Assembly (NCBI GenBank): GCA_947085185.1 | Contig: CAMTVK010000005.1 | Coordinates: 1 to 64,000 of the forward strand | Source: Candidatus Fraserbacteria bacterium | Lineage (GTDB): Bacteria; Bipolaricaulota; Bipolaricaulia; RBG-16-55-9; DRXL01 | Reading direction: 5' to 3' | DNA: 64,000 nucleotides | Part shown: positions 1-64,000 of the stretch, one piece after another | Layout of the letters: every line of letters begins with the position of its first letter | Numbering within the stretch: position 1 is the first letter of the stretch | The notes under the pieces: generated by a model | What the model was told of the DNA's origin: nothing | Seen by the model: only the letters and a program-made list of their open reading frames with translations | Databases searched by the model: none | Position numbers and translations under genes: made by a program

Positions 1-2
1 AA

Positions 3-83
3 GTCTACCGTACACTGAATCCTCTGGAGCTTCGCCGGCGGATTGAGAGGAATCTGGAGGAACTAAGGAGGCTACATGGGTAA
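3..83 (+). CDS. C-terminal end of a probable integrase-core (IS481/ISNCY-like) transposase, truncated by the window edge
   Basis: The frame from base 3 reads VYRTLNPLELRRRIERNLEELRRLHG*. The LNPxxLxRxI tail resembles this transposase group and is followed by subterminal repeats. Confidence 0.5.
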   Translation, partial: VYRTLNPLELRRRIERNLEELRRLHG

Positions 84-135
84 CAAGAATTATGAGGCAA
101 AGTTGCGGGCTTCGGTAACAGCTACTTATGAGGCA
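79..135 (+). mobile_element. Probable IS right end with two imperfect direct repeats GGTAACA-N4/5-TTATGAGGCA
   Basis: Copies at 79-99 and 114-135, immediately after the transposase-like stop codon. Confidence 0.5.
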
Positions 136-216
136 TCACGGGGGGACGCACGGAAACCCCATGCCGAAGGGACCCTCGTCCTTGGGCTGCGGCCCGCACG
201 GCTATACTCTGAAACT

Positions 217-495
217 ATGGATAGGCCCTGGCTCATAGGAAGCGCGCTCATTCTAGCAGCCGGACTGGCCCTCTGGTACGTCTGGCAAGGCTGGCAGCTC
301 ACAGAGCTCTCCAGCAAAGTCATCGCGAGCCGTCTTGAGCGCGACGCACTGCTCGCCCAGCGAGATCGCCTCAAGCTCGAAGTCATGCGATTCTGGTCCT
401 TAGAGAATATCGAGAAGATCGCCAAAGAGCGCCTGGGCATGAAGAAGATACCCCCAGGGACGCTCAAGCTCCCATGGATCGACGACTCACGATAG
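217..495 (+). CDS. ftsL: Cell division protein FtsL-like
   Basis: Short cytoplasmic N-terminus, one TM helix, coiled coil, IEKIAKERLGM motif. Overlaps ftsI. ATG217 is preceded by TATACT (203-208). Confidence 0.8.
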   Translation: MDRPWLIGSALILAAGLALWYVWQGWQLTELSSKVIASRLERDALLAQRDRLKLEVMRFWSLENIEKIAKERLGMKKIPPGTLKLPWIDDSR

Positions 496-2120
496 CGTTC
501 TTAGGGCTGATGGGCTTTTTCGTGCTTGTTGCTGGGCGGCTCGTGCAGCTTCAGATTGTCGAGGCCAACCAATGGAGGGAGCTGGCCGCCCGCTTCCAAG
601 AGGGCACGGTCACTCTTCCGGCCCTGCGCGGGCGCATCTACGACCGCAACGGCGTGCTGCTCGCCCAAGACGTGCGCGCGATCTCCGTCGCTCTCGATAC
701 CTATACCATGACGCGCCCTGATCTCTTAGAAGAGCTGCTCGTCAAACACTTACAGATCCCCAGGACAACTGCTCAAGAGAAGCTCTACAGACCAAGCTAT
801 TTCACGTGGATCGCCCGCGCGATCCCTCCAGAGCAAGCCGAAAGCTTAGCACGAGCTGCTCGCGAGGCCGGCGCCCGCGGCTTGATCTTTGTAGAAGACC
901 GCAAGCGTCAGTATCCCCACGGGGATCTCGCTTCCAACGTCATCGGCTTTGCGGGGGTTGACGGGCATGGCCTTGAAGGGCTCGAGCTGATGTTCGACAG
1001 AGAGCTCCAGGGCACCGAATCTCTCTGGAGCTTCGTGCGCATGGCCAATGGCACCCAGATCGAGCGCCGCCAAATCCAAGCCGGCCGCCCCGGGCGCGAT
1101 CTCGTGCTCACTCTAGACAGCCGCATTCAGTACATCGCCGAGAGTGCCATCACGCGTGGCGTGCACACATATAAAGCCAAAGCGGGCATCGTGATCGTGC
1201 TGGACCCCTGGACAGGAGAAGTGCTTGCGATGGCCCAAGATAAACGCTACGATCTCAATAATTTTCGGTCGTCGCGCCCGGAGCACAGACAGAATCTCGC
1301 CGTTGTCTATCCCTTTGAGCCGGGATCGTCGTTCAAAATCTTTACGATGCTTGCGGCATTGGAGAGCAACGTCATCGCTTTGGACGAGCGCATCTCCGGG
1401 AGCGCGACGTATCAGATCGCCCATCACACGTTCCGCAACGCCGACGGCAAAGAGTACGGCATGGTCACCCCCAAAGACACTATCAAAGATTCTATTAACA
1501 CGGCGATGATTCGGATTGCTCAGCGTCTCGGCGAAGAGCGGCTCTACCAAGCCCTCACGAGATACGGGTTTGGCCAGAAGACGGGGATCGAGCTACCTGG
1601 GGAAGTCTCTGGGTATCTTCCCCCAGTACGCTCATGGTCAGCCCTGGAGATCGGAGCGATCGCGATTGGGCAGTCCATCTCAGTCACAGCAATTCAGCTG
1701 GCGTCGCGCGTGGCGATGATCGCTAATGGAGGCAGACGCGTGCGCCCTCGCATCGTCAGCACTTCGGGCACTCAAAGCCCTCAGCCTGAGATTCCCGAAG
1801 TGCTGACGCGTCAGCTCACCGAGATGATGATCGAGACGGTGAGGACTGGCACGGGGGTCCTGGCCCAGATCGAGGGCTATACGATAGCTGCCAAAACGGG
1901 CACGGCTCAGAAGGCCGTGCCCGGCCAGGGCTACGTCAAGGGCAAGTACGTCGCGTCCTTTGAGGGCTTCTTCCCTGCGGAAGCGCCCAAATATGTGATC
2001 TTGGTTGTGCTCGATGAGCCTGGGGGGAGAGAGTACTATGGCAGCGAGACCGCCGCGCCGATCTTCAAAGAGATCGCGCAGCAGCTCATCGCGCTCGATC
2101 GCATCCCTCCTAGACCGTGA
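474..2120 (+). CDS. ftsI: Class B penicillin-binding protein (FtsI/PBP2-type transpeptidase)
   Basis: N-terminal TM helix, RGRIYDRNG, RQYP and GLEGLE motifs; catalytic motifs SxxK (SSFK), SxN (SIN) and KTGT are intact. Confidence 0.9.
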   Translation: MDRRLTIAFLGLMGFFVLVAGRLVQLQIVEANQWRELAARFQEGTVTLPALRGRIYDRNGVLLAQDVRAISVALDTYTMTRPDLLEELLVKHLQIPRTTAQEKLYRPSYFTWIARAIPPEQAESLARAAREAGARGLIFVEDRKRQYPHGDLASNVIGFAGVDGHGLEGLELMFDRELQGTESLWSFVRMANGTQIERRQIQAGRPGRDLVLTLDSRIQYIAESAITRGVHTYKAKAGIVIVLDPWTGEVLAMAQDKRYDLNNFRSSRPEHRQNLAVVYPFEPGSSFKIFTMLAALESNVIALDERISGSATYQIAHHTFRNADGKEYGMVTPKDTIKDSINTAMIRIAQRLGEERLYQALTRYGFGQKTGIELPGEVSGYLPPVRSWSALEIGAIAIGQSISVTAIQLASRVAMIANGGRRVRPRIVSTSGTQSPQPEIPEVLTRQLTEMMIETVRTGTGVLAQIEGYTIAAKTGTAQKAVPGQGYVKGKYVASFEGFFPAEAPKYVILVVLDEPGGREYYGSETAAPIFKEIAQQLIALDRIPPRP

Positions 2121-2889
2121 AGACTGCGCTCAGAGAAGCGCGCGGAGCTACCGCGATGGCGATCTCTGCCCCATTCAGATGCTCCTGCGCCGTCTTGAGC
2201 GCGAGCGTAGGACGATTATTGTTCTTGCTGAGATGCATCAAGACTGCAGTACGCAGACGCCCTCGCTCAGCCAGATAGCGCAAGGTCTGTGCGGCAGCGT
2301 CGTTGGAGAGATGTCCCACATCGCTCAAGATGCGCTGCTTTAAATCTTCTGGGTACCAGCCGTTCACGAGCATCTCGATGTCGTGATTGGACTCCAGCAT
2401 CACAAGATCGCACTCTGCAAGACGCTCTCGGATCTCGTCGGTGACCGTTCCCAAATCTGTGGCCACGGCAATGCGCTTGTTCAAACTCATAAAGAGCGAT
2501 GCTTCTTCGACGAGAAAGCCGCAGGGCTCCGCAGCATCGTGAGGGATGCGAAAGGGCTCAATAGAAAGATCGCGCACGGAGATCCTCTGCCCCAGCGTAA
2601 ACGTGCACACTTTCTCTGTTCCCGTAAGCAGGCGCTCCACAAACGGCGCGGTGCCCTCGCTCGTATAGATAGGGCACTGCAAGGCATGCGCAATTTGCCC
2701 TAGCCCACTGGTGTGATCGGCATGCTCATGCGTGACGAGAATCGCATCAATATGTGACAGCCCTAATCTGTGAAGCCTTTGCAAGATCTGCCGGCGCGAG
2801 AGCCCTGCGTCTACAAGCACTCGGGCGTGCTCGGAGACGATCAGCGTACAGTTTCCACTGCTGCCGCTGGCAAGAGAGACGATGCGCAT
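2110..2889 (-). CDS. MBL-fold metallo-hydrolase (YycJ/WalJ-like)
   Basis: SLASGSSGN, THEHADH, PHDA, ATDLG, LESNHD, GHLSN and HLS motifs. Confidence 0.88.
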   Translation of the reverse strand: MRIVSLASGSSGNCTLIVSEHARVLVDAGLSRRQILQRLHRLGLSHIDAILVTHEHADHTSGLGQIAHALQCPIYTSEGTAPFVERLLTGTEKVCTFTLGQRISVRDLSIEPFRIPHDAAEPCGFLVEEASLFMSLNKRIAVATDLGTVTDEIRERLAECDLVMLESNHDIEMLVNGWYPEDLKQRILSDVGHLSNDAAAQTLRYLAERGRLRTAVLMHLSKNNNRPTLALKTAQEHLNGAEIAIAVAPRASLSAVFTV

Positions 2890-2892
2890 AGA

Positions 2893-4161
2893 TTATGCAT
2901 ACAGGCCGCGGGCGCGCGCCGCCGTGGCCACCCGATCCAGTGCTACGCAGTACGCTGCTGTGCGCAAGTCCGTGTTCTCGCGCTCGCATGTCTCTTGGAC
3001 TGCGTGATACGCCCGGCTCATAAACTGATGGAGCAGTCGGTCTCTCTGCTCCACGCCCCAGCTGTAAGCTCGCTGGCTCTCGACCCACTCAAAGTAGCTT
3101 GCGAGCATCCCGCCGGCGTTGGCTAAAATATCAGGCACAACTACGATGCCCCGCTCATGGAGGATTCTGTCGGCCTCAAGGGTCGTCGGCCCGTTGGCAA
3201 GCTCGAGCACGGCTTTGGCTCTCACGGAACCCGCGTTTTCTTCAGTCAGTTGGTTCGCAAGGGCTGCGGGGACAAGCAGATCGCATCGCAGCGTGAGCAC
3301 TTCTTCGTTCGAGATGTTTTCAGCATGTGGGAAGTTTCGGACGCTCCCGGTGCTGCGCTTGTGCTCGATCAGTTCAGGGACCGAAAGCCCTTGCTCAGCG
3401 AAGACGCCCCCTGAAGAATCGCTCACAGCGATCACCCGCGCGCCGGCTTCGGCGATCAAGCGAGCGAAGCTCGTCCCGGCATTGCCGAAGCCTTGGATAG
3501 CGACCGTCGCCCCTTCGATGGGGGTCTCGAGAGATTTGAGCACTTCCGTAGTGATGAAGAACGCGCCGCGCCCGCTGGCGTGAGTTCGTTCTGGCAAGCC
3601 TCCTAACACCGGCGGTTTGCCCGTCATGGCTGGGGCCATGAAACGCCCGTGCGCGTGCATGCTGAGCGTGTCCAGCATCCACGCGATCTCGCGTGCGCTC
3701 GTGTGCAGATCGGGCTCAAGGATATCTCGCTCTGGGCCGAGTATGGGAGAGATCTCAGCAACATAGCGTCGTGTCAGGCGCTCGAGCTCCCCAACAGAGA
3801 GCGCTTTCGGGTCACAGGCAACGCCCCCTCTGGCCCCGCTGAGCGGCACCCCTAAGAGCGCTGCTTCCCACGTCGCTAAAATCGCTAACGCTTCGACCTC
3901 TTCTACGGTCACATCGGGATGGTAGCGCACCCCGCCCGTGCATGGCCCCAACACCGCGTGATATTGCACGCGATAGCCCTCGACATAGCGCACTTCCCCG
4001 GAGTCCATCTGCATGGGAAAGCCCACGATCAGCTTTCTCTTGGGATAGCGCAACAGTTCTCTAAGAGAAGTCTCTAATCCCAAGCGTGCCGCAGCTTCGT
4101 CGAAGAAGTATCGTGCCGTCTGGAGCAGTTGGGCTTCGGAGCGTCGTTGGATCTCAAACAT
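2893..4161 (-). CDS. Glu/Leu/Phe/Val dehydrogenase family protein, probably catalytically inactive (regulatory GdhA-like)
   Basis: GGVRYHP, TGKP, QGFGNAG, ELANGP and PDILANAGG..SYFEW motifs are present; the conserved lysines are replaced (T75, E99, R111). Confidence 0.85.
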   Translation of the reverse strand: MFEIQRRSEAQLLQTARYFFDEAAARLGLETSLRELLRYPKRKLIVGFPMQMDSGEVRYVEGYRVQYHAVLGPCTGGVRYHPDVTVEEVEALAILATWEAALLGVPLSGARGGVACDPKALSVGELERLTRRYVAEISPILGPERDILEPDLHTSAREIAWMLDTLSMHAHGRFMAPAMTGKPPVLGGLPERTHASGRGAFFITTEVLKSLETPIEGATVAIQGFGNAGTSFARLIAEAGARVIAVSDSSGGVFAEQGLSVPELIEHKRSTGSVRNFPHAENISNEEVLTLRCDLLVPAALANQLTEENAGSVRAKAVLELANGPTTLEADRILHERGIVVVPDILANAGGMLASYFEWVESQRAYSWGVEQRDRLLHQFMSRAYHAVQETCERENTDLRTAAYCVALDRVATAARARGLYA

Positions 4162-4164
4162 AGC

Positions 4165-4710
4165 TTAGAGCATGTGCACCCACCACAGCAGGCCGACGAG
4201 CGTCTTAGCGTCGTGAACTTGTCCGGAGCGCAGCATCTCTTGCACTTGAGCGCGCGTGTAGAAACGGACTTCGATCTGTTCGTCGTCGGCGGAGTGGTTC
4301 TTGAGGGTGGGTGCCACGTCTTGGGCCAGATAGAGCCACATCTTTTCTGTGCAGAAGCCGGGCGCAGTGTAGAACGTCTGCAGGTGTGTCCAGCGCCGCG
4401 CTAAGAGCTTCGTCTCTTCTGCCAGCTCGCGCTGCGCGCACGAGAGGGGCTCTTCGCCGGGTTCGAGCGTCCCCGCAGGAATCTCTAACAGAGATTGCTC
4501 AGCGGCTTTGCGAAATTGCCGCACGAGCGCAACTCGCTGATCCTCGCCATCCCCACACACAGCAACTATGGCGACAGCGCCGGGATGCTCGACAATCTCA
4601 CGGGTCGTTTTGCGCCCGTCTTCAAGAGCCACCTCATCAACGCGCACCTTGAGCAGTCGTCCCTCAAAGACTTTTCGCGATGTGATGGTCTTCTCACTCA
4701 CGGTCTTCAC
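4165..4710 (-). CDS. nudF: NUDIX hydrolase, ADP-ribose pyrophosphatase type
   Basis: REIVEHPGAV, Nudix box EIPAGTLEPGE...AQRELAEET, APGF and DAKT motifs. Confidence 0.85.
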   Translation of the reverse strand: MKTVSEKTITSRKVFEGRLLKVRVDEVALEDGRKTTREIVEHPGAVAIVAVCGDGEDQRVALVRQFRKAAEQSLLEIPAGTLEPGEEPLSCAQRELAEETKLLARRWTHLQTFYTAPGFCTEKMWLYLAQDVAPTLKNHSADDEQIEVRFYTRAQVQEMLRSGQVHDAKTLVGLLWWVHML

Positions 4711-5227
4711 TCTCTTCGCTTCTGTCGTCCTCGTGCTCTTGCGGGGCAGAGGGAGCGTTCTCAGCGAGCTGCTGCCAATCAGGGGCGTACAGGCGCATCC
4801 GCCACTGCTGATGGCGCTCCAGCTCTTGCTTCTCTTTCTTCATGGTGGCGATCCACGTCATGAGCGACTCCCGTGTGGGGGGACGCTCCCGCCGACTTAG
4901 AAGCGCTCCTGCGTCGAGCGTCGCTAAGCGCTCATCTAAGGCCTTCTTGACTTGGGTCACTTCGTTGTGAAAGAGCGCCGCGTCGCGGTCCTGTCGTGAG
5001 ACCCTCTTGAGAGAGAGATTGTACTTGCCCTCAGCGTTGCGCCCGATGACCTTCACCACGACCTGCTGCCCCACCGTAAGATATTGTGAGATGTCGCGCA
5101 CATACTCAGGAGCGATTTCAGAGATATGGATCATCCCTTGGTCACCGGTGACCAAGCGCACGAACGCCCCGTAGGCCTTGATCGCCGTCACTTCACCGAT
5201 GACTGCCTCATCGGGTTGGAGCTCCAT
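4694..5227 (-). CDS. S1 RNA-binding domain protein (YugI/GSP13-like) with a helical C-terminal extension
   Basis: GEVTAIKAYGAFV...GMIHISEIA...VGQQVVVKVI...LSLK. Confidence 0.8.
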   Translation of the reverse strand: MELQPDEAVIGEVTAIKAYGAFVRLVTGDQGMIHISEIAPEYVRDISQYLTVGQQVVVKVIGRNAEGKYNLSLKRVSRQDRDAALFHNEVTQVKKALDERLATLDAGALLSRRERPPTRESLMTWIATMKKEKQELERHQQWRMRLYAPDWQQLAENAPSAPQEHEDDRSEESEDRE

Positions 5228-5261
5228 GGTGCCCTCCTTTCTCTGGCTCTCTGTCCCCTAT

Positions 5262-6164
5262 CTACAGTACCGATTTGTCTGAGGGCGCGCAACCCATCGA
5301 TCTTAAAACTGATCGGAGCGTCTGCGGGCGAAAGCCGAACTCGTCTTCGATCACTGTGAGGCTATGGGCAATGTGATCGTGCGAGAGAAAGTGTCCCGGC
5401 ACAAAGGGCGTGCGCACCCCACATCGCTCGAGCCAGCGCACGCAGACGCGCGTCGCGCGCCGCGGCACATGAATCTTACGCTTCTTCAGCTGCAAAGCCT
5501 CTAAGACCGTAGTGACGATCTGCTCGTACGAAAGCACCTCTGGGCCGCCGACTGTCAGCGTTTTATTGTCATATCTCGTGCTGGAGATCGCTGTGCAGAT
5601 ACACCGCACGATGTCGTGCACTGAGATCGGCTGGAATTTCGTGCTCCCGGAGCCGATGATGGGCACGACGGGCCACCGCTGAGCCATCTCCACAATACCC
5701 CCTAAGAATGGGTCTCCCGGCCCGACGATCACCGAACAGCGCAGGATCGTATAGAGTAAAGAGCTGTTTTGAATGGCTTGCTCAGCAAGCCACACCGAGT
5801 GCGCATACGGCCAAGCTGGTCTATTGGCAGCCGTCACTGTGCTCAGATAGAGAAATCTTCTCGATCTCTGGGATTGGGCAGCCTGGACGAGCCGTGCTGT
5901 TCCTTCGACGTTGGTGCGATGGATCAGCGTTGGAGAGCCCCGATGGAGCGCTGCCAAATGAATGACGACCTCGGCTGTGCCTAGAGAGCGTGGGTGGAGC
6001 CGCAGCAGATCCCCCACGACGACCTCACAGCCGAGCCTCTGGAAGAACTCAGCTTGCTCGGCAGCACGCACCAGACATCGGAGCCGATGCCCCTGGTCTA
6101 TCAGGGCCGGCACAAGATGCCGCCCGATAAACCCTGTCGCCCCGGTGAGAAAGATCTCTGCCAT
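5262..6164 (-). CDS. NAD(P)-dependent epimerase/atypical SDR (NDUFA9-like)
   Basis: IFLTGATGFIG Rossmann motif, VIHLAA, TNVEGT, FQPISVHD. Confidence 0.85.
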   Translation of the reverse strand: MAEIFLTGATGFIGRHLVPALIDQGHRLRCLVRAAEQAEFFQRLGCEVVVGDLLRLHPRSLGTAEVVIHLAALHRGSPTLIHRTNVEGTARLVQAAQSQRSRRFLYLSTVTAANRPAWPYAHSVWLAEQAIQNSSLLYTILRCSVIVGPGDPFLGGIVEMAQRWPVVPIIGSGSTKFQPISVHDIVRCICTAISSTRYDNKTLTVGGPEVLSYEQIVTTVLEALQLKKRKIHVPRRATRVCVRWLERCGVRTPFVPGHFLSHDHIAHSLTVIEDEFGFRPQTLRSVLRSMGCAPSDKSVL

Positions 6165-6233
6165 ATCTCATATCATACCGGGCACTTGAATCTGTGTGCC
6201 TCGAAAGACTATAATGCTCCCGGTGATCTCCAT

Positions 6234-6791
6234 ATGGTGGACAAACGTATCGCTGAGCTGAGAGCTCATATGGACAAGACGGTCCAAGTCTTCGAGCACG
6301 AGTTGGTCAAGCTGCGCACGGGCCGGGCTACTCCAGCTATGGTCGAGGACGTCAAAGTGGACTACTACGGCACCCATACACCGTTGAAGCATCTGGCCCG
6401 CATCACCGCGCCAGAGCCCGATCTCATTATCATCCAGCCCTTTGACAAAAGTCAAGTGCGCGCCATCGAGAAGGCCATCCAGGCGGCAAACTTGGGGTTC
6501 AACCCCATCGTAGACGGCGATCTGTTGCGCATCAAAGTCCCGCGGCTTACGGAAGAGCGCCGCAAGGAGCTTGCTAAAGTGATTCGCGAGAAGGCAGAAG
6601 AGGCCAAGGTCGCCCTGCGCAACATCCGTCGTGATGCCAAAGACCACATCGATAAAGAGAAGAAAGACGGCACGCTCTCTGAGGATGACCATGGCCGGCT
6701 CTTGAAGGAGCTCGACAAAGTGACCCATGAATACACAGCGAAGATAGATGAGACGGCGCAAGCCAAAGAGAAGCAGCTCATGAGCGTTTGA
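6234..6791 (+). CDS. frr: Ribosome recycling factor
   Basis: LRTGRATP, VDYYG, PRLTEERRKEL and RNIRRDA motifs. Start reassigned to ATG6234; TTGAAT/TATAAT promoter at 6186-6215. Confidence 0.95.
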   Translation: MVDKRIAELRAHMDKTVQVFEHELVKLRTGRATPAMVEDVKVDYYGTHTPLKHLARITAPEPDLIIIQPFDKSQVRAIEKAIQAANLGFNPIVDGDLLRIKVPRLTEERRKELAKVIREKAEEAKVALRNIRRDAKDHIDKEKKDGTLSEDDHGRLLKELDKVTHEYTAKIDETAQAKEKQLMSV

Positions 6792-6816
6792 CAAAGAGCA
6801 CGCAAATCAGTACAAT
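6788..6816 (+). promoter_or_regulatory. sigma70-type promoter of the V/A-ATPase operon
   Basis: TTGACA-17 bp-TACAAT. Confidence 0.75.
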
Positions 6817-6981
6817 ACACGAAACATCGCTCATATGCTCAGATCGAGGTCTTTCGTTTACCGTGGAGACGTCAAACACTGGTGAAGAAGCTGTTGCGCC
6901 TCTCTCTAGGAAGAGCAGAAGGCGTTCTGTCTTAAGCTATCCCATTCTCTTTGCATATCTTCCTCAAAGGACGGGCGTTTT

Positions 6982-7296
6982 ATGGGAGACATATTAGAGC
7001 GCATTCGGGAAGCCGAAGCCCAAGCGGAACAGATCAAATCCGATGCCCGACGCCAAGCCGATGAGATCCTCGCTGAGGCCCGCCAAGCGGCCACTACATT
7101 GATTGAAGAAGCCAAGCGCGCCGCACGCGACGAAGGAGCCAAGCTGATCGCTGCTGAAGAGAGCAAAGCCCTCCAAGAGGCCAAGGAGATCCGTGAGCGC
7201 GGGGCGCACCAAGCCGCACAGATCCAAAAAGACGCGGAAAGCCGGGTTGCAGCAGCTGTGGAGTTTGTGCTCCAGCGCGTGGTGATGCGGCCATGA
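6982..7296 (+). CDS. V/A-type ATPase subunit H/G (peripheral stalk)
   Basis: A/E/K-rich coiled coil; first gene of the operon. Confidence 0.8.
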   Translation: MGDILERIREAEAQAEQIKSDARRQADEILAEARQAATTLIEEAKRAARDEGAKLIAAEESKALQEAKEIRERGAHQAAQIQKDAESRVAAAVEFVLQRVVMRP

Positions 7297-9479
7297 GCCT
7301 GGCGCGCATGCAGAAGGTCCGGCTCATCGGGCACGAGTCCGAACGCGCTCGTATCTTGACGGTCTTGCAAGACTTGGGCGTGCTCCAGATCGCGGACTTG
7401 ACTCATAAGAAAGAGCAGACGCTCTCTGGCTTCCGCCCCAAAACCCCCGCAGCAGACGAGATCGAGGCAAAGCTCGTTGACCTGCGCTATACCCTTGATT
7501 TCTTCGCGCGCTATGACACGGAGAAGAAGGGGTTCATCCAGAGCTTCTTCAACCTCAAGGAGCTCATTCGTCCTGAGGAGCTCACCAAGATCGCTCAAGA
7601 GTACGACTATCGGCCCATCTATCAGCAAGTGCGCCAGCTCGATCTGCGAAGCGTGGAGCTGCGCTCCGAGCGCGCCCAGCTTGAGGCACGACGGACAGAG
7701 CTGCTTCCTTGGCGAAAGCTTCCCATCCCTCTCGAAGAGCTGCGCCCCACAGCGACGACGGTGCCTGTGCTCGGCCGCGTGCCAAAAGAGAAAACTCTTG
7801 AGCTCACCCAGGCGATCCAGCGCGACCTGCCCGACTCAGCGACCGTGCAGATCGCCCACGAAGACGAGAAATCAAGCTATTTCTACGCGTTTGTGCTCAA
7901 AGATTCCGAAGAGCACTTGCTCAAGATACTCACCGATCACGGAGGGGAGCGCCTCAGCGTGCCAAGCTCGACCAGCTGTGGACTTCCCAAAGCCATACTC
8001 GAAGAGATCGAGCGTCGCATCCGTGAGATAGACGTCTGTCAGAAACAGATCACAGAGAGCGCTCGAGCGCTCTTGCCAGAAAAGCCCAAGATCCAAGCGC
8101 TCTATGACTATTTTTATAACGAACATCTCAAGGCTCAATCCCAGGCGCGTCTGCTGGGCAGCCCCAATACGTTCATCCTAGAGGGATGGATCCGCGAGAG
8201 CGACGTTGAGCGCTTGGCAGGCGCCTTGCGCAATACCAGCGAAGCCGTCTATCTGGAGCGCATCAATCCCGATCCCGACGAAGTTGCCCCGGTCGCGTTA
8301 GAGAATAGAAGGCTCTTCAAGCCCGCGGAATTTTTGATCAAGCTCTTTGGGCTCCCCAATCAGAGCGAGCTTGACCCGACGCCCTTTGTCCTACCGTTCT
8401 TTGCGATCTTCTTCGGGATTGCTCTGACGGATGCGGGGTATGGACTGGCGCTCATCGCGATCTTTTCGTACTTGAAGCGTCGCTATCGCCACAAGCGGGG
8501 CTTCCAGCCCTTTGCCAATCTCATTATCTTGGGTGGGATTTCAGCGGTGATCGCCGGGGCGCTCACGGGGGGATGGTTCGGCCCGGACTTGGCTCAGGCC
8601 CTCCAAACTGTTGTAGGCCGATCACTGGTGCTCTTCGACATAAGCACCCCCTCAGGCTTGATCGCGTTTCTGCTCTTTTCGTTCGCGCTGGGGTTCATTC
8701 AGGTGCTCTTGGGCAATGCCCTGGAATTCTATGACAAGGCGCGACATGGGCGTTTCTGGGAGGCCCTCTGGTATGAGGGCAGCTGGATGACATTCATGGT
8801 GGGCTTAGGGATCGTTGCCGGCGTGGGCGTTCCTGCGATCATGCCCAAGGAGCTCAACGCGCCGGGGCTGCCGCCAACTTGGATGCCTGTGGGGATATAT
8901 CTGAGCTTGGTCGGAGCGCTCTTGGTGCTCTTTTTCAGTCGCGTCGAATCTCCTGAGAGATTGAGCCAACAGATGCCGTGGCTGATAGTGACGGCCGGCT
9001 TGGTCTTGTGGCTGAACAGTCCGCTCACGGTATGGGGGGAGGTGTTGACTGCCCTGGGGATTGTGGGGACTTTGACGGTGGCACCACAGCCAGGGCTGAG
9101 CTTGGGAGCGCGTGTGCGCAGTGTGCTGAGGCGCGTTGGGGCTGGGCTCTTTAGGCTCTATGGGACGACTGGGCTCTTGGGCGATGTGCTCTCGTATTCA
9201 CGCATTATGGCCCTCGGCGTCTCTACAGGGTTGATCGCCGCCTCTATGAATAAGCTCTCTCTGATGGCGTTGGGTATCCCGTTTGTGGGCATTGTGGTCT
9301 CTGTTGTGTTCTTGATCGTGTTGCAAATCATTAGTCTTGTGATCAATTCGCTGTCGGCGTTTGTGCACGCGGCTCGGTTGCACTACGTCGAGTTCTTCAC
9401 GAAGTTCTATGAATCGGGTGGTGCAGCGTTTAAGCCATTCACGCGGGAGTCAGTCTACTATGACGTGCACAAAGAATAA
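7293..9479 (+). CDS. ntpI: V/A-type ATPase subunit I (a)
   Basis: ELDPTP, FFGIALTDAGYG, GDVLSYSRIMALG and HAARLHYVEFFTKFY motifs. Confidence 0.95.
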   Translation: MSLARMQKVRLIGHESERARILTVLQDLGVLQIADLTHKKEQTLSGFRPKTPAADEIEAKLVDLRYTLDFFARYDTEKKGFIQSFFNLKELIRPEELTKIAQEYDYRPIYQQVRQLDLRSVELRSERAQLEARRTELLPWRKLPIPLEELRPTATTVPVLGRVPKEKTLELTQAIQRDLPDSATVQIAHEDEKSSYFYAFVLKDSEEHLLKILTDHGGERLSVPSSTSCGLPKAILEEIERRIREIDVCQKQITESARALLPEKPKIQALYDYFYNEHLKAQSQARLLGSPNTFILEGWIRESDVERLAGALRNTSEAVYLERINPDPDEVAPVALENRRLFKPAEFLIKLFGLPNQSELDPTPFVLPFFAIFFGIALTDAGYGLALIAIFSYLKRRYRHKRGFQPFANLIILGGISAVIAGALTGGWFGPDLAQALQTVVGRSLVLFDISTPSGLIAFLLFSFALGFIQVLLGNALEFYDKARHGRFWEALWYEGSWMTFMVGLGIVAGVGVPAIMPKELNAPGLPPTWMPVGIYLSLVGALLVLFFSRVESPERLSQQMPWLIVTAGLVLWLNSPLTVWGEVLTALGIVGTLTVAPQPGLSLGARVRSVLRRVGAGLFRLYGTTGLLGDVLSYSRIMALGVSTGLIAASMNKLSLMALGIPFVGIVVSVVFLIVLQIISLVINSLSAFVHAARLHYVEFFTKFYESGGAAFKPFTRESVYYDVHKE

Positions 9480-9995
<516 letters not shown>

Positions 9996-9996
9996 C

Positions 9997-10614
9997 ATGA
10001 GCGCAGAGAAGATCGTCGAGAAGATTCTCAGTGATGCCCGTGCCGAAGCAGAACGCATTCTCGAGGAGGCGCGCGCCCAAGCCGCTCAGATTCGCGAGCA
10101 CGCTCAACTTGAGGCGCAGCGCCAGCGCGAACTCATCTTAGCGCAAGCCCAACTCGAAGCGCAGAGCCGCCGCCGCGCCCTGCTCGCAGAAGCGACGGCA
10201 GCGGCACGGAATGCTGTTCTGGGAGCCAAGCGCGCTGTGCTCAATAACGTCTTCGCGCACACGGCGGACAAGCTCGCGGCCATGCCCGCCAACGAATACA
10301 AGAGCTGGCTGCTCCAGCTCCTCGTAAAAGCCGTCGAGACCGGCGACGAAGAAGTCATTCTCTCTCCGGCGGACCGCCAGACCCTAGGCGGGACCCTCGT
10401 GAGGGAAGCTAATGCCCAGTTAGCGCAGCAGAGCAAGAAGGGCGCTTTAAAGCTCTCCGCCGAGACGCGCGACGTGGGGCGCGGCTTCATCCTCAAGGGC
10501 AAAAATAGCGAGATCAACGTGACGCTGAAGACGCTCTTGCGGCGCGCTCAAGACGAACTGGAGATCGAAGTCGCTCAGATGCTCTTTGGGGAGGGACGCG
10601 TCGGTGGTCGGTGA
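9997..10614 (+). CDS. ntpE: V/A-type ATPase subunit E
   Basis: EKIVEKILSDA coiled-coil N-terminus, GFIL..INVT C-terminus; operon position. Confidence 0.9.
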   Translation: MSAEKIVEKILSDARAEAERILEEARAQAAQIREHAQLEAQRQRELILAQAQLEAQSRRRALLAEATAAARNAVLGAKRAVLNNVFAHTADKLAAMPANEYKSWLLQLLVKAVETGDEEVILSPADRQTLGGTLVREANAQLAQQSKKGALKLSAETRDVGRGFILKGKNSEINVTLKTLLRRAQDELEIEVAQMLFGEGRVGGR

Positions 10615-11626
10615 ACTCTTAGAAACTCGGTTTGAGCAAGATGGAGCGTATGCGTTCGCCACGGGGCGGGTTCGCGCCCTGGAGGCGAAGCTGCTCACAC
10701 GGGCGCACTATCAGCGCTTGCTTGATGCTGCCGATGCTCCCGAAGCCTGGCGTGCCCTGGCAGAGATGGGCTATGCCAAAGCTGCCGAAAGAACACTCGA
10801 AGAGTACGAAGACGTGCTCACCGATGAGTTGCGAGAGCTCTATGCTCTCTTCCGAGAGCTCTCTCCGGATCCAGAGCGCACGGAGTGGCTCCCGCGACGC
10901 TATGACTTCCATCACGTCAAAGTGTATCTGAAAGCGAAGCTCTTGGGGGAAGACCCGACAGAGGGCGTGCTGGAGGGGGTGGGGACGGTTCCGCCAAAGC
11001 TCATTGAAGCTTCAGTGAACACCGGGGTCTGGAGCGCGTTGCCTGTTGAGCTTGCCGATGCGGGCGCGCGCGCCCAGCGCGCCTACGAGAGCACGCGCCA
11101 AGCCCAGCTTATAGACACAGTCATAGACCAATCGCTCTTTGGGTACTTGCAGGCAGCTACAGCGCGCCATCCGTTCGCAAGGGCTCTCATAGCGATCTGG
11201 GGGGACTTGCTCAATTTGAAATCCCTGGCACGCGCGAAGATCATGGGCAAAGATCGCGCGTTTGCGAGCAGAGTGCTCGTGCCCGCCGGATCTCTCGAAG
11301 AGCTGAGAGCGCTTGCACTCATGGATGTAGGCCTGGAGACCTGGGCCGATGAGCTCCGTCACACGGCGTACTCAGAAATGCTCAGTCGAGGGTTGGCTTA
11401 TTGGGGAGAGAGAAGATCTCTGGCGCTCTTGGAGAAGCTCAGCGACGATTTTGTCATACACTTTCTCAAGCGAGCGCACCTGGCGCTCTATGGCGCTGAG
11501 CCCTTAATAGCTTATGTGCTAGCCAAGGAGACCGAACTGAAAAATATAAGAATTATCTTAGTGGGCAAGCTCAACGGTCTTGCGAAAGAGATCATCGAAG
11601 AGCATCTGAGGGAGCCGTATGTCTAA
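10604..11626 (+). CDS. ntpC: V/A-type ATPase subunit C
   Basis: YAFATGRVRALEAKLL, YDFHHVK and AKETELKNIRII motifs; GTG10604 follows GGGAGG. Confidence 0.9.
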   Translation: MVGELLETRFEQDGAYAFATGRVRALEAKLLTRAHYQRLLDAADAPEAWRALAEMGYAKAAERTLEEYEDVLTDELRELYALFRELSPDPERTEWLPRRYDFHHVKVYLKAKLLGEDPTEGVLEGVGTVPPKLIEASVNTGVWSALPVELADAGARAQRAYESTRQAQLIDTVIDQSLFGYLQAATARHPFARALIAIWGDLLNLKSLARAKIMGKDRAFASRVLVPAGSLEELRALALMDVGLETWADELRHTAYSEMLSRGLAYWGERRSLALLEKLSDDFVIHFLKRAHLALYGAEPLIAYVLAKETELKNIRIILVGKLNGLAKEIIEEHLREPYV

Positions 11627-11945
11627 GATTGCTATTGTGGGCAAGAAAGACGTGTATTTGGGGTTCAAAGCCCTAGGGGTGACGGTGCGCGACGCGCGGA
11701 CGCCGCAGGCGGCTGAGCAAGCCGTGCTCGAGCTGGCCTCTCAAGGGTTTTCGGTGATCTTTATCGCCGAGAATCTGGCGCGCTCTCTTGGCGCTCTCTT
11801 GGAGCGATTCAGTAAACAACCCACCCCGGTGATCGTGATGATCCCAGATAACACGGGGAGTTTGGGCATAGCGCGCGAGCGCATCCGAAAGTTAGTGGAG
11901 CGTGCTGTGGGCATCGATATTCTCTCGCGCAGAGAAAGATCATAA
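11619..11945 (+). CDS. ntpF: V/A-type ATPase subunit F
   Basis: [27 protein letters not shown]. Confidence 0.92.
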
Positions 11946-11962
11946 ATTATGGAGGACTATCT

Positions 11963-13756
11963 ATGGCAGTCGGTCGTATTGTGAAAGTTGCAGGGCCGTT
12001 GGTCGTAGCCGAGGGGTTGACCGACGCGAAGATGTACGAAGTCGTGCGCGTCGGCAGAGAGCGACTCGTGGGTGAAGTGATCGTTCTCGACGGCGATCTG
12101 GCTTCGATTCAGGTGTACGAAGAGACGGCGGGCCTGGGGCCGGGAGACCCTGTGGAGGGCACAGGCGAGCCGCTGTCGGTCGAGTTAGGGCCTGGGCTTA
12201 TCAGCTCTATTTACGATGGGATTCAGCGTCCGCTCGAAGCGATCCAGCAGAGATGGGGGGCCTATATTCGGCGTGGGGTTGAGGCCCCAGCGCTCAATAG
12301 AGCGCTCAAGTGGCGCTTCGTCCCCACGGTCAAGAAGGGCGAAACCGTCGGGGAAGGGGATATCATCGGGACGGTGCAGGAGACGACGCTGGTGCTGCAC
12401 AAGATTATGGTCCCGCCGGGAATATCCGGGACTCTCGAGGAGATTCGCGCCGGGGAGTTCACCGTAGACGAAACAATCGCCATTGTGAAAGACGCGCAAG
12501 GGAGGCGCCATGAGCTGAGGCTCATGCAGCGGTGGCCGGTGCGCAAGGCCCGCCCGTATAGAGAGAAACTGCCCAGCGCAGAGCTTCTGACTACAGGGCA
12601 ACGCATTATTGATACGCTCTTCCCTATTGCCAAGGGGGGAACGGCGTGCGTGCCGGGGCCGTTTGGCTCTGGGAAGACAGTGATCCAGCACCAGCTCGCC
12701 AAGTGGGCCGACGCGGATATTATTGTCTTCGTCGGCTGCGGAGAGCGCGGCAACGAGATGACCGACGTCTTGATAGAGTTCCCCGAGCTCGAAGACCCCA
12801 AGACCGGCGAACCCCTCATGAAACGCACTATTCTCATCGCGAACACGTCCAATATGCCGGTGGCCGCCCGCGAAGCCTCCGTCTACACGGGGATCACTAT
12901 CGCTGAATATTTCAGAGACATGGGCTACAGCGTGGCGCTCATGGCCGACTCTACTTCCCGATGGGCCGAGGCGATGCGCGAGATCTCCGGGCGTCTTGAA
13001 GAGATGCCTGGTGAGGAGGGCTACCCAGCATATTTGGGGTCGCGCACCGCGGATTTTTACGCGCGTGCCGGGCGCGTCGTCTGTCTGGGCAAGCCCGAGC
13101 GCCAAGCAAGCTTGAGTGCCATCGGCGCGGTCTCTCCTCCAGGGGGAGATCTTTCGGAGCCCGTTACCCAAAATACGCTGAGATTGGTGAAAGTCTTCTG
13201 GGGGCTCGACGATAAGCTCGCCTATCGGCGACACTTCCCTGCGATCAATTGGTTGACGAGCTACTCGCTCTACTTGGAAGACTTGGCGCCGTATTTTGAG
13301 AAGCATGTCGGGCCGGAGTGGAACGAGCTGCGCCGCGAATTTATGAGATTATTACAGATCGAAGCGGAGCTCGAAGAGATCGTGCGCTTAGTAGGAGTGG
13401 AGGCGCTCTCCCCCCCAGATAGACTGAAGCTTGAGGTCGCGCGCAGCATTCGCGAAGATTATCTGATGCAGAGCGCCTTCGACGATGTGGACACGTACTC
13501 GTCGTTGAAGAAGCAACTGCTTATGATGAAGCTGATCAAAGCGTTCTATGACTTGGGAGAGCAGGCGCTCTCTCGTGGCGTCGCGATCGAGAAGGTGATC
13601 GAGCTGCCGGTGCGGGAGCGCATCGCCAAAGCGAAGTTCATTCCCGAGAGCGAGTTCGAAGCCCGCTGGGCTGAGATCACCCGCGAGATCACGCACGCGT
13701 TCGAACAGGTGATGGCAGGAGGAGCGTATGCAGAAAGAGTACACGAGCGTCTCTGA
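11963..13756 (+). CDS. ntpA: V/A-type ATPase subunit A (catalytic)
   Basis: Walker [29 protein letters not shown]; no intein. Confidence 0.97.
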
Positions 13757-15128
13757 GATTGCTGGCCCCATTATGATCGTGGAAGGGGTGAGCGGGGCCA
13801 AGTACGAAGAGCTTGTAGAGATCGAGCTGAGCGGCGGAGAGATCCGCCGTGGGCGCGTCTTGGAAGTCGACCGTGATAAGGCCGTCATCCAGCTCTTTGA
13901 GGCCGCCCAGGGCTTAAATCTGAGACAAAGTCGGGTGCGCTTCTTAGGGAGAGTCATGGAGCTTGGTGTCTCCGAAGATCTGTTAGGAAGGGTCTTTGAC
14001 GGTGCAGGCCGTCCTATTGATGGCGGCCCGCAGATCGTCCCAGAGAAGAGATTGCCCATCTCCGGAGAGCCGCTCAATCCGTACTCGCGTGACTATCCCA
14101 ACGAGTTCATCCAGACTGGGATTTCCGTCATTGACGGGCTGAACACGCTGGTGCGCGGGCAGAAGCTCCCGATCTTTTCGGGGGCGGGGTTGCCCCACAA
14201 TCGCATCGCTGCCCAGGTTGCCCGCCAAGCGAAGGTGCTCGGCCAGGCCGAAGAGTTCGCTGTGGTCTTCGGCGCCATGGGCATCACCTTCGAAGAAGCG
14301 AACTTCTTCATAACAGATCTGAGAAAGACCGGGGCGCTCGAGCGCGCCGTGATGTTTATTAATCTCGCCGACGACCCCGTGATCGAACGCATCACGACCC
14401 CAAGACTCGTTTTGACGTGTGCAGAGTATCTTGCGTTCGAGCGCGACATGCACGTCTTGGTCATCTTGACGGACATGACCAATTACGCCGAAGCGCTGCG
14501 CGAGGTCTCGGCAGCTCGTAAAGAAGTCCCCGGCCGGCGCGGCTACCCCGGCTATATGTACACAGACTTGAGCACGATCTACGAGCGCGCCGGGCGCATC
14601 AAGGGCAAGAAAGGGTCTATCACCCAGATGCCCATCTTGACGATGCCCCAGGACGACAAGACCCACCCCATCCCAGATCTGACGGGCTACATCACCGAGG
14701 GGCAGCTCTTCTTGTCGCGCGAGCTTCACAGAAAGGGCATCTATCCGCCCTTTGATGTGTTGCCCTGCCTGTCGCGCCTCAAAGACAAAGGGATCGGGCC
14801 GGGCAAGACACGCGAAGACCACGCGGGTGTGCTCAATCAATTATACGCAGCCTATGCGCGCGGCGTGGACGTGCGCGAGATGGCCGCGATCTTAGGTGAA
14901 GCTGCCCTCAGCAAGAGCGATAGAATCTATATGAAATTCGCCGACGAGTTTGAGCGAAGATTCATTCAGCAGGGCGAGTATGAGGATCGGACTATCATTG
15001 AGACGCTGACGATCGGGTGGGAGCTGCTCAGTATGCTCCCGCGAGGAGAGCTCAAGCGCGTGCGCGACGAGTTCATCGAAAAGTATCTGCCGAAGAGACC
15101 GGATGCTGAAGCATCCGGCGCTGTGTAG
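13728..15128 (+). CDS. ntpB: V/A-type ATPase subunit B
   Basis: [25 protein letters not shown] and [13 protein letters not shown] motifs. Confidence 0.97.
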
Positions 15129-15181
15129 CGTGCTTCGGACGGCGACTTCAGCCGTCGGCAAAGAAAGCGGGTGTGAGACCT

Positions 15182-15814
15182 ATGGCAGTCGCGCAGAGAG
15201 TCAATGCGACACGCATGGAGCTTCTCAAACAGAAAAAGCGTTTGGCGATGGCCCGGCGCGGCCATAAGCTCTTAAAACAGAAGCGCGACGAGCTGATGCA
15301 CCGATTCTTGCAGTTGGTTGAGGAGACGCGGGGTTTGCGCGAGCGCGTCGAAGAGAAGTTAGCCCAGGGCTTTCGTAGCTTCTTGCTCGCACGGGCCGAG
15401 ATGTCCAAAGAAGTGATGGAAGAATCGCTCATGACCGGGGCAAGCAGCAACGGCGCGCTCCAGATGGAGATGGAATCGGTCATGAGCGTCTGGGTGCCGC
15501 GCTTTGCGCTCCGCGATGATCGGGATATTTATGCATATGGGTTTGCTGTGACATCGGCGGAGCTGGACACAGCGCTGACGCTCTTCAAAGAAGCGCTCCC
15601 GGATATGATCAAGCTCGCCGAGATTGAAAAATCTTTGGAGCTCTTAGCTGAAGAGATCGAGACGACGCGCCGGCGTGTGAACGCTCTTGAAAGAGTACTG
15701 ATCCCGCAGTTGGAGGAGAACATTCGCAAGATCTCGATGGCTTTGGACGAGATGGAGCGCAGCGCCAGAGCGTCGCTCATGCGCATCAAAGAGATCATTC
15801 GCGGGGAAGTATAA
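15182..15814 (+). CDS. ntpD: V/A-type ATPase subunit D
   Basis: NATRMELL..RGHKLLKQKRDEL; TTRRRVNALE. Confidence 0.95.
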   Translation: MAVAQRVNATRMELLKQKKRLAMARRGHKLLKQKRDELMHRFLQLVEETRGLRERVEEKLAQGFRSFLLARAEMSKEVMEESLMTGASSNGALQMEMESVMSVWVPRFALRDDRDIYAYGFAVTSAELDTALTLFKEALPDMIKLAEIEKSLELLAEEIETTRRRVNALERVLIPQLEENIRKISMALDEMERSARASLMRIKEIIRGEV

Positions 15815-15873
15815 CGGGGCGCGCTTGGGAGCGCTTGCTCATCGAGGCTGCTTCTGATTATACTCATAACGAG

Positions 15874-16665
15874 ATGGAAGAGCTCGCTCGTATGAAGACA
15901 CTCGCTCTCGAAGCAGCCCAACAAGCTGGGGAACTCCTGCGAGAAAACTTTGGGTATGCTCATCGCTTTGTGCTCAAGAGCAGCTTTCGCGACCTGGTCA
16001 CCGAATGCGATCGCCGCGCAGAAGAGCTCATCGTCTCTAAGATACAGCGCACTTTCCCTACACACTCTATCCTCACTGAAGAGGGCTCCGTGCGCCCCAC
16101 CGGGACAGCCCCCTATCAATGGATCATAGACCCCCTTGACGGGACGACCAACTTTGCCCACGGCTTCCCGTTCTTCGCGGTCTCGATTGCGCTCTATCGA
16201 AAAGATGAAGCCCTTGTGGGGGTCGTGTATAATCCCATCCATCATGAGCTGTTTGTCGCTGAAGCTGGGCACGGGGCATGGCTCAACGGCCGCCCCATTG
16301 AGGTTTCGCAAACCAAGACGCTGCAGGAGAGCTTGGTGATGGCCGGCTTCCCCTACGATGAGCGCTTGATCTCCCAGCACTTAGTCTGGTGGGAGCGCTG
16401 TGCGAGAAAGACCCAGACGTTGCGCCGACTCGGTTCTTCCGCACTGGCGCTCTCATACTTGGCTGCCGGACGAGCCGATGGCTATTGGGAGTTAGACCTC
16501 AAGCCGTGGGATATAGCTGCAGCGGTGCTCATCGTGCGCGAGGCCGGAGGCACGGTGACAGACTTGCACGGCCATACTCTCGAGCTCTCCCGTGGCGAAA
16601 TCTTAGCAACCAACGGCAAGATTCATGATCACATGATCCACCTATTGCGAGGCGAGCGTGAGTGA
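15874..16665 (+). CDS. suhB: Inositol monophosphatase family protein
   Basis: [21 protein letters not shown] and WDIAAA motifs. Confidence 0.9.
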
Positions 16666-17987
16666 CTGTGGAGCAAACGTATATCGAAGATATTGCTCAG
16701 AAAGTCGGGCAAGAGGCGCTCATTTGCGGCTGGCTCTATAACCGTCGGGAGTCTGGCAAGATTCAATTTCTCTTGATTCGCGACGGGACGGGGATCATTC
16801 AAGGGGTCGTCACCAAAGCCGACGGAGATGTTTTTGAAAAAGCTTTAAGGCTCACGCAGGAGTCGTCCTTAAGAGTGTGGGGCACGGTGCGCCAAGACTC
16901 GCGCGCCCCCGGCGGCTACGAACTCCACATCAAAGAGCTTGAGATCGTGCAACGGGTTGAAGAAAAGTACCCTATTGACCTAAAAGAGCATGGGCCGGGG
17001 TTCTTGCTCGACCATCGGCACCTGTGGATTCGCACGCCCAGGCAGACTGCGATCTTGCGAGTGCGCCACGAAGTGATGCAGTCTATCAGAGATTTCTTCA
17101 ATGAGCGCGGCTTCATCGCGACGGAATCCCCTATCTTGACGTCCTCAGCGTGCGAGGGCACGACCACGCTCTTTGAGGTCAAGTACTTCGATGAGCAGGC
17201 GTATCTTTCTCAGAGCGGGCAGCTCTATCTGGAAGCGACGGCGATGGCCCTAGGCAAGGTCTACTGGATCGGTCCGGCGTTTCGCGCCGAAAGGTCCAAG
17301 ACCCGAAAACACTTGACGGAGTTCTGGATGGCCGAGGCCGAAGTCGCTTTCTGTGATCATGAGCGCAATCTCAGGCTCCAAGAAGAGCTCGTCAAGTATG
17401 TGATCCAGCGATGCTTGCACAAGCGCGCTCGTGAGCTGAAGGAGCTGGAGCGCCACACAGATTCTCTCGAAAAAGTCCTGCATGAGCCGTTCGCCCGCGT
17501 CACTTATGCAGAGTCTTTGGAGATCGTCAACGATCTTTTGAGAGAGAAGATCGCGTCTGGAGAAGTCGAGCGACTCCATTGGGGAGATGACTTTGGCGCA
17601 CCCCATGAAGAAGCGCTTGGGCAGCACTTTGGGCGCCCTGTCTTCGTGGAGTTCTTCCCCGCGAAGATGAAAGCGTTCTATATGGAGCCTAAGCCCGATA
17701 ATCCCGAACTGGTGCTGGCTGCTGACTTGATCGCACCTGAGGGCTATGGGGAGATCATCGGGGGGAGCCAGCGCATCTCTGATATGAATCTATTGCGCCA
17801 GCGCCTGAAAGAGTTTGGGCTGCCTGAGGAACCATACGCTTGGTACATTGATTTGCGCAAGTACGGGGGAGTGCCGCATGCAGGGTTTGGGTTGGGGGTC
17901 GAGCGTCTGACGACGTGGATTGCCGGGATCGAACATCTGCGCGAGACGATCCCATTCCCCAGAATGCTCTATCGTTTGAAGCCGTAG
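16662..17987 (+). CDS. asnS: Asparagine--tRNA ligase
   Basis: OB fold (RDGTG), [38 protein letters not shown] and GFGLGVER motifs. Confidence 0.93.
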
Positions 17988-18004
17988 AAGCCCCTCACCT
18001 CCTA

Positions 18005-18168
18005 GCTCTCTCTCAGAGAAGAAAAGACAGAGCGAGGAGCGAGTCTCACCATCTCGCTCCCCGCTATCATAGCAGTGTACGTATTACTTGCGGACCTCGA
18101 GCTTGCCCCCTGCCTCCACGACGCGCAAGCTATGCGACAGCTTTTCGCGCAGCCCTTTGCCCTTAAGG
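18005..18168 (-). ncRNA. Candidate structured RNA/leader with its own promoter and terminator, no downstream ORF
   Basis: Minus-strand TTGACT-18-TACAAT (TGn-extended, 18174-18203); a three-way-junction-like fold, then a GC hairpin and a pyrimidine-rich tract. Confidence 0.4.
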
Positions 18169-18207
18169 CCCAGATTGTAGCAGATGTCCCCCAAGAAAGT
18201 CAAGCGT

Positions 18208-18236
18208 TTGACAGATGCCGCAGGGTCTGCTATACT
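18208..18236 (+). promoter_or_regulatory. sigma70-type promoter of rpsF-ssb-rpsR
   Basis: TTGACA-17-TATACT with an extended TGn. Confidence 0.8.
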
Positions 18237-18272
18237 CAGTCTTAAAGAGAGTTTTATTGAGTGGAGGAGACA

Positions 18273-18566
18273 TTGGCGCAGAATCGTTCGTATGAGCTGT
18301 TATATATCGTGCGGCCGGACCTAGGTGAAGCCGAGCTTGAGGAAGCTATCAATAAATTTCAGAAAGCTGTGAACGATGGCGGAGGCCGGGTCGTCAAGAT
18401 AGACGAGTGGGGGTTGCGGACGCTGGCTTATCAGATCAAGCATCTCGACAAGGGCTATTATGTGTTTATGGAGTTTCAAGGGACGCCTGATCAGGTGCGC
18501 AAACTCGAGGAGCGGTTGAAGCTCGACGAGAATATTCTACGCTATCAGGTCGTCCGTCAACAATAA
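18273..18566 (+). CDS. rpsF: 30S ribosomal protein S6
   Basis: YELLYIVRPDL, WGLRTLAYQI and GYY motifs; TTG start after GGAGGA. Confidence 0.95.
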   Translation: MAQNRSYELLYIVRPDLGEAELEEAINKFQKAVNDGGGRVVKIDEWGLRTLAYQIKHLDKGYYVFMEFQGTPDQVRKLEERLKLDENILRYQVVRQQ

Positions 18567-18567
18567 G

Positions 18568-18984
18568 ATGCCAGGCTTAAATCACGTAGTGCTGATTGGC
18601 AATCTCACGGATGACCCTGAGCTGCGCTATACTCAGAATGGGGTAGCGCGTGCACGGTTCTCCATCGCGGTCAACCATCGGTGGCGCGACCGCGATGGCA
18701 ATCTTCAAGAAGAGACGACGTTCGTGCCCATTGTCGTATGGGGGCAACAAGCAGAGAATTGTGCCAATTTCTTGGCCAAGGGCCGACTCGTCGCGGTGGA
18801 GGGGCGCCTGCGCATTGACACCTATCAGACAGAAGAAGGGGAGCGACGCAAGGTCACTGAAGTTGTGGCACGTACTGTTCAGTTCTTGGGTAGTCGCCGT
18901 GAGGAGGCCCCAGAAGAGACGGCTTCCAAGTCTGTGGAGCCCAAAGAGATCCCACCAGAAGGAGAGGAAGAAGTGCCGTTTTAG
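18568..18984 (+). CDS. ssb: Single-stranded DNA-binding protein
   Basis: NHVVLIGNLTDDPELRYT; acidic EEVPF tail. Confidence 0.96.
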   Translation: MPGLNHVVLIGNLTDDPELRYTQNGVARARFSIAVNHRWRDRDGNLQEETTFVPIVVWGQQAENCANFLAKGRLVAVEGRLRIDTYQTEEGERRKVTEVVARTVQFLGSRREEAPEETASKSVEPKEIPPEGEEEVPF

Positions 18985-18990
18985 ATACTT

Positions 18991-19251
18991 ATGACACGAC
19001 GAGAATCGGCGGATGGCAAGAACCGGATGCAGCGTGGCAAACTGAAGGGTCGCGACGAGTGCAAGCTGTGTGAGCACGACGTGGTGCTGACCTATAAGCA
19101 ACCGGATGAGCTGAGGCGGTACATGAACAAGCTCGGCAAGATCTTACCCCGCCGCGCGTCGCGCTTGTGCGCCAAGCACCAACGGCAGTTGGCTCGCGAG
19201 GTCAAGCGCGCCCGCAAAATGGCGCTCCTCCCCTACGAAGTCGAGCAATAG
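18991..19251 (+). CDS. rpsR: 30S ribosomal protein S18 (Zn-binding C+ form)
   Basis: CKLC...GKILPRR..LCAKHQRQLAREVKRARKMALLPY. Confidence 0.95.
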   Translation: MTRRESADGKNRMQRGKLKGRDECKLCEHDVVLTYKQPDELRRYMNKLGKILPRRASRLCAKHQRQLAREVKRARKMALLPYEVEQ

Positions 19252-19312
19252 TCGCGTCCCGCCAAGTTGACGAGCGCGCGCCAGCGCGGTTTAATAGAGT
19301 CGGTGGTCCGCG

Positions 19313-21883
<2,571 letters not shown>

Positions 21884-21887
<4 letters not shown>

Positions 21888-24800
21888 GCCCGTTTGTACA
21901 CTTGCATGTGCATTCGGAGTATAGCTTGCTTGATGCGATGTGTCGCATCAAAGAGCTGATACAAAAGTGCGTGGAGCAGAAGATGCCCGCGCTGGCCCTC
22001 ACTGATCACGGCAATCTCTGCGGGGCTATAGAGTTCTATAAGTGCGCGACCGAGCACAGGATCAAGCCTATTATTGGGTGCGAACTCTACGTCGCCCCCA
22101 AAAGCCGGCACATCAAAACCAAAGAAGATGGGACGAAGTATTATCACTTGACGGTGCTCGCTCGCAACGAGACAGGCTACCGAAACTTAGTCAAGTTGAC
22201 GAGCTTGGGCTACGTCGAGGGGTTTTACTACAAACCAAGAGTAGACAAAGAGTTGCTGCGGCGCTACCACCAAGGGTTAATACTATTGTCAGGGTGCCGA
22301 AGCAGCGAGATCTGTCGGCTCATTGGGCAGAATAAATTCGAGAGTGCTCTGGAGGTCGCCCAAGAATTTCGCGCCCTTGTCGGCCCAGAGAATTTTTATA
22401 TAGAACTGCAAAATCACGGCCAGCCTGAAGACAACGTGCGCAACGAACAGCTCGTTGAAATCGCGCGGCGCTTAGATATCCCAGTTGTCGCTACGAACGA
22501 CGTGCACTATATTGCCCGTGAAGACCGAGAAGCCCATGACGTCTTGCTCAACATCCAGGGCGATAAAACTCTTGCCGACGAAGATCGGCGCTCCTACGAG
22601 GGCGAGGAATATTACTTTAAGAGCTATGACGAGCTGGCGCCGCTCTTTGAAGAATGGCCAGAGGCATTAGAGAACACGGTGCGCATCGCCGAGCAGTGCG
22701 ATCTGACACTAGATTTTTCCAAAGCCCATCTGCCCTCGTTCGAACTGCCCCCTGGCTCTCGCGACGCCCACGAATATCTGAGGGCGCTTGCGTATGAAGG
22801 CGCGCGAGCCCGCTTCGGAGAGCTCTCTGCGGAGATCACCGAGCGCTTAGAGTACGAGCTCTCCGTGATCGCGCAGATGGGCTATTCTGGATATTTTCTG
22901 ATCGTGCAGGATTTTGTGAGATTCGCGAAGAGTCGCAGCATCCCTGTGGGGCCGGGGCGTGGCTCGGCCGCGGGGAGTTTAGTCTGCTACTGTCTGGGCA
23001 TTACTGATATCAATCCTCTGGAGTATGGGCTGATCTTTGAGCGCTTTTTGAACCCCGCGCGCGTCAGCCTTCCCGATATTGATATCGACTTTTGTATGCG
23101 CCGCCGCGATGAAGTCATTCGATATGTGGAAGAAAAATACGGGCGGGAGCGGGTCGCTCAGATCGTCACGTTCGACAAGATGAAGGCGCGCAGTGTGGTG
23201 CGCGATGTCGCTCGGGTGCTGGGGTTTGCGTACTCTGATGCCGATAAGATCGCCAAGCTTATTCCCTTCGGCAAGACTCTCGATGAAGCCTTGGAGGGCG
23301 TGAGCGAATTGCAGCGTCGGTACGGAGCAGATCCGCAAGTTCGGAGGCTCTTGGACGTGGCGCGCAAGCTCGAAGCGCTCGCTCGGAACGCAGCTACCCA
23401 TGCAGCAGGGGTCGTCATCACCCCTGGGGAAGTGACGGACTTTGCCCCGCTCTTACGCATCAGCGACGGGTCCGTGCGCACCCAGTACACCATGAAAGAC
23501 TTAGAGACCATCGGCTTGCTCAAGATAGACTTTCTGGGGCTGCGTAACTTAACGGCAATTGACGATACGCTGCAATCTATTAAGAAGCTCACGGGCGAAG
23601 AGATCGATCTCAAGAGAATCCCATTGGACGATCCCGACGTCTACGCGTTGTTACAGCAGGGGCGCACACGGGGCGTCTTTCAGTTAGAAGGCACAGGGAT
23701 CACCGCATTGGTACAGCGGCTCAAGCCCACAGAATTTCGCGACCTCATCGCGATTTTAGCGCTCTATCGTCCCGGACCCCTCGAAAGTGGCATGGCCAAC
23801 GACTACATCGAGCGCAAGCATGGGCGCCAGCCCGTGACCTATCCCCATCCCGACCTCCAAGGAGTGCTCGAAGAGACCTATGGGCTGCCGATCTATCAAG
23901 ATCAGTTGTTGTTGATGGCGCGCACGCTCGCCGGGTTCAGCTTGGCCGAAGCCGATATTTTGCGTGTCGCCGTAGGCAAGAAGAAAAAAGACGTCATGGA
24001 CAAGATGCGCGCGCGCTTCATCGAGGGGTGCGTCCAGAATGGGATCACCCGCGCCAAAGCTGAAGAACTCTTCGCAGATATCGAGAAATTCGCGCGCTAC
24101 GGCTTCGTCAAAGCACACTCGACAGCCTACGCTCTCATCTCATACTGGACGGCCTATCTCAAAGTGAAGTATCCCACGTGTTACTTGGCGGCTCTGCTGA
24201 CGAGCGTCTCCGGCAACACCGACAAGATCGCCGAATATATTCAAGAGTGTCGCGAGCTGGGCATCACCGTCATGCCCCCGGATATCAACGAGAGCGATGC
24301 AGACTTTACGCCCCTGCCCAACAAGCAAATCCGTTTTGGGCTAGGGGCGATCAAGAACGTGGGAAGCGCCACGGTGCACGCTATCTTAGCGGCGCGGCAG
24401 CGCGGCGGGCCGTTCCGCAATTTTGCGGATTTCTGTCGTCGTGTGCCAAGCGGCGCCCTCAATCGCGAAGTGCTAGAAAGTCTGATCAAGTGTGGAGCGT
24501 TTGATCGCTTTGGCACGCGCAAAGGGCTGCTGGCTCAGGTCGAAACCGGGCTGGCTTTAGCTGCGCAGGTGCACCGGGAGCGCAAGAGTGGCCAAAAGTC
24601 GTTCTTCGCTGATGAAGAGCTCTCTATGGGCTGCCCTATCGATGGGCACGAAGAGTTTGCCCAATCGGAGCTGTTGCGATTTGAAAAGGAGCTGCTCGGA
24701 CTCTATGTGAGCGGACATCCCTTGGAGCACCTCCGAGAGCGCTTAGAGCTCTTGTGCACGTGCGAGCTTCGGGGGGTGCAAGACCAGCCCCATGGAAAAG

Positions 24801-25309
24801 AGCTTCACGTGGGGGGGCGGATTGACTCATTGCGCGTGATCACCACGAACTCGGGCAAGCGCATGGCCTTCGTGCGCTTGGAAGACCTGTCGGGGCAAGT
24901 AGAAGTGACGGTCTTCCCCGAGCCCTATGAGCAAGCCAAACGATTTCTTAAAGAAGATCAGATTGTGTGGGTGCGGGGGCACATAGAGAGGCGGACAGAG
25001 CGCTCCAACGGCGTCCAAGTCGTCGCCGAAGAGCTGGTATTGCTGGAGGATGCTGAGCGCTCGGTGCAGCTCTATCTGACTGTTGATCCGGAGCAAGTCA
25101 CGGAGTCGTTTGTGCACAAGCTCAAAGAAGTTCTGGGCATATCGCCTGGGGCTTCGCCCGTCTATGTGCGCTTGCTGGGGGACGAGCCGATCACGGTGCG
25201 TCTGGGAGTGGGCGTCGGCTTAACAAAGACTGTGCTCAAGCATCTGGAGACGCTCTTGGGCGATCCAGGGCGCATCCAGCGGGTCACGCGCAAGGGGGGG
25301 AGCTTATGA
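21884..25309 (+). CDS. dnaE: DNA polymerase III alpha subunit
   Basis: PHP domain (HLHVHSEYS, TDH, TNDVH), GRGSAAGS, PDIDIDF, KIDFLGL, OB fold; no intein. Confidence 0.97.
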
Positions 25310-26625
25310 CGGCACTGGTGCGCTTAGGGCGCTGGCTCCATCCGGGGATCGGGGTCAAGCGCTGGTTGGCGCTCGTGGTCTTCTCGCTCGGCCTTTTTAT
25401 CTTAGGGCTCCTTGTGCTGTTGGGGCAGAATCTTGTGCGGGCGGTCTATAACGTCGTTGCGCCGTCGGCGCTCTCGACGATAGCATTGGCGATCAGCTTG
25501 ATGGTGCTAGGAGCGGTGGGAGTGCTCTTTGGGGTGCATCGGGTGAGTCGTTCGATCGTGCGGGCGATCGCCGCGCCGGCGGAGGGGCGTATGGGGGAAA
25601 TTCTCTTTGAAAAGAGGCTGTTAAGTCGCGGGCCACGCATCGTCGCTGTGGGCGGCGGCACGGGGTTGTCATCGCTGTTGCGCGGGCTCAAGCACCTGAC
25701 GGCCAACGTCACGGCTGTCGTCACCGTCATGGACGATGGAGGCAGCTCCGGGCGACTCCGCCAGGAACTCAATATACTCCCCCCTGGAGATATCCGAAAC
25801 TGTCTCATCGCTCTGGCTGAAGATGAATCTCAGATCTCGCAGCTCTTCAACCATCGTTTTCAAGGGGGAGCTCTCCAAGGGCATTCGTTGGGGAACTTAG
25901 TGATTGCCGGATTGCAAGAGATGACGGGCAGCTTCGATCGAGCGATTGAAGAGATGAGCACGCTGCTCAACACGCGCGGGCAGGTCCTGCCAGCGACGCT
26001 CGAAGATGCTGAACTTGTCGCAGAACTCGAAGACGGGCGCATCGTGCACGGAGAGAGCCACATCTCCAAGGCAGGCGGTCGAGTGCGGTGCATCAAGCTT
26101 TCGCGCGCAGATGTACGCGCCTATCCCAAAGTCCTCGAAGAGCTCCATCAAGCCGATCTCATTATCTTGGGGCCGGGAAGTCTCTTCACAAGCGTCATCC
26201 CCAATCTGCTCGTCGCGGGGATTCGTGAGGCCATCGAACGCTCTTCCGCGAAAAAATTCTATATTATGAACCTTATGACCCAGCCTGGCGAGACCGACGG
26301 GTTTACGGCTCAAGATCATCTCCGGGCTTTGGGAGAGTATATCGACGTACGCACATTAGATTTTGTCGTGCTCAACAGACAACCGGTGCCCAAGGAGCTC
26401 CTTGCGCAGTATGCAGAAGAGGGCTCTGTTCCTGTGGCGGACGACCTGACCGAGCCCAACCGATGGGGCATCACAGTCATCCGCGCGGATCTGTTAGAGA
26501 TCGTGACGTTGCCGCGCTGGCCTTCAGACGCCCAAGCGCCCACGGTCAAACATAACTCCGCGCAGTTGGCTCGTGTGATCGCCAGCTGCGTGCCCGATCT
26601 CTTTCAATGGTGGCTTCGATTGTAA
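25306..26625 (+). CDS. yvcK: YvcK/GlmR (UPF0052) gluconeogenesis/morphogenesis factor with N-terminal TM extension
   Basis: GGGTGLS, DDGGSSG, PPGDIRN, GHSLGNL, GPGSLFTS and TQPGET motifs. Confidence 0.9.
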   Translation: MTALVRLGRWLHPGIGVKRWLALVVFSLGLFILGLLVLLGQNLVRAVYNVVAPSALSTIALAISLMVLGAVGVLFGVHRVSRSIVRAIAAPAEGRMGEILFEKRLLSRGPRIVAVGGGTGLSSLLRGLKHLTANVTAVVTVMDDGGSSGRLRQELNILPPGDIRNCLIALAEDESQISQLFNHRFQGGALQGHSLGNLVIAGLQEMTGSFDRAIEEMSTLLNTRGQVLPATLEDAELVAELEDGRIVHGESHISKAGGRVRCIKLSRADVRAYPKVLEELHQADLIILGPGSLFTSVIPNLLVAGIREAIERSSAKKFYIMNLMTQPGETDGFTAQDHLRALGEYIDVRTLDFVVLNRQPVPKELLAQYAEEGSVPVADDLTEPNRWGITVIRADLLEIVTLPRWPSDAQAPTVKHNSAQLARVIASCVPDLFQWWLRL

Positions 26626-26635
26626 GGAGGAGAGC

Positions 26636-27796
26636 ATGAAGCGCTATCGGTTGCGCATTCCCGGTCCGATCGATCTGGAGCCCGAAGTATTAGCTTATAT
26701 GAGTGCTCCGCTCATCGCCCACTATGGGCACGACTGGGTCGAGCTGTATACGGAGACGCTGACGCTGCTCAAGAGAGTCTGGCAAGCCGAAGAAGCAAGC
26801 GTCTTTCTCATGCCGGGGGCAGGAAGCGTGGGGATGGAAGCGGCGATCGCAAGCTTAGCCGGCGATACTCATAAGCTGCTCGTGCTGACCAACGGATTTT
26901 TCGGCGATCGGTGGGTGGCCGTGGCGCGAGCGTATTCGTCGCAAGTGATGGTGTTGGAAGGCACATGGGGACGCGCTCTGGACGCCGAGGCCGTCGAACA
27001 AACACTCAAACGCGAACGCGAGATCAAAGCCGTCATCATGGTCCACGGCGAGACCTCTACAGGGGTGCTCAACCCTCTCCAAGAGATCAGTCAAATCTGT
27101 GATCGCTATGGGGCGATCTTGGTTGTCGACATGGTCTCGACGCTTGGGGGCACGGAGATCGCTTTTGACAGCTGGGGCATTGGGATCGGGGTAAGCGCGA
27201 CGCAGAAGTGCTTAGAGTGTCCTCCGGGGCTGGCGCCCATCGCCGTCAGCTCTCGCGCGTGGGAGCTGATCGAGCGCAGCAAAGGGCCTGGTTGGTATAT
27301 CAATCTACGCACATGGAAGCACTTCGCCCGCGAGTGGAGCGACTGGCATCCCCACCCCGTCACTCTGCCCACAGGGTTGACCCAAGCCCTGCGCTTCAGC
27401 CTCAGAAATATCTTAGACGAAGGGCTCTCGCAGCGCTGGGCACGGCACACCGAGATCGCAGCTCTTGTGAGAAACGGCTTAAAGAATCTAGGGTTTGAGC
27501 TCTTGGTCCCTGACGACCGCGAGGCGATGAACACGGTGACGGCGGCCAAGGGGCATGCGCAGCTGCCCGCTGCCGCGCTCATGCGCATTCTCAAAGAGAA
27601 GCATCAAATTCTCATTGGGGGAGGGCTAGAGCGCTTGGCTGGGCAGATCTTCCGTATTGGGCACATGGGGCCGACGGCAACCCGCGAGGCCATGGTCCCC
27701 ACATTGCTCGCGCTCGAAGACGCCCTCAGATCTGTGGGCGTCGCTGTCGAGCCCGGCCAAAGCCTCAAAATCCCGCAGCCCGCACACGTCCGCTGA
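26636..27796 (+). CDS. Class V PLP aminotransferase (alanine-glyoxylate/serine-pyruvate type)
   Basis: IPGP, HGETSTG, VD.VS, TQKCL..PPG and FRIGHMG motifs. Confidence 0.9.
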   Translation: MKRYRLRIPGPIDLEPEVLAYMSAPLIAHYGHDWVELYTETLTLLKRVWQAEEASVFLMPGAGSVGMEAAIASLAGDTHKLLVLTNGFFGDRWVAVARAYSSQVMVLEGTWGRALDAEAVEQTLKREREIKAVIMVHGETSTGVLNPLQEISQICDRYGAILVVDMVSTLGGTEIAFDSWGIGIGVSATQKCLECPPGLAPIAVSSRAWELIERSKGPGWYINLRTWKHFAREWSDWHPHPVTLPTGLTQALRFSLRNILDEGLSQRWARHTEIAALVRNGLKNLGFELLVPDDREAMNTVTAAKGHAQLPAAALMRILKEKHQILIGGGLERLAGQIFRIGHMGPTATREAMVPTLLALEDALRSVGVAVEPGQSLKIPQPAHVR

Positions 27797-27819
27797 TTAT
27801 GGGACCTGTAATGGGTCAA

Positions 27820-27996
27820 GAGATCGTTACCAGGGCCCAGGACCCAAACAGTTTGTCAGTTGATCAGTTTTTCAGTTCTCAACTGTAAAACTGTCAAACT
27901 GTCAAACTGTTCCACGGGCACTCTGCCACAGTCGTGCCCCTGAGAGGATGCCCGCTCTCTTGAGCCAGTGCCACACCTCCCTCTGGTAACGATCTC
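27820..27996. repeat. MITE-like element: 14-bp perfect terminal inverted repeats enclosing an inverted array of 8-mers
   Basis: GAGATCGTTACCAG (27820-33) / CTGGTAACGATCTC (27983-96); (CAGTTnnn)x4 followed by (AACTGTnn)x4 at ~27849-27912. Confidence 0.55.
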
Positions 27997-28122
27997 GTGG
28001 CGCAGGGACCAGCGGCCTTGAAAAGCGGGCGGGTATAGGGTATAAGGAGTGCAAAAGTTTGGAGGAGGAACGTTGTTCAACAAAGCAAAAAAAACAATGA
28101 AAGAAGCAAGAAAGGAGAGCTC

Positions 28123-29622
28123 ATGCTATTTCGCCGTATCTTACTTGCTCTTGCCATGTTGATTGGTCTCGCCGCAGCCACGCTGACAGCAGATTCTGCG
28201 CGATTCAGCACGGCTCAGCCGAATATCATTTTCGTATTGGTGGACGATCTCGATGCCGATCTGATCGATTTCATGCCACGGCTGAAGTCGCTGGTCGTTG
28301 AGCAAGGCACGATGTTTGTGAATTTCTTCAACAACGTCACGCTCTGCTGCCCCTCGCGCGCTTCGATACTCCGTGGTCAATATTCTCATAACACGCAGAT
28401 ACTCACAAACCAGCTGCCGACTGGGGGATTTCAAAAGTTCTATGCCTTGGGGTACGAAAACGCGACGGTGGCGACGTGGCTTTAGTCAGTAGGTTATCGT
28501 ACGTGTTATTTGGGGAAGTATCTCAACGGCTATCCGGCGAGTGTGCTCCCGACTCACGTGCCGGCAGGGTGGAACGAATGGTATAGCCCCGCCGCGGGCA
28601 ATCCCTACTCAAATTTCAATTACGTGATGAACGAGAACGGCAAGCTCGTCCGCTACGGCAGCCGCCCCGAAGACTATCTGACCGACGTCGTCGCGCGCAA
28701 ATCTGTAGACTTTATCGAGCGTGCAGCAGCTAAGGGCCAACCGTTCTTTATACATTTGGCTCTCTACGTGCCTCACTCGCCGGCGACACCTGCGCCACGT
28801 CATGCCCAGCTCTTCACAAATGCACAGCTGCCCAGACCGCCGTCGTTCAACGAAGCTGATGTCAGTGACAAGCCCGGCTTTATTCGCAACCGTCCGCTGC
28901 TCACAGAGCGCCAGATCGCGCAGATGCAGGACTTCTATCGCAAGAGATTGCAGTCTTTGCAAGCTGTGGACGAGATGCTCGCGCGATTGGTTGAAGCCCT
29001 CAAAGCCGTGGGCCAGCTTGAGAACACGTATATCTTTTTCACGTCGGACAACGGCTTTCACATGGGAGAACACCGGCTCAATCCAGGGAAACAGACTGCT
29101 TATGAAGAAGACATTCGCGTCCCGCTCATCGTGCGCGGGCCGGGAGTACCCTCAGGGCAAGCCCTTGAGCATCTTATTGGGAATATAGACCTAGCGCCGA
29201 CGTTTGCCGAGCTGGGTGGGGCAGTCATTCCCAATTTTGTGGACGGGCGCTCGCTTGTGCCGTTGCTACGCGGCAGCCCGCCAGCAGAAGACACGTGGCG
29301 ACAGGGCTTTCTCATCGAACACTGGACGAATCAGGGTCGAGCCGTGAGCGCCTCAGCCCCTGACGGCATCTGGGAGCCTCCAGACCCAATGGAACTTGAG
29401 CAAACTCACCAGTTGGCGATCCCACAATTTGCTGCCATCCGTACGAAAGATCATCTCTATGTCGAATACGTGACGGGCGAGCGCGAGCTGTACGACCTGA
29501 AAGCTGACCCGTATCAGCTCGAGAGCTTGCATGCCCGCGCCGATCCCCAGCTATTACAGAGATTATCTGAGGACCTGGCACAGTTGAAGACGTGCGTGGG
29601 AGCGAGCTGTCAAGCATTTTGA
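28123..29622 (+). pseudogene. Secreted Cys-type sulfatase (N-acetylglucosamine-6-sulfatase-like) interrupted by an in-frame TAG at 28483-28485
   Basis: Signal peptide, PNIIFVLVDD and CCPSRAS (CxPxR) precede the stop; GYRT..GKYLN, PH, TSDNG and ELYDLKADP continue in the same frame after it. Confidence 0.8.
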
Positions 29623-29671
29623 GAGTGGCTCGGTTGCGAAATGCTCTTTGTTGGAGTAAATTCTCTAGGCT

Positions 29672-31084
29672 ATGGCGACACTAAAGCTGTTCAACACCCT
29701 CGGTCGGCGTAAGGAAGATTTTAAGCCCATCAAAGACAACGAAGTTGGCATGTACACCTGTGGGCCAACGGTCTACGATTACGCCCATATTGGCAATCTC
29801 AGGACGTATATCTTTGAAGACGTCTTACGGCGCGTGCTCGAATACAACGGTTATAAAGTCAAGCACGTCATGAACATCACCGATGTGGGGCATCTGACAG
29901 GCGATAACGTGGGAGACGCTGATCTGGGCGAAGATCGTATGGAGCTCTCCGCCCGACGCACCGGAAAGAACGCCTGGGAATTAGCGGAGATGTACGCCAG
30001 GGCGTTCTTCAAAGACACCGAGCGTCTCAATATCTTGCGGCCCCATGTTGTCTGCAAGGCGACCGATCACATTGCCGACCAGATCGCCCTCATCAGGAAG
30101 CTCGAAGAGAAGGGCTATACATATAAAACTTCTGATGGGATCTACTTTGACGTCTCCAAATTCCCTGCGTATGGGGAGCTGGCTGGCCAGAGCTTAGAAG
30201 AGAAGAGAGCCGGGGCGCGTGTCGAGGTCAATCCTGAAAAGCGCAACCCTGCAGATTTTGCGCTGTGGAAGTTCTCTCCCAAGGACAAGAAGCGCCAGAT
30301 GGAATGGGAGAGCCCCTGGGGGATCGGCTTCCCCGGCTGGCATATCGAGTGCAGCGCCATGAGCACCAAATACTTGGGCCAGCCCTTCGATATCCACTGC
30401 GGCGGCGTGGATCATATCTATACGCACCATCCCAACGAGATCGCTCAGAGCGAAGCCGCTGCCGGCGTCAAGATGGCCAATTTTTGGATTCACGGGGAGT
30501 TCATGACCGTCGAGGGGCGGCGCATGGGCAAGTCCGAGGGCAATGCCTATCTGTTAGAAGACCTCATCAAGCGCGGCTTCGAGCCCTTGGCATTTCGGTA
30601 TTTGTGCTTGAACACCCATTATCGCGTTCAGCTCAATTTTACGTGGCACGCATTAGAAGGGGCTCAGACGGCGTTGGAGCGATTGCGTGAGCACGTGCGC
30701 AATGCTCGTGAGAACAGGGGCGATCCAGCTCACGGCAAGGTCCCCCCAGCGGTGCGCGAGCGCTTTCTCGAGGCGATCAACGATGACTTAAATATCCCGC
30801 AGGCCCTGGGAGTGGTGTGGGACTTTGTGCGTGCGCACCAGAATCCATCGGATAAGCTGGCGGCGCTCTTTGACTTCGACCGCGTCTTTGGGCTGAAGCT
30901 CAGCGAAGTCCAAACTGAAGAGCTTCTCGAGGTGCCCCCGCAAGTGCGGGATCTTATAGAACAGCGCGAGGCCGCTCGCAAAGCGAAGAACTTCAAAGAA
31001 GCTGACGCCCTGCGCGCGAAGATCGCTCAGTTGGGCTACGAGGTAATTGACACGCCACAGGGTCCCAAGCTGCGGCGGCGCTGA
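29672..31084 (+). CDS. cysS: Cysteine--tRNA ligase
   Basis: [37 protein letters not shown] and RMGKS motifs. Confidence 0.96.
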
Positions 31085-32319
31085 GACCCTCTCTGGGCCA
31101 CGAGCACGAATTTCCGTGGCCAGCTTGTGCCCTCGGTCAGCTCGATCTTGTGTTCTGCCAAATCTTCGGAGATCTCCGCAAAAGCCAGCCATTCGCACAG
31201 CATCAGATGGGCTGATCGCAAAAGACTCTCTATCTTCTCGCGATCGAAGGGGCAGTGCGTCTCGCGCATCTCCAGCTCTTCTATAGCTGTGCCGAAGGCC
31301 CAGATCTTCGTCACGAAGTCTTGGAGATCACGCCGGGAGAGCCAGAGCGTGCCGTCGGTACACTCGTCGAGAGTTATTTTTCTCACGTGATAGCGTTGTA
31401 TGAAGTAGTCGAGCTGGGAGCGCACCTGCTGGGGGAGGCGCACGCGCACTCGCTCTGAGCCGGGGTCAAGATGATCGAGCGCGATGAACCGTCCTGCGGG
31501 CTTGAGCACACGGCCGATCTCGTGGAAGGTTTGCTCAAGCTCGTTGGGCTGCCCAAAGAGCGCGATCTCATGGAGAACTTGTGCCGCGAGCACAACATCG
31601 AAGCTGTGATCGGGGAACGGGAGCTTATGGGCGCGGGCGCGGTGCAACTCCGCTTGGGGGCAAGTTGTGTGGGCTTGCTGAAGGCGTTCGGGCGACTCGT
31701 CAATGCCCACGATCCGTGGGATACCGTGTCTGGCTGCAGCTTGGAGATACTCTCCCGAGCCGCACCCGATGTCCAAGAGAGATTGGGCCTGGCCCACTCG
31801 TTCTAAGACCAAGCGAATGCGCTGGGCGCGACGCGCGTCTGTGCGCTCGCGCTGCGCTAAGACTTGGGCCGCGCTAGACGAATACAGGGGCGTTCGTGCT
31901 TGGAGAATGAGCTGCTGTTGCTCGTCGGGCAGGTCATAGCGGGAGAGATTCTGCACGTCGGCCCATTCTGCAGCTTCGATGTCTGAATCGGCGCGCAGCT
32001 CACCCGATTTATAGCGAGCCAACAGAGCGATCAGGACGTAGTGATACTGCACGCGGCCGTCGGGGTCTTTGAAGATTCTGTCTAATACGTCAAGAGTGCG
32101 TTCGAGCTCGATCTCGATGTGGCACTCTTCGCGGATCTCTCTCTTGGCAGCATCGCGGACGGTCTCGCCCAGCTCGACGACCCCACCAGGGAGGCTCCAT
32201 TGGCCCTTGCGCGGCTCGTGCCCGCGACGCACCAACAGGATCTTTCTGTCTTGGAAGACTAAGACGCTCACCCCGACGATAGGGTGTGGGGGATACTCAC
32301 GATCTCTGTCAGAACCCAT
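31036..32319 (-). CDS. NUDIX hydrolase / class I SAM-dependent methyltransferase fusion
   Basis: N-terminal [19 protein letters not shown]-terminal [20 protein letters not shown] and RVLKPAG. Confidence 0.8.
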
Positions 32320-32386
32320 ACAAACGCTATTATAATCGAGCTATCAGGTTTCTCCCACTTGCCGAGCTCGATGCCCTGACGAGATC

Positions 32387-33082
32387 CTAGAGCGTCCCAC
32401 TCTTCTCTTTCAGCTTTTCTTCGTCCTTGATGATGATATAATAGCGTTTCTTATCTAAGATGCCCTCTTTCGCGAGACGATTGAGAGCAGAAGTGGTGTT
32501 CTCGCGGGCAGACCCGATGAGATCGGCCAGCTCTTTGTGCGTGATCTTAAAACTAATTTGGGTTCCTTCAGGGGTCTGTTCGCCGTGCTCTTCGATGAGT
32601 CTCAAGAGTTGACGTGAGAGCCGCGTGGTGATGTCTTTGAAGACCAAGTCTTCGAGCTTTTGCTCTAAGTCACGCGCCCGCTTGCCGAAGAGCTGAATGA
32701 TCTCGAGCGCTAACCAGGGCTTGCGCTCGAGAAGATAGAAGAACTTCTCGCGCTCTATAGGGTGAATGATCGCATCTTGCAAGACTTGGGCTAAGTGTTC
32801 GCGGCGCTTGGCCCCGACCAAGACCATCTCGCCGAAGATCTCTCCCGCGCCCAAGATCGCCAACGTGAGCTTGCGGCCGCTCTCGTCCAAGTAGGCCAGC
32901 TTCACTTTGCCGTCTTTGACATAATAGACGCGATCGTCAATATCGCCCGGTTGGTAGATGACTTCACCCTTTTTGTAAAATCGTCCCGACGTGGATTCGA
33001 CGATCTCGCTCAGGGCTTCTGCGATCTGCTGTCCGTTGGGCTGGTGCCCGGTCATGCTCAGCATCGTGAAGTGGTTCACCAT
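32387..33082 (-). CDS. Crp/Fnr family transcriptional regulator
   Basis: cNMP-binding fold (GEIFGE) plus HTH THKELADLIGSARENTTSALN. Confidence 0.92.
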   Translation of the reverse strand: MVNHFTMLSMTGHQPNGQQIAEALSEIVESTSGRFYKKGEVIYQPGDIDDRVYYVKDGKVKLAYLDESGRKLTLAILGAGEIFGEMVLVGAKRREHLAQVLQDAIIHPIEREKFFYLLERKPWLALEIIQLFGKRARDLEQKLEDLVFKDITTRLSRQLLRLIEEHGEQTPEGTQISFKITHKELADLIGSARENTTSALNRLAKEGILDKKRYYIIIKDEEKLKEKSGTL

Positions 33083-33389
33083 AGTCTCTTCGTGCCCTCT
33101 CTGGGAGCGCTGGTGTGCAGTGCGCTCTGGGATGCTCTTACTCTAACGGGTCAGGGAATGGGCTGAAAGGACCTGTGGCAGAGTGGCGCAGGGGGGTTCG
33201 TGACGCGGGCGACAGCCGAGGGAGCGCTTTTGGGACAACTGCCGTCACCTTATGAGGGGACAGGCATAACTCATGGCGACAAAAAAAGTCAAGAGAAGAT
33301 TTTTGGGAAGCTTAGAGATGACAAGCTGGGATAGCATGAGCAAAGCGCGCTCAGAGAAGATCACGCAGTCTAAGGATGAGAGACTCCTT

Positions 33390-34942
<1,553 letters not shown>

Positions 34943-35032
34943 ATTCGAGAGTCACTCAAGGCAGAATCTCGGAGAGATTCTGTGCTTCTCTCGGGGTTGA
35001 GAGAAACAGCGCTTTGCTTCATGCTATCCACT

Positions 35033-35095
35033 TGTCAAAGAGCGATCTTCTCTGAGGAGTGCCAGCATTATAACACACTCTGTTCGACTTGTCAA
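35033..35095 (-). promoter_or_regulatory. rRNA promoter and boxA-like antiterminator
   Basis: TTGACA-17-TATAAT (35067-35095); boxA-like CGCTCTTTGACA at ~35033-35044. Confidence 0.85.
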
Positions 35096-35139
35096 GAGCT
35101 AAAAAATGCTTATCTGAAGAGCGTTTTGCGCCTGGGCCC

Positions 35140-35619
35140 TCATACGAGCTTTGCCAAAGCTGCCCTGATGGCCCCAAGGTCCGGCAGCTGCCGGGGGTCG
35201 TCGCTCACCCATTTGTACCGGACGGTACCGGTCTTGTCGAGTACGAAGACGCTGCGCTTGGCGACCCCCTTCAGCCCCATCAGATCTTCGTGCAGCACCC
35301 CATATGCCCGGCTGATCTCTCGATTAAAATCTGTCAAGAGCTCGAATTTCAGAGCGTTCGCCTTGATGAACGCATTGAGCACAAATGGGCTATCCACGCT
35401 GATCCCGTAGACGCGGGCCCTCAGAGAGTTCAACTGGCTCAGGCTATCACGAAACGCGCACATCTCGTTGGTGCAGATGGGACTGAACGCCAAAGGGAAG
35501 AACGCTAAGACCATATTCGCCTTCCCCAGCTCCTTGCTGAGTGTGAAGTCCTGGAACTGCTCGCCATTGCAGACTTTTGTCGTGAAGTCCGGGGCTTTTT
35601 GGTTGAGCTCTACGGCCAT
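35140..35619 (-). CDS. Peroxiredoxin (AhpE/BCP-like)
   Basis: APDFT, FFPLAFSPICTNEMC, GISVDS and RSVFVLD motifs. Confidence 0.9.
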   Translation of the reverse strand: MAVELNQKAPDFTTKVCNGEQFQDFTLSKELGKANMVLAFFPLAFSPICTNEMCAFRDSLSQLNSLRARVYGISVDSPFVLNAFIKANALKFELLTDFNREISRAYGVLHEDLMGLKGVAKRSVFVLDKTGTVRYKWVSDDPRQLPDLGAIRAALAKLV

Positions 35620-35755
35620 GATCGAACCTCCCTACGCTCAAGATGGCTTCATTGTAAAGCAGACTCCCGAAGTCTGCAAATGGGGGAGTGAAACTTGTCC
35701 CGTGGCTGGGGGTTATATATTCTGTCTCCATCTCTCTCGCAAAGGGGTGAGCACA

Positions 35756-36550
35756 ATGACGGGCAAGAAGGTCGTGCGCATGATGGCGCTGGTTCTGCCA
35801 GCGATGGCGCTCTTGGCTGCGGGACCGATCTTGGTCAATCAATCACACAGCAGCGATTCTGTCTCGGCGAGCAGCGGCGAGCAACCGGGGAGACATCTGA
35901 CGCTCACCTTCACCAACGATACGGGCGTGGAAGCCGACGGATTGCAGATCGAGTTCAAGAAGGCCCCCGCGGGCATACAGTTTGTCAAAGTCGAGCCGTT
36001 CAAGAGCACCATGGCGGTGCTCAAGAGCAACGTTGTGGTGCTGACGAATGGGCGCGTCGGGCCAGGGGAGAAAGCGCGCCTGAGCGTGGTCGGCGATCCG
36101 TTTGGGATGGCTGTGGCGGACTTCCAATGGATTCGTCAAGGGGTGTTGATCGCCGGGAAGACTCGACAGATCGAGGTCGAGGAGCGCGTCATCACTCGTG
36201 AAACGGTCTTGGTCGATCGCACCGAGAAGGAGCCGGAGCCGTTGGTGGTGTCGGTGCGCTTTGAGCTTGTCAACGGGGCAAGCCGGCTCTTTGTGACTCA
36301 AGGGATGATGATCGCTGAAGGAGCGCTTCTTGCGATCAAAGATCAGGTTCGCTTAGAGTTGCTCATGAACGAGATCGCGCGCGCGAAGAATCTCAAAGAG
36401 CGCGAGAAGCTCCAAGCCGAGCTCAAGAAGCTCGAGGTGCGTGCACCGATCAGCGGGTTGGTGCGCGAGCTCTCTTTCGATGTCGGCGAAGAGACGACCA
36501 AAGTCGAAGCGAAGCTCCTAGTTGTCACCAGAGCGAACGCTTTACAGTGA
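35756..36550 (+). CDS. Exported hypothetical protein with a C-terminal barrel-sandwich (lipoyl/HlyD-like) hybrid segment
   Basis: Signal-like N-terminus after SD AAGGGGTG; LFVTQG..EGALL..helical hairpin..EVRAPISGLVREL. Confidence 0.6.
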   Translation: MTGKKVVRMMALVLPAMALLAAGPILVNQSHSSDSVSASSGEQPGRHLTLTFTNDTGVEADGLQIEFKKAPAGIQFVKVEPFKSTMAVLKSNVVVLTNGRVGPGEKARLSVVGDPFGMAVADFQWIRQGVLIAGKTRQIEVEERVITRETVLVDRTEKEPEPLVVSVRFELVNGASRLFVTQGMMIAEGALLAIKDQVRLELLMNEIARAKNLKEREKLQAELKKLEVRAPISGLVRELSFDVGEETTKVEAKLLVVTRANALQ

Positions 36551-36574
36551 AGCTGAAGCGACAGCTTACGGCAG

Positions 36575-36603
36575 GCCACGGGGTGCTCCCGTGGCTTTTT
36601 TGT
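36575..36603 (+). terminator. Intrinsic terminator
   Basis: GCCACGGG-gtgct-CCCGTGGC followed by TTTTTT. Confidence 0.85.
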
Positions 36604-36716
36604 TAGAGTGGGCTTCGTGGACAGCTCGTCTTCATTGGCGGTTGCATTGCCCTGCGAATTTCAGTATCTTAATGGGGATTATCCCAGTCTGTCTTTCATA
36701 GAGAGGAGTCGGGAAT

Positions 36717-38636
36717 ATGCACCAGAAGAACCAGCTCGCGTGGCTTATCGGGGGTGCACAGGGCAGCGGGGTTGATTCCGCGGCTAATCTTTTTGCCAAG
36801 GCCTGCGCCTTCGGGGGGCTCTACGTCTATGGCCAACGCGAATACTACAGCAATATCATGGGTGAGCACAGCTACTATCAAGTCACAGTCAGCGACCGCC
36901 CCGTGCGCGCGACTCGCTCGCTGACGGATATTTTAGTGAGTGCCGACGCGGAAACAGTCTTTCTCCATGCGCTCAGTGTCAAGCCCAACGGCGCTCTCAT
37001 CTACGACCCGAAGCTCACTGAGACGTCTCTCAGCAAAGTTGCCGCGCTAGAGCATCGGGCACGCCATGATCTCTATCAGTATCTTCGCGCGAAAAATCTC
37101 AGCGAGACGCTCGCAGGTATGCTCCAAGATGCGCAAGCCCGCGGGGTACGGCTCTATCCCGTTCCCTACGACGAACTCTTGCAGAAGATGACGGGGGAGA
37201 AAGTGCCCCAGCTGGCGCAGGCCAAGCGCATGGCCAACGCCATGGCTGTCGCGGCCTCGTGCGCCCTCCTTCGCTATGATATGAAGCTCTTGGAGCGCGC
37301 CCTGGAAGATATCTTTCACGGCAAGAAGAAAGTGATCGAGCTGAACTTGCGCGCGTGCGAGCTTGCGTATGAGTACGTCTCAAAGAATTTTGCGCAAGAT
37401 TTTCCCATCGTGCTGGAGCCGGTTCAAGCAAGCGCGCCGCGCATCTACGTGACGGGCAACCAAGCCACAGCGCTGGGAAAGCTCACAGCTGGCTGCACCA
37501 TGCAGACGTACTATCCCATCAGCCCTGCGACCGACGAGAGCGTCTATTTGGAAGCGCATCAGCTCTTCGAGCGTCAGGGCGGGCGCGGCGCGATCGTTGT
37601 CGTCCAGGTCGAAGACGAGATCGCAGCGATCACGATGGCGACCGGAGCGGCGCTCGCCGGAGCACGAGCCGCTACGAGCACCTCCGGGCCGGGGTTCTCG
37701 CTCATGGTCGAGGCGCTGGGCTGGGCCGGGATCAATGAGGTGCCCCTGGTCGTGACGCTCTATCAGCGCGGCAGCCCCAGCACAGGGCTCCCTACCCGCC
37801 ATGAGCAGGGCGATCTGAGATTTGTGCTCCATGCCGGCCACGGGGAGTTCCCGCGCATTGTGCTTGCTTCAGGAGATCTCGAAGAGTGCTTCTACGACGA
37901 GATCCGCGCGTTCAACTACGCCGAGAGATATCAGCTTCCTGTAATTCACTTGCTAGATAAAGCTCTCGCCAGCAGCAGCCAGACCCTTCCCGCCTTTGAG
38001 CCCCTGCGGGTACGCATCGATCGAGGGCTGATGCTCGAGAGCTCAGGGGGCGAGGGCTACAAGCGCTTCGTATACACGGAGACAGGGATCTCGCCGCGCG
38101 TGGCCTTGGGCACGCCCGCTGGAATCTTCTGGAACACCGGCGACGAACACGACGAGCTGGGGCACATCACCGAGGACCCCATCGAGCGCGTCCGGATGAT
38201 GGACAAGCGCGCCAAGAAATTAGAAGTCGCGGCTCGGGAGATCCCGCTCTCGGAGAAGCTCACGGTCTTTGGCGATCCCAGCTCTGAATTGTTGATACTC
38301 AGTTGGGGATCGCCCAAGGGGGCCATTCTCGATGCTCTTGAAGTCTTGCATGCCGAGAAGCAGTCGGTCTGTTTCGTGCAGTGTCGGCTGCTCTCTCCCC
38401 TGCCCAGCGATGAGCTGAGAGAATTGCTGAGCAAAGCCACGCGTCGCGTCTGTATAGAAAATAACTATTCAGGGCAGTTTGCCGGGCTGGTGCGCGAGAC
38501 TACCGGGGTCGCCATGGACCATCTGATCGTCAAATTCAATGGCCGTCCGATCACGATGGACGAAGTCTATCAGGCTGTGAAAGAGATTCTGTTGGGCAAA
38601 GCCCCACGAAGGATGGTGTTGACGCATGGCGCATAA
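36717..38636 (+). CDS. korA: 2-oxoacid:ferredoxin oxidoreductase alpha subunit (gamma-alpha fusion)
   Basis: [41 protein letters not shown] and ENN..GQ motifs. Confidence 0.92.
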
Positions 38637-40734
38637 GCCACAAGACTACAAGACAGACGTGCACAACAACTGGTGCCCAGGTTGTGTGCTGCCGGGCTCG
38701 CTTATTCACACGAACCCCAACGTTAAGCCTATCGAATCTATAAAGAAAGGCGATCGAGTGCTGGGATGGGATGGGCGCTATCATAGAGTGACGGAGGTCT
38801 TTAGCCACCGTCACCAAGGGATAATGTACAGAATTCGTGTGAAGTGCCTTGGGGAAGTCACGCTGACTCCAGAGCATCCTGTCTTGATTGCCAGACGCGC
38901 TTCCCCCAAGCGGCACACCCAGGACTTCACCCTCATCTGGGAACGAGCCGACCACATTCAGAAGGGGGACTATGTGGCGTATCCTATCCCTGCCGAAGTT
39001 GCTCCCTTGAAGGACTTCAAGCTTCCTGTGCGCAAGGCGCAGGATCGGCGCAGTGCGTCCCTGCCTGAGAGTATTCCCGTCACTCCTGAGTTTCTGCGAC
39101 TCGCGGGCTACTATCTGGCAGAAGGATGGATAGAGAGGCGCACGGCTAAGAAGGGCCGATTAGAAGCATCTATTTATTTCTCCTTCCCTCAGAGGGAGAG
39201 GAGATTCGTTCGCGATATAGAGCAAATCGTGGCTCGTGTCTTTGGTCTCAGTCTGTCTATTCAAGAGAAGCCCGAAAAGAGATCAATCGAGCTAGCGATT
39301 CACTCGGCGCGCTTGGCGAGAGCGTTCCAAGAGTGGTTCGGCAGCGGAGCCGATCAGAAGAAAATCCCCCATGAGCTGATGCTCTTGCCTCCGCCACAGC
39401 AGCGTGAGTTGCTCAGGGGGCTGTGGCGTGGCCATGGCTGGGTAAGCTCTCACCAAGTCCGGGCAAGCTATAAGACTATCTCAAAGACATTGCGAGAGCA
39501 GCTCAAGCTGTTACTCTTGCGCCAAGGGATTGTGCCCTCAGTCTACACCGAACCAGCTCGCAGGGGCCATCGCGAAGCCTATAGCCTCTTTGTCACGAGC
39601 GCCAGAGACTACGGGCGCTTGATGGAGGTATTGGGCGTAAAGCCCAAGAAACTGCCCACAGGCAACCCCCCCTCGACGGTGATCGGGCAGAACTTTGTGA
39701 TGGCTCCCGTAGCAGATATCGAGACCTTTGAGTACGATGGCCCAGTGTGGAACCTCGAAGTCGAAGATGTCCGTAGCTACGTGAGCGAGTGTGCCACTCT
39801 CCATAACTGTGGCGACTTTGGTATCCTCAACGCAGTGCAGATGGCTCTCGCTGAGTTAGATGTAGAACCCCATCGCGTCGTGGTCTTTTCGGGGATCGGC
39901 TGCTCGGGCAAGACCCCTCACTATATCAATACGTACGGGGTGCATACACTCCACGGGCGCGTCCTGCCCTATGCCGTGGGCGCTAAGTTAGCCAACCCCG
40001 ATCTGACGGTGATCGCCGTTGGCGGCGATGGCGACGGCTTAGGGATCGGCGCGGGACACTTCGTCAATGCCGGGCGCCGCAACGTTGATATCACTTATAT
40101 TCTGCACAATAACGGGGTCTACGGGCTGACTAAAGGCCAAGCCTCGCCCACGCTCAAGCTGGGCGTCCAAACAAAGTCACTCCCACAGCCCAATATCAAT
40201 CAGGGAGTCAACCCGCTCTTCTTAGCTTTGGCTGCAGGCTATACGTTTATCGCGCGCTCCTATGCGTACGATATTAAGCACTTGGTGAGCATCATTCAGC
40301 AAGCGATCGAGCATACTGGTTCAGCGTTCATTGACGTGCTGCAACCTTGTCCGACATATAATGACATCAACACGCGCGAGTGGTACGGCGGCGAAGACCG
40401 AAAAGACCCGCAGACGGGCAAGCCCCTCCCCCGGGTGTATAAGCTCGAAGAGCAGGGCTATGACCCGCTCATCAAGCCAGGGATGAGCGATGCCGAACTC
40501 GCTGAGAAGCTCAATAGATTTATCGAGAAAGCCCTCGAATGGGGTGACAGAATCCCTATCGGTGTTCTGCTGAAGAACGAGACGGTGCCCTCCTACGAAG
40601 ACCGGATCCTTCAAAGAATTCCATTCTATCGTGAGACACCGCCAGCAAAACAGCCGATTGCGGACGCCCAAGGCCGACCGACCATTGACTTGACAGAGTT
40701 TTTAGAAGAACTGAAAGTCACTGGGAACGTCTAG
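38626..40734 (+). CDS. korB: 2-oxoacid:ferredoxin oxidoreductase beta subunit precursor containing an intein (327-aa extein)
   Basis: WCPG|...|CGDFG, SGIGCS, HGR, GGDGD..NN (TPP-binding), [11 protein letters not shown] and QPC motifs. Confidence 0.92.
38683..39807 (+). mobile_element. Intein (375 aa) with a LAGLIDADG homing-endonuclease domain
   Basis: Block A C1-VLPGSLI, block [16 protein letters not shown] and LRGLWRGHG, block F VWNLEV..SY, block G LHN followed by +1 Cys. Confidence 0.95.
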
Positions 40735-40739
40735 AAAAG

Positions 40740-41132
40740 ATGGGCGAACTGTGGCGCACCGTACACAGATATTTGACGTGGGGCGACTATCTGGTCATTG
40801 CTCTGGTCGTGCTAGGAGCTTCAGCGACGATCCCCGTGCTGCAGGGGACCCCGCAAGCATCGGGGCGGTGGGCTCTTGTCCGTTTGGACGGACGGATCGT
40901 GTATCAGCTTGCCTTAGATACAGATCAAGAAGTGACCGTCAGGGGCCCCGCGGGAGAGACAGTGATTCGGGTGCAGGGGGGACGAGTGCGCGTCGTCAGC
41001 TCTCCTGGACCGCAACAGATTTGCGTCCGCCAGGGATGGATTCACAAACCCGGCGAAACCCTCATCTGTTTGCCTAACCACGTCACGGTCGAGATTCCTG
41101 GAAGTTCTGGAATTGATGCGATCTCACGATGA
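40740..41132 (+). CDS. NusG domain II-containing (DUF1312/EetA-like) membrane-anchored protein
   Basis: TM helix plus VRVVSSPGPQQICVRQGWI..GETLICLPNHV. Confidence 0.8.
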   Translation: MGELWRTVHRYLTWGDYLVIALVVLGASATIPVLQGTPQASGRWALVRLDGRIVYQLALDTDQEVTVRGPAGETVIRVQGGRVRVVSSPGPQQICVRQGWIHKPGETLICLPNHVTVEIPGSSGIDAISR

Positions 41133-41677
41133 TCCCCTACACGCGCAGGACGCTCCCCGAGGTCTGGCTGCTCAAGAGGATTCTCTTTGCGGCGCTTTTA
41201 GCTCTGGGGATCGTGCTCTATGTGCTCGAAGGGTTTTTCCCGCCGTTGGTGCCGGTGCCGGGAGCCAAGCTGGGGCTTTCGAATATCTTGGTGCTCTTCA
41301 CCATGATCTTTTTGGGCTACGGCGCGGGGATCTTTTTGGCGATTGCTCGAAGCATCTTAGGGGGCTTTATCGCGGGCACGCTCTTTGCCCCGGGAGCGCT
41401 GCTCAGTCTCACGGGAGGGTTGGTGAGCGCTCTCGTCGTCGCATTGAGCTTGCGTACGCTGCGCCCGCCGCTGGGGCTTGTGGGCATTAGTATCTTGGGC
41501 GCCATTGCCCATAACGTCACTCAGCTGGTTGTCGCGTATCTCCTCTTCGTTCAGATCACAGGGCTCTTGTACTATCTGCCGTTTCTGCTTATATTAGGGC
41601 TGATCAGTGGGTTAGTGACAGGGCTGATTGCTGTGTATCTCTTTGAGCGCTTAGGACGTGAGCTGGGATTATCTTAA
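41129..41677 (+). CDS. Gx transporter / heptaprenyl diphosphate synthase component I family (EetB-like)
   Basis: VPGAKLGLSNI, SLTGG and GISILGAIAHNVTQL motifs; multi-TM. Confidence 0.85.
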   Translation: MIPYTRRTLPEVWLLKRILFAALLALGIVLYVLEGFFPPLVPVPGAKLGLSNILVLFTMIFLGYGAGIFLAIARSILGGFIAGTLFAPGALLSLTGGLVSALVVALSLRTLRPPLGLVGISILGAIAHNVTQLVVAYLLFVQITGLLYYLPFLLILGLISGLVTGLIAVYLFERLGRELGLS

Positions 41678-41686
41678 AGAGAGATC

Positions 41687-42592
41687 ATGATTTGGGCTGA
41701 AGGGCTGACGCGCCGCTTTGGGGATCGCCTTGCCGTCGAGGCTCTCTCTCTAGAGATCGCTGAGGGCGAAGTCTTTGGCTTTCTTGGTCCCAACGGCGCG
41801 GGCAAGACGACCACCGTGCGGATGCTCGCCGGACTTTTGGCCCCTACAAGCGGACGAGCTCGTGTCGCAGGCATTGACGTGCAAGAGCCGCATCGCTTGC
41901 GCCCCCTCGTGGGCATTCTGACGGAACATCCCGGATTATACGAAAAACTTTCGGCATGGCATAATCTCAAATTCTACGCGGATCTTTATGATCTGCCTAA
42001 GCCCCACGTCCAGATTGAAAAATATCTGAGGCTGCTGGGCTTATGGGAGCGCCGCTTCGACCCTGTGGGGACTTTTTCCAAGGGCATGAAGCAGAAGCTC
42101 GCGATCGCGCGCGCTCTCTTGCATGAACCCAAAGTGCTCTTCTTGGACGAGCCCACCTCGGGGCTTGACCCCGAATCGGCCAAGACCGTGCGCGATTTTA
42201 TCGCACAGCTTTCTTCGCAGAAGCGCACGATCTTTCTGTGTACGCACAATCTCTACGAGGCCGAGCAGCTCTGCACGCGCATCGGACTGATGAAACAGCG
42301 ACTCATCAAAGTCGGCTCGCCCGCATCTCTCAAGCGCGAGCTCTTCGGTCGCCAGATCGTCATAGATCTGAAAAACCCCCTGGCGCTCCCTGAGGATCTT
42401 CAGTGCCCCTTCGTGCGCAACATCCAGATGAACGGGACAACGCTCTTGATAGAAGTGGACGACCCTGAAGAGCACAACCCCGCGCTCATTCGGAGATTAG
42501 TTGAGCTTGGGGCGCAGATTCAGTTTGTGCGTGAGCAGGATCGCTCGTTGGAAGAAGTCTACCTAGAGCTGATCGCAGAGGAGCACCGATGA
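41687..42592 (+). CDS. ABC-2 type exporter ATP-binding protein
   Basis: GPNGAGKT, FSKGMKQK and LDEPTSGLDP motifs. Confidence 0.92.
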   Translation: MIWAEGLTRRFGDRLAVEALSLEIAEGEVFGFLGPNGAGKTTTVRMLAGLLAPTSGRARVAGIDVQEPHRLRPLVGILTEHPGLYEKLSAWHNLKFYADLYDLPKPHVQIEKYLRLLGLWERRFDPVGTFSKGMKQKLAIARALLHEPKVLFLDEPTSGLDPESAKTVRDFIAQLSSQKRTIFLCTHNLYEAEQLCTRIGLMKQRLIKVGSPASLKRELFGRQIVIDLKNPLALPEDLQCPFVRNIQMNGTTLLIEVDDPEEHNPALIRRLVELGAQIQFVREQDRSLEEVYLELIAEEHR

Positions 42593-43338
42593 AGCGCATT
42601 CGGATTCTGATGCTGAAAGAATGGCGCGAGGTGTTCAAAGGGGGCAAGACGGTCTGGATCGGCACGGTCGCTATCCCCTTGATCTTGCTGGCGATCTCGC
42701 TCTTTCAGCTCTTTGGGATCAGCGACTGGCGCCAGGTCGACCCTGCAGAGCTTCCGAGTGTCGTCGGGACGATCTTTCTTGTGCCGCTCTTGTATTTTGT
42801 GATGTTCCCGCTCGTCATCCCGCACTCGATCGCGATCTATGCGATCATGAGCGAAAAAGAACAGAAGAGCCTAGAGCCCTTGCTGGCGACGCCGCTGCGC
42901 ACCAGCGAGCTCTTTCTCGCGAAGATGCTCGCTTCAGTCCTGCCCACGCTTGCGATCACGTGGATGGCCTTTGGGCTCTTTCTCGCGCTCGTACGAGTCT
43001 TACTTCCGGCGCATATCCTAGAGCTTGCATGGGAGCAGTTTAGCTTTCTCTGGCTCATGACCTTAGGGGTGTTTGCGCCTCTGGCTGCGACGTTCATGAC
43101 GTTGGCTTCCATGGCCATCGCCACGCGCGTGAGCGACCTGCGCACCGCGCAACTGCTCAGCAGCTTTGCGATGCTCCCCATCTTGATGTCCTCGTTCTTC
43201 TTCATCTTTCAGCAAGCTTGGGACAAGCCCCTCTTTCTCGGCTTTCTCTCGGGAGCCCTTCTGGTGCTCGATGTGGGACTCTTAGCACTGAACGTCAAGC
43301 TCTTTGGGCGCGAAGAGATTCTGACTCGCTGGCGCTGA
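42589..43338 (+). CDS. ABC-2 type permease
   Basis: KEWRE, SEKEQKSLEPLLATPL..ELFLAK and FGREEILTRW motifs; about six TM helices. Confidence 0.88.
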   Translation: MKRIRILMLKEWREVFKGGKTVWIGTVAIPLILLAISLFQLFGISDWRQVDPAELPSVVGTIFLVPLLYFVMFPLVIPHSIAIYAIMSEKEQKSLEPLLATPLRTSELFLAKMLASVLPTLAITWMAFGLFLALVRVLLPAHILELAWEQFSFLWLMTLGVFAPLAATFMTLASMAIATRVSDLRTAQLLSSFAMLPILMSSFFFIFQQAWDKPLFLGFLSGALLVLDVGLLALNVKLFGREEILTRWR

Positions 43339-43341
43339 ATT

Positions 43342-44226
43342 ATGCCCCTCACAAGCCCCTCGTATATCCGAGACATATTAGCTCGCCACAAGATTCGCTT
43401 GAAGAAGAGCTTAGGGCAACATTTTCTTGCCGATGAGAACATTTTGAGGAAGATCGTGTCAGCGGCCCAGATCGCTGACACAGACACAGTCGTTGAGATT
43501 GGTGCGGGGATCGGCACGCTCACCCAAGAGCTGGCGCAGCGCGCCGGGCACGTCATCGCCGTCGAGATAGATCACCGACTCATCCCGATTCTTGAAGAGC
43601 ATCTGCGCCCCTACTCCAACGTCACCATCGCGCCCCAAGACTTTTTACAGTTCGATCTGCGCGCGGTCGTTCGACAAGCCAAGAAGATCGCTGTAGTCGG
43701 CAACTTGCCCTATGGCGTGACAGCCCCAATCTTAGAGAAGCTTATCGAAGCTCACGCAGTGCTGGGATCTGCGACGCTCTTGGTGCAATGCGAAGTCGCC
43801 GAGAAGCTCTGTGCACGGCCGGGCACGCGCGACGCCAGCGCGATCACGATCTTTGCGCAGAGCTTCGCGCAAGTTCAGAGATTATTCTCAATCTCGCGCC
43901 ACGTCTTCTTTCCCGTGCCCCAGGTGGACTCGGCCTTGGTGCGCTTCGAGTTCTGTGAGCATCCAAGGTTTCGTGCCCCAGAAGATCTGTTCTTCAGGGT
44001 CGTCCGTGCGGCGTTCCATCTGCGGCGCAAGACTTTAAGACAAGCGCTCACTCGATCTCCTTGGCTTGCCCTGCCCCCAGAGCTCGCTTTGAGCGTTTTT
44101 GAGCGAGCGCAGCTGGACCCGCAGCGTCGGGGTGAGACTCTTTCTCTCGAAGAGTTCGATAGGCTCGCCCAAGCGCTCGCTACTCTGTCCGGGCTACATA
44201 ATTGCGCAGCACGCCGATCCCACTGA
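43342..44226 (+). CDS. rsmA: 16S rRNA adenine dimethyltransferase
   Basis: KSLGQHFL, VEIGAGIG, GNLPY, FFPVPQVDS and RRKTL motifs. Confidence 0.95.
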   Translation: MPLTSPSYIRDILARHKIRLKKSLGQHFLADENILRKIVSAAQIADTDTVVEIGAGIGTLTQELAQRAGHVIAVEIDHRLIPILEEHLRPYSNVTIAPQDFLQFDLRAVVRQAKKIAVVGNLPYGVTAPILEKLIEAHAVLGSATLLVQCEVAEKLCARPGTRDASAITIFAQSFAQVQRLFSISRHVFFPVPQVDSALVRFEFCEHPRFRAPEDLFFRVVRAAFHLRRKTLRQALTRSPWLALPPELALSVFERAQLDPQRRGETLSLEEFDRLAQALATLSGLHNCAARRSH

Positions 44227-44908
44227 TCTCAACTTCGACGACGTCACCGGGGGCAAGAGGACCGACCCCTGCCGGCGTGCCCGTGGCGATGACATCCCCG
44301 GGCTCCAGCGTCATAAAACTCGTGATCTCTTCGATAATGCGGGGAATATCGAAGATGAGCTGAGACGTATCGGAGCGCTGGCGCACCGTCCCGTTGACGC
44401 GCGTCTCAATCGTAAGGGGCCAGGAAAGCTCATCTGGAGAGACTAAGATAGGGCCAAGAGCTGCGGCGGTATCGAATCCCTTGGCGCGTACCCAATTGAG
44501 CTCCCACGATTGTGCCTCACGATCGGAAATATCGTTGAAGCACGTGTAGCCCCAGATGACATCGAATGCTGCTGAAGCCTTGACGCGCTTGCAGCGCTCT
44601 TTGATGACGAGGGCAAGCTCACCCTCGTAATCCACTCGTGAAGAATTGGGCAGGTAGATCGTGGCTTCCGGGCCGATGAGCGCTGAAGGGGGCTTGAGGA
44701 AGAGCGCTGGGCGTTGAGGGAGTGTTCGGCCCATCTCTTGGGCGTGATCGCGATAGTTCACGCCGACACAGACGATCTTCGTCGGCTGAGCCGGAGGAAG
44801 CACAGAGAGCTCGCTGAGCTCTCTGGGCTGTCCGCGCACGAGGACCGTATCGCCGACGAGCTCCCTCACGTATGCTTGGCCGTCTTCAAGGACGCGTACC
44901 CACCGCAT
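44180..44908 (-). CDS. Fumarylacetoacetate hydrolase family protein
   Basis: KIVCVGVNY, FLKPPS, DYEGEL, NDIS.R, AKGFDT and GDVIATGTP motifs. Start reassigned to ATG44908. Confidence 0.9.
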   Translation of the reverse strand: MRWVRVLEDGQAYVRELVGDTVLVRGQPRELSELSVLPPAQPTKIVCVGVNYRDHAQEMGRTLPQRPALFLKPPSALIGPEATIYLPNSSRVDYEGELALVIKERCKRVKASAAFDVIWGYTCFNDISDREAQSWELNWVRAKGFDTAAALGPILVSPDELSWPLTIETRVNGTVRQRSDTSQLIFDIPRIIEEITSFMTLEPGDVIATGTPAGVGPLAPGDVVEVEISGIGVLRNYVARTE

Positions 44909-45608
44909 AGCTGTATAGCTTACAGAAAGACCGGGGCAAGCCCACAAGGGCTGTCGTGGCGGTACGGCGCGGCATGGGGCTTGGCCTTCTGGCCCAGTTC
45001 CACACAATATGAAGCCCCAGCGCAAGCGTCCATAAGAGAAAGATCCACCCGATCCACCAGGTCTGCCAAAACGGTCGTGGTGCTGGTACGGGCAAGCACG
45101 CTCCTCCAAACGAGCTTGGGGGCTTGACGGGCTTGTTGACCCCTTCAAGCTTTAAGCTTCCATCTGGCATCTGAGGGTTAGCTGGCTGGGTCTCACCAGA
45201 GGGCACACAAGGGCGCGAGACCATAGGTGGAGGCAGCATCACAAGGGAGACATTTACAGCAAAGAGCACGAACAGCGCACAGACATATACCCCAAGGTGC
45301 GCTCGGATCATTCTGGGGAGGTCATGCCACATCTCGCGCCATAGAGCGACACGCCCTAGCTCAAGACGGCGCATGAGCGCCACCTGCCGAGCGCAGTCTG
45401 TGCACGTCAACGTGTGCTGAGAGACCTCCGTCAGCGTCCAAGCTTGATCGAGCGAGCGCGCTCCAACCTGCCAAGCATCAGTGAGCCGTCCCCTCACGTA
45501 CGCGTCTAGGAGAGCTCGCGAGGGGTGCATGCCCTCGCGAGGAGGTGTCCGCAACGGCTTCACTAAATCCCAAAACCAGCTCCAGTCATCGCTTTGATGA
45601 TGATTCAT
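44886..45608 (-). CDS. Hypothetical membrane protein with a zinc-finger anti-sigma (HxxxCxxC) N-terminus
   Basis: HPSRALLDAYVRGRL...HTLTCTDC; two TM segments. Confidence 0.6.
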   Translation of the reverse strand: MNHHQSDDWSWFWDLVKPLRTPPREGMHPSRALLDAYVRGRLTDAWQVGARSLDQAWTLTEVSQHTLTCTDCARQVALMRRLELGRVALWREMWHDLPRMIRAHLGVYVCALFVLFAVNVSLVMLPPPMVSRPCVPSGETQPANPQMPDGSLKLEGVNKPVKPPSSFGGACLPVPAPRPFWQTWWIGWIFLLWTLALGLHIVWNWARRPSPMPRRTATTALVGLPRSFCKLYSYAVGTRP

Positions 45609-46041
45609 GGTCAACCCCCTTCAGCTCCTCATAGATTGCGATGATACGCTCTTTGATGCGTGTCGGGTTGAACTCTTTGCCGACGAGCTGGAAGACTTCG
45701 GTCCAGTCGAGATGGGTCCCGCTGAGCTTCTCGATGGTCAGCTGATCGAGCTTCACGGTTTTGCGCCTGAGCGCCTGTCTGAGCAGTTTGCCCTTGGCGG
45801 GGTCGTCCACCAATGGCGGATAATAATTGCTGAAGAGATAGACGAGCAAGCCCCGCACGTGGTCGGGATCGTAGCGGCGCTTGGCATAGCCAAAAGCGAG
45901 CCAGCGTCGCGCTTGGTCGAGATTGCCATCTAAGCTCAAGAGATCCTCCATCTCCGCAGGAGGCAGATCGGTACAGCGTATCAAGTGCTCCGCGTATGCC
46001 AGTCGAATCTGTGGGCCGAGCGTACTCAGGTCGTAGTCCAT
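45586..46041 (-). CDS. Hypothetical 151-aa protein overlapping the anti-sigma-like gene
   Basis: Plausible soluble helical ORF; its 3' end overlaps the downstream start and contains that gene's SD (AAGGGGG). Confidence 0.6.
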   Translation of the reverse strand: MDYDLSTLGPQIRLAYAEHLIRCTDLPPAEMEDLLSLDGNLDQARRWLAFGYAKRRYDPDHVRGLLVYLFSNYYPPLVDDPAKGKLLRQALRRKTVKLDQLTIEKLSGTHLDWTEVFQLVGKEFNPTRIKERIIAIYEELKGVDHESSSKR

Positions 46042-46118
46042 CCGACCTGCATCCTAGCATATGTCATAATTATAATGCAAGGGGCTCGATTTCTGACACT
46101 TGTTTCTCCAAGAAGCGA

Positions 46119-46147
46119 TTGACAGAGCTAATCTGGACGGGTATAAT
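46119..46147 (+). promoter_or_regulatory. tRNA promoter
   Basis: TTGACA-17-TATAAT. Confidence 0.85.
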
Positions 46148-46156
46148 TTCTCAAGA

Positions 46157-46243
46157 GCCGAGGTGGCGGAACTGGCAGACGCGCGGGACTCAAAATCCCG
46201 TGGTGGCAACACCGTGTGGGTTCGACTCCCTCCCTCGGCACCA
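46157..46243 (+). tRNA. tRNA-Leu (anticodon CAA)
   Basis: GCCGAGG/CCTCGGC acceptor stem, CT-CAA-AA anticodon loop, long variable arm, GGTTCGACTCC T-arm, encoded CCA. Confidence 0.97.
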
Positions 46244-46298
46244 CAAGATCCCTGCACTCAGTTGCACAAACCCCAACAATTCGGTAATGATAGGGGTT

Positions 46299-47171
46299 GT
46301 GAAAAAGCTCAGATGGGTGGTCATCGCCAGTTTCAGCGTGCTGGTTGCCTGCGGGAGCTTATGGATTTCTCAACGAGAATCTCCTTCGCCCCCACATCCT
46401 ACGCAAACTGTGCCCATAGTGCGTCCAGCTCTCCCAACCCAAGCCCCCGGTGCTCTCCCTCCATCAGCTCAGAAGATCACTCTCAACGACGTGCGAGAGC
46501 TCTATCGTCAGGGGCAACGCCAGCTCTATAACTCGACAGTGGGCACAGAATATCTGCAGGCGCGGGCGCTGTTGCAGAGCGCACAGGCCCTCTTGGCGCA
46601 GCTCAACGGCGAGATCACAGAGACAGTCTATTGGCAGGCACGTTTAGAATTTGAGCTGGGCAATTGGTATCACGGGGCGGCCTGGGGAGACCCCGCACAA
46701 GCCCAAGAAGCTTTACCGTACTATCTCACGGCAGAACGGCTTGCGCGACAGCTCACCGAGCGTGCCCCGGACTTCTCTGAGGGCTATCGGCTGCTAGGGG
46801 AGACCCAGATGCGCATTATCAGCTTAAAGGGCTGGCTCCAAGCCCTCACCCATGCCCAAACAGCTAAAAAGAATCTCGATCGCGCGGTCACGCTCGACCC
46901 TAAGAACGCTGAAGCTCACCTAGCGTTAGGGATCTATTATCTGTACGCGCCAACGCTCTTTGGAGGAGATTTAGAAAAAGCTCTCAGCTCTCTCAGGGAG
47001 AGCGAAGCGCTGACATCAGATGAGACAGTGCGATTTCTGTCGTATCGGTGGCAAGGGGTTGCATACGCGAAACTGGGCAAGCTCGGCGAGGCCAAAGAAG
47101 CGTTTCGCAAAGCCCTGCTGATCTACCCTAAAAGCTCATGGGATCGGAACGAGCTGAATAAGCTCCGATAA
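46299..47171 (+). CDS. Exported/membrane-anchored TPR-repeat protein
   Basis: N-terminal hydrophobic segment, Pro-rich linker, TPR motifs (AVTLDPKNAEAHLALG; EAKEAFRKAL). Start is approximate. Confidence 0.75.
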   Translation: MKKLRWVVIASFSVLVACGSLWISQRESPSPPHPTQTVPIVRPALPTQAPGALPPSAQKITLNDVRELYRQGQRQLYNSTVGTEYLQARALLQSAQALLAQLNGEITETVYWQARLEFELGNWYHGAAWGDPAQAQEALPYYLTAERLARQLTERAPDFSEGYRLLGETQMRIISLKGWLQALTHAQTAKKNLDRAVTLDPKNAEAHLALGIYYLYAPTLFGGDLEKALSSLRESEALTSDETVRFLSYRWQGVAYAKLGKLGEAKEAFRKALLIYPKSSWDRNELNKLR

Positions 47172-47187
47172 CACTCAGGAGGTCTCT

Positions 47188-48543
47188 ATGGAGCAAGTCT
47201 TTCAGTACATTGACGCGCATCGTGATGAGTTTCTAGAGCGTCTCAAGGTGCTGTTGCGCCAGCCCAGCGTCGCTGCTCAGAATTTGGGGATGGAGCCGTG
47301 CGCTCAGCTCGTCCAGCAGATGCTCCAGAGCGTGGGGTTTAAGACCCAGATCTTTCCTACAGACGGCTTTCCCGTCGTCTACGGCGAGCTGGAGGGCACA
47401 AGCGATAAAACTCTGATGTTCTATGATCACTACGATGTGCAGCCTCCGGAGCCCTTGGAGCTGTGGGAGTCCGATCCGTGGGACCCGCAGATCCGAGGCG
47501 GAGGGCTCTACGCGCGCGGGTCTTCAGATAATAAGGGCGATCTGGTAGCGCGGCTGTGCGCTCTCGAAGCGTATCAGAAGGTCATGGGCGGACTGCCCAT
47601 CACGATAAAGTTTGTGATCGAAGGCGAAGAAGAGATTGGCAGCCCCCATCTCGGGCAGTTCGTCCAGGAGCACAGGAGTCTTCTGAGAGCCGACGGGTGC
47701 ATCTGGGAGTTCGGACACAAAGATCTCAAAGACGTTCCCCAAATCTATTTGGGGCTGAAGGGCATCTGTTACGTGGAGCTGCGCGCCACGGGAGCGGTGA
47801 GCGATCAGCATTCGTCGTGGGGGACGATTGTGCCCAATCCGGCGTGGCGTTTGGTGTGGGCACTCAGCACTCTCAAGGACAGGAACGAGAAGATTCAGAT
47901 CACGGGATTTTACGAGGATGTGCGCCCGCCCAGCCGCGCTGAGCTCAAAGCCGTCTACGATCTGGACTTCGATGAGAGAGGGTGGCGCAAGAAGTTCGGG
48001 ATTCAGAGATATCTCTTGGGGCTCTCTGGTCGTAAGCTCAAGAAGAAGCACTATTTCGAGCCGACGTGCACGATCTGTGGGATCTGGAGCGGCTATACCG
48101 GCCCAGGGCCCAAGACGGTGCTCCCCGCTGAAGCCCGCGCCAAGATCGACTTTCGCTTGGTGCCCGATCAAGACCCCAAAAAGATTCTCTCTCTACTGAA
48201 AAGACACTTAAAGAGACACGGCTTTGGGGATATCGAAGTGATCGGGATGCATGGGGTCAACCCGGCCCGCACCCCCATGGATGATCCCTTGGTAGAATTG
48301 GTGCGGCGCACCGCACAAAAAATTTATGGAGTCAGGCCGGTCGTGCACCCGACGTCCGCAGCAAGTGGCCCTATGTACACGCTCTGTCAGAGATTGGGCA
48401 TCCCAGCAGTCTCGACAGGGATCGGCTATGCCCACTCCAACACCCACGCCCCCAACGAGAACATTCGCATTGACGACTTCGTTCAGGGCATCAAACACAT
48501 CGCCAGCATTGTCCATGAGTTCTCTTCAACATCTCTGAGGTGA
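47188..48543 (+). CDS. M20 family metallopeptidase (ArgE/DapE-like)
   Basis: HYDVQP, ARGSSDNKG, EGEEEIGS and HAPNE motifs. Confidence 0.92.
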   Translation: MEQVFQYIDAHRDEFLERLKVLLRQPSVAAQNLGMEPCAQLVQQMLQSVGFKTQIFPTDGFPVVYGELEGTSDKTLMFYDHYDVQPPEPLELWESDPWDPQIRGGGLYARGSSDNKGDLVARLCALEAYQKVMGGLPITIKFVIEGEEEIGSPHLGQFVQEHRSLLRADGCIWEFGHKDLKDVPQIYLGLKGICYVELRATGAVSDQHSSWGTIVPNPAWRLVWALSTLKDRNEKIQITGFYEDVRPPSRAELKAVYDLDFDERGWRKKFGIQRYLLGLSGRKLKKKHYFEPTCTICGIWSGYTGPGPKTVLPAEARAKIDFRLVPDQDPKKILSLLKRHLKRHGFGDIEVIGMHGVNPARTPMDDPLVELVRRTAQKIYGVRPVVHPTSAASGPMYTLCQRLGIPAVSTGIGYAHSNTHAPNENIRIDDFVQGIKHIASIVHEFSSTSLR

Positions 48544-48549
48544 TCAGCT

Positions 48550-50370
48550 ATGCAAACTCTCGAAGCACCGCCGCGCAGCAGTGCCATAGGGGTCAGATGG
48601 GATCTGAAAGACTTATATCTTGACCCCGACGATCCAGCTTTGGAGCGTGACTTGCGCAGTGCACTGGAGCGAGCGCACGCGTTTGAGCAAAAATATCGCG
48701 GGCGGCTGCGCCAAGGGATCGCTCCACGCTCTCTCTACGAAGCCCTGATTGAGCTGGAGAGCATATCCGAACAGATGGACAAGCCCTTGATCTATGCGCA
48801 TCTGCTCCATGCTTCTGATACCCAGAACCCGCGCCATGGAGCGCTGCTTCAATCTACCCAAGAGCGCCACACCCAGATCCGACAGCATCTGCTCTTCTTC
48901 GACTTGGAATGGATGGACCTGCCCGATGAGACTGCGCGGGTTCTCATGAACGCTCCGGAAGTCGCGCGCTATCGGCACTACTTAGAAAAAGCCCGGCTCT
49001 TCCGGCCACATAAGCTCTCTGAACCCGAAGAGAAGATCTTAGATATCAAAGCGAACACGAGCACGCGGGCCTTTCAGAGGCTCTTCAGCGAGATCGTCTC
49101 TGGACTCACAGTGCAGATCGGCCGAGGGAAAGCCGCACAGAAGCTGACCCTCGATCAAGCCCTCGCCAAGCTCCATGAGCCCGACCGCACCGTCCGCAAG
49201 AACGCTGCCAAAGCGATCACCCACACGCTGCGCACCCACGCCCGCGTGCTCACTTATATCTTCAATGCGCTCGTGCTCGATCATAAGATCACTGATGAGC
49301 TGAGAAAGTTTCCGTCCCCCATGCACGCGCGCCATCTGGCGAACGAGATCGAGCCCGCTACCGTGGAGGCCCTGATGACCTCGTGCGAGCGCTCTTATGA
49401 TATCGTCCAAGAGTATTATCGTCTCAAGAAGCGCCTGCTGGGGCTGCGCACACTCTATGATTATGATCGCTACGCTCCGATCTCAGCGGAGCTCCCCCAG
49501 CGCCAGTGGACCGATGCCCAACGAATTGTCCTAGAAGCCTATCGCGACTTCTCCCCACAGATAGCTCAGATCGTCCAAGAGTTTTTGGACAAGAACTGGA
49601 TCGACGCGGAAGTGCGCTTTGGCAAAGTCGGCGGGGCGTTCTCCGCGAGCACCGTGCCCAGTGCCCATCCCTATATCTTGCTCAACTACACAGACAAGCT
49701 GCGCGATGTCATGACGCTGGCGCACGAGCTGGGTCACGGCGTCCATCAGTATCTCTCCCGACGGGTGGGCCACTTGCAAGCCGATACCCCCTTGACGATG
49801 GCCGAGACGGCCAGCACATTTGGAGAGATGCTTACGTTCCGCAAGCTGCTCGCGGAGATTCAAGACCCTAAAGTGAAGCTCGCGTTGCTCTGCAGCAAGA
49901 TTGAGGACTCGTTCGCGACGATCTTCCGGCAAATTGTGCTGACGCGCTTTGAGCAGAAGCTGCATGAGGCGCGGCGCACCCAAGGGGAGCTCCCTCCAGA
50001 GCGCATCGGTGAACTCTGGCTCGACGCCAATCGCTCGATGTTTGGCGACTCCGTCACGCTCACCGATGACTATCGCTGGTGGTGGCTGTATATTTCACAC
50101 TTTATTCACGTGCCGTTCTATTGCTATGCCTATGCGTTCGGAGAGCTTTTAGTATTAGCGCTCTATCAGAGATATCTCCGCGAGGGGGAGGCGTTCGTGC
50201 CCTTGTATGTAGATCTGCTTGCGAAGGGGGGATCTGACAGCCCTCAGAAGCTCTTGGCCCCGTTGGGGATAGACACAAGCGATCCGAACTTCTGGAAGAC
50301 AGGGCTCGAGTTCTTGCGCACGATGGTACAAGAGGCCGAGCACCTGGCTCAGACGCTCCCGAGTTTGTAG
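48550..50370 (+). CDS. pepF: M3B oligoendopeptidase F
   Basis: WDLKDLY, GK.GGAF, TLAHELGHGVH, AETAS and FYCYAY motifs. Confidence 0.92.
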   Translation: MQTLEAPPRSSAIGVRWDLKDLYLDPDDPALERDLRSALERAHAFEQKYRGRLRQGIAPRSLYEALIELESISEQMDKPLIYAHLLHASDTQNPRHGALLQSTQERHTQIRQHLLFFDLEWMDLPDETARVLMNAPEVARYRHYLEKARLFRPHKLSEPEEKILDIKANTSTRAFQRLFSEIVSGLTVQIGRGKAAQKLTLDQALAKLHEPDRTVRKNAAKAITHTLRTHARVLTYIFNALVLDHKITDELRKFPSPMHARHLANEIEPATVEALMTSCERSYDIVQEYYRLKKRLLGLRTLYDYDRYAPISAELPQRQWTDAQRIVLEAYRDFSPQIAQIVQEFLDKNWIDAEVRFGKVGGAFSASTVPSAHPYILLNYTDKLRDVMTLAHELGHGVHQYLSRRVGHLQADTPLTMAETASTFGEMLTFRKLLAEIQDPKVKLALLCSKIEDSFATIFRQIVLTRFEQKLHEARRTQGELPPERIGELWLDANRSMFGDSVTLTDDYRWWWLYISHFIHVPFYCYAYAFGELLVLALYQRYLREGEAFVPLYVDLLAKGGSDSPQKLLAPLGIDTSDPNFWKTGLEFLRTMVQEAEHLAQTLPSL

Positions 50371-51017
50371 CCAAATCCGCGCACCGTGAGGATTATCTTT
50401 GGGTTTTCAACATCCTCCTCGAGCTTGTTGCGCAATAGATAGATATATTTCTTGACGTCCTCAGACGACGCATAGGGGTTCTCCTGCCAGATCGCGTCAA
50501 TGATCTCGCGGTGGGAGAAGACTTTGCCCGGTTTGGACGCCAAGAGCTTTAAGAGCTCATACTCTTTGGGCGAAAGCTCGATCACTCTCTCTCCGAGATG
50601 CACTTCTTTGCGCTCATCGTCGATCTGGAGCGCCCCAAGCTGTATATATGGGGATCGGCTGACGCGACGCATGACCGCCTCGATACGAGCCTCGACCTCA
50701 CGAAGATCGAAGGGCTTAGTGATATAATCGTCTGCCCCCGTCGAGAACCCGCGCACCTTGTCGTCTGTGGAGTCTTTGGCGGTCACCATGATCACGGGGG
50801 TCTTCGCGCCGCTCTCTCGGAGCTTCTGGAGCACCATCCAGCCGTCGAGCTTGGGCATCATCACGTCGAGCAGGAGCAGATCGGGCTTCTCTTTGGGGAA
50901 TTTCTCTAAAGCTTCCTGGCCGTTCATCGCCGTGATGATAAAGTGTCCTTTGGCTTCTAAAAACTTGCGCAGCAGATGCAAGGACGTCGCATCGTCCTCA
51001 GCGATGAGAATGCGCAT
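50349..51017 (-). CDS. OmpR-family response regulator
   Basis: AEDD, LDVMMP, GADDYITKPF; winged helix TVRGFGY. Confidence 0.95.
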   Translation of the reverse strand: MRILIAEDDATSLHLLRKFLEAKGHFIITAMNGQEALEKFPKEKPDLLLLDVMMPKLDGWMVLQKLRESGAKTPVIMVTAKDSTDDKVRGFSTGADDYITKPFDLREVEARIEAVMRRVSRSPYIQLGALQIDDERKEVHLGERVIELSPKEYELLKLLASKPGKVFSHREIIDAIWQENPYASSEDVKKYIYLLRNKLEEDVENPKIILTVRGFGYKLGSV

Positions 51018-52563
51018 GGGAGACCTCCTCAGACCTCGGACCGGTCGGCTCCACAGGCAGCATGATCGAGAAGACGCTGCCCCGTCCGACCTCGCTGTCT
51101 ACAGCAACGCGTCCACCGAGCATCTCGACGTATCGCTTCACGATGGTGAGCCCCAAGCCAACCCCTTGGGACTCTCGGGTGTTGGAGCTGTCTAGCTGCG
51201 TGAACGGCTCAAAGATCCGGTCACGCTCGTGTTCTGGGATGCCGATGCCGGTATCTGAGACCGAGAACCGATATTCGTTCTCGTGTACTGCCCCTGAGAG
51301 AGCCACGCGGCCCGCGGGCGTGTACTTGATCGCATTACTCAGCAGATTGATCAAAGCCTGCTTGAGTTTGGTCCCGTCGGTGATGAGCGTGCACGGCTCG
51401 ATCTGATAAGTCAGTGCAAGCCCTTTGCCACGGGCGAGGGCGCTCACAGCTTTGATCGCTTCTTCCCCAACAGCTGAAGCCTCAACGGCTTCCAAATACG
51501 GACGATCCTCGCTCGCCTCGAGCTTAGAGAACCGCAAGATATTGTCAATGAGCTCTAAGAGGTGGTTTCCGGATTTTAAGATGTTTTCGAGATCATCGCG
51601 CTGGGCTTGGGTGAGTGAGCCGTCTACTCCTTCTAACAAGAGCTGAGAGTATCCTAGGATAGCATGGAGTGGGGTCTTCAGCTCGTGGCTCATCACGGCG
51701 AGGAAGTCGGATTTGGCTCGATTGGCTTTGACCAGCTGGGCGTTGATCTGCTCGAGCTGGCGCTTGCGCTCTTCGATGGCATCGGCCATAGCATTGAACT
51801 CTCGAGCGAGCGTCTCCAATTCGTCTCCTGTGGAGACACGAGCGCGAGCTGAGGGGTCTTGCTTGAAGCGTTGCAGGGCCTGGGTCAGGGTCTCCGCCGG
51901 CCCTAAGATCATCTTATAGAACATAAAAGCGATGATCAGAGCGAGCACAATGTACCCACCTATAACGAGCGCGATGAAGGCTGCTTCGCGGCGCACGAGG
52001 GCCGGCGTCGTTGCGAGACTGACCCCCAGCTGCAGCGCAGAGAACGTAGGGACTTCTTGGCGGATCTCTCGTCGCTGGATCTGCCCTGTGCTGTCTCTAT
52101 AGAATTCGACTTTGTAGTCCACTTTGGTGACAGGCTCGACATACGTCAGATGCAGAAACGGTGTGCCGCGGAAGGGTTGGATCTTTTGCACTCGCATATC
52201 TCGGGTGGTCGGCAGTTCTGAGATGCCCGCGGCAAACTGTTGTTGAGCTTCTGGGCTCAAGTCTTCGGTGTGATCGCTGCAGGCTGTCTCTCCGGCGATG
52301 ACGATCTTGAGATAGATGAGCCCCTCATCGCGGAGGTCTTTGATGAATCTGGTGCATGACTGCGAGAGTATTTCGCCTGACCGGTTGAGCAGAGCTGGTC
52401 CAATGATCTTCACAATTGTCTCCCACTTGACACGCACCTGGCTCTCCAGCAGATCAGAAAAGCGCATGATCGCCAGGATCCCTAAGGGCACGGCCACCAA
52501 GAGCGTGAACCCCAGCAGCGTGAAGATGAACTTATAGCGCAAGCTGAGCCGCAGCCACTTCAT
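50998..52563 (-). CDS. HAMP-domain sensor histidine kinase
   Basis: Two TM helices, HAMP, SHELKTPL, NLLSNAIKY, DTGIG and GLGL motifs. Confidence 0.94.
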   Translation of the reverse strand: MKWLRLSLRYKFIFTLLGFTLLVAVPLGILAIMRFSDLLESQVRVKWETIVKIIGPALLNRSGEILSQSCTRFIKDLRDEGLIYLKIVIAGETACSDHTEDLSPEAQQQFAAGISELPTTRDMRVQKIQPFRGTPFLHLTYVEPVTKVDYKVEFYRDSTGQIQRREIRQEVPTFSALQLGVSLATTPALVRREAAFIALVIGGYIVLALIIAFMFYKMILGPAETLTQALQRFKQDPSARARVSTGDELETLAREFNAMADAIEERKRQLEQINAQLVKANRAKSDFLAVMSHELKTPLHAILGYSQLLLEGVDGSLTQAQRDDLENILKSGNHLLELIDNILRFSKLEASEDRPYLEAVEASAVGEEAIKAVSALARGKGLALTYQIEPCTLITDGTKLKQALINLLSNAIKYTPAGRVALSGAVHENEYRFSVSDTGIGIPEHERDRIFEPFTQLDSSNTRESQGVGLGLTIVKRYVEMLGGRVAVDSEVGRGSVFSIMLPVEPTGPRSEEVSHAHSHR

Positions 52564-52669
52564 ACCGTGTTAGTGTAGCGCCTAGGCAAGGAGTCGTCAA
52601 CACCAATGGTCACCTAATTTCCACGCTGGTTCCATGTCATTGGTACACAAGAGCTCGTACAATAGAACT

Positions 52670-52850
52670 CGAAGCTGGCCCACTCTCTTCACGTAAGGGG
52701 CTTGGTGTCTCTCGCAGAGGGAGAAGTCTCGAAGGCTTCTCTCACGGATGGGAGGGTTTTGCCTCTCTGGGGGCTGCCTGACCTCCTCCCCACCGAGAGG
52801 ATTTTTCCTTGCCAGCCGGCACTGCGCCAGGAACCAAGCCCCACCTTCCT
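52670..52850 (+). ncRNA. Candidate 6S RNA (SsrS-like)
   Basis: TACAAT at 52658-63; terminal stem GGGGCTTGGT/ACCAAGCCCC, inner stem GGGAG../..CCCACC, CGGCAC near the 3' end; about 180 nt. Confidence 0.5.
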
Positions 52851-52915
52851 TCTTCGGAGGGATTGACGCTCGGGTCCCTATCCCCTACAATAGCTCTGAT
52901 GCAGAGGGGGGACTC

Positions 52916-53848
52916 ATGCGAAGAGTTCGAGCCTGCCCACGCTGGGGTGTGCTCCTCGGCTTGATGCTGATGGGTGTGCCCTGGCTTATCGGGACAGCTC
53001 AGGGCTGCTCGGTCCAGTCCTATGTCGACGGTCGTTGCTCCGCGGAGCTTGCTCTGTCAACACGGGTGAGAGAAGATCATCGTGTGACAGAATCTGGGGG
53101 AAGTTTGCTGATCGCTCTTGCGACGCTGCAGCGCGAGCCGGAGCACGCCTCTCAGATGCTCTCTTCTCCTCCGCCGTTGGTGGGCATCTCCTATCTGACT
53201 ATCCAGCGACTCATGCTGGCTCCGCCCGAAGAAAGATCCGTCGAGTCGCAGATGATCTGGGATTTCGGGCGCGTGGCGCAGCTGGAAGCGCGCCTGCGCA
53301 ACATAGACGCGATCATGCGCGCACTCCTTGAAGAATTCTTTCAATCTCACGGCTCTCTCTTGCAGAACCGCGAGCTGACGGTGCTCATCAACGTTGACGG
53401 CTTGGGGCTCTTCTTGCCTGCCCAAATTGAGAGCCTCAGCAGCTTCGCGCTCGACGAACGGCTCCATCTCTCCTTGAGTCGCGCGACCATCACCTTGCGC
53501 ATGGCCACCGGCTTTGGCAGCGTGATGGGCCAGATCGAACTCGATCCCAAAGACTTCGAGATCAGTAAAGAGAGAGTCGGGATTGAGCTGGCGCTCGGCT
53601 CGACTTCGCTGTCGGGGATCACGACGTTCGAGCAAGGGGTTGGCTTGATCAGCCAGGTGTATTCTATCAAAGCTCAAGTGGGGGACGTCGAGCTCGTGGG
53701 CCAGGCAGTGTTCACGTCCACCTCCCAAGAGTTCACGATCGGCATGAGCATCGCGGGGATAGCGCTCTCGGGGAGCTCGCTCATCACCCCCAGCAGCTTC
53801 ACGCAGAGCTTGCTCATTGAGATTCCCATCATGGTGAGAAAGAAATAG
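52916..53848 (+). CDS. Exported hypothetical protein with a beta-strand-rich C-terminus
   Basis: Promoter TTGACG-17-TACAAT (52863-91), SD GAGGGG, signal-peptide-like N-terminus. Confidence 0.6.
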   Translation: MRRVRACPRWGVLLGLMLMGVPWLIGTAQGCSVQSYVDGRCSAELALSTRVREDHRVTESGGSLLIALATLQREPEHASQMLSSPPPLVGISYLTIQRLMLAPPEERSVESQMIWDFGRVAQLEARLRNIDAIMRALLEEFFQSHGSLLQNRELTVLINVDGLGLFLPAQIESLSSFALDERLHLSLSRATITLRMATGFGSVMGQIELDPKDFEISKERVGIELALGSTSLSGITTFEQGVGLISQVYSIKAQVGDVELVGQAVFTSTSQEFTIGMSIAGIALSGSSLITPSSFTQSLLIEIPIMVRKK

Positions 53849-53851
53849 CTC

Positions 53852-54646
53852 TTAGCTGAGCCGACGCACCGCGGTCCAAAAGTCTGAGCTGATGCCAATG
53901 AGTTTTGTCGGCTGAGCAGACTTACGAATCTGCACGGTTTGGTTCAGGGTGAGCGTGCCCACGGGATCGCCGTCGGCGAGCAACGACGCCGGACGCTTGG
54001 CAACAGCCGTCAAGAGACTATCACTGGGCAGCACAAGCGGGCGCGCACCCAACCGATGCGGCGCCAACGGCACGACTAAAAGACACTCCATCGTCGGCTC
54101 GATGATCGGGCCCCCGGCGGAGAGCGCATACGCTGTCGCTCCCGTTGGTGTAGCAATAAGCACTCCATCGCCGGGGTAGCACCCGATGGCTTCTGCTCCC
54201 AAAAAAAGCTCGATCTCCGTGCGCCGGCTGATCTCGGTATGCACGAGCCCAATCTCATTGAGCGCTGTGCAGGGCGGCGCTTCCACCCCGACAGCTTCGA
54301 TCCTCATGCGCCTCTCAAGAGTAAAGTTATCTGTGAGCACTTGCTCGAGTGCTCTTTCGAGCTCATCTATCCCGACCGATGTCAGAAATCCTAAGCTCCC
54401 CAAGTTGATCCCTATAATGGGCAGATCGAGCTCGGCGGCCGTTTTGGCTCCCTTGAGAAGAGTTCCGTCTCCGCCCAGCGTCACGACCAGATCACAATCT
54501 CTCTCTTCCACAGGACTCTTGTCAATGCCGGATCGTACTGCAATGGAGATGCTTTTCGCAGTCGTCCATTGTCTCAAACGTTCTAACGCAGCGTCGATCT
54601 GGGGCTTGGCGAAGTTCGCTATCACTAAGATCTTTCGCAGCTTCAT
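53852..54646 (-). CDS. nadK: NAD(+) kinase
   Basis: LGGDGT, GINLGSLGFL, NE and DG..ATPTGATAYALSAGGP motifs. Confidence 0.95.
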   Translation of the reverse strand: MKLRKILVIANFAKPQIDAALERLRQWTTAKSISIAVRSGIDKSPVEERDCDLVVTLGGDGTLLKGAKTAAELDLPIIGINLGSLGFLTSVGIDELERALEQVLTDNFTLERRMRIEAVGVEAPPCTALNEIGLVHTEISRRTEIELFLGAEAIGCYPGDGVLIATPTGATAYALSAGGPIIEPTMECLLVVPLAPHRLGARPLVLPSDSLLTAVAKRPASLLADGDPVGTLTLNQTVQIRKSAQPTKLIGISSDFWTAVRRLS

Positions 54647-55416
54647 ACGTACTGCCAGCGGCAGATCCAGCGCTCCAAGAGATCAATAATAATATAGAAC
54701 GCCAACCCCAACATGCCCATGGCTAAGATCCCCGCGAACATATGTTCATAGTTCCAATAGCGCGACCATTGGTCATAGATATAGCGCCAGAGCCCATAGC
54801 GCGACGCGAACGCTTCTGTTAAGGCTAGAGCCATGATGGCCATACCAATGGAGATTCTCAGTGCGGAGAACATGGCGGGGAGGCTCGCCGGCAGGATCAC
54901 GTGCTTATAGACATGCCATGTGCTCGCCCCGGCGCTCACTACCGAGAGCACGTAGCTCTTGGGAATATTTTTAGCTGCGTCTCGGGTGGACAACAGGAGC
55001 TGGAAGACCAGAACGAGCGTGATCAGCCCGATCTTGGGGGCATCGTAGATCCCCAAGAAGACGAAGAGCAACGGCAGAAAGACGACCTTCGGGATAGGAT
55101 ATGTCAAATAGATCGAAGGGCTCAGCAGACGATCTAAGACGCGTTCATGCCCGATGACCAATCCCAAGGGCACAGCGATGACTATCGCCAACAGCAACCC
55201 ACTGAGGACGCGGTAGCCACTGGCGAAGAAGTGCGGGACCAAGCTGTGCCACTCGATGATCAAGATACTGAGCGCTCGTATCGGTGGCGGCACGGCTCCT
55301 TGGAGCGGCTTGCCTGCAAACAACGTCGAGACGCACCAGCTCGCCAGCCACCACACCCCAAAGAAGAGCACGATCCCCAGCACATAGCCCACAAGATAAT
55401 GCTGAAGGCGCTTCAT
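54643..55416 (-). CDS. ABC importer permease (SsuC/TauC-like)
   Basis: PIPKVVFLP, EAA-like loop (SAGAS..HVILPASLP), ALRISIG. Confidence 0.9.
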   Translation of the reverse strand: MKRLQHYLVGYVLGIVLFFGVWWLASWCVSTLFAGKPLQGAVPPPIRALSILIIEWHSLVPHFFASGYRVLSGLLLAIVIAVPLGLVIGHERVLDRLLSPSIYLTYPIPKVVFLPLLFVFLGIYDAPKIGLITLVLVFQLLLSTRDAAKNIPKSYVLSVVSAGASTWHVYKHVILPASLPAMFSALRISIGMAIMALALTEAFASRYGLWRYIYDQWSRYWNYEHMFAGILAMGMLGLAFYIIIDLLERWICRWQYV

Positions 55417-56537
55417 GACAGCTCCCGTCGCAGCTCTAAGACTTTCACATAGAACGCTTCGCTGGTGCGCGATGTCCCCACGCACGGGTTCTCGAGAATC
55501 GCTTTGATGCGCGCCGGGCGCTCCGTGAGCACCACGATTCGAGACCCTAAAAAGACCGCTTCTTGGACGTCATGGGTGACGATAATCTGGGTGAAGCCGC
55601 GCTCTTTCCATAATTGAAAGAGCAGATCTTGGATGCGCTCGCGGTTGAACGCATCGAGCGCTGCTAACGGTTCGTCCATCAATAAGACTTTGGGGTGTGT
55701 GGCAAGGGCTCGTGCCAACGCGACGCGCTGGCGCTCCCCGCCCGAGAGCTGATGGGGATAGCGATCGTAGAATTTGCTGTCAAGCCCAAGCTCGTCAAGG
55801 ATGGGTTTGACACTCTGGACTTGCTGGAGGATCAGAGCGTTGGCCTCGCGGATCTGTCGCGGCATGGTGAAGAGATCATAGACGAGTCGGCTGATCAGTT
55901 CTGCAGTCAGCATAAGCACGATGACAAATAAGGCAACCTGGGGCCAGCCCCCGCCCCACAGCACCTCGCTCCAGGTGGCCTCCGCATTGACCGTGATGAT
56001 CTTGTGAACTTCGCTCCAGTAGAAGCCCCCCGCGATGAGATCCAACCCCAACGCCACAAGATAGACGGCAGCTGAAAAAGGGCGATCGAGGTAGAAGCGC
56101 TGACCCGCAGCCCACGCCCCCGTTACCAGTAGCCAAAAATATGCCCAAAAGAGCGATTTCTTGCGACGGCGCCACTCTTGCTTCAGCGACTCATCTTCAG
56201 GGAGCTCCAGCGCATCTCGCGGAGGCGGACCCCCAAGCTCAAGCAAGAGACTCGCATTCTTCCAGACGGTCTTCCACGGCAAGAGCCCCAAATCTTGAAA
56301 GATGAGCGCGACGTCGCGGCGCGGCCGCTCCACCAGTTGACCGTCTACGATCACGCGGCCTGCGCTCGGTTTCACCAGCCCACAGATCGCATAGAGCAAA
56401 CTGGTCTTGCCGCACCCTGACGGCCCCAGGATCGCGACGCTCTCCCCAGCTCTGATAGAGAGATGCAGATCGTCCACAACTGGGACAACACGGTGGCCAT
56501 CGCGATACTCTAACCGCAGCCCATCGATGCGGATCAT
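55413..56537 (-). CDS. ABC importer ATP-binding protein (SsuB/TauB-like) with an internal TM2-like membrane insertion
   Basis: GPSGCGKT, FQD..LLPWKTV, LSGGERQR, MDEP and VTHD motifs; hydrophobic insertion at ~aa 106-237. Confidence 0.85.
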   Translation of the reverse strand: MIRIDGLRLEYRDGHRVVPVVDDLHLSIRAGESVAILGPSGCGKTSLLYAICGLVKPSAGRVIVDGQLVERPRRDVALIFQDLGLLPWKTVWKNASLLLELGGPPPRDALELPEDESLKQEWRRRKKSLFWAYFWLLVTGAWAAGQRFYLDRPFSAAVYLVALGLDLIAGGFYWSEVHKIITVNAEATWSEVLWGGGWPQVALFVIVLMLTAELISRLVYDLFTMPRQIREANALILQQVQSVKPILDELGLDSKFYDRYPHQLSGGERQRVALARALATHPKVLLMDEPLAALDAFNRERIQDLLFQLWKERGFTQIIVTHDVQEAVFLGSRIVVLTERPARIKAILENPCVGTSRTSEAFYVKVLELRRELS

Positions 56538-57608
56538 CTATCCGAGAAAGCGAAAGTCGGTCACCGCAGCGAACACGAGCTTTTCGCGAATGTAGCGCTT
56601 CTCCAGAGCCCAAGTGACATGGGCGTCGAACTCGTCGGCGCGGAGGGCTCGCGGCTGTGGGAAGTACGGCACACGCAGACGATCACGCCAGCCCTCAGGG
56701 AATTTGAGCTCTTGCCCGCGCAGCTCCGGGAAGCAGATGTTGACCCCGGCGCGAATGATCGTGTCAATGATAAAATCGCGCGAGCTGGCGTTGAGCGTGT
56801 TGACGGATTCTTTGAGGGCTTGGAAGAACTTGCGCACGCGCTCGCCGCGCTCTTGGAGCAGCTGACGCGAGAAGAGCACCACGCTCGGCGGGATGCGCAC
56901 CCCCTTATAATCCGAGAGCGTGATGATCTCGACGTTGTTTGCTTGGGCAACGACTTCAGTGAGCGTCGCGTGGGGTTCAGGCAAGATCGCCACTTGGACG
57001 CTGACTGTGCCCGCGCCGAGCATCTGTGCGATCAGCTGAATCTTGTCAAAGTCCTCTACGCCCGTGTAGTACTGATCGATATCGCGCGGTCTGACGCCCT
57101 TGGACTGCAAGAGCACATCCGTGAGATATTCCATATCGGAGGGTTGCACCAGCGTGATCTGGCGCTTCGGGCCGCTCTTGATGACGTCTTCTACAGAGCG
57201 ATAGCCGCTGAATTTGTGGGTGAGCATCGCCACGGTGCGCACGATTTGATTGCCGGTACGCGGGTCTGGGGTGGGCTCAAAGACCGTTCCGCTGATGGCT
57301 GCTGGGGCCTGGCGGCCCAGCAAGAGCACCGCGCTTGTTAAGTCTACCGCAAGCCCATCGAGCTGTCCTCCCAGAAATGCTGTATTGCGTTCGAGGGCGT
57401 TGCCGCCGCAGACCAGCTCTATAGTGACCCCGTGTTTGTTAAAAATCCCTTGCTCGAAGGCAAAAGCCAGTGGGACCGCGTCCTGGGCGGGCATCATGCT
57501 GAAACGGATGGGCTTGGTTTGCTGCGCCGGTGCCTTGCCTATGAAGAGACCAGCAAGTGCCATCCCGCTCGACACGAGAAAAGCTCTACGGCTCATCGGT
57601 CTTTTCAT
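56538..57608 (-). CDS. ABC substrate-binding protein (SsuA/NMT1-like) with a Tat signal
   Basis: MKRPMSRRAFL Tat motif; PLAFAFEQGIF..G; GGQLDG; LPEP. Confidence 0.85.
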   Translation of the reverse strand: MKRPMSRRAFLVSSGMALAGLFIGKAPAQQTKPIRFSMMPAQDAVPLAFAFEQGIFNKHGVTIELVCGGNALERNTAFLGGQLDGLAVDLTSAVLLLGRQAPAAISGTVFEPTPDPRTGNQIVRTVAMLTHKFSGYRSVEDVIKSGPKRQITLVQPSDMEYLTDVLLQSKGVRPRDIDQYYTGVEDFDKIQLIAQMLGAGTVSVQVAILPEPHATLTEVVAQANNVEIITLSDYKGVRIPPSVVLFSRQLLQERGERVRKFFQALKESVNTLNASSRDFIIDTIIRAGVNICFPELRGQELKFPEGWRDRLRVPYFPQPRALRADEFDAHVTWALEKRYIREKLVFAAVTDFRFLG

Positions 57609-57680
57609 AACTCTTTCTCCACCCTCTTGAAAGCTTGGCTCGAATAATTTCAGTGTACCCCCTGGACTTGGAACTTTCAA

Positions 57681-59642
57681 CTAGCGCCCCTGAAATTGGG
57701 GTTTCTTCTTGCTCAAGAACGCATTGACCCCTTCGAGCATGTCGTCGGTAGTGAAGAGCACCCCAAACGCCTCGCGCTCCAACAGCAGGGCTGCTTCGAG
57801 GGAGCAGTCCGCTCCAGCGTTGATGATCTGTTTGATGAAGCGCACGGCGATGGGCGCACGAGACGCTAATTTTTCAGCGAACGCTGCGACTTGTTGCTCA
57901 AAAGTCTCGTTGTCGTAGACGTGATCGATCAAGCCCCACTGAGCGGCTTGCTCCGCGCTGATGCGCTCCCCGAGCATACAGAGCTCCTTGGCGCGCGAAG
58001 GGCCCAGTATACGAAGCAGGCGCTGGGTGCCCCCCCCACCGGGGATCAACCCCAACTGAATCTCAGGTTGGCCGACTTCGCTGCGCTTGCTCGCCAGGCG
58101 AAAATCGCACGCTAACGCAAGCTCTAAGCCTCCGCCCAGCGCAAACCCGTCTATCGCAGCGATGACCGGTTTTGGGCAGAGTTCGGGTGCCCTGAAGAAT
58201 TCCCCCAGCTCTACAAATTGATAGGGCTTCCCTTGGGTGAACTCTGCAATATCCGCGCCGGCGCTGAACGCTTTGCCGCCCTCCCCCTTAAGCACGATCA
58301 CCCGCACGTCAGGATGATCGCGAAGCTCCATGAAGACTTGAGGCAGCTCCTTGCGCATCTCAGCGTTGATCGCGTTCAGCTTCTCGGGACGATTGAGCGT
58401 CACATACGCCACGTAAGTCTTCTTGTCAATCTCGACCTTGAGAGTCTTATACTCTTTGCGCTCTTTCTTGTACTGATAGAATCCTTCGCCTGCAGCCTCG
58501 CCGGTCTTGCCAGACTGGACCATCTGTTTGAGGAGATTGTTGACCTGGTAGCGTGGGTCTTTGTGGTGCGCGTAGAGGCGCTCGAGCTCGTTGACGAGCT
58601 TGTCTAAGCCGATTCTATCAGCGCGGCGCAGCAGCCCTTCGGGGAAGTTCAGTCCCAACTGACATGCTACGTCTATCTGCTCGGCCGTAGAGACACGGTT
58701 TTCAATCAACCATGCGGCTTCGTTGACCATGAGCGCATAGAGCGGCAGGGGGTTGAACTTGGCCCCCGCCTCACGGGAGTAAGTGGCGCCGCCATCGGCG
58801 TAATTGTAAAACCCGCGCCCGGTTTTGCGGCCCAGACGCCCCTCTTTCACTGCTTGTTCGATCACCGGAGGGATGGGCAGCCCAGCCTCTTTCATCAGAT
58901 TATAGCCGACGTCAATGCCCGTCAGGTCTTGCAGCTCGAACGGGCCCATGGGGAAGTTCTCGTAGAATTTCATCCGGCTGTCAATTTCTTCGATGGTTGC
59001 TTCGCCGCGCGAGACGAGCCAGCCCGCCTCGAAGAGATAGGGGCCAACCAACACTCTATTGACGATAAACCCGCGCACGTCCTTCTCGACGCGAATCGGG
59101 GTCTTGCCTAATCTCTTGGCCAGTTCAACGATGAGCTCCATCGTCTCTTCGGAGGTCTTCTCCCCCTTGATCACCTCGACGAGGGCCATGCGCACGACCG
59201 GGTTGAAGAAGTGCATGCCCACGACTTTATCTGGTCGCTTGGTCGCCCGGCCCAACTCGGAGATGCTCAACGAACTCGTGTTGCTGGCAAGAATAGTATG
59301 AGATGGCGAGAGCGTGTCTATCTCTCTGAAGATCGCGAGCTTTAAGCTCATGATCTCCGGGACAGCCTCAATGACGATATCTGCGTCAGAGACAGCTTCT
59401 TTCAAGTCTACAAGAGGGGTGATCAACTTGAGGGCTGCGTCGGCTTTTTGTGGGGAGATGGTGCCCTTTTCTGCGAGCTTTTTGAGGCTCCAGCTGATCT
59501 GATCGTAGCCCTTTCTCACGAGCTCTTCGCTGATGTCGCGCATCTTGACGGTATAGCCCGCCAGGGCGGCGACTTCAGCGATGCCGTGCCCCATCGTGCT
59601 TGCGCCGAGCACCGCAATAGTCTTCACATCCGTGATCTTCAT
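57681..59642 (-). CDS. Bifunctional 3-hydroxyacyl-CoA dehydrogenase / enoyl-CoA hydratase (dehydrogenase N-terminal)
   Basis: EAVPE, SNTSS, GMHFFNP and GFIVNR motifs; crotonase motifs FSAGADI, GGGLE and PEIQLGLIPGGGGTQR. Confidence 0.92.
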   Translation of the reverse strand: MKITDVKTIAVLGASTMGHGIAEVAALAGYTVKMRDISEELVRKGYDQISWSLKKLAEKGTISPQKADAALKLITPLVDLKEAVSDADIVIEAVPEIMSLKLAIFREIDTLSPSHTILASNTSSLSISELGRATKRPDKVVGMHFFNPVVRMALVEVIKGEKTSEETMELIVELAKRLGKTPIRVEKDVRGFIVNRVLVGPYLFEAGWLVSRGEATIEEIDSRMKFYENFPMGPFELQDLTGIDVGYNLMKEAGLPIPPVIEQAVKEGRLGRKTGRGFYNYADGGATYSREAGAKFNPLPLYALMVNEAAWLIENRVSTAEQIDVACQLGLNFPEGLLRRADRIGLDKLVNELERLYAHHKDPRYQVNNLLKQMVQSGKTGEAAGEGFYQYKKERKEYKTLKVEIDKKTYVAYVTLNRPEKLNAINAEMRKELPQVFMELRDHPDVRVIVLKGEGGKAFSAGADIAEFTQGKPYQFVELGEFFRAPELCPKPVIAAIDGFALGGGLELALACDFRLASKRSEVGQPEIQLGLIPGGGGTQRLLRILGPSRAKELCMLGERISAEQAAQWGLIDHVYDNETFEQQVAAFAEKLASRAPIAVRFIKQIINAGADCSLEAALLLEREAFGVLFTTDDMLEGVNAFLSKKKPQFQGR

Positions 59643-59702
59643 AGCCCCAATCACCTCAGTTATGATAACGCACAGGTGGGGCAAGGTGCAAAACGCTGAG
59701 CC

Positions 59703-60266
59703 TCAGAAGCGTCGCTCCAAGAGCGTGAGCTTATATGTCAGCGCAAGCTCTTGGGGGATCGTCGCGCCGATGTTGTAGCCGAGCGTCGCTCCCAAGGCGG
59801 CCATCGTCACCGGGTTGACCACGAGCGAAAGATCTGTCGGCTCGATCACCCAATTGCCTGCGACCGCGGCTCCAAAGAGAGTCCCCACGATGCTTCCCGC
59901 AAAAGCGAGCAGCAGATTGCCCTGCACCCCTACGATCGCCCCTGCTAATGAGACTCCAAGAAACGTCGCCCCTGGAGGGATACCCAAATGAGGTCCAACG
60001 ATGAGAGAGATGAGCGAGGTTCCCAGCTGGCAGGCGCGTCGCTCTGGCTGGATCGGCGGGCACGGTTGCACTATCGAGAGCGTCCAATACGTGACGTAGA
60101 AGCCGAGCCCGGCCCCCACAAGAGCCCCCTGTACCCCAAAGAGAAATTCAAGAAAGATATAATCCGTCGGCTGCACCGGGCGCTCGGCGCGAGCCTCTGC
60201 TGAGATCGAAAACAGAGTGAGCGCAATCACAAGGACGCACGCGAGCGCTTTTTTAGAAGAGATCAT
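59703..60266 (-). CDS. Hypothetical Gly-rich membrane protein with a signal peptide
   Basis: Signal peptide, GxxxG helices, C-terminal Phe. Confidence 0.6.
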   Translation of the reverse strand: MISSKKALACVLVIALTLFSISAEARAERPVQPTDYIFLEFLFGVQGALVGAGLGFYVTYWTLSIVQPCPPIQPERRACQLGTSLISLIVGPHLGIPPGATFLGVSLAGAIVGVQGNLLLAFAGSIVGTLFGAAVAGNWVIEPTDLSLVVNPVTMAALGATLGYNIGATIPQELALTYKLTLLERRF

Positions 60267-61374
60267 AGTTTGCTGTGATCGTCAAGCCCTGGGTCCATTC
60301 TTCAAAGTCGCTAGCGCGGGTAAATTCTAATTGTACAGCGAGGTTGAGATTGGCTTGCACTTGGAACGTCAGGAGCAGCTCGATATTTTGAATATCTAAG
60401 GAACTACGGTTTTTGATCTGGGTGCGCACGAAGTTATAAGACGCTTGAGCGTCGATGCTCTCGCTGATCCGGAACGAGTAGTTCGCCTGGGCGAGCAGCA
60501 CGTAGTCTGCTAACAGATCCAGCGACGAGCTGAAGCGCAAGCTGCTGCGAAACTGCGAGCGCGGCGCTGGGGCAAGCGCGTACTCAAACGACGTGAGCGT
60601 CAGCCAGTCGCGCGGTCCTCCTTGTGGGTCAAGTAATTCATAGCCCATTCCCAGGCGCAGCTCCCAGCCGCACAGCTTCTCGTCGGCTGTTTCGTTGAGA
60701 ATCTCTTCGATGCGCAGAAGTGCGATGGCCCCGAGTTGTCCCTGGGGGACAAACCCGCTCGACTCGATGATCTCCTCCAAGCGTTGTACTAGACTAGCAA
60801 GATCAAGAAATTCGAGACGGCGCCCGATAGTATCCGCGAGCTCAAAGAGCACAGCTGGGGGCAAGGGCGCGGAGAGCGCCTTCAGCGATACTAAGCGCTC
60901 TTGGATCTTGAGGGCTTTGGAGAGCGCCGTGACGTCTTTGAAGCGCCCGTACCCTAAGCCCGCGAGCGCGCGCACCCCAGGGCTGATGAGCGTCGTGGAC
61001 CCTTGGGCTTCTGCGCCGATGAACCCGAAGAAGTTCGTCTGCCCAAGATACGCCCGCAGGTTCATGGCGCCGTCGGCCTGATAGCTGAGCGTGTCTTTGG
61101 TTAAGTCGAGTTTGAGATGGGCTTGCTGAGAGAGCCCAAACGCGGGTGCATCGAGCAGGCGCGCAAAAGACGCCCTCAAGCTCCCGGAATTCACGTTCTC
61201 ACGATCGTCTTTGAACTGATCGTTATAATAGCGATAGTGCGCAGAAAGCTTGAGATCGCGGAACTCACTGCGTGGCGGCGTATACCCGCATAAGGGGCCC
61301 ACACGAGGTTGTCCAACGGCAGACCCGTTGCTGAAGAGAACAAAGACCGTCAGAACCCATACGAATTTTTTCAT
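60253..61374 (-). CDS. Exported protein, possible outer-membrane beta-barrel
   Basis: Signal peptide, alternating amphipathic strands, C-terminal ANYDLF. Confidence 0.6.
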   Translation of the reverse strand: MKKFVWVLTVFVLFSNGSAVGQPRVGPLCGYTPPRSEFRDLKLSAHYRYYNDQFKDDRENVNSGSLRASFARLLDAPAFGLSQQAHLKLDLTKDTLSYQADGAMNLRAYLGQTNFFGFIGAEAQGSTTLISPGVRALAGLGYGRFKDVTALSKALKIQERLVSLKALSAPLPPAVLFELADTIGRRLEFLDLASLVQRLEEIIESSGFVPQGQLGAIALLRIEEILNETADEKLCGWELRLGMGYELLDPQGGPRDWLTLTSFEYALAPAPRSQFRSSLRFSSSLDLLADYVLLAQANYSFRISESIDAQASYNFVRTQIKNRSSLDIQNIELLLTFQVQANLNLAVQLEFTRASDFEEWTQGLTITANYDLF

Positions 61375-61454
61375 AAAAGCATTGTACTCTGTCGGGTGCG
61401 GGGAATGTCAAGTTTCTGGACAGGAAGCTTTTCGTTTGGTAAATTGAGCACAGC

Positions 61455-62321
61455 ATGCGCGCACGATTCTTTATCGTTGGCGTGGTGGTCTCTGTGTGTG
61501 GTGGAGGTGTGTTGGGCTGGCTGTGGTGGGCGTGGCAGTCAGGGGCGCCCCCGCAAGCACCATCTCTGCCGCCGGTGCCTTCTGTATCTGATACTCCTAC
61601 TCCGCCACCCCTACCTGCACCGTCGGATGAGCCCCAAAAGATTGTCAACAGAGTCATTGACAGCGGGACGCTCTTCATTGAGGCCCGCGGGCAGCGCCTC
61701 GGCACAGAAGAATATAGTATCTCCTACAACGAACGCGGAGAGATCGTGCTGCGTTCCAGGGGAACGCTTACGGTGAAGATCGCGCTCCTGAGCGCTCAAG
61801 CTACGTTCATTCAGGCAATGACATGGACAGCTCAGCGTCGCCCGATCAGCTATGAGCTGGCACTCCATGGTCCCCTTGGGATCGGCAACCGCAGTGTGAG
61901 CGCGCGCTTTGGCTCAACGACGGGTATAGTCAGCGATGGCGAACGCCAAACCGAGATCGCCCTCCCGAAAGAGCCGTTCTTGCTAGTGGGAATGTTCAGT
62001 TCGTATGCGATCCTGCCCCTGTGGGCTCAGCCGGACACTGCTCAGAAACTCAAAGTGATCGATCTTCGCGGGGAGCGTCGCGCTCGAGAGAATTGGGTAT
62101 CTCTTGAGCATATCGGTCTTGTCCAACTGAGCGAGGGGGGTTTTGCTCTCAGGGCGCACGAATATCTGCTCAAGGGCGAGCAGGGGACGCTGAAGCTCTA
62201 CGTTGATGGTGAGCGTCTCTTGGCATTGCAGGCCGACACAGCCGAGCGCGACCGAAGCTTTCGCATCTCTCGTAGTGATCTCTTCCCCAAAGGGTTTGAC
62301 GTGCTTCCCCATCAAAACTAG
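61455..62321 (+). CDS. Membrane-anchored hypothetical beta-rich protein
   Basis: TM helix, Pro-rich linker, beta-rich domain (GQRLGTEEYSI). Confidence 0.65.
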   Translation: MRARFFIVGVVVSVCGGGVLGWLWWAWQSGAPPQAPSLPPVPSVSDTPTPPPLPAPSDEPQKIVNRVIDSGTLFIEARGQRLGTEEYSISYNERGEIVLRSRGTLTVKIALLSAQATFIQAMTWTAQRRPISYELALHGPLGIGNRSVSARFGSTTGIVSDGERQTEIALPKEPFLLVGMFSSYAILPLWAQPDTAQKLKVIDLRGERRARENWVSLEHIGLVQLSEGGFALRAHEYLLKGEQGTLKLYVDGERLLALQADTAERDRSFRISRSDLFPKGFDVLPHQN

Positions 62322-62406
62322 CTTCGCGTTTCTCTTGGGACAGCTGTTCTTGCCCTCAGGAGATCACGCGTGGTATAGATAGAGCTGTGAAGGGAGGAGG
62401 TCACAC

Positions 62407-63657
62407 GTGAAGGGCCTGGTTCGTGTGGTGTGGCTGAGCGCCGCACTTGGTGTTGGGGCTTTTCTGGCGTATGCACAGTTGCAGGGCGGTGGCGGCAGCC
62501 CGCTGTCACCGGAGGTTGTAGGAGTCGATCTGCGGCCGACGATCCCGGCCGACGGCAGCAAGACGTTCGGTGCGGTGCGCTTTCGCGATGCCGACGGTGA
62601 TATCGTGCAAGCCCGCTTTGACGTTGTCGAAGCCGTAGATTTTGCGCCGTTCAGCTTCAATCCCAAAGTGAAGGGCCAGACGAGCGGGAGCTTTCCGTTC
62701 TTTGTCTTCTCGAAGATCCCCCAAAAAGTCCGATTGCGCCTCACCCTGATAGACGAAGCGGGCAATCAGAGCCTTCCTGTGGAGTTTCGGTTTGAGGCGA
62801 TCATGCTCATTGAGCTCTTGGGGAAGTGGGGGACGCGTGGAACGGGAGAAGCTCAATTCAACGGGATCTCTCATATCGCTCTCGACGATCGCAAGCGTGT
62901 CTATGTCACGGATTTCGGTTTAGATCGAGTGCAGAAGTTCACAAGTGATGGGCAGTTACTCGTGCAGTGGGGTGGACGCGGCAGCGGCAACGGCCAGCTC
63001 ACCGGGCCGTTGGGCATCGCTGTTGATTATCAAGGCGCCGTCTACGTTGCTGATGCGGGCAATCAGCGTATTCAGAAATTCACCGAGAGCGGGGCTTTCT
63101 TGACCAAGTGGGGCAGTCTTGGGACGGGCGAAGGGCAGTTCAGCTTTCCCACAGGGGTGGCGACTGATTCTCTGGGCAACGTCTACGTCGCCGATAAAGT
63201 CAACAACAGAATTCAAAAGTTCAGCCCGACGGGCGTGCTCATCGCGCGATGGGGGGCTTTTGGCCAAGCCGAGTCTCAGTTCAACTCCCCCAATGACATT
63301 GCCGTGAGCACTCAGGGGATCGTCTATGTGCTTGATACCGGCAACGGCAGAGTCCAAAAATTTATGCTCGATGGGTCTTATCTTGGGCAATGGGGGTCTC
63401 GTGGGGATCGCGACGGGCAGTTCCAGGCACCCTTGGGGATCGCTGTAGACAATCACGGCTTTGTCTATGTCGCCGACACGGGCAACGACCGAATCCAGAA
63501 ATTTTCGAGCGACGGGGCTTTCATGGTGAAGTGGGGGAGCTTAGGGGCCGGTGACGGCCAGTTCGATCAACCTGTCGATTTAGCCGTTGACCCCGAAGGG
63601 GTTATCTATATTGCCGAGCTAGGGAACCATCGGATTCAGAAGATCAAGTTCAAGTAG
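62407..63657 (+). CDS. Exported NHL-repeat (six-bladed beta-propeller) protein
   Basis: Six ~47-aa repeats of WG..G.G.GQF..P.GIAVD..G.VYVAD..N.RIQKF; GTG start after GGAGG. Confidence 0.92.
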   Translation: MKGLVRVVWLSAALGVGAFLAYAQLQGGGGSPLSPEVVGVDLRPTIPADGSKTFGAVRFRDADGDIVQARFDVVEAVDFAPFSFNPKVKGQTSGSFPFFVFSKIPQKVRLRLTLIDEAGNQSLPVEFRFEAIMLIELLGKWGTRGTGEAQFNGISHIALDDRKRVYVTDFGLDRVQKFTSDGQLLVQWGGRGSGNGQLTGPLGIAVDYQGAVYVADAGNQRIQKFTESGAFLTKWGSLGTGEGQFSFPTGVATDSLGNVYVADKVNNRIQKFSPTGVLIARWGAFGQAESQFNSPNDIAVSTQGIVYVLDTGNGRVQKFMLDGSYLGQWGSRGDRDGQFQAPLGIAVDNHGFVYVADTGNDRIQKFSSDGAFMVKWGSLGAGDGQFDQPVDLAVDPEGVIYIAELGNHRIQKIKFK

Positions 63658-64000
63658 ACTTTTGCAAGTACCCTTGTAAGATCAAGACGGCGGCGAGGGC
63701 GTCTTTGGTTTGTGTGCGCTTGCGGCGGCTCATGCGAGCCTCAAGCAAGACGCGCTCGGCCTCGGCGGTCGTCAGGCGCTCGTCGAACGTGTGCACGGGG
63801 AGTGTGAGCGCGTCTTCGAGGGCTCTTTTGAAGTCGAGGACTTGCTGAGCTTTCGGTCCCAGGGAGCCGTCCATATTGATGGGCAGTCCCAGCACGATCT
63901 CCGTGACGCGATACTGAACAACGAGCTCGCTCAGAAAGCGCAGGTCGCTCTTGATATCTTTACGTTTATAGACTGCGAGGGGGCTGGCGAGCGTGCGGCT
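63650..64000 (-). CDS. ruvX: Holliday junction resolvase-like RuvX/YqgF (5' end outside the window)
   Basis: IVLGLP..MDG, DERLTT and DALAAVLILQGYL motifs; the frame is open to the window end. Confidence 0.92.
   Translation of the reverse strand, partial: SRTLASPLAVYKRKDIKSDLRFLSELVVQYRVTEIVLGLPINMDGSLGPKAQQVLDFKRALEDALTLPVHTFDERLTTAEAERVLLEARMSRRKRTQTKDALAAVLILQGYLQKST

Follow-up and report, generated by a model that had tools for sequence, protein, structure and literature searches.

An intein that interrupts the cluster-binding motif of an Fe-S enzyme may be a switch kept for the benefit of its host, or it may be a mobile element that has found a suitable cysteine. This question is raised by the β subunit of a 2-oxoacid:ferredoxin oxidoreductase (OFOR) encoded in a 64,000-nucleotide stretch of Candidatus Fraserbacteria DNA, referred to here as the window. 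Because an intein with Cys1 has inserted before the second cysteine of a CxxC motif, CPGC occurs both in the precursor and in the spliced product, and the original prediction, made from the window alone, took this arrangement for a possible oxygen or redox switch.

Organization of the OFOR locus

The α subunit, a Sulfolobus-type two-subunit OFOR protein of 639 amino acids (positions 36717 to 38636, plus strand), contains POR and POR_N domains and scores 817 bits against the NCBIfam profile NF041170 (cut-off, 800). The start of the β-subunit precursor gene (38626 to 40734, plus strand; 702 amino acids in a single open frame) overlaps the end of the α gene, and a terminator-like hairpin lies ahead of the α gene at 36573 to 36597. 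The precursor scores 431 against NF041171, the NCBIfam profile of the archaeal-type OFOR β subunit (cut-off, 423), and contains the Pfam domains Intein_splicing, LAGLIDADG_3, TPP_enzyme_C, and PFO_beta_C. With both subunits above their NCBIfam cut-offs and four cysteines in β, the pair has the makeup of a Sulfolobus-type two-subunit OFOR. Among the matches listed, the closest named homologues of the precursor are Ca. Bipolaricaulia/Bipolaricaulota proteins.

The N-extein of 19 amino acids (38626 to 38682, plus strand) ends in W16-C17-P18-G19, and the C-extein of 308 amino acids (39808 to 40734, plus strand) begins with Cys+1, contains the TPP-binding GDG motif, and has further cysteines at 39901 and 40348. 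In silico excision of the insert yields a β subunit of 327 amino acids in which CPGC is restored and which has only four cysteines (17, 20, 51, and 200); we take Cys51 and Cys200 to be the remaining two cluster ligands. The nearest solved extein is the β subunit of StOFOR1/OFOR2 of Sulfolobus tokodaii (5b48 and 5b46), which has no intein. The C-extein aligns with it (5b48_B and 5b46_B; E value, 4e-109) from residue 15, so that Cys+1 falls on Cys15; Cys17 is the equivalent of StOFOR Cys12b, and Cys+1 is that of Cys15b. In agreement with the original assignment of the CxxC cysteines as [4Fe-4S] ligands, the CXGC loop of StOFOR β (Cys12 to Cys15) is reported to ligate the cluster and to be part of the modelled ferredoxin interface (PMC5020499). 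The same source describes StOFOR-type enzymes as occurring in aerobes and as relatively oxygen tolerant.

The 1.7-Mb host genome (G000) encodes three more OFOR β subunits, all without inteins, and a 2-oxoacid dehydrogenase E1. The host probably meets changing oxygen, since heme-copper oxidase subunit I (two COX1-family genes, C3:192700-194094 and C5:72669-73937) and an acetyl-CoA synthase domain (C1:91054-91518) are both encoded. Upstream of the α gene and divergent from the OFOR genes lies an AhpC/TSA peroxiredoxin gene identified with Pfam (35140 to 35619, minus strand). The intervening open reading frame of 263 amino acids (35759 to 36550), which has no Pfam or NCBIfam match, is 70 to 89% conserved in two genera of the family; it was not found at this position in family f3, whose peroxiredoxin and α genes face each other directly. 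The window also contains a tRNA gene (46157 to 46240) and a 16S rRNA gene (33392 to 34942, minus strand) preceded by a perfect sigma-70 consensus promoter (35095 to 35067). The rRNA genes look unlinked, because no 23S or 5S match is present in the 64-kb window.

Anatomy of the intein and its junctions

The insert is a class 1 intein of 375 amino acids (residues 20 to 394; 38683 to 39807, plus strand) with Cys1, the sequence T-P-E-H as block B, a LAGLIDADG domain, block F, and a His-Asn end. The precursor reads HNNW-C17-P-G, then C20-VLPG...ATLHN394, and then C395-GDFG, the codon of C395 (Cys+1) being at 39808 to 39810 (plus strand). Cys1, the block B TxxH residues T81 and H84 (38866 to 38877, plus strand), Asn394, and Cys395 are invariant in all 63 aligned precursors. 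Cys17, that is, Cys-3 (38674 to 38676, plus strand), the equivalent of a cluster ligand, is likewise invariant in the precursor alignment and is kept in empty alleles. The Intein_splicing match (E value, 1.4e-8) reaches 35.1 bits, slightly below the Pfam cut-off of 35.8. An AlphaFold model of the precursor (mean pLDDT, 86.4; pTM, 0.58) matches StOFOR β 5b46_B (E value, 6.7e-35) and, in its Hint fold, the TliVMA intein 7qsu (E value, 8.2e-23) as well as 7qss; residues 13 to 18 have a pLDDT below 50, and the C17-C20 geometry is not readable from this low-confidence stretch.

The sequence and fold features of a class 1 intein were thus seen: an in-frame insert where orthologues are empty, Cys1, TxxH, a terminal His-Asn, Cys+1, and a Hint fold. 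The insert is not a chance feature, since congeneric genomes carry an empty allele at exactly the same point. From the motifs and a Hint dN/dS of 0.054, we infer that the intein splices with ligation of the exteins. The reading frame, the domains, and the empty orthologues bear out the original prediction of an intein of this length splitting WCPGCG of an OFOR β subunit, and translation together with in silico excision does the same for the double occurrence of CPGC and the Cys-3/Cys1 arrangement.

TliVMA/PhoVMA (7qsu, 7qss, and 7qst), PI-PkoII (2cw7), and PI-SceI resemble the OFOR intein in their combination of Hint and LAGLIDADG domains, in Cys1, and in the His-Asn end, but they are only 16 to 18% identical to it and occupy another site in another host protein. 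Of 128 aligned inteins, 103 share the internal Cys55 (38845 to 38847) and 22 share Cys370 (39790 to 39792), and an internal disulfide is possible; in most mini-inteins, Cys1 is the sole cysteine.

Occurrence of full, mini-, and empty alleles

The precursor, used as the query, had 755 matches. Of the best 120, 113 were parsed automatically, the other 7 being truncated or not caught by the parser. All 113 have C-x-G followed by Cys1, and hence both Cys-3 and Cys1, as well as Cys+1; the junction reads CPG in 107 and CAG in 6. The junction pattern matched 86 loci in GTDB, 14 of which were chance matches and were dropped. The other 72 are OFOR-β intein junctions (64 of them complete) from Chloroflexota (mostly Limnocylindria), Nitrososphaerota, Bipolaricaulota/Fraserbacteria, and Micrarchaeota, an undercount because the pattern requires Ile-Leu after CGD[FY]G. 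The complete copies comprise 45 full inteins and 19 mini-inteins of eight lengths (155 to 179 amino acids), the latter showing that decay has happened repeatedly. Three loci titled Saccharimonadales (L039), Thermotogae (L055), and Acidimicrobiia (L063) nest within Chloroflexota or Bipolaricaulota, and the extein of L039 is identical to that of L072; as likely mislabelled or mixed bins, the three were left out of the count of host phyla.

In the host genus, the orthologue was found in 13 of 14 genomes, filled in 9 (partly broken in G002) and empty in 4. Of 94 genomes of the Limnocylindria order, 63 gave a match, with 34 empty alleles, 27 starting at the intein junction, and 2 truncated; the 27 are made up of 8 full inteins, 16 mini-inteins, and 3 partial or unresolved cases. 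Two Limnocylindria genomes, G078 (empty) and G137 (mini), are unpublished, and the conclusion stands without both. Among Nitrososphaeria (151 genomes searched, 131 matched), 3 are filled, one of them the search center, which had been chosen as a carrier; an empty allele with CAG was matched in 5 of the 151. The intein is therefore fixed in none of the groups sampled, and the homologue search that the original prediction had proposed found both same-site inteins, at the 72 GTDB junctions, and intein-less alleles. The empty alleles L011, L146, and L158 read CPA-C, not CPG-C, whereas Gly occupies -1 in every one of the 64 complete filled alleles; CPA sites may resist homing or splicing.

In the mostly open-access literature searched, we found no description of an intein at the CPGC site of OFOR other than one possible entry. 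Novikova et al. (2016) tabulate a single PorB intein (COG1013, arCOG01601), that of Ca. Parvarchaeum acidiphilum (PMC4760082, Tables S6 and S2). It too lies in the β subunit of a pyruvate/2-oxoacid:ferredoxin oxidoreductase but is tabulated without site or sequence. Ferredoxin oxidoreductases are absent from the main text of the Anaeramoeba intein paper, as are inteins from the main text of the Ca. Nitrosotenuis uzonensis genome paper (PMC3835317).

Mobility of the intein and probable decay of its endonuclease

On an extein tree of 24 relatives, the filled or empty state changes six times, and at least four of these changes are forced by strong (starred) branches. G010 and G015 belong to different genera, yet their inteins differ by a dS of 0.17 and their exteins by one of 0.56, and they are 92 to 98% identical over about 140 codons just 3' of the site and 63 to 88% identical beyond; the pair records a recent homing event with co-conversion. 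In AU tests of groups chosen after the trees were seen, the grouping of G015 with G016 was rejected on the intein tree (P = 0.00125) and that of G010 with G015 on the extein tree (P = 0.00019). Monophyly of the Nitrososphaerota inteins was rejected too (P = 0.0066), while their exteins do group (support, 85). Patchy presence and transfer that does not follow the host gene, by which a homing intein is recognized, were thus both found. Purifying selection acts on the endonuclease of the family, which has a median dN/dS of 0.15 (41 of 45 pairs usable); the corresponding medians are 0.054 for the Hint domain (37 pairs) and 0.058 for the extein (45 pairs).

The host copy departs from its relatives in the endonuclease. 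Its first LAGLIDADG helix (block C, 39097 to 39129, plus strand) has an intact acidic residue, E147 of the intein, which is Glu in 122 of 128 aligned inteins. The second helix (block E, 39406 to 39441, plus strand) has His at the catalytic position (CAT, 39433 to 39435), where Asp stands in 121 of 128, and the host copy is the only one of the 128 with His. Blocks C and E are described as holding the catalytic acids of the LAGLIDADG endonuclease (PMC8966425), and because of this change in block E the host-copy enzyme is likely impaired. We infer homing by the endonuclease in the relatives and loss of nuclease activity in the host copy, which has likely entered the decay phase. An assembly error as the source of the His codon is not supported, since contigs of runs X1, X2, and X3 show the same letters there; the three runs come from one study, X1 may be the source of the assembly, and X5 does not reach the codon. 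An empty-allele joint was not among the joints listed in four runs, which is uninformative.

Domestication of the mini-inteins, that is, vertical retention after loss of the endonuclease, was rejected. They do not cluster on the Limnocylindria extein tree, for which 31 rows with empty, 18 with mini-, and 6 with full alleles were used (two CPA empties were omitted, and the long rows L059 and L094 are unreliable). The three states are dispersed over this tree, with 19 changes against a shuffled mean of 20.6, a count this low arising in 58 of 200 shuffles. In the host genus, 4 of 13 orthologues are empty. The homing-cycle model has inteins pass through invasion, decay, and loss, with full, degenerate, and mini stages (PMC8966425), and the pattern of the OFOR intein is that of such a cycle.

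Related inteins and other inteins of the host

The nearest non-OFOR inteins, among the best 150 of 7,048 matches, sit in IscU/NifU scaffolds at GNPx-CGD, with CGD in common and Cys-3 absent. Ten such carriers were noted (P0126, P0127, P0131, P0135, P0137, P0139, P0140, P0143, P0144, and P0156), one cluster member among the IscU/NifU carriers is named from Elusimicrobia, and our literature search found no paper on IscU-site inteins. For the rows listed, and on a short Hint alignment, the OFOR-site inteins group apart from those of IscU (SH-aLRT, 93; branch not starred). Further relatives among the same 150 matches lie in SufB, ferredoxin, IspG, UDP-glucose dehydrogenase, NuoI-like proteins, and thioredoxin reductase. 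When junctions were readable (match from intein residue 1; 69 among the best 150), Cys-3 was present in 16, of which 7 are OFOR and 9 are other CxxC sites. The related clade therefore inserts before conserved cysteines, and Cys-3 is present where that cysteine ends a CxxC.

The related inteins of P0227, P0255, P0261, and P0270 interrupt thioredoxin reductase-like proteins within the active-site CxxC (GVSYCA[V/T]-Cys1...HN-CD; Pfam Pyr_redox_2 in P0227 and P0255). There Cys-3 is presumably a member of a natural redox-active pair, which makes these sites stronger candidates for a redox trap than OFOR. Other relatives (P0130, P0148, P0259, P0152, P0245, and P0219, the last three named from motifs) are at cysteines of ferredoxin, IspG/GcpE, NuoI-like Fe-S subunits, and a radical-SAM-like motif. 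The host genome itself has five inteins besides that of OFOR, six in all, in proteins whose names were read from translations. SufB (1,238 amino acids; L117:545-4261, G000:C13) has two full inteins, WSGG-C...HN-S and YIEG-C...HN-C; the others are a DnaB mini-intein (C1:70706-71134) and those of ribonucleotide reductase (C21:116682-117818) and GyrA (C2:20274-21596), all in G000.

A broad reading of this distribution would have the Cys+1 clade colonize Fe-S and thiol-redox cysteine motifs (those of OFOR β, IscU, SufB, ferredoxins, IspG, and thioredoxin reductase), and the OFOR CPG-Cys1 trap delay the maturation of a central carbon enzyme under oxidative stress in both bacteria and archaea, ammonia oxidizers among them. 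We regard this as doubtful.

Function of the CPG-Cys1 junction

As a selected switch, the intein would be kept for its benefit: under oxidative stress, a disulfide between C17 and Cys1 would store a cluster-less precursor, and reduction would free active OFOR. The two Cys-3/Cys1 precedents to which the original prediction appealed, engineered Ssp DnaE and Pyrococcus abyssi (Pab) MoaA, are indeed in print (PMC3922620, PMC10663303). The Pab MoaA intein, a natural case, has a cysteine three residues before Cys1 and an Fe-S enzyme as host, but that host belongs to COG1964, and the disulfide is shown for MoaA and only predicted for OFOR (PMC10663303, PMC3922620). The engineered CPG-Cys1 trap of the Ssp/Npu DnaE inteins has a four-residue junction identical to that of the OFOR intein, one found in 53 of its 64 complete copies; it was, however, built on another intein scaffold, and its trapping is reported from hyperoxic E. 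coli strains and not from a normal cytoplasm, whereas the CPG of OFOR comes from the cluster-binding loop of the host (PMC10772547). Cysteine oxidation is also reported to block splicing in Mycobacterium smegmatis DnaBi1 and in M. tuberculosis (Mtu) SufB, an Fe-S protein, effects with experimental support, whereas for OFOR such a block would be a prediction; the DnaBi1 disulfide lies inside the intein, and cysteine-based redox inhibition is described as not universal among inteins (PMC6195587). Mobility is compatible with a regulatory side, and the literature names both Pab MoaA and Mtu SufB as sensors. A switch would further suit the aerobic and oxygen-sensitive pathways of the host (COX1 and acetyl-CoA synthase), the conserved divergent peroxiredoxin beside the locus, the conservation of Cys55 noted above, and the persistence of endonuclease-free mini-inteins in 16 Limnocylindria genomes (one of them the unpublished G137). 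The frequency of related inteins in Fe-S and redox proteins is striking, and a redox benefit could explain it, but conserved cysteine motifs do explain it. Against selection for a switch stand the lack of fixation and the sites without inteins: Cys-3 is present in all 33 empty Limnocylindria alleles read, and CPG in 24 of these 33 versus 53 of 64 filled copies, so that filled alleles showed no excess of Pro at -2. Because empty alleles keep Cys-3, and mostly CPG too, the junction needs no intein-related selection. COX1 was found in 13 of the 14 filled genomes and in 10 of the 12 empty ones, although a weak fragment was the sole match in one of these 10; it does not separate the two states, and a link to oxygen lifestyle was rejected on these 26 genomes, which are kin and not independent, several being incomplete. 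The peroxiredoxin does lie two genes upstream of α, as the original prediction had it, but on the opposite strand, and in the 14 regions read it adjoins α in 5 of 6 filled (the contig ends in the sixth) and 5 of 8 empty cases; as support for a switch it was therefore rejected. The relative oxygen tolerance described for StOFOR-type enzymes (PMC5020499), the same junction in Ca. Nitrosotenuis uzonensis (P0052), which was grown aerobically (PMC3835317), and the bypasses offered by three intein-free OFOR β genes and E1 speak against it as well. With a patchy, homing intein, Cys-3 kept in empty alleles, and nearest non-OFOR relatives, in IscU, without Cys-3, the evolved oxygen or redox switch of the original prediction appears unlikely.

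Splicing might instead be held back or timed by metal supply and not by oxygen, with C17, Cys1, and Cys+1 binding Zn, Fe, or a nascent Fe-S cluster. The Hint fold would gather the three junction cysteines, related inteins occupy Fe-S ligand cysteines of IscU, ferredoxin, and IspG and are found in SufB, and zinc is reported to inhibit a DnaB intein (PMC7360933); given the low confidence of residues 13 to 18 in the predicted model and the patchy, mobile distribution, we consider such a gate very unlikely. Still harder to credit is a dead insertion, in which the intein no longer splices, the gene is inactive, and paralogues cover for it. The Asp-to-His change and the paralogous OFORs and E1 would allow this, but the change lies in the nuclease, outside the splicing domain, the frame is open, blocks A, B, F, and G are intact, and the median dN/dS values of Hint (0.054) and extein (0.058) are low.

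The probable explanation is a selfish homing class 1 intein in the CXGC motif of OFOR β whose trap geometry is incidental. Its LAGLIDADG endonuclease would spread it into the site before the second cysteine of CXGC. As the conserved blocks suggest, Cys1 would then attack the G19-C20 bond, the thioester would move to Cys+1, and Asn394 would cyclize; the joined β subunit, with CPGC restored, would bind TPP and the [4Fe-4S] cluster. Such a site is favored because an essential conserved motif ends in the cysteine that splicing needs, and because imprecise loss likely kills the enzyme; Cys-3 is present because it is a cluster ligand. The match to the engineered redox switch is thus likely a by-product of the insertion site. 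A C17-Cys1 disulfide under oxidizing conditions in vitro is plausible and would fit a selfish intein as a side effect: under strong oxidation it may pause splicing without being a selected switch. The host copy, with its Asp-to-His change in the second LAGLIDADG helix, would be in the decay phase of this cycle.

Implications

If splicing proves to have no redox effect, this would be an ordinary mobile intein. Because full, mini-, and empty alleles and CPG and CAG junctions coexist, the family offers a natural test set for deciding if Cys-3 traps have been selected as sensors or arise as by-products when inteins insert into CxxC motifs, and Ca. Nitrosotenuis uzonensis is an enriched, aerobically grown carrier. 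The OFOR intein is a widespread, little-described allele in central carbon metabolism, beyond the usual replication proteins.

Follow-up and report, generated by a model that had tools for sequence, protein, structure and literature searches.

The importer-type ATP-binding cassette (ABC) ATPase described here carries a TM2-type membrane-protein module inside its nucleotide-binding domain (NBD), and this insert is real and conserved, being neither an artefact nor specific to one strain. The gene lies in a 64,000-nucleotide stretch from a Candidatus Fraserbacteria bacterium (assembly GCA_947085185.1, contig CAMTVK010000005.1, positions 1 to 64,000), hereafter called the window. No description of a membrane module nested in a transporter NBD was found in the literature searched, and the TM2-in-NBD importer ATPase apparently is, as a preliminary description of this DNA had proposed, an undescribed variant, with an origin that can be traced. 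The positions of the ATPase, its parts and its neighbours are given in Table 1.

Table 1. Window positions of the insert-bearing ATPase gene, its parts and the adjoining genes
Feature	Window positions	Strand	Remarks
Substrate-binding protein, NMT1/SsuA-like	56538..57608	-	356 aa; Pfam NMT1_2 33.9 bits, above cut-off
ABC ATPase (NitT/TauT type) with internal TM2-derived insert	55413..56537	-	374 aa; Pfam ABC_tran in two stretches
N-terminal NBD part, residues 1-102	56232..56537	-	Walker A 56403-56426, Q-loop, first helix of the helical subdomain
Pro-rich variable linker, residues 103-116	56190..56231	-	0/15 columns invariant; longer in some members
TM2-derived module, residues 117-238	55824..56189	-	whole small TM2 protein in frame (by profile matches); AlphaFold2 pLDDT 85
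Segment 1, residues 128-148	56094..56156	-	broken Gly/aromatic helix ending GQRFYL; predicted re-entrant, cytoplasmic side
Predicted transmembrane helix A, residues 154-174 (in to out)	56016..56078	-	Kyte-Doolittle 1.79; within model helix 152-182
Predicted outside loop with short amphipathic helix, residues 175-199	55941..56015	-	net acidic: 1 K/R, 3 D/E
Predicted transmembrane helix B, residues 200-222 (out to in)	55872..55940	-	Kyte-Doolittle 2.29; unbroken into NBD helix
C-terminal NBD part, residues 239-374	55416..55823	-	LSGGE 55734-55748, Walker B, D-loop, H-loop
Permease (BPD_transp_1)	54643..55416	-	257 aa, full length; Pfam 74.7 bits
NAD kinase	53852..54646	-	Pfam NAD_kinase and NAD_kinase_C; overlaps permease stop codon

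RESULTS

An in-frame insert lies between the Q-loop and the signature motif

The ATPase was found to contain the complete motif set that had been claimed for it, namely Walker A (GPSGCGKT), Q-loop (FQDLGLLPW), signature (LSGGERQR), Walker B (LLMDEP) and H-loop (VTHD). The Q-loop, signature, Walker B, D-loop and H-loop were kept in 50 of 50 insert-bearing homologues and Walker A in 49, the exception being a protein cut at its N-terminus. The spacing from the PW of the Q-loop to LSGG was 177 residues, compared to 42-49 residues in the eight insert-free orthologues measured. Alignment to insert-free orthologues, which was unbroken over the N-terminal NBD part, placed the insert at approximately residues 103-238 (window 55824-56231), in a short loop of the helical subdomain between KNASL.L..G and the helix VKP.LDELGL, and these boundaries agree with the roughly 130 extra in-frame residues first noticed at 55827..56222. 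The PDB matches CmpD and NrtD covered residues 15-102 and 250-348 with a gap between them. Among the 36 ABC stretches from Walker A to signature in the genome, that of the insert-bearing ATPase was the only one with a hydrophobicity peak above 1.7. The NCBIfam scores were all under their cut-offs (TauB, 193 against 357 bits; SsuB, 165 against 395; NrtD, 178 against 292; SaoA, 169 against 360).

Contigs of runs X1 and X2, which come from one study that is possibly the source of the assembly, crossed both insert junctions with zero differences, and the interior of the insert was partly covered by a contig of run X5, from a different study. In run X6, one contig joined position 55751 to 56402; its short side consisted of 30 letters with 85% likeness. 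When the insert region was used as query, 49 protein clusters were retrieved, all of them full-length or near-full-length ABC ATPases of 329-403 aa. Close homologues carry source names that put the gene within Bipolaricaulota; among them, P0033 (BAL58615.1) from Ca. Acetothermum autotrophicum was 83% identical to the ATPase.

The insert is related to stand-alone TM2 proteins

Of the two Pfam families looked for, ABC_tran was found in the ATPase, whereas the TM2 score (PF05154) was 13.8-17.2 bits, below the gathering cut-off of 27.9 bits. No member of the host family reached this cut-off in a genome search, the best score being 26.1 bits, and a TM2 match at E up to 0.1 was obtained for 43 of 49 members (best, 1.9e-6). 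Although the Pfam score was sub-cut-off, the suspected TM2 resemblance was borne out as homology by profile searches. Against 1.84 billion representative proteins, a profile of the insert gave 14 matches, two of which were this fusion and 12 of which were TM2 proteins, and all 12 scored above the Pfam TM2 cut-off. For the eight of these TM2 proteins tested, the insert-profile matches were 36-40 bits compared to at most 9.8 bits for 200 shuffles each. Conversely, a stand-alone TM2 profile matched residues 117-242 at 62.5 bits, this insert being the only TM2 match in the genome, and it matched 50 of 50 insert-bearing homologues at 44-69 bits. The hhalign comparison of insert and stand-alone TM2 gave 99.45% over 100 columns, a value that is partly circular since the TM2 members had been found with the insert profile.

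Small TM2 proteins aligned end to end with the insert through E..K.KKS, AY..L, FYL and YDLFTLP.QV.EAN. The residues RFYL were invariant in the insert and were preceded by Gln in 16 of the 18 genomes and by His in two (G073 and G074). The residues RPFS, which are specific to the fusion, were invariant in insert-bearing ATPases. An Atlas search with a homologue placed TM2 clusters at the top with scores of 0.77-0.79, which is taken as a lead only.

The insert-profile, hhalign and reciprocal-profile matches together indicate that a whole small TM2 protein was captured and that its C-terminal helix was spliced onto an NBD helix. No donor lineage could be named, the best stand-alone TM2 matches being only 23-39% identical. 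TM2 genes above cut-off occurred in nine of 166 other genomes of the phylum, and these were ruled out as close donors, as they scored at most 6.2 bits against the insert profile. The inserts had no match in PHROGs. A search for other TM2 fusions among longer proteins, which gives a weak negative, returned nothing beyond the ATPase fusion and two TM2 proteins of molluscs. An intein or intron was also considered and rejected, given the TM2 homology, the codon-level selection and the fact that none of the residues that mark the splice junctions of such elements was seen.

In family f4, TM2 proteins of approximately 250 aa (L040 and L042) consist of an N-terminal Cys/His-rich segment, a TM2 domain and more hydrophobic helices; they are unrelated to the subfamily of the insert.

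The insert is confined to one family and is under purifying selection

The insert was present in 18 of 18 genomes of the host family, which spans three genera, so that it is not unique to one strain, and it was not found in 166 other genomes of the phylum with a single-protein query. Gene order was kept in all 18 insert loci, one contig (L011) ending before the binding-protein gene. Of 14 metagenome loci matched by the insert profile, 13 were the same operon; the other, L151, was discarded as spurious, the matched frame lying opposite another gene. For comparison, 20 of the 157 outside genomes with a binding-protein orthologue were sampled (families f2-f7 and f11, none from f8-f10), and all 20 had the same three genes with an ordinary insert-free ATPase of 242-259 aa.

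In a tree of the 18 and the outside proteins built with the insert removed and rooted at the midpoint only, the insert-bearing ATPases formed one clade (support 100/98), and a quick permease tree agreed with a single insert clade (support 93). One insertion in the family ancestor with no loss since would be the simplest reading. Insert identity falls to approximately 37-53% across the three genera without any loss.

Rough dN/dS values were obtained from 14 genomes of the genus (91 pooled, non-independent pairs at dS of 1.1-1.4). They were highest in the linker (0.35), followed by the outside loop (0.21), the last helix (0.115), the TM2 module as a whole (approximately 0.11) and the TM2 core (0.079); the N-terminal and C-terminal NBD parts gave 0.096 and 0.048, respectively. 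The TM2 core, with 21 of 61 columns invariant, was thus comparable in dN/dS to the N-terminal NBD part, and in the C-terminal NBD part 68 of 136 columns were invariant among the 18 genomes. These codon comparisons indicate that the insert is under purifying selection. It is this selection, together with the occurrence in all genomes of the family and the single clade, that establishes the insert as neither artefact nor strain-specific.

Two side observations were made in these alignments. The most divergent insert-bearing ATPases (L018:1462-1926, L149, L150 and P0050) mostly keep the TM2 histidine (GHRFYL), and their outside loop is about 13-16 residues longer. Eleven of the 20 outside insert-free ATPases (L025 and L030-L039; families f6, f7 and f11) have the signature LSEG instead of LSGG; they appear to be homodimeric ATPases of the phylum-wide transporter.

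Predicted membrane topology of the insert

The preliminary description had counted about three hydrophobic segments. Two of them were strong on the Kyte-Doolittle scale (residues 154-172, 1.79; residues 201-219, 2.29), whereas the third, residues 128-146, which is preceded by RRRKK, was weak (0.98). The value of helix A barely exceeds the highest window in the soluble orthologues, 1.72. Helix B reached 1.9-2.3 in 15 of 18 genomes and was weaker (1.28-1.74) and Pro-containing in genus g3. The polar residues D165, E213 and R217 lie within insert helices, and the charges of the insert obey the positive-inside rule.

The AlphaFold2 model of the insert (pLDDT 85.3) had a broken first helix, a helix at 152-182, a short helix and a long helix at 197-240; in the full-length model (pLDDT 66.6, poor near the junctions) a helix ran continuously from 198 to 250. 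Foldseek, run with the insert model, found nothing in the PDB at E up to 0.001, and sequence searches found no TM2 structure there. Among viral structures, the closest was that of a phage V22 protein labelled 'transmembrane domain protein', with a TM-score of 0.80 over the target and E 0.29. A complex prediction of insert residues 112-242 with two permease copies scored 0.00, which is evidence neither way.

Because both insert ends are joined to a cytoplasmic domain, the number of crossings must be even; three full crossings are impossible and one segment must be re-entrant. We infer, as the best fit, a re-entrant segment 1 followed by an out-and-back hairpin with both ends cytoplasmic. Segment 1 would dip into the inner leaflet and return, and helices A and B would cross out and back. 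The predicted hairpin makes the membrane-tethered NBD that had been proposed likely. The extracytoplasmic sensing loop proposed with it fared less well. A loop is predicted outside, with W194 invariant, but a sensing role appears doubtful, as only two of 19 columns were invariant (residues 179-197), dN/dS was high and the length varied, with approximately 16 additional residues in G073. Within the insert, only the linker was less conserved.

The ATPase belongs to a compact operon with a complete permease

The genes for the binding protein, ATPase, permease and NAD kinase were tightly packed, with start and stop codons abutting or overlapping. The binding-protein stop codon abuts the ATPase start codon, and the permease ATG overlaps the ATPase stop codon. 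Also borne out was the earlier reading of the operon as intact, with a permease and a binding protein of Tat type. The binding-protein leader reads as twin-arginine-type (SRRAFL), and TIGR01409 matched one of 26 binding-protein members. SsuA matches of the binding protein were all sub-cut-off, and its profile gave only two weak partial matches in the PDB (3qsl and 2x7p). The leaders look twin-arginine-like in families f1-f5 and f7 and of Sec type in f6 and f11 (L001-L039), a distribution which indicates that Tat-type export predates the insert and is not coupled to it. A scan for promoters and terminators gave chance level only.

The permease aligned end to end with 15 permeases of insert-free operons; no segment was missing and no compensating change was obvious. 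The idea that the insert substitutes for a lost permease helix was ruled out, the permease being full length.

The NAD kinase gene adjoins the permease gene in 18 of the 20 outside genomes sampled and in 11 of 13 metagenome operons, the remaining two contigs ending earlier. A binding-protein orthologue was found in 174 of 184 genomes of the phylum, mostly as a single match. The unit of binding protein, ATPase, permease and NAD kinase (53852-57608; L020-L039) is near-universal in the phylum and appears to be a core transporter. Its near-universal occurrence, usually with a single match in a genome, and its association with NAD kinase give a hint of a cofactor precursor as substrate; that this is a small nitrogen-heterocycle compound, such as an NAD precursor, is a guess made with low confidence.

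Other genes near the operon were noted in passing. A 366-aa open reading frame (ORF) without Pfam match (52748-53848, plus strand) is convergent on the NAD kinase gene and keeps its position in relatives; its alternating Gly/hydrophobic strands suggest a beta-barrel. Directly upstream of the operon (57681-59684, minus strand) lies a gene for 3-hydroxyacyl-CoA dehydrogenase with a C-terminal enoyl-CoA hydratase fusion, which keeps this position in close relatives. Three ORFs of 187, 373 and 288 aa without Pfam match occupy 59703-62321, and the 373-aa product has a signal-like N-terminus and a Phe at its C-terminal end, which we take to resemble the outer-membrane barrel pattern.

DISCUSSION

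A built-in anchor and accessory membrane subunit is favoured

With moderate confidence, we favour a reading in which the TM2 insert serves as an anchor and accessory membrane subunit built into the ATPase. Each transporter would have two of them, keeping the predicted membrane-integral ATPase on its permease. Going by MalK structures, the loop at the insertion site would face the membrane. The reading is favoured because the permease is full length and because, in type I importers, the NBDs are situated very near the membrane and a cleft at the helical subdomain receives the coupling helix (PMC3971661, PMC3150292). As the operon has one ATPase gene, the ATPase would form a homodimer, so that two hairpins would flank the permease dimer in each transporter. 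Helix B, being continuous with an NBD helix, would tie the hairpin rigidly to a subdomain that rotates upon ATP binding in type I importers (PMC3971661, PMC3150292). The hairpin would thereby act as an additional membrane subunit that keeps the motor on the permease and serves assembly, stability and coupling. Its contact would probably be with peripheral swapped helices, corresponding to TM1/TM6 in NrtB; in NrtBCD, TM1 and TM6 are swapped to the partner subunit (PMC10945777). With a full-length permease, the insert would add helices and replace none. Phylum orthologues without any anchor indicate that an anchor is not generally needed.

Membrane integration, ATP hydrolysis and permease contact of the ATPase are predicted. 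The purifying selection on the ATPase motifs gives indirect support to the predicted ATP hydrolysis coupled to uptake.

Alternative roles of the insert

The insert could instead be a regulatory or sensing module, in which the hairpin conveys directly to the helical subdomain a signal from outside, the docking of the binding protein, a lipid property or input from a partner protein, and gates ATP hydrolysis along a route additional to that of the coupling helix. The unbroken run of helix B into the NBD helix ahead of the signature motif would suit such a relay, as would the invariant W194 of the outside loop and a TM2 core that is more constrained than a plain greasy anchor should need. Against it, the outside loop is exceeded in variability only by the linker and differs in length, and the invariant residues gather at the predicted cytoplasmic face (GQRFYLDRPFS). 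The papers found gave neither a ligand nor a function for bacterial TM2 proteins, which is a weak negative. We consider a regulatory module unlikely. Only marginally less so is a class of ABC importers with a membrane-integral ATPase, in which the captured TM2 hairpin, rigidly tied to the rotating helical subdomain, opens a second path from outside, by binding-protein docking or signal, to ATP hydrolysis that is independent of the coupling helix. Such a path, if it existed, would give a bacterial TM2 domain a mechanistic role for the first time.

It is quite improbable that the insert is a tolerated passenger, that is, a TM2 gene that landed in a permissive loop and was kept because an essential transporter depends on its correct folding, or for TM2's own job, with no transport role. 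Helical subdomains do tolerate inserts, for example the ABCF Arm (10.1101/2023.06.15.543498), the outside orthologues sampled all lack one, and the genome has no other TM2 match. An in-frame deletion would, however, restore the ancestral gene, and no loss was seen in any of the 18 genomes of the three genera. Moreover, the replacement of the TM2 histidine mostly by glutamine and the invariance of RPFS suggest a new constraint.

The moderate hydrophobicity of segment 1 and helix A and the polar residues within the helices would also fit an insert that is not transmembrane at all, forming a cytoplasmic or surface-lying helical bundle on the NBD or the membrane surface. This is very unlikely in view of descent from a family annotated as membrane proteins (PMC8714088), the hydropathy of helix B in most genomes and a charge asymmetry that fits a hairpin. 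Finally, an assembly chimera or dead gene has practically no probability, since the single X6 contig joining 55751 to 56402 is the pattern expected of another organism's ordinary ABC ATPase, whereas the fusion recurs in 17 other genomes, 49 protein clusters and 13 metagenome loci, contigs cross both junctions and purifying selection is seen; the independent genomes refute a chimera.

Implications

Importer ATPases are taught as soluble proteins that touch the membrane only through the coupling helix of the permease, and the fusion would depart from this picture. Here, selection has maintained a membrane protein nested in a moving subdomain throughout a family. The donor family is identifiable, the event maps to a single branch and the insert-free orthologues in the same operon provide ready-made natural controls, so that what a membrane anchor does for the assembly and coupling of an NBD is directly testable. 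The fusion also constrains the poorly understood TM2 family: with both termini of the module necessarily in the cytoplasm, a re-entrant first helix is indicated in place of the annotated two-pass TM2 topology.

Comparison with known systems

The ATPase shares its NBD fold and motifs with NrtC/NrtD (PDB 8w9m and 8wm7), CmpC/CmpD (9ua1 and 9u9z) and E. coli TauB/SsuB. NrtC/D and CmpC/D are the closest solved folds, and NrtD, CmpD and TauB are nearest by sequence and fold. The operon is of the NitT/TauT importer type, with an NMT1/SsuA-like binding protein and a BPD_transp_1 permease. In contrast to the ATPase described here, the NBDs of NrtC/D, CmpC/D and TauB/SsuB have no insert between Q-loop and signature. 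NrtC/NrtD-type NBDs are cytosolic subunits (PMC10945777), and the soluble NBD of approximately 250 aa that is typical of NitT/TauT ATPases is here replaced by a longer protein with two predicted membrane helices. The insert-free Bipolaricaulota orthologues have the same gene order and roughly 50-60% identity over the NBD parts; they differ in having a loop of a few residues at the insertion site and, in many cases, the LSEG signature.

The insert shares the TM2 (PF05154) pattern E..K.KKS...AY..L...G..(A)H/Q.FYL ... YDLFTLP.QV.EAN with the TM2 proteins compared (P0056, P0057, P0060, P0062, Coprothermobacter L058, Dictyoglomus P0081 and animal TM2D1-3). Animal TM2 members act in Notch signalling, and annotation of the TM2D proteins puts their two termini outside the cell and the DRF loop inside (PMC8714088). 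The insert model agrees with this annotation on the motif location and differs on the ends, both of which would be cytoplasmic here. Unlike stand-alone TM2 proteins, the insert lies within an enzyme, to which both of its ends are joined; its outside loop is longer, and Gln mostly stands in place of His.

Soluble inserts in the helical subdomain of non-transport ABC proteins are known from the coiled coils of Rad50/SMC proteins, the chromodomain of eEF3 and the inserts of UvrA. In the ABCF Arm and toe a module is likewise nested in the helical subdomain with the ATPase motifs kept (10.1101/2023.06.15.543498); the ABCF inserts are soluble and belong to non-transport ABC proteins, whereas here a membrane hairpin is predicted in a transporter. 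The ABC exporters MsbA and Sav1866 are NBD-TMD fusions (PMC3971661), with the NBD covalently tied to membrane helices, as is predicted for the present ATPase. In these exporters, however, the transport domain is fused as a separate domain, whereas here an unrelated membrane protein lies inside the NBD and the permease is separate and complete.
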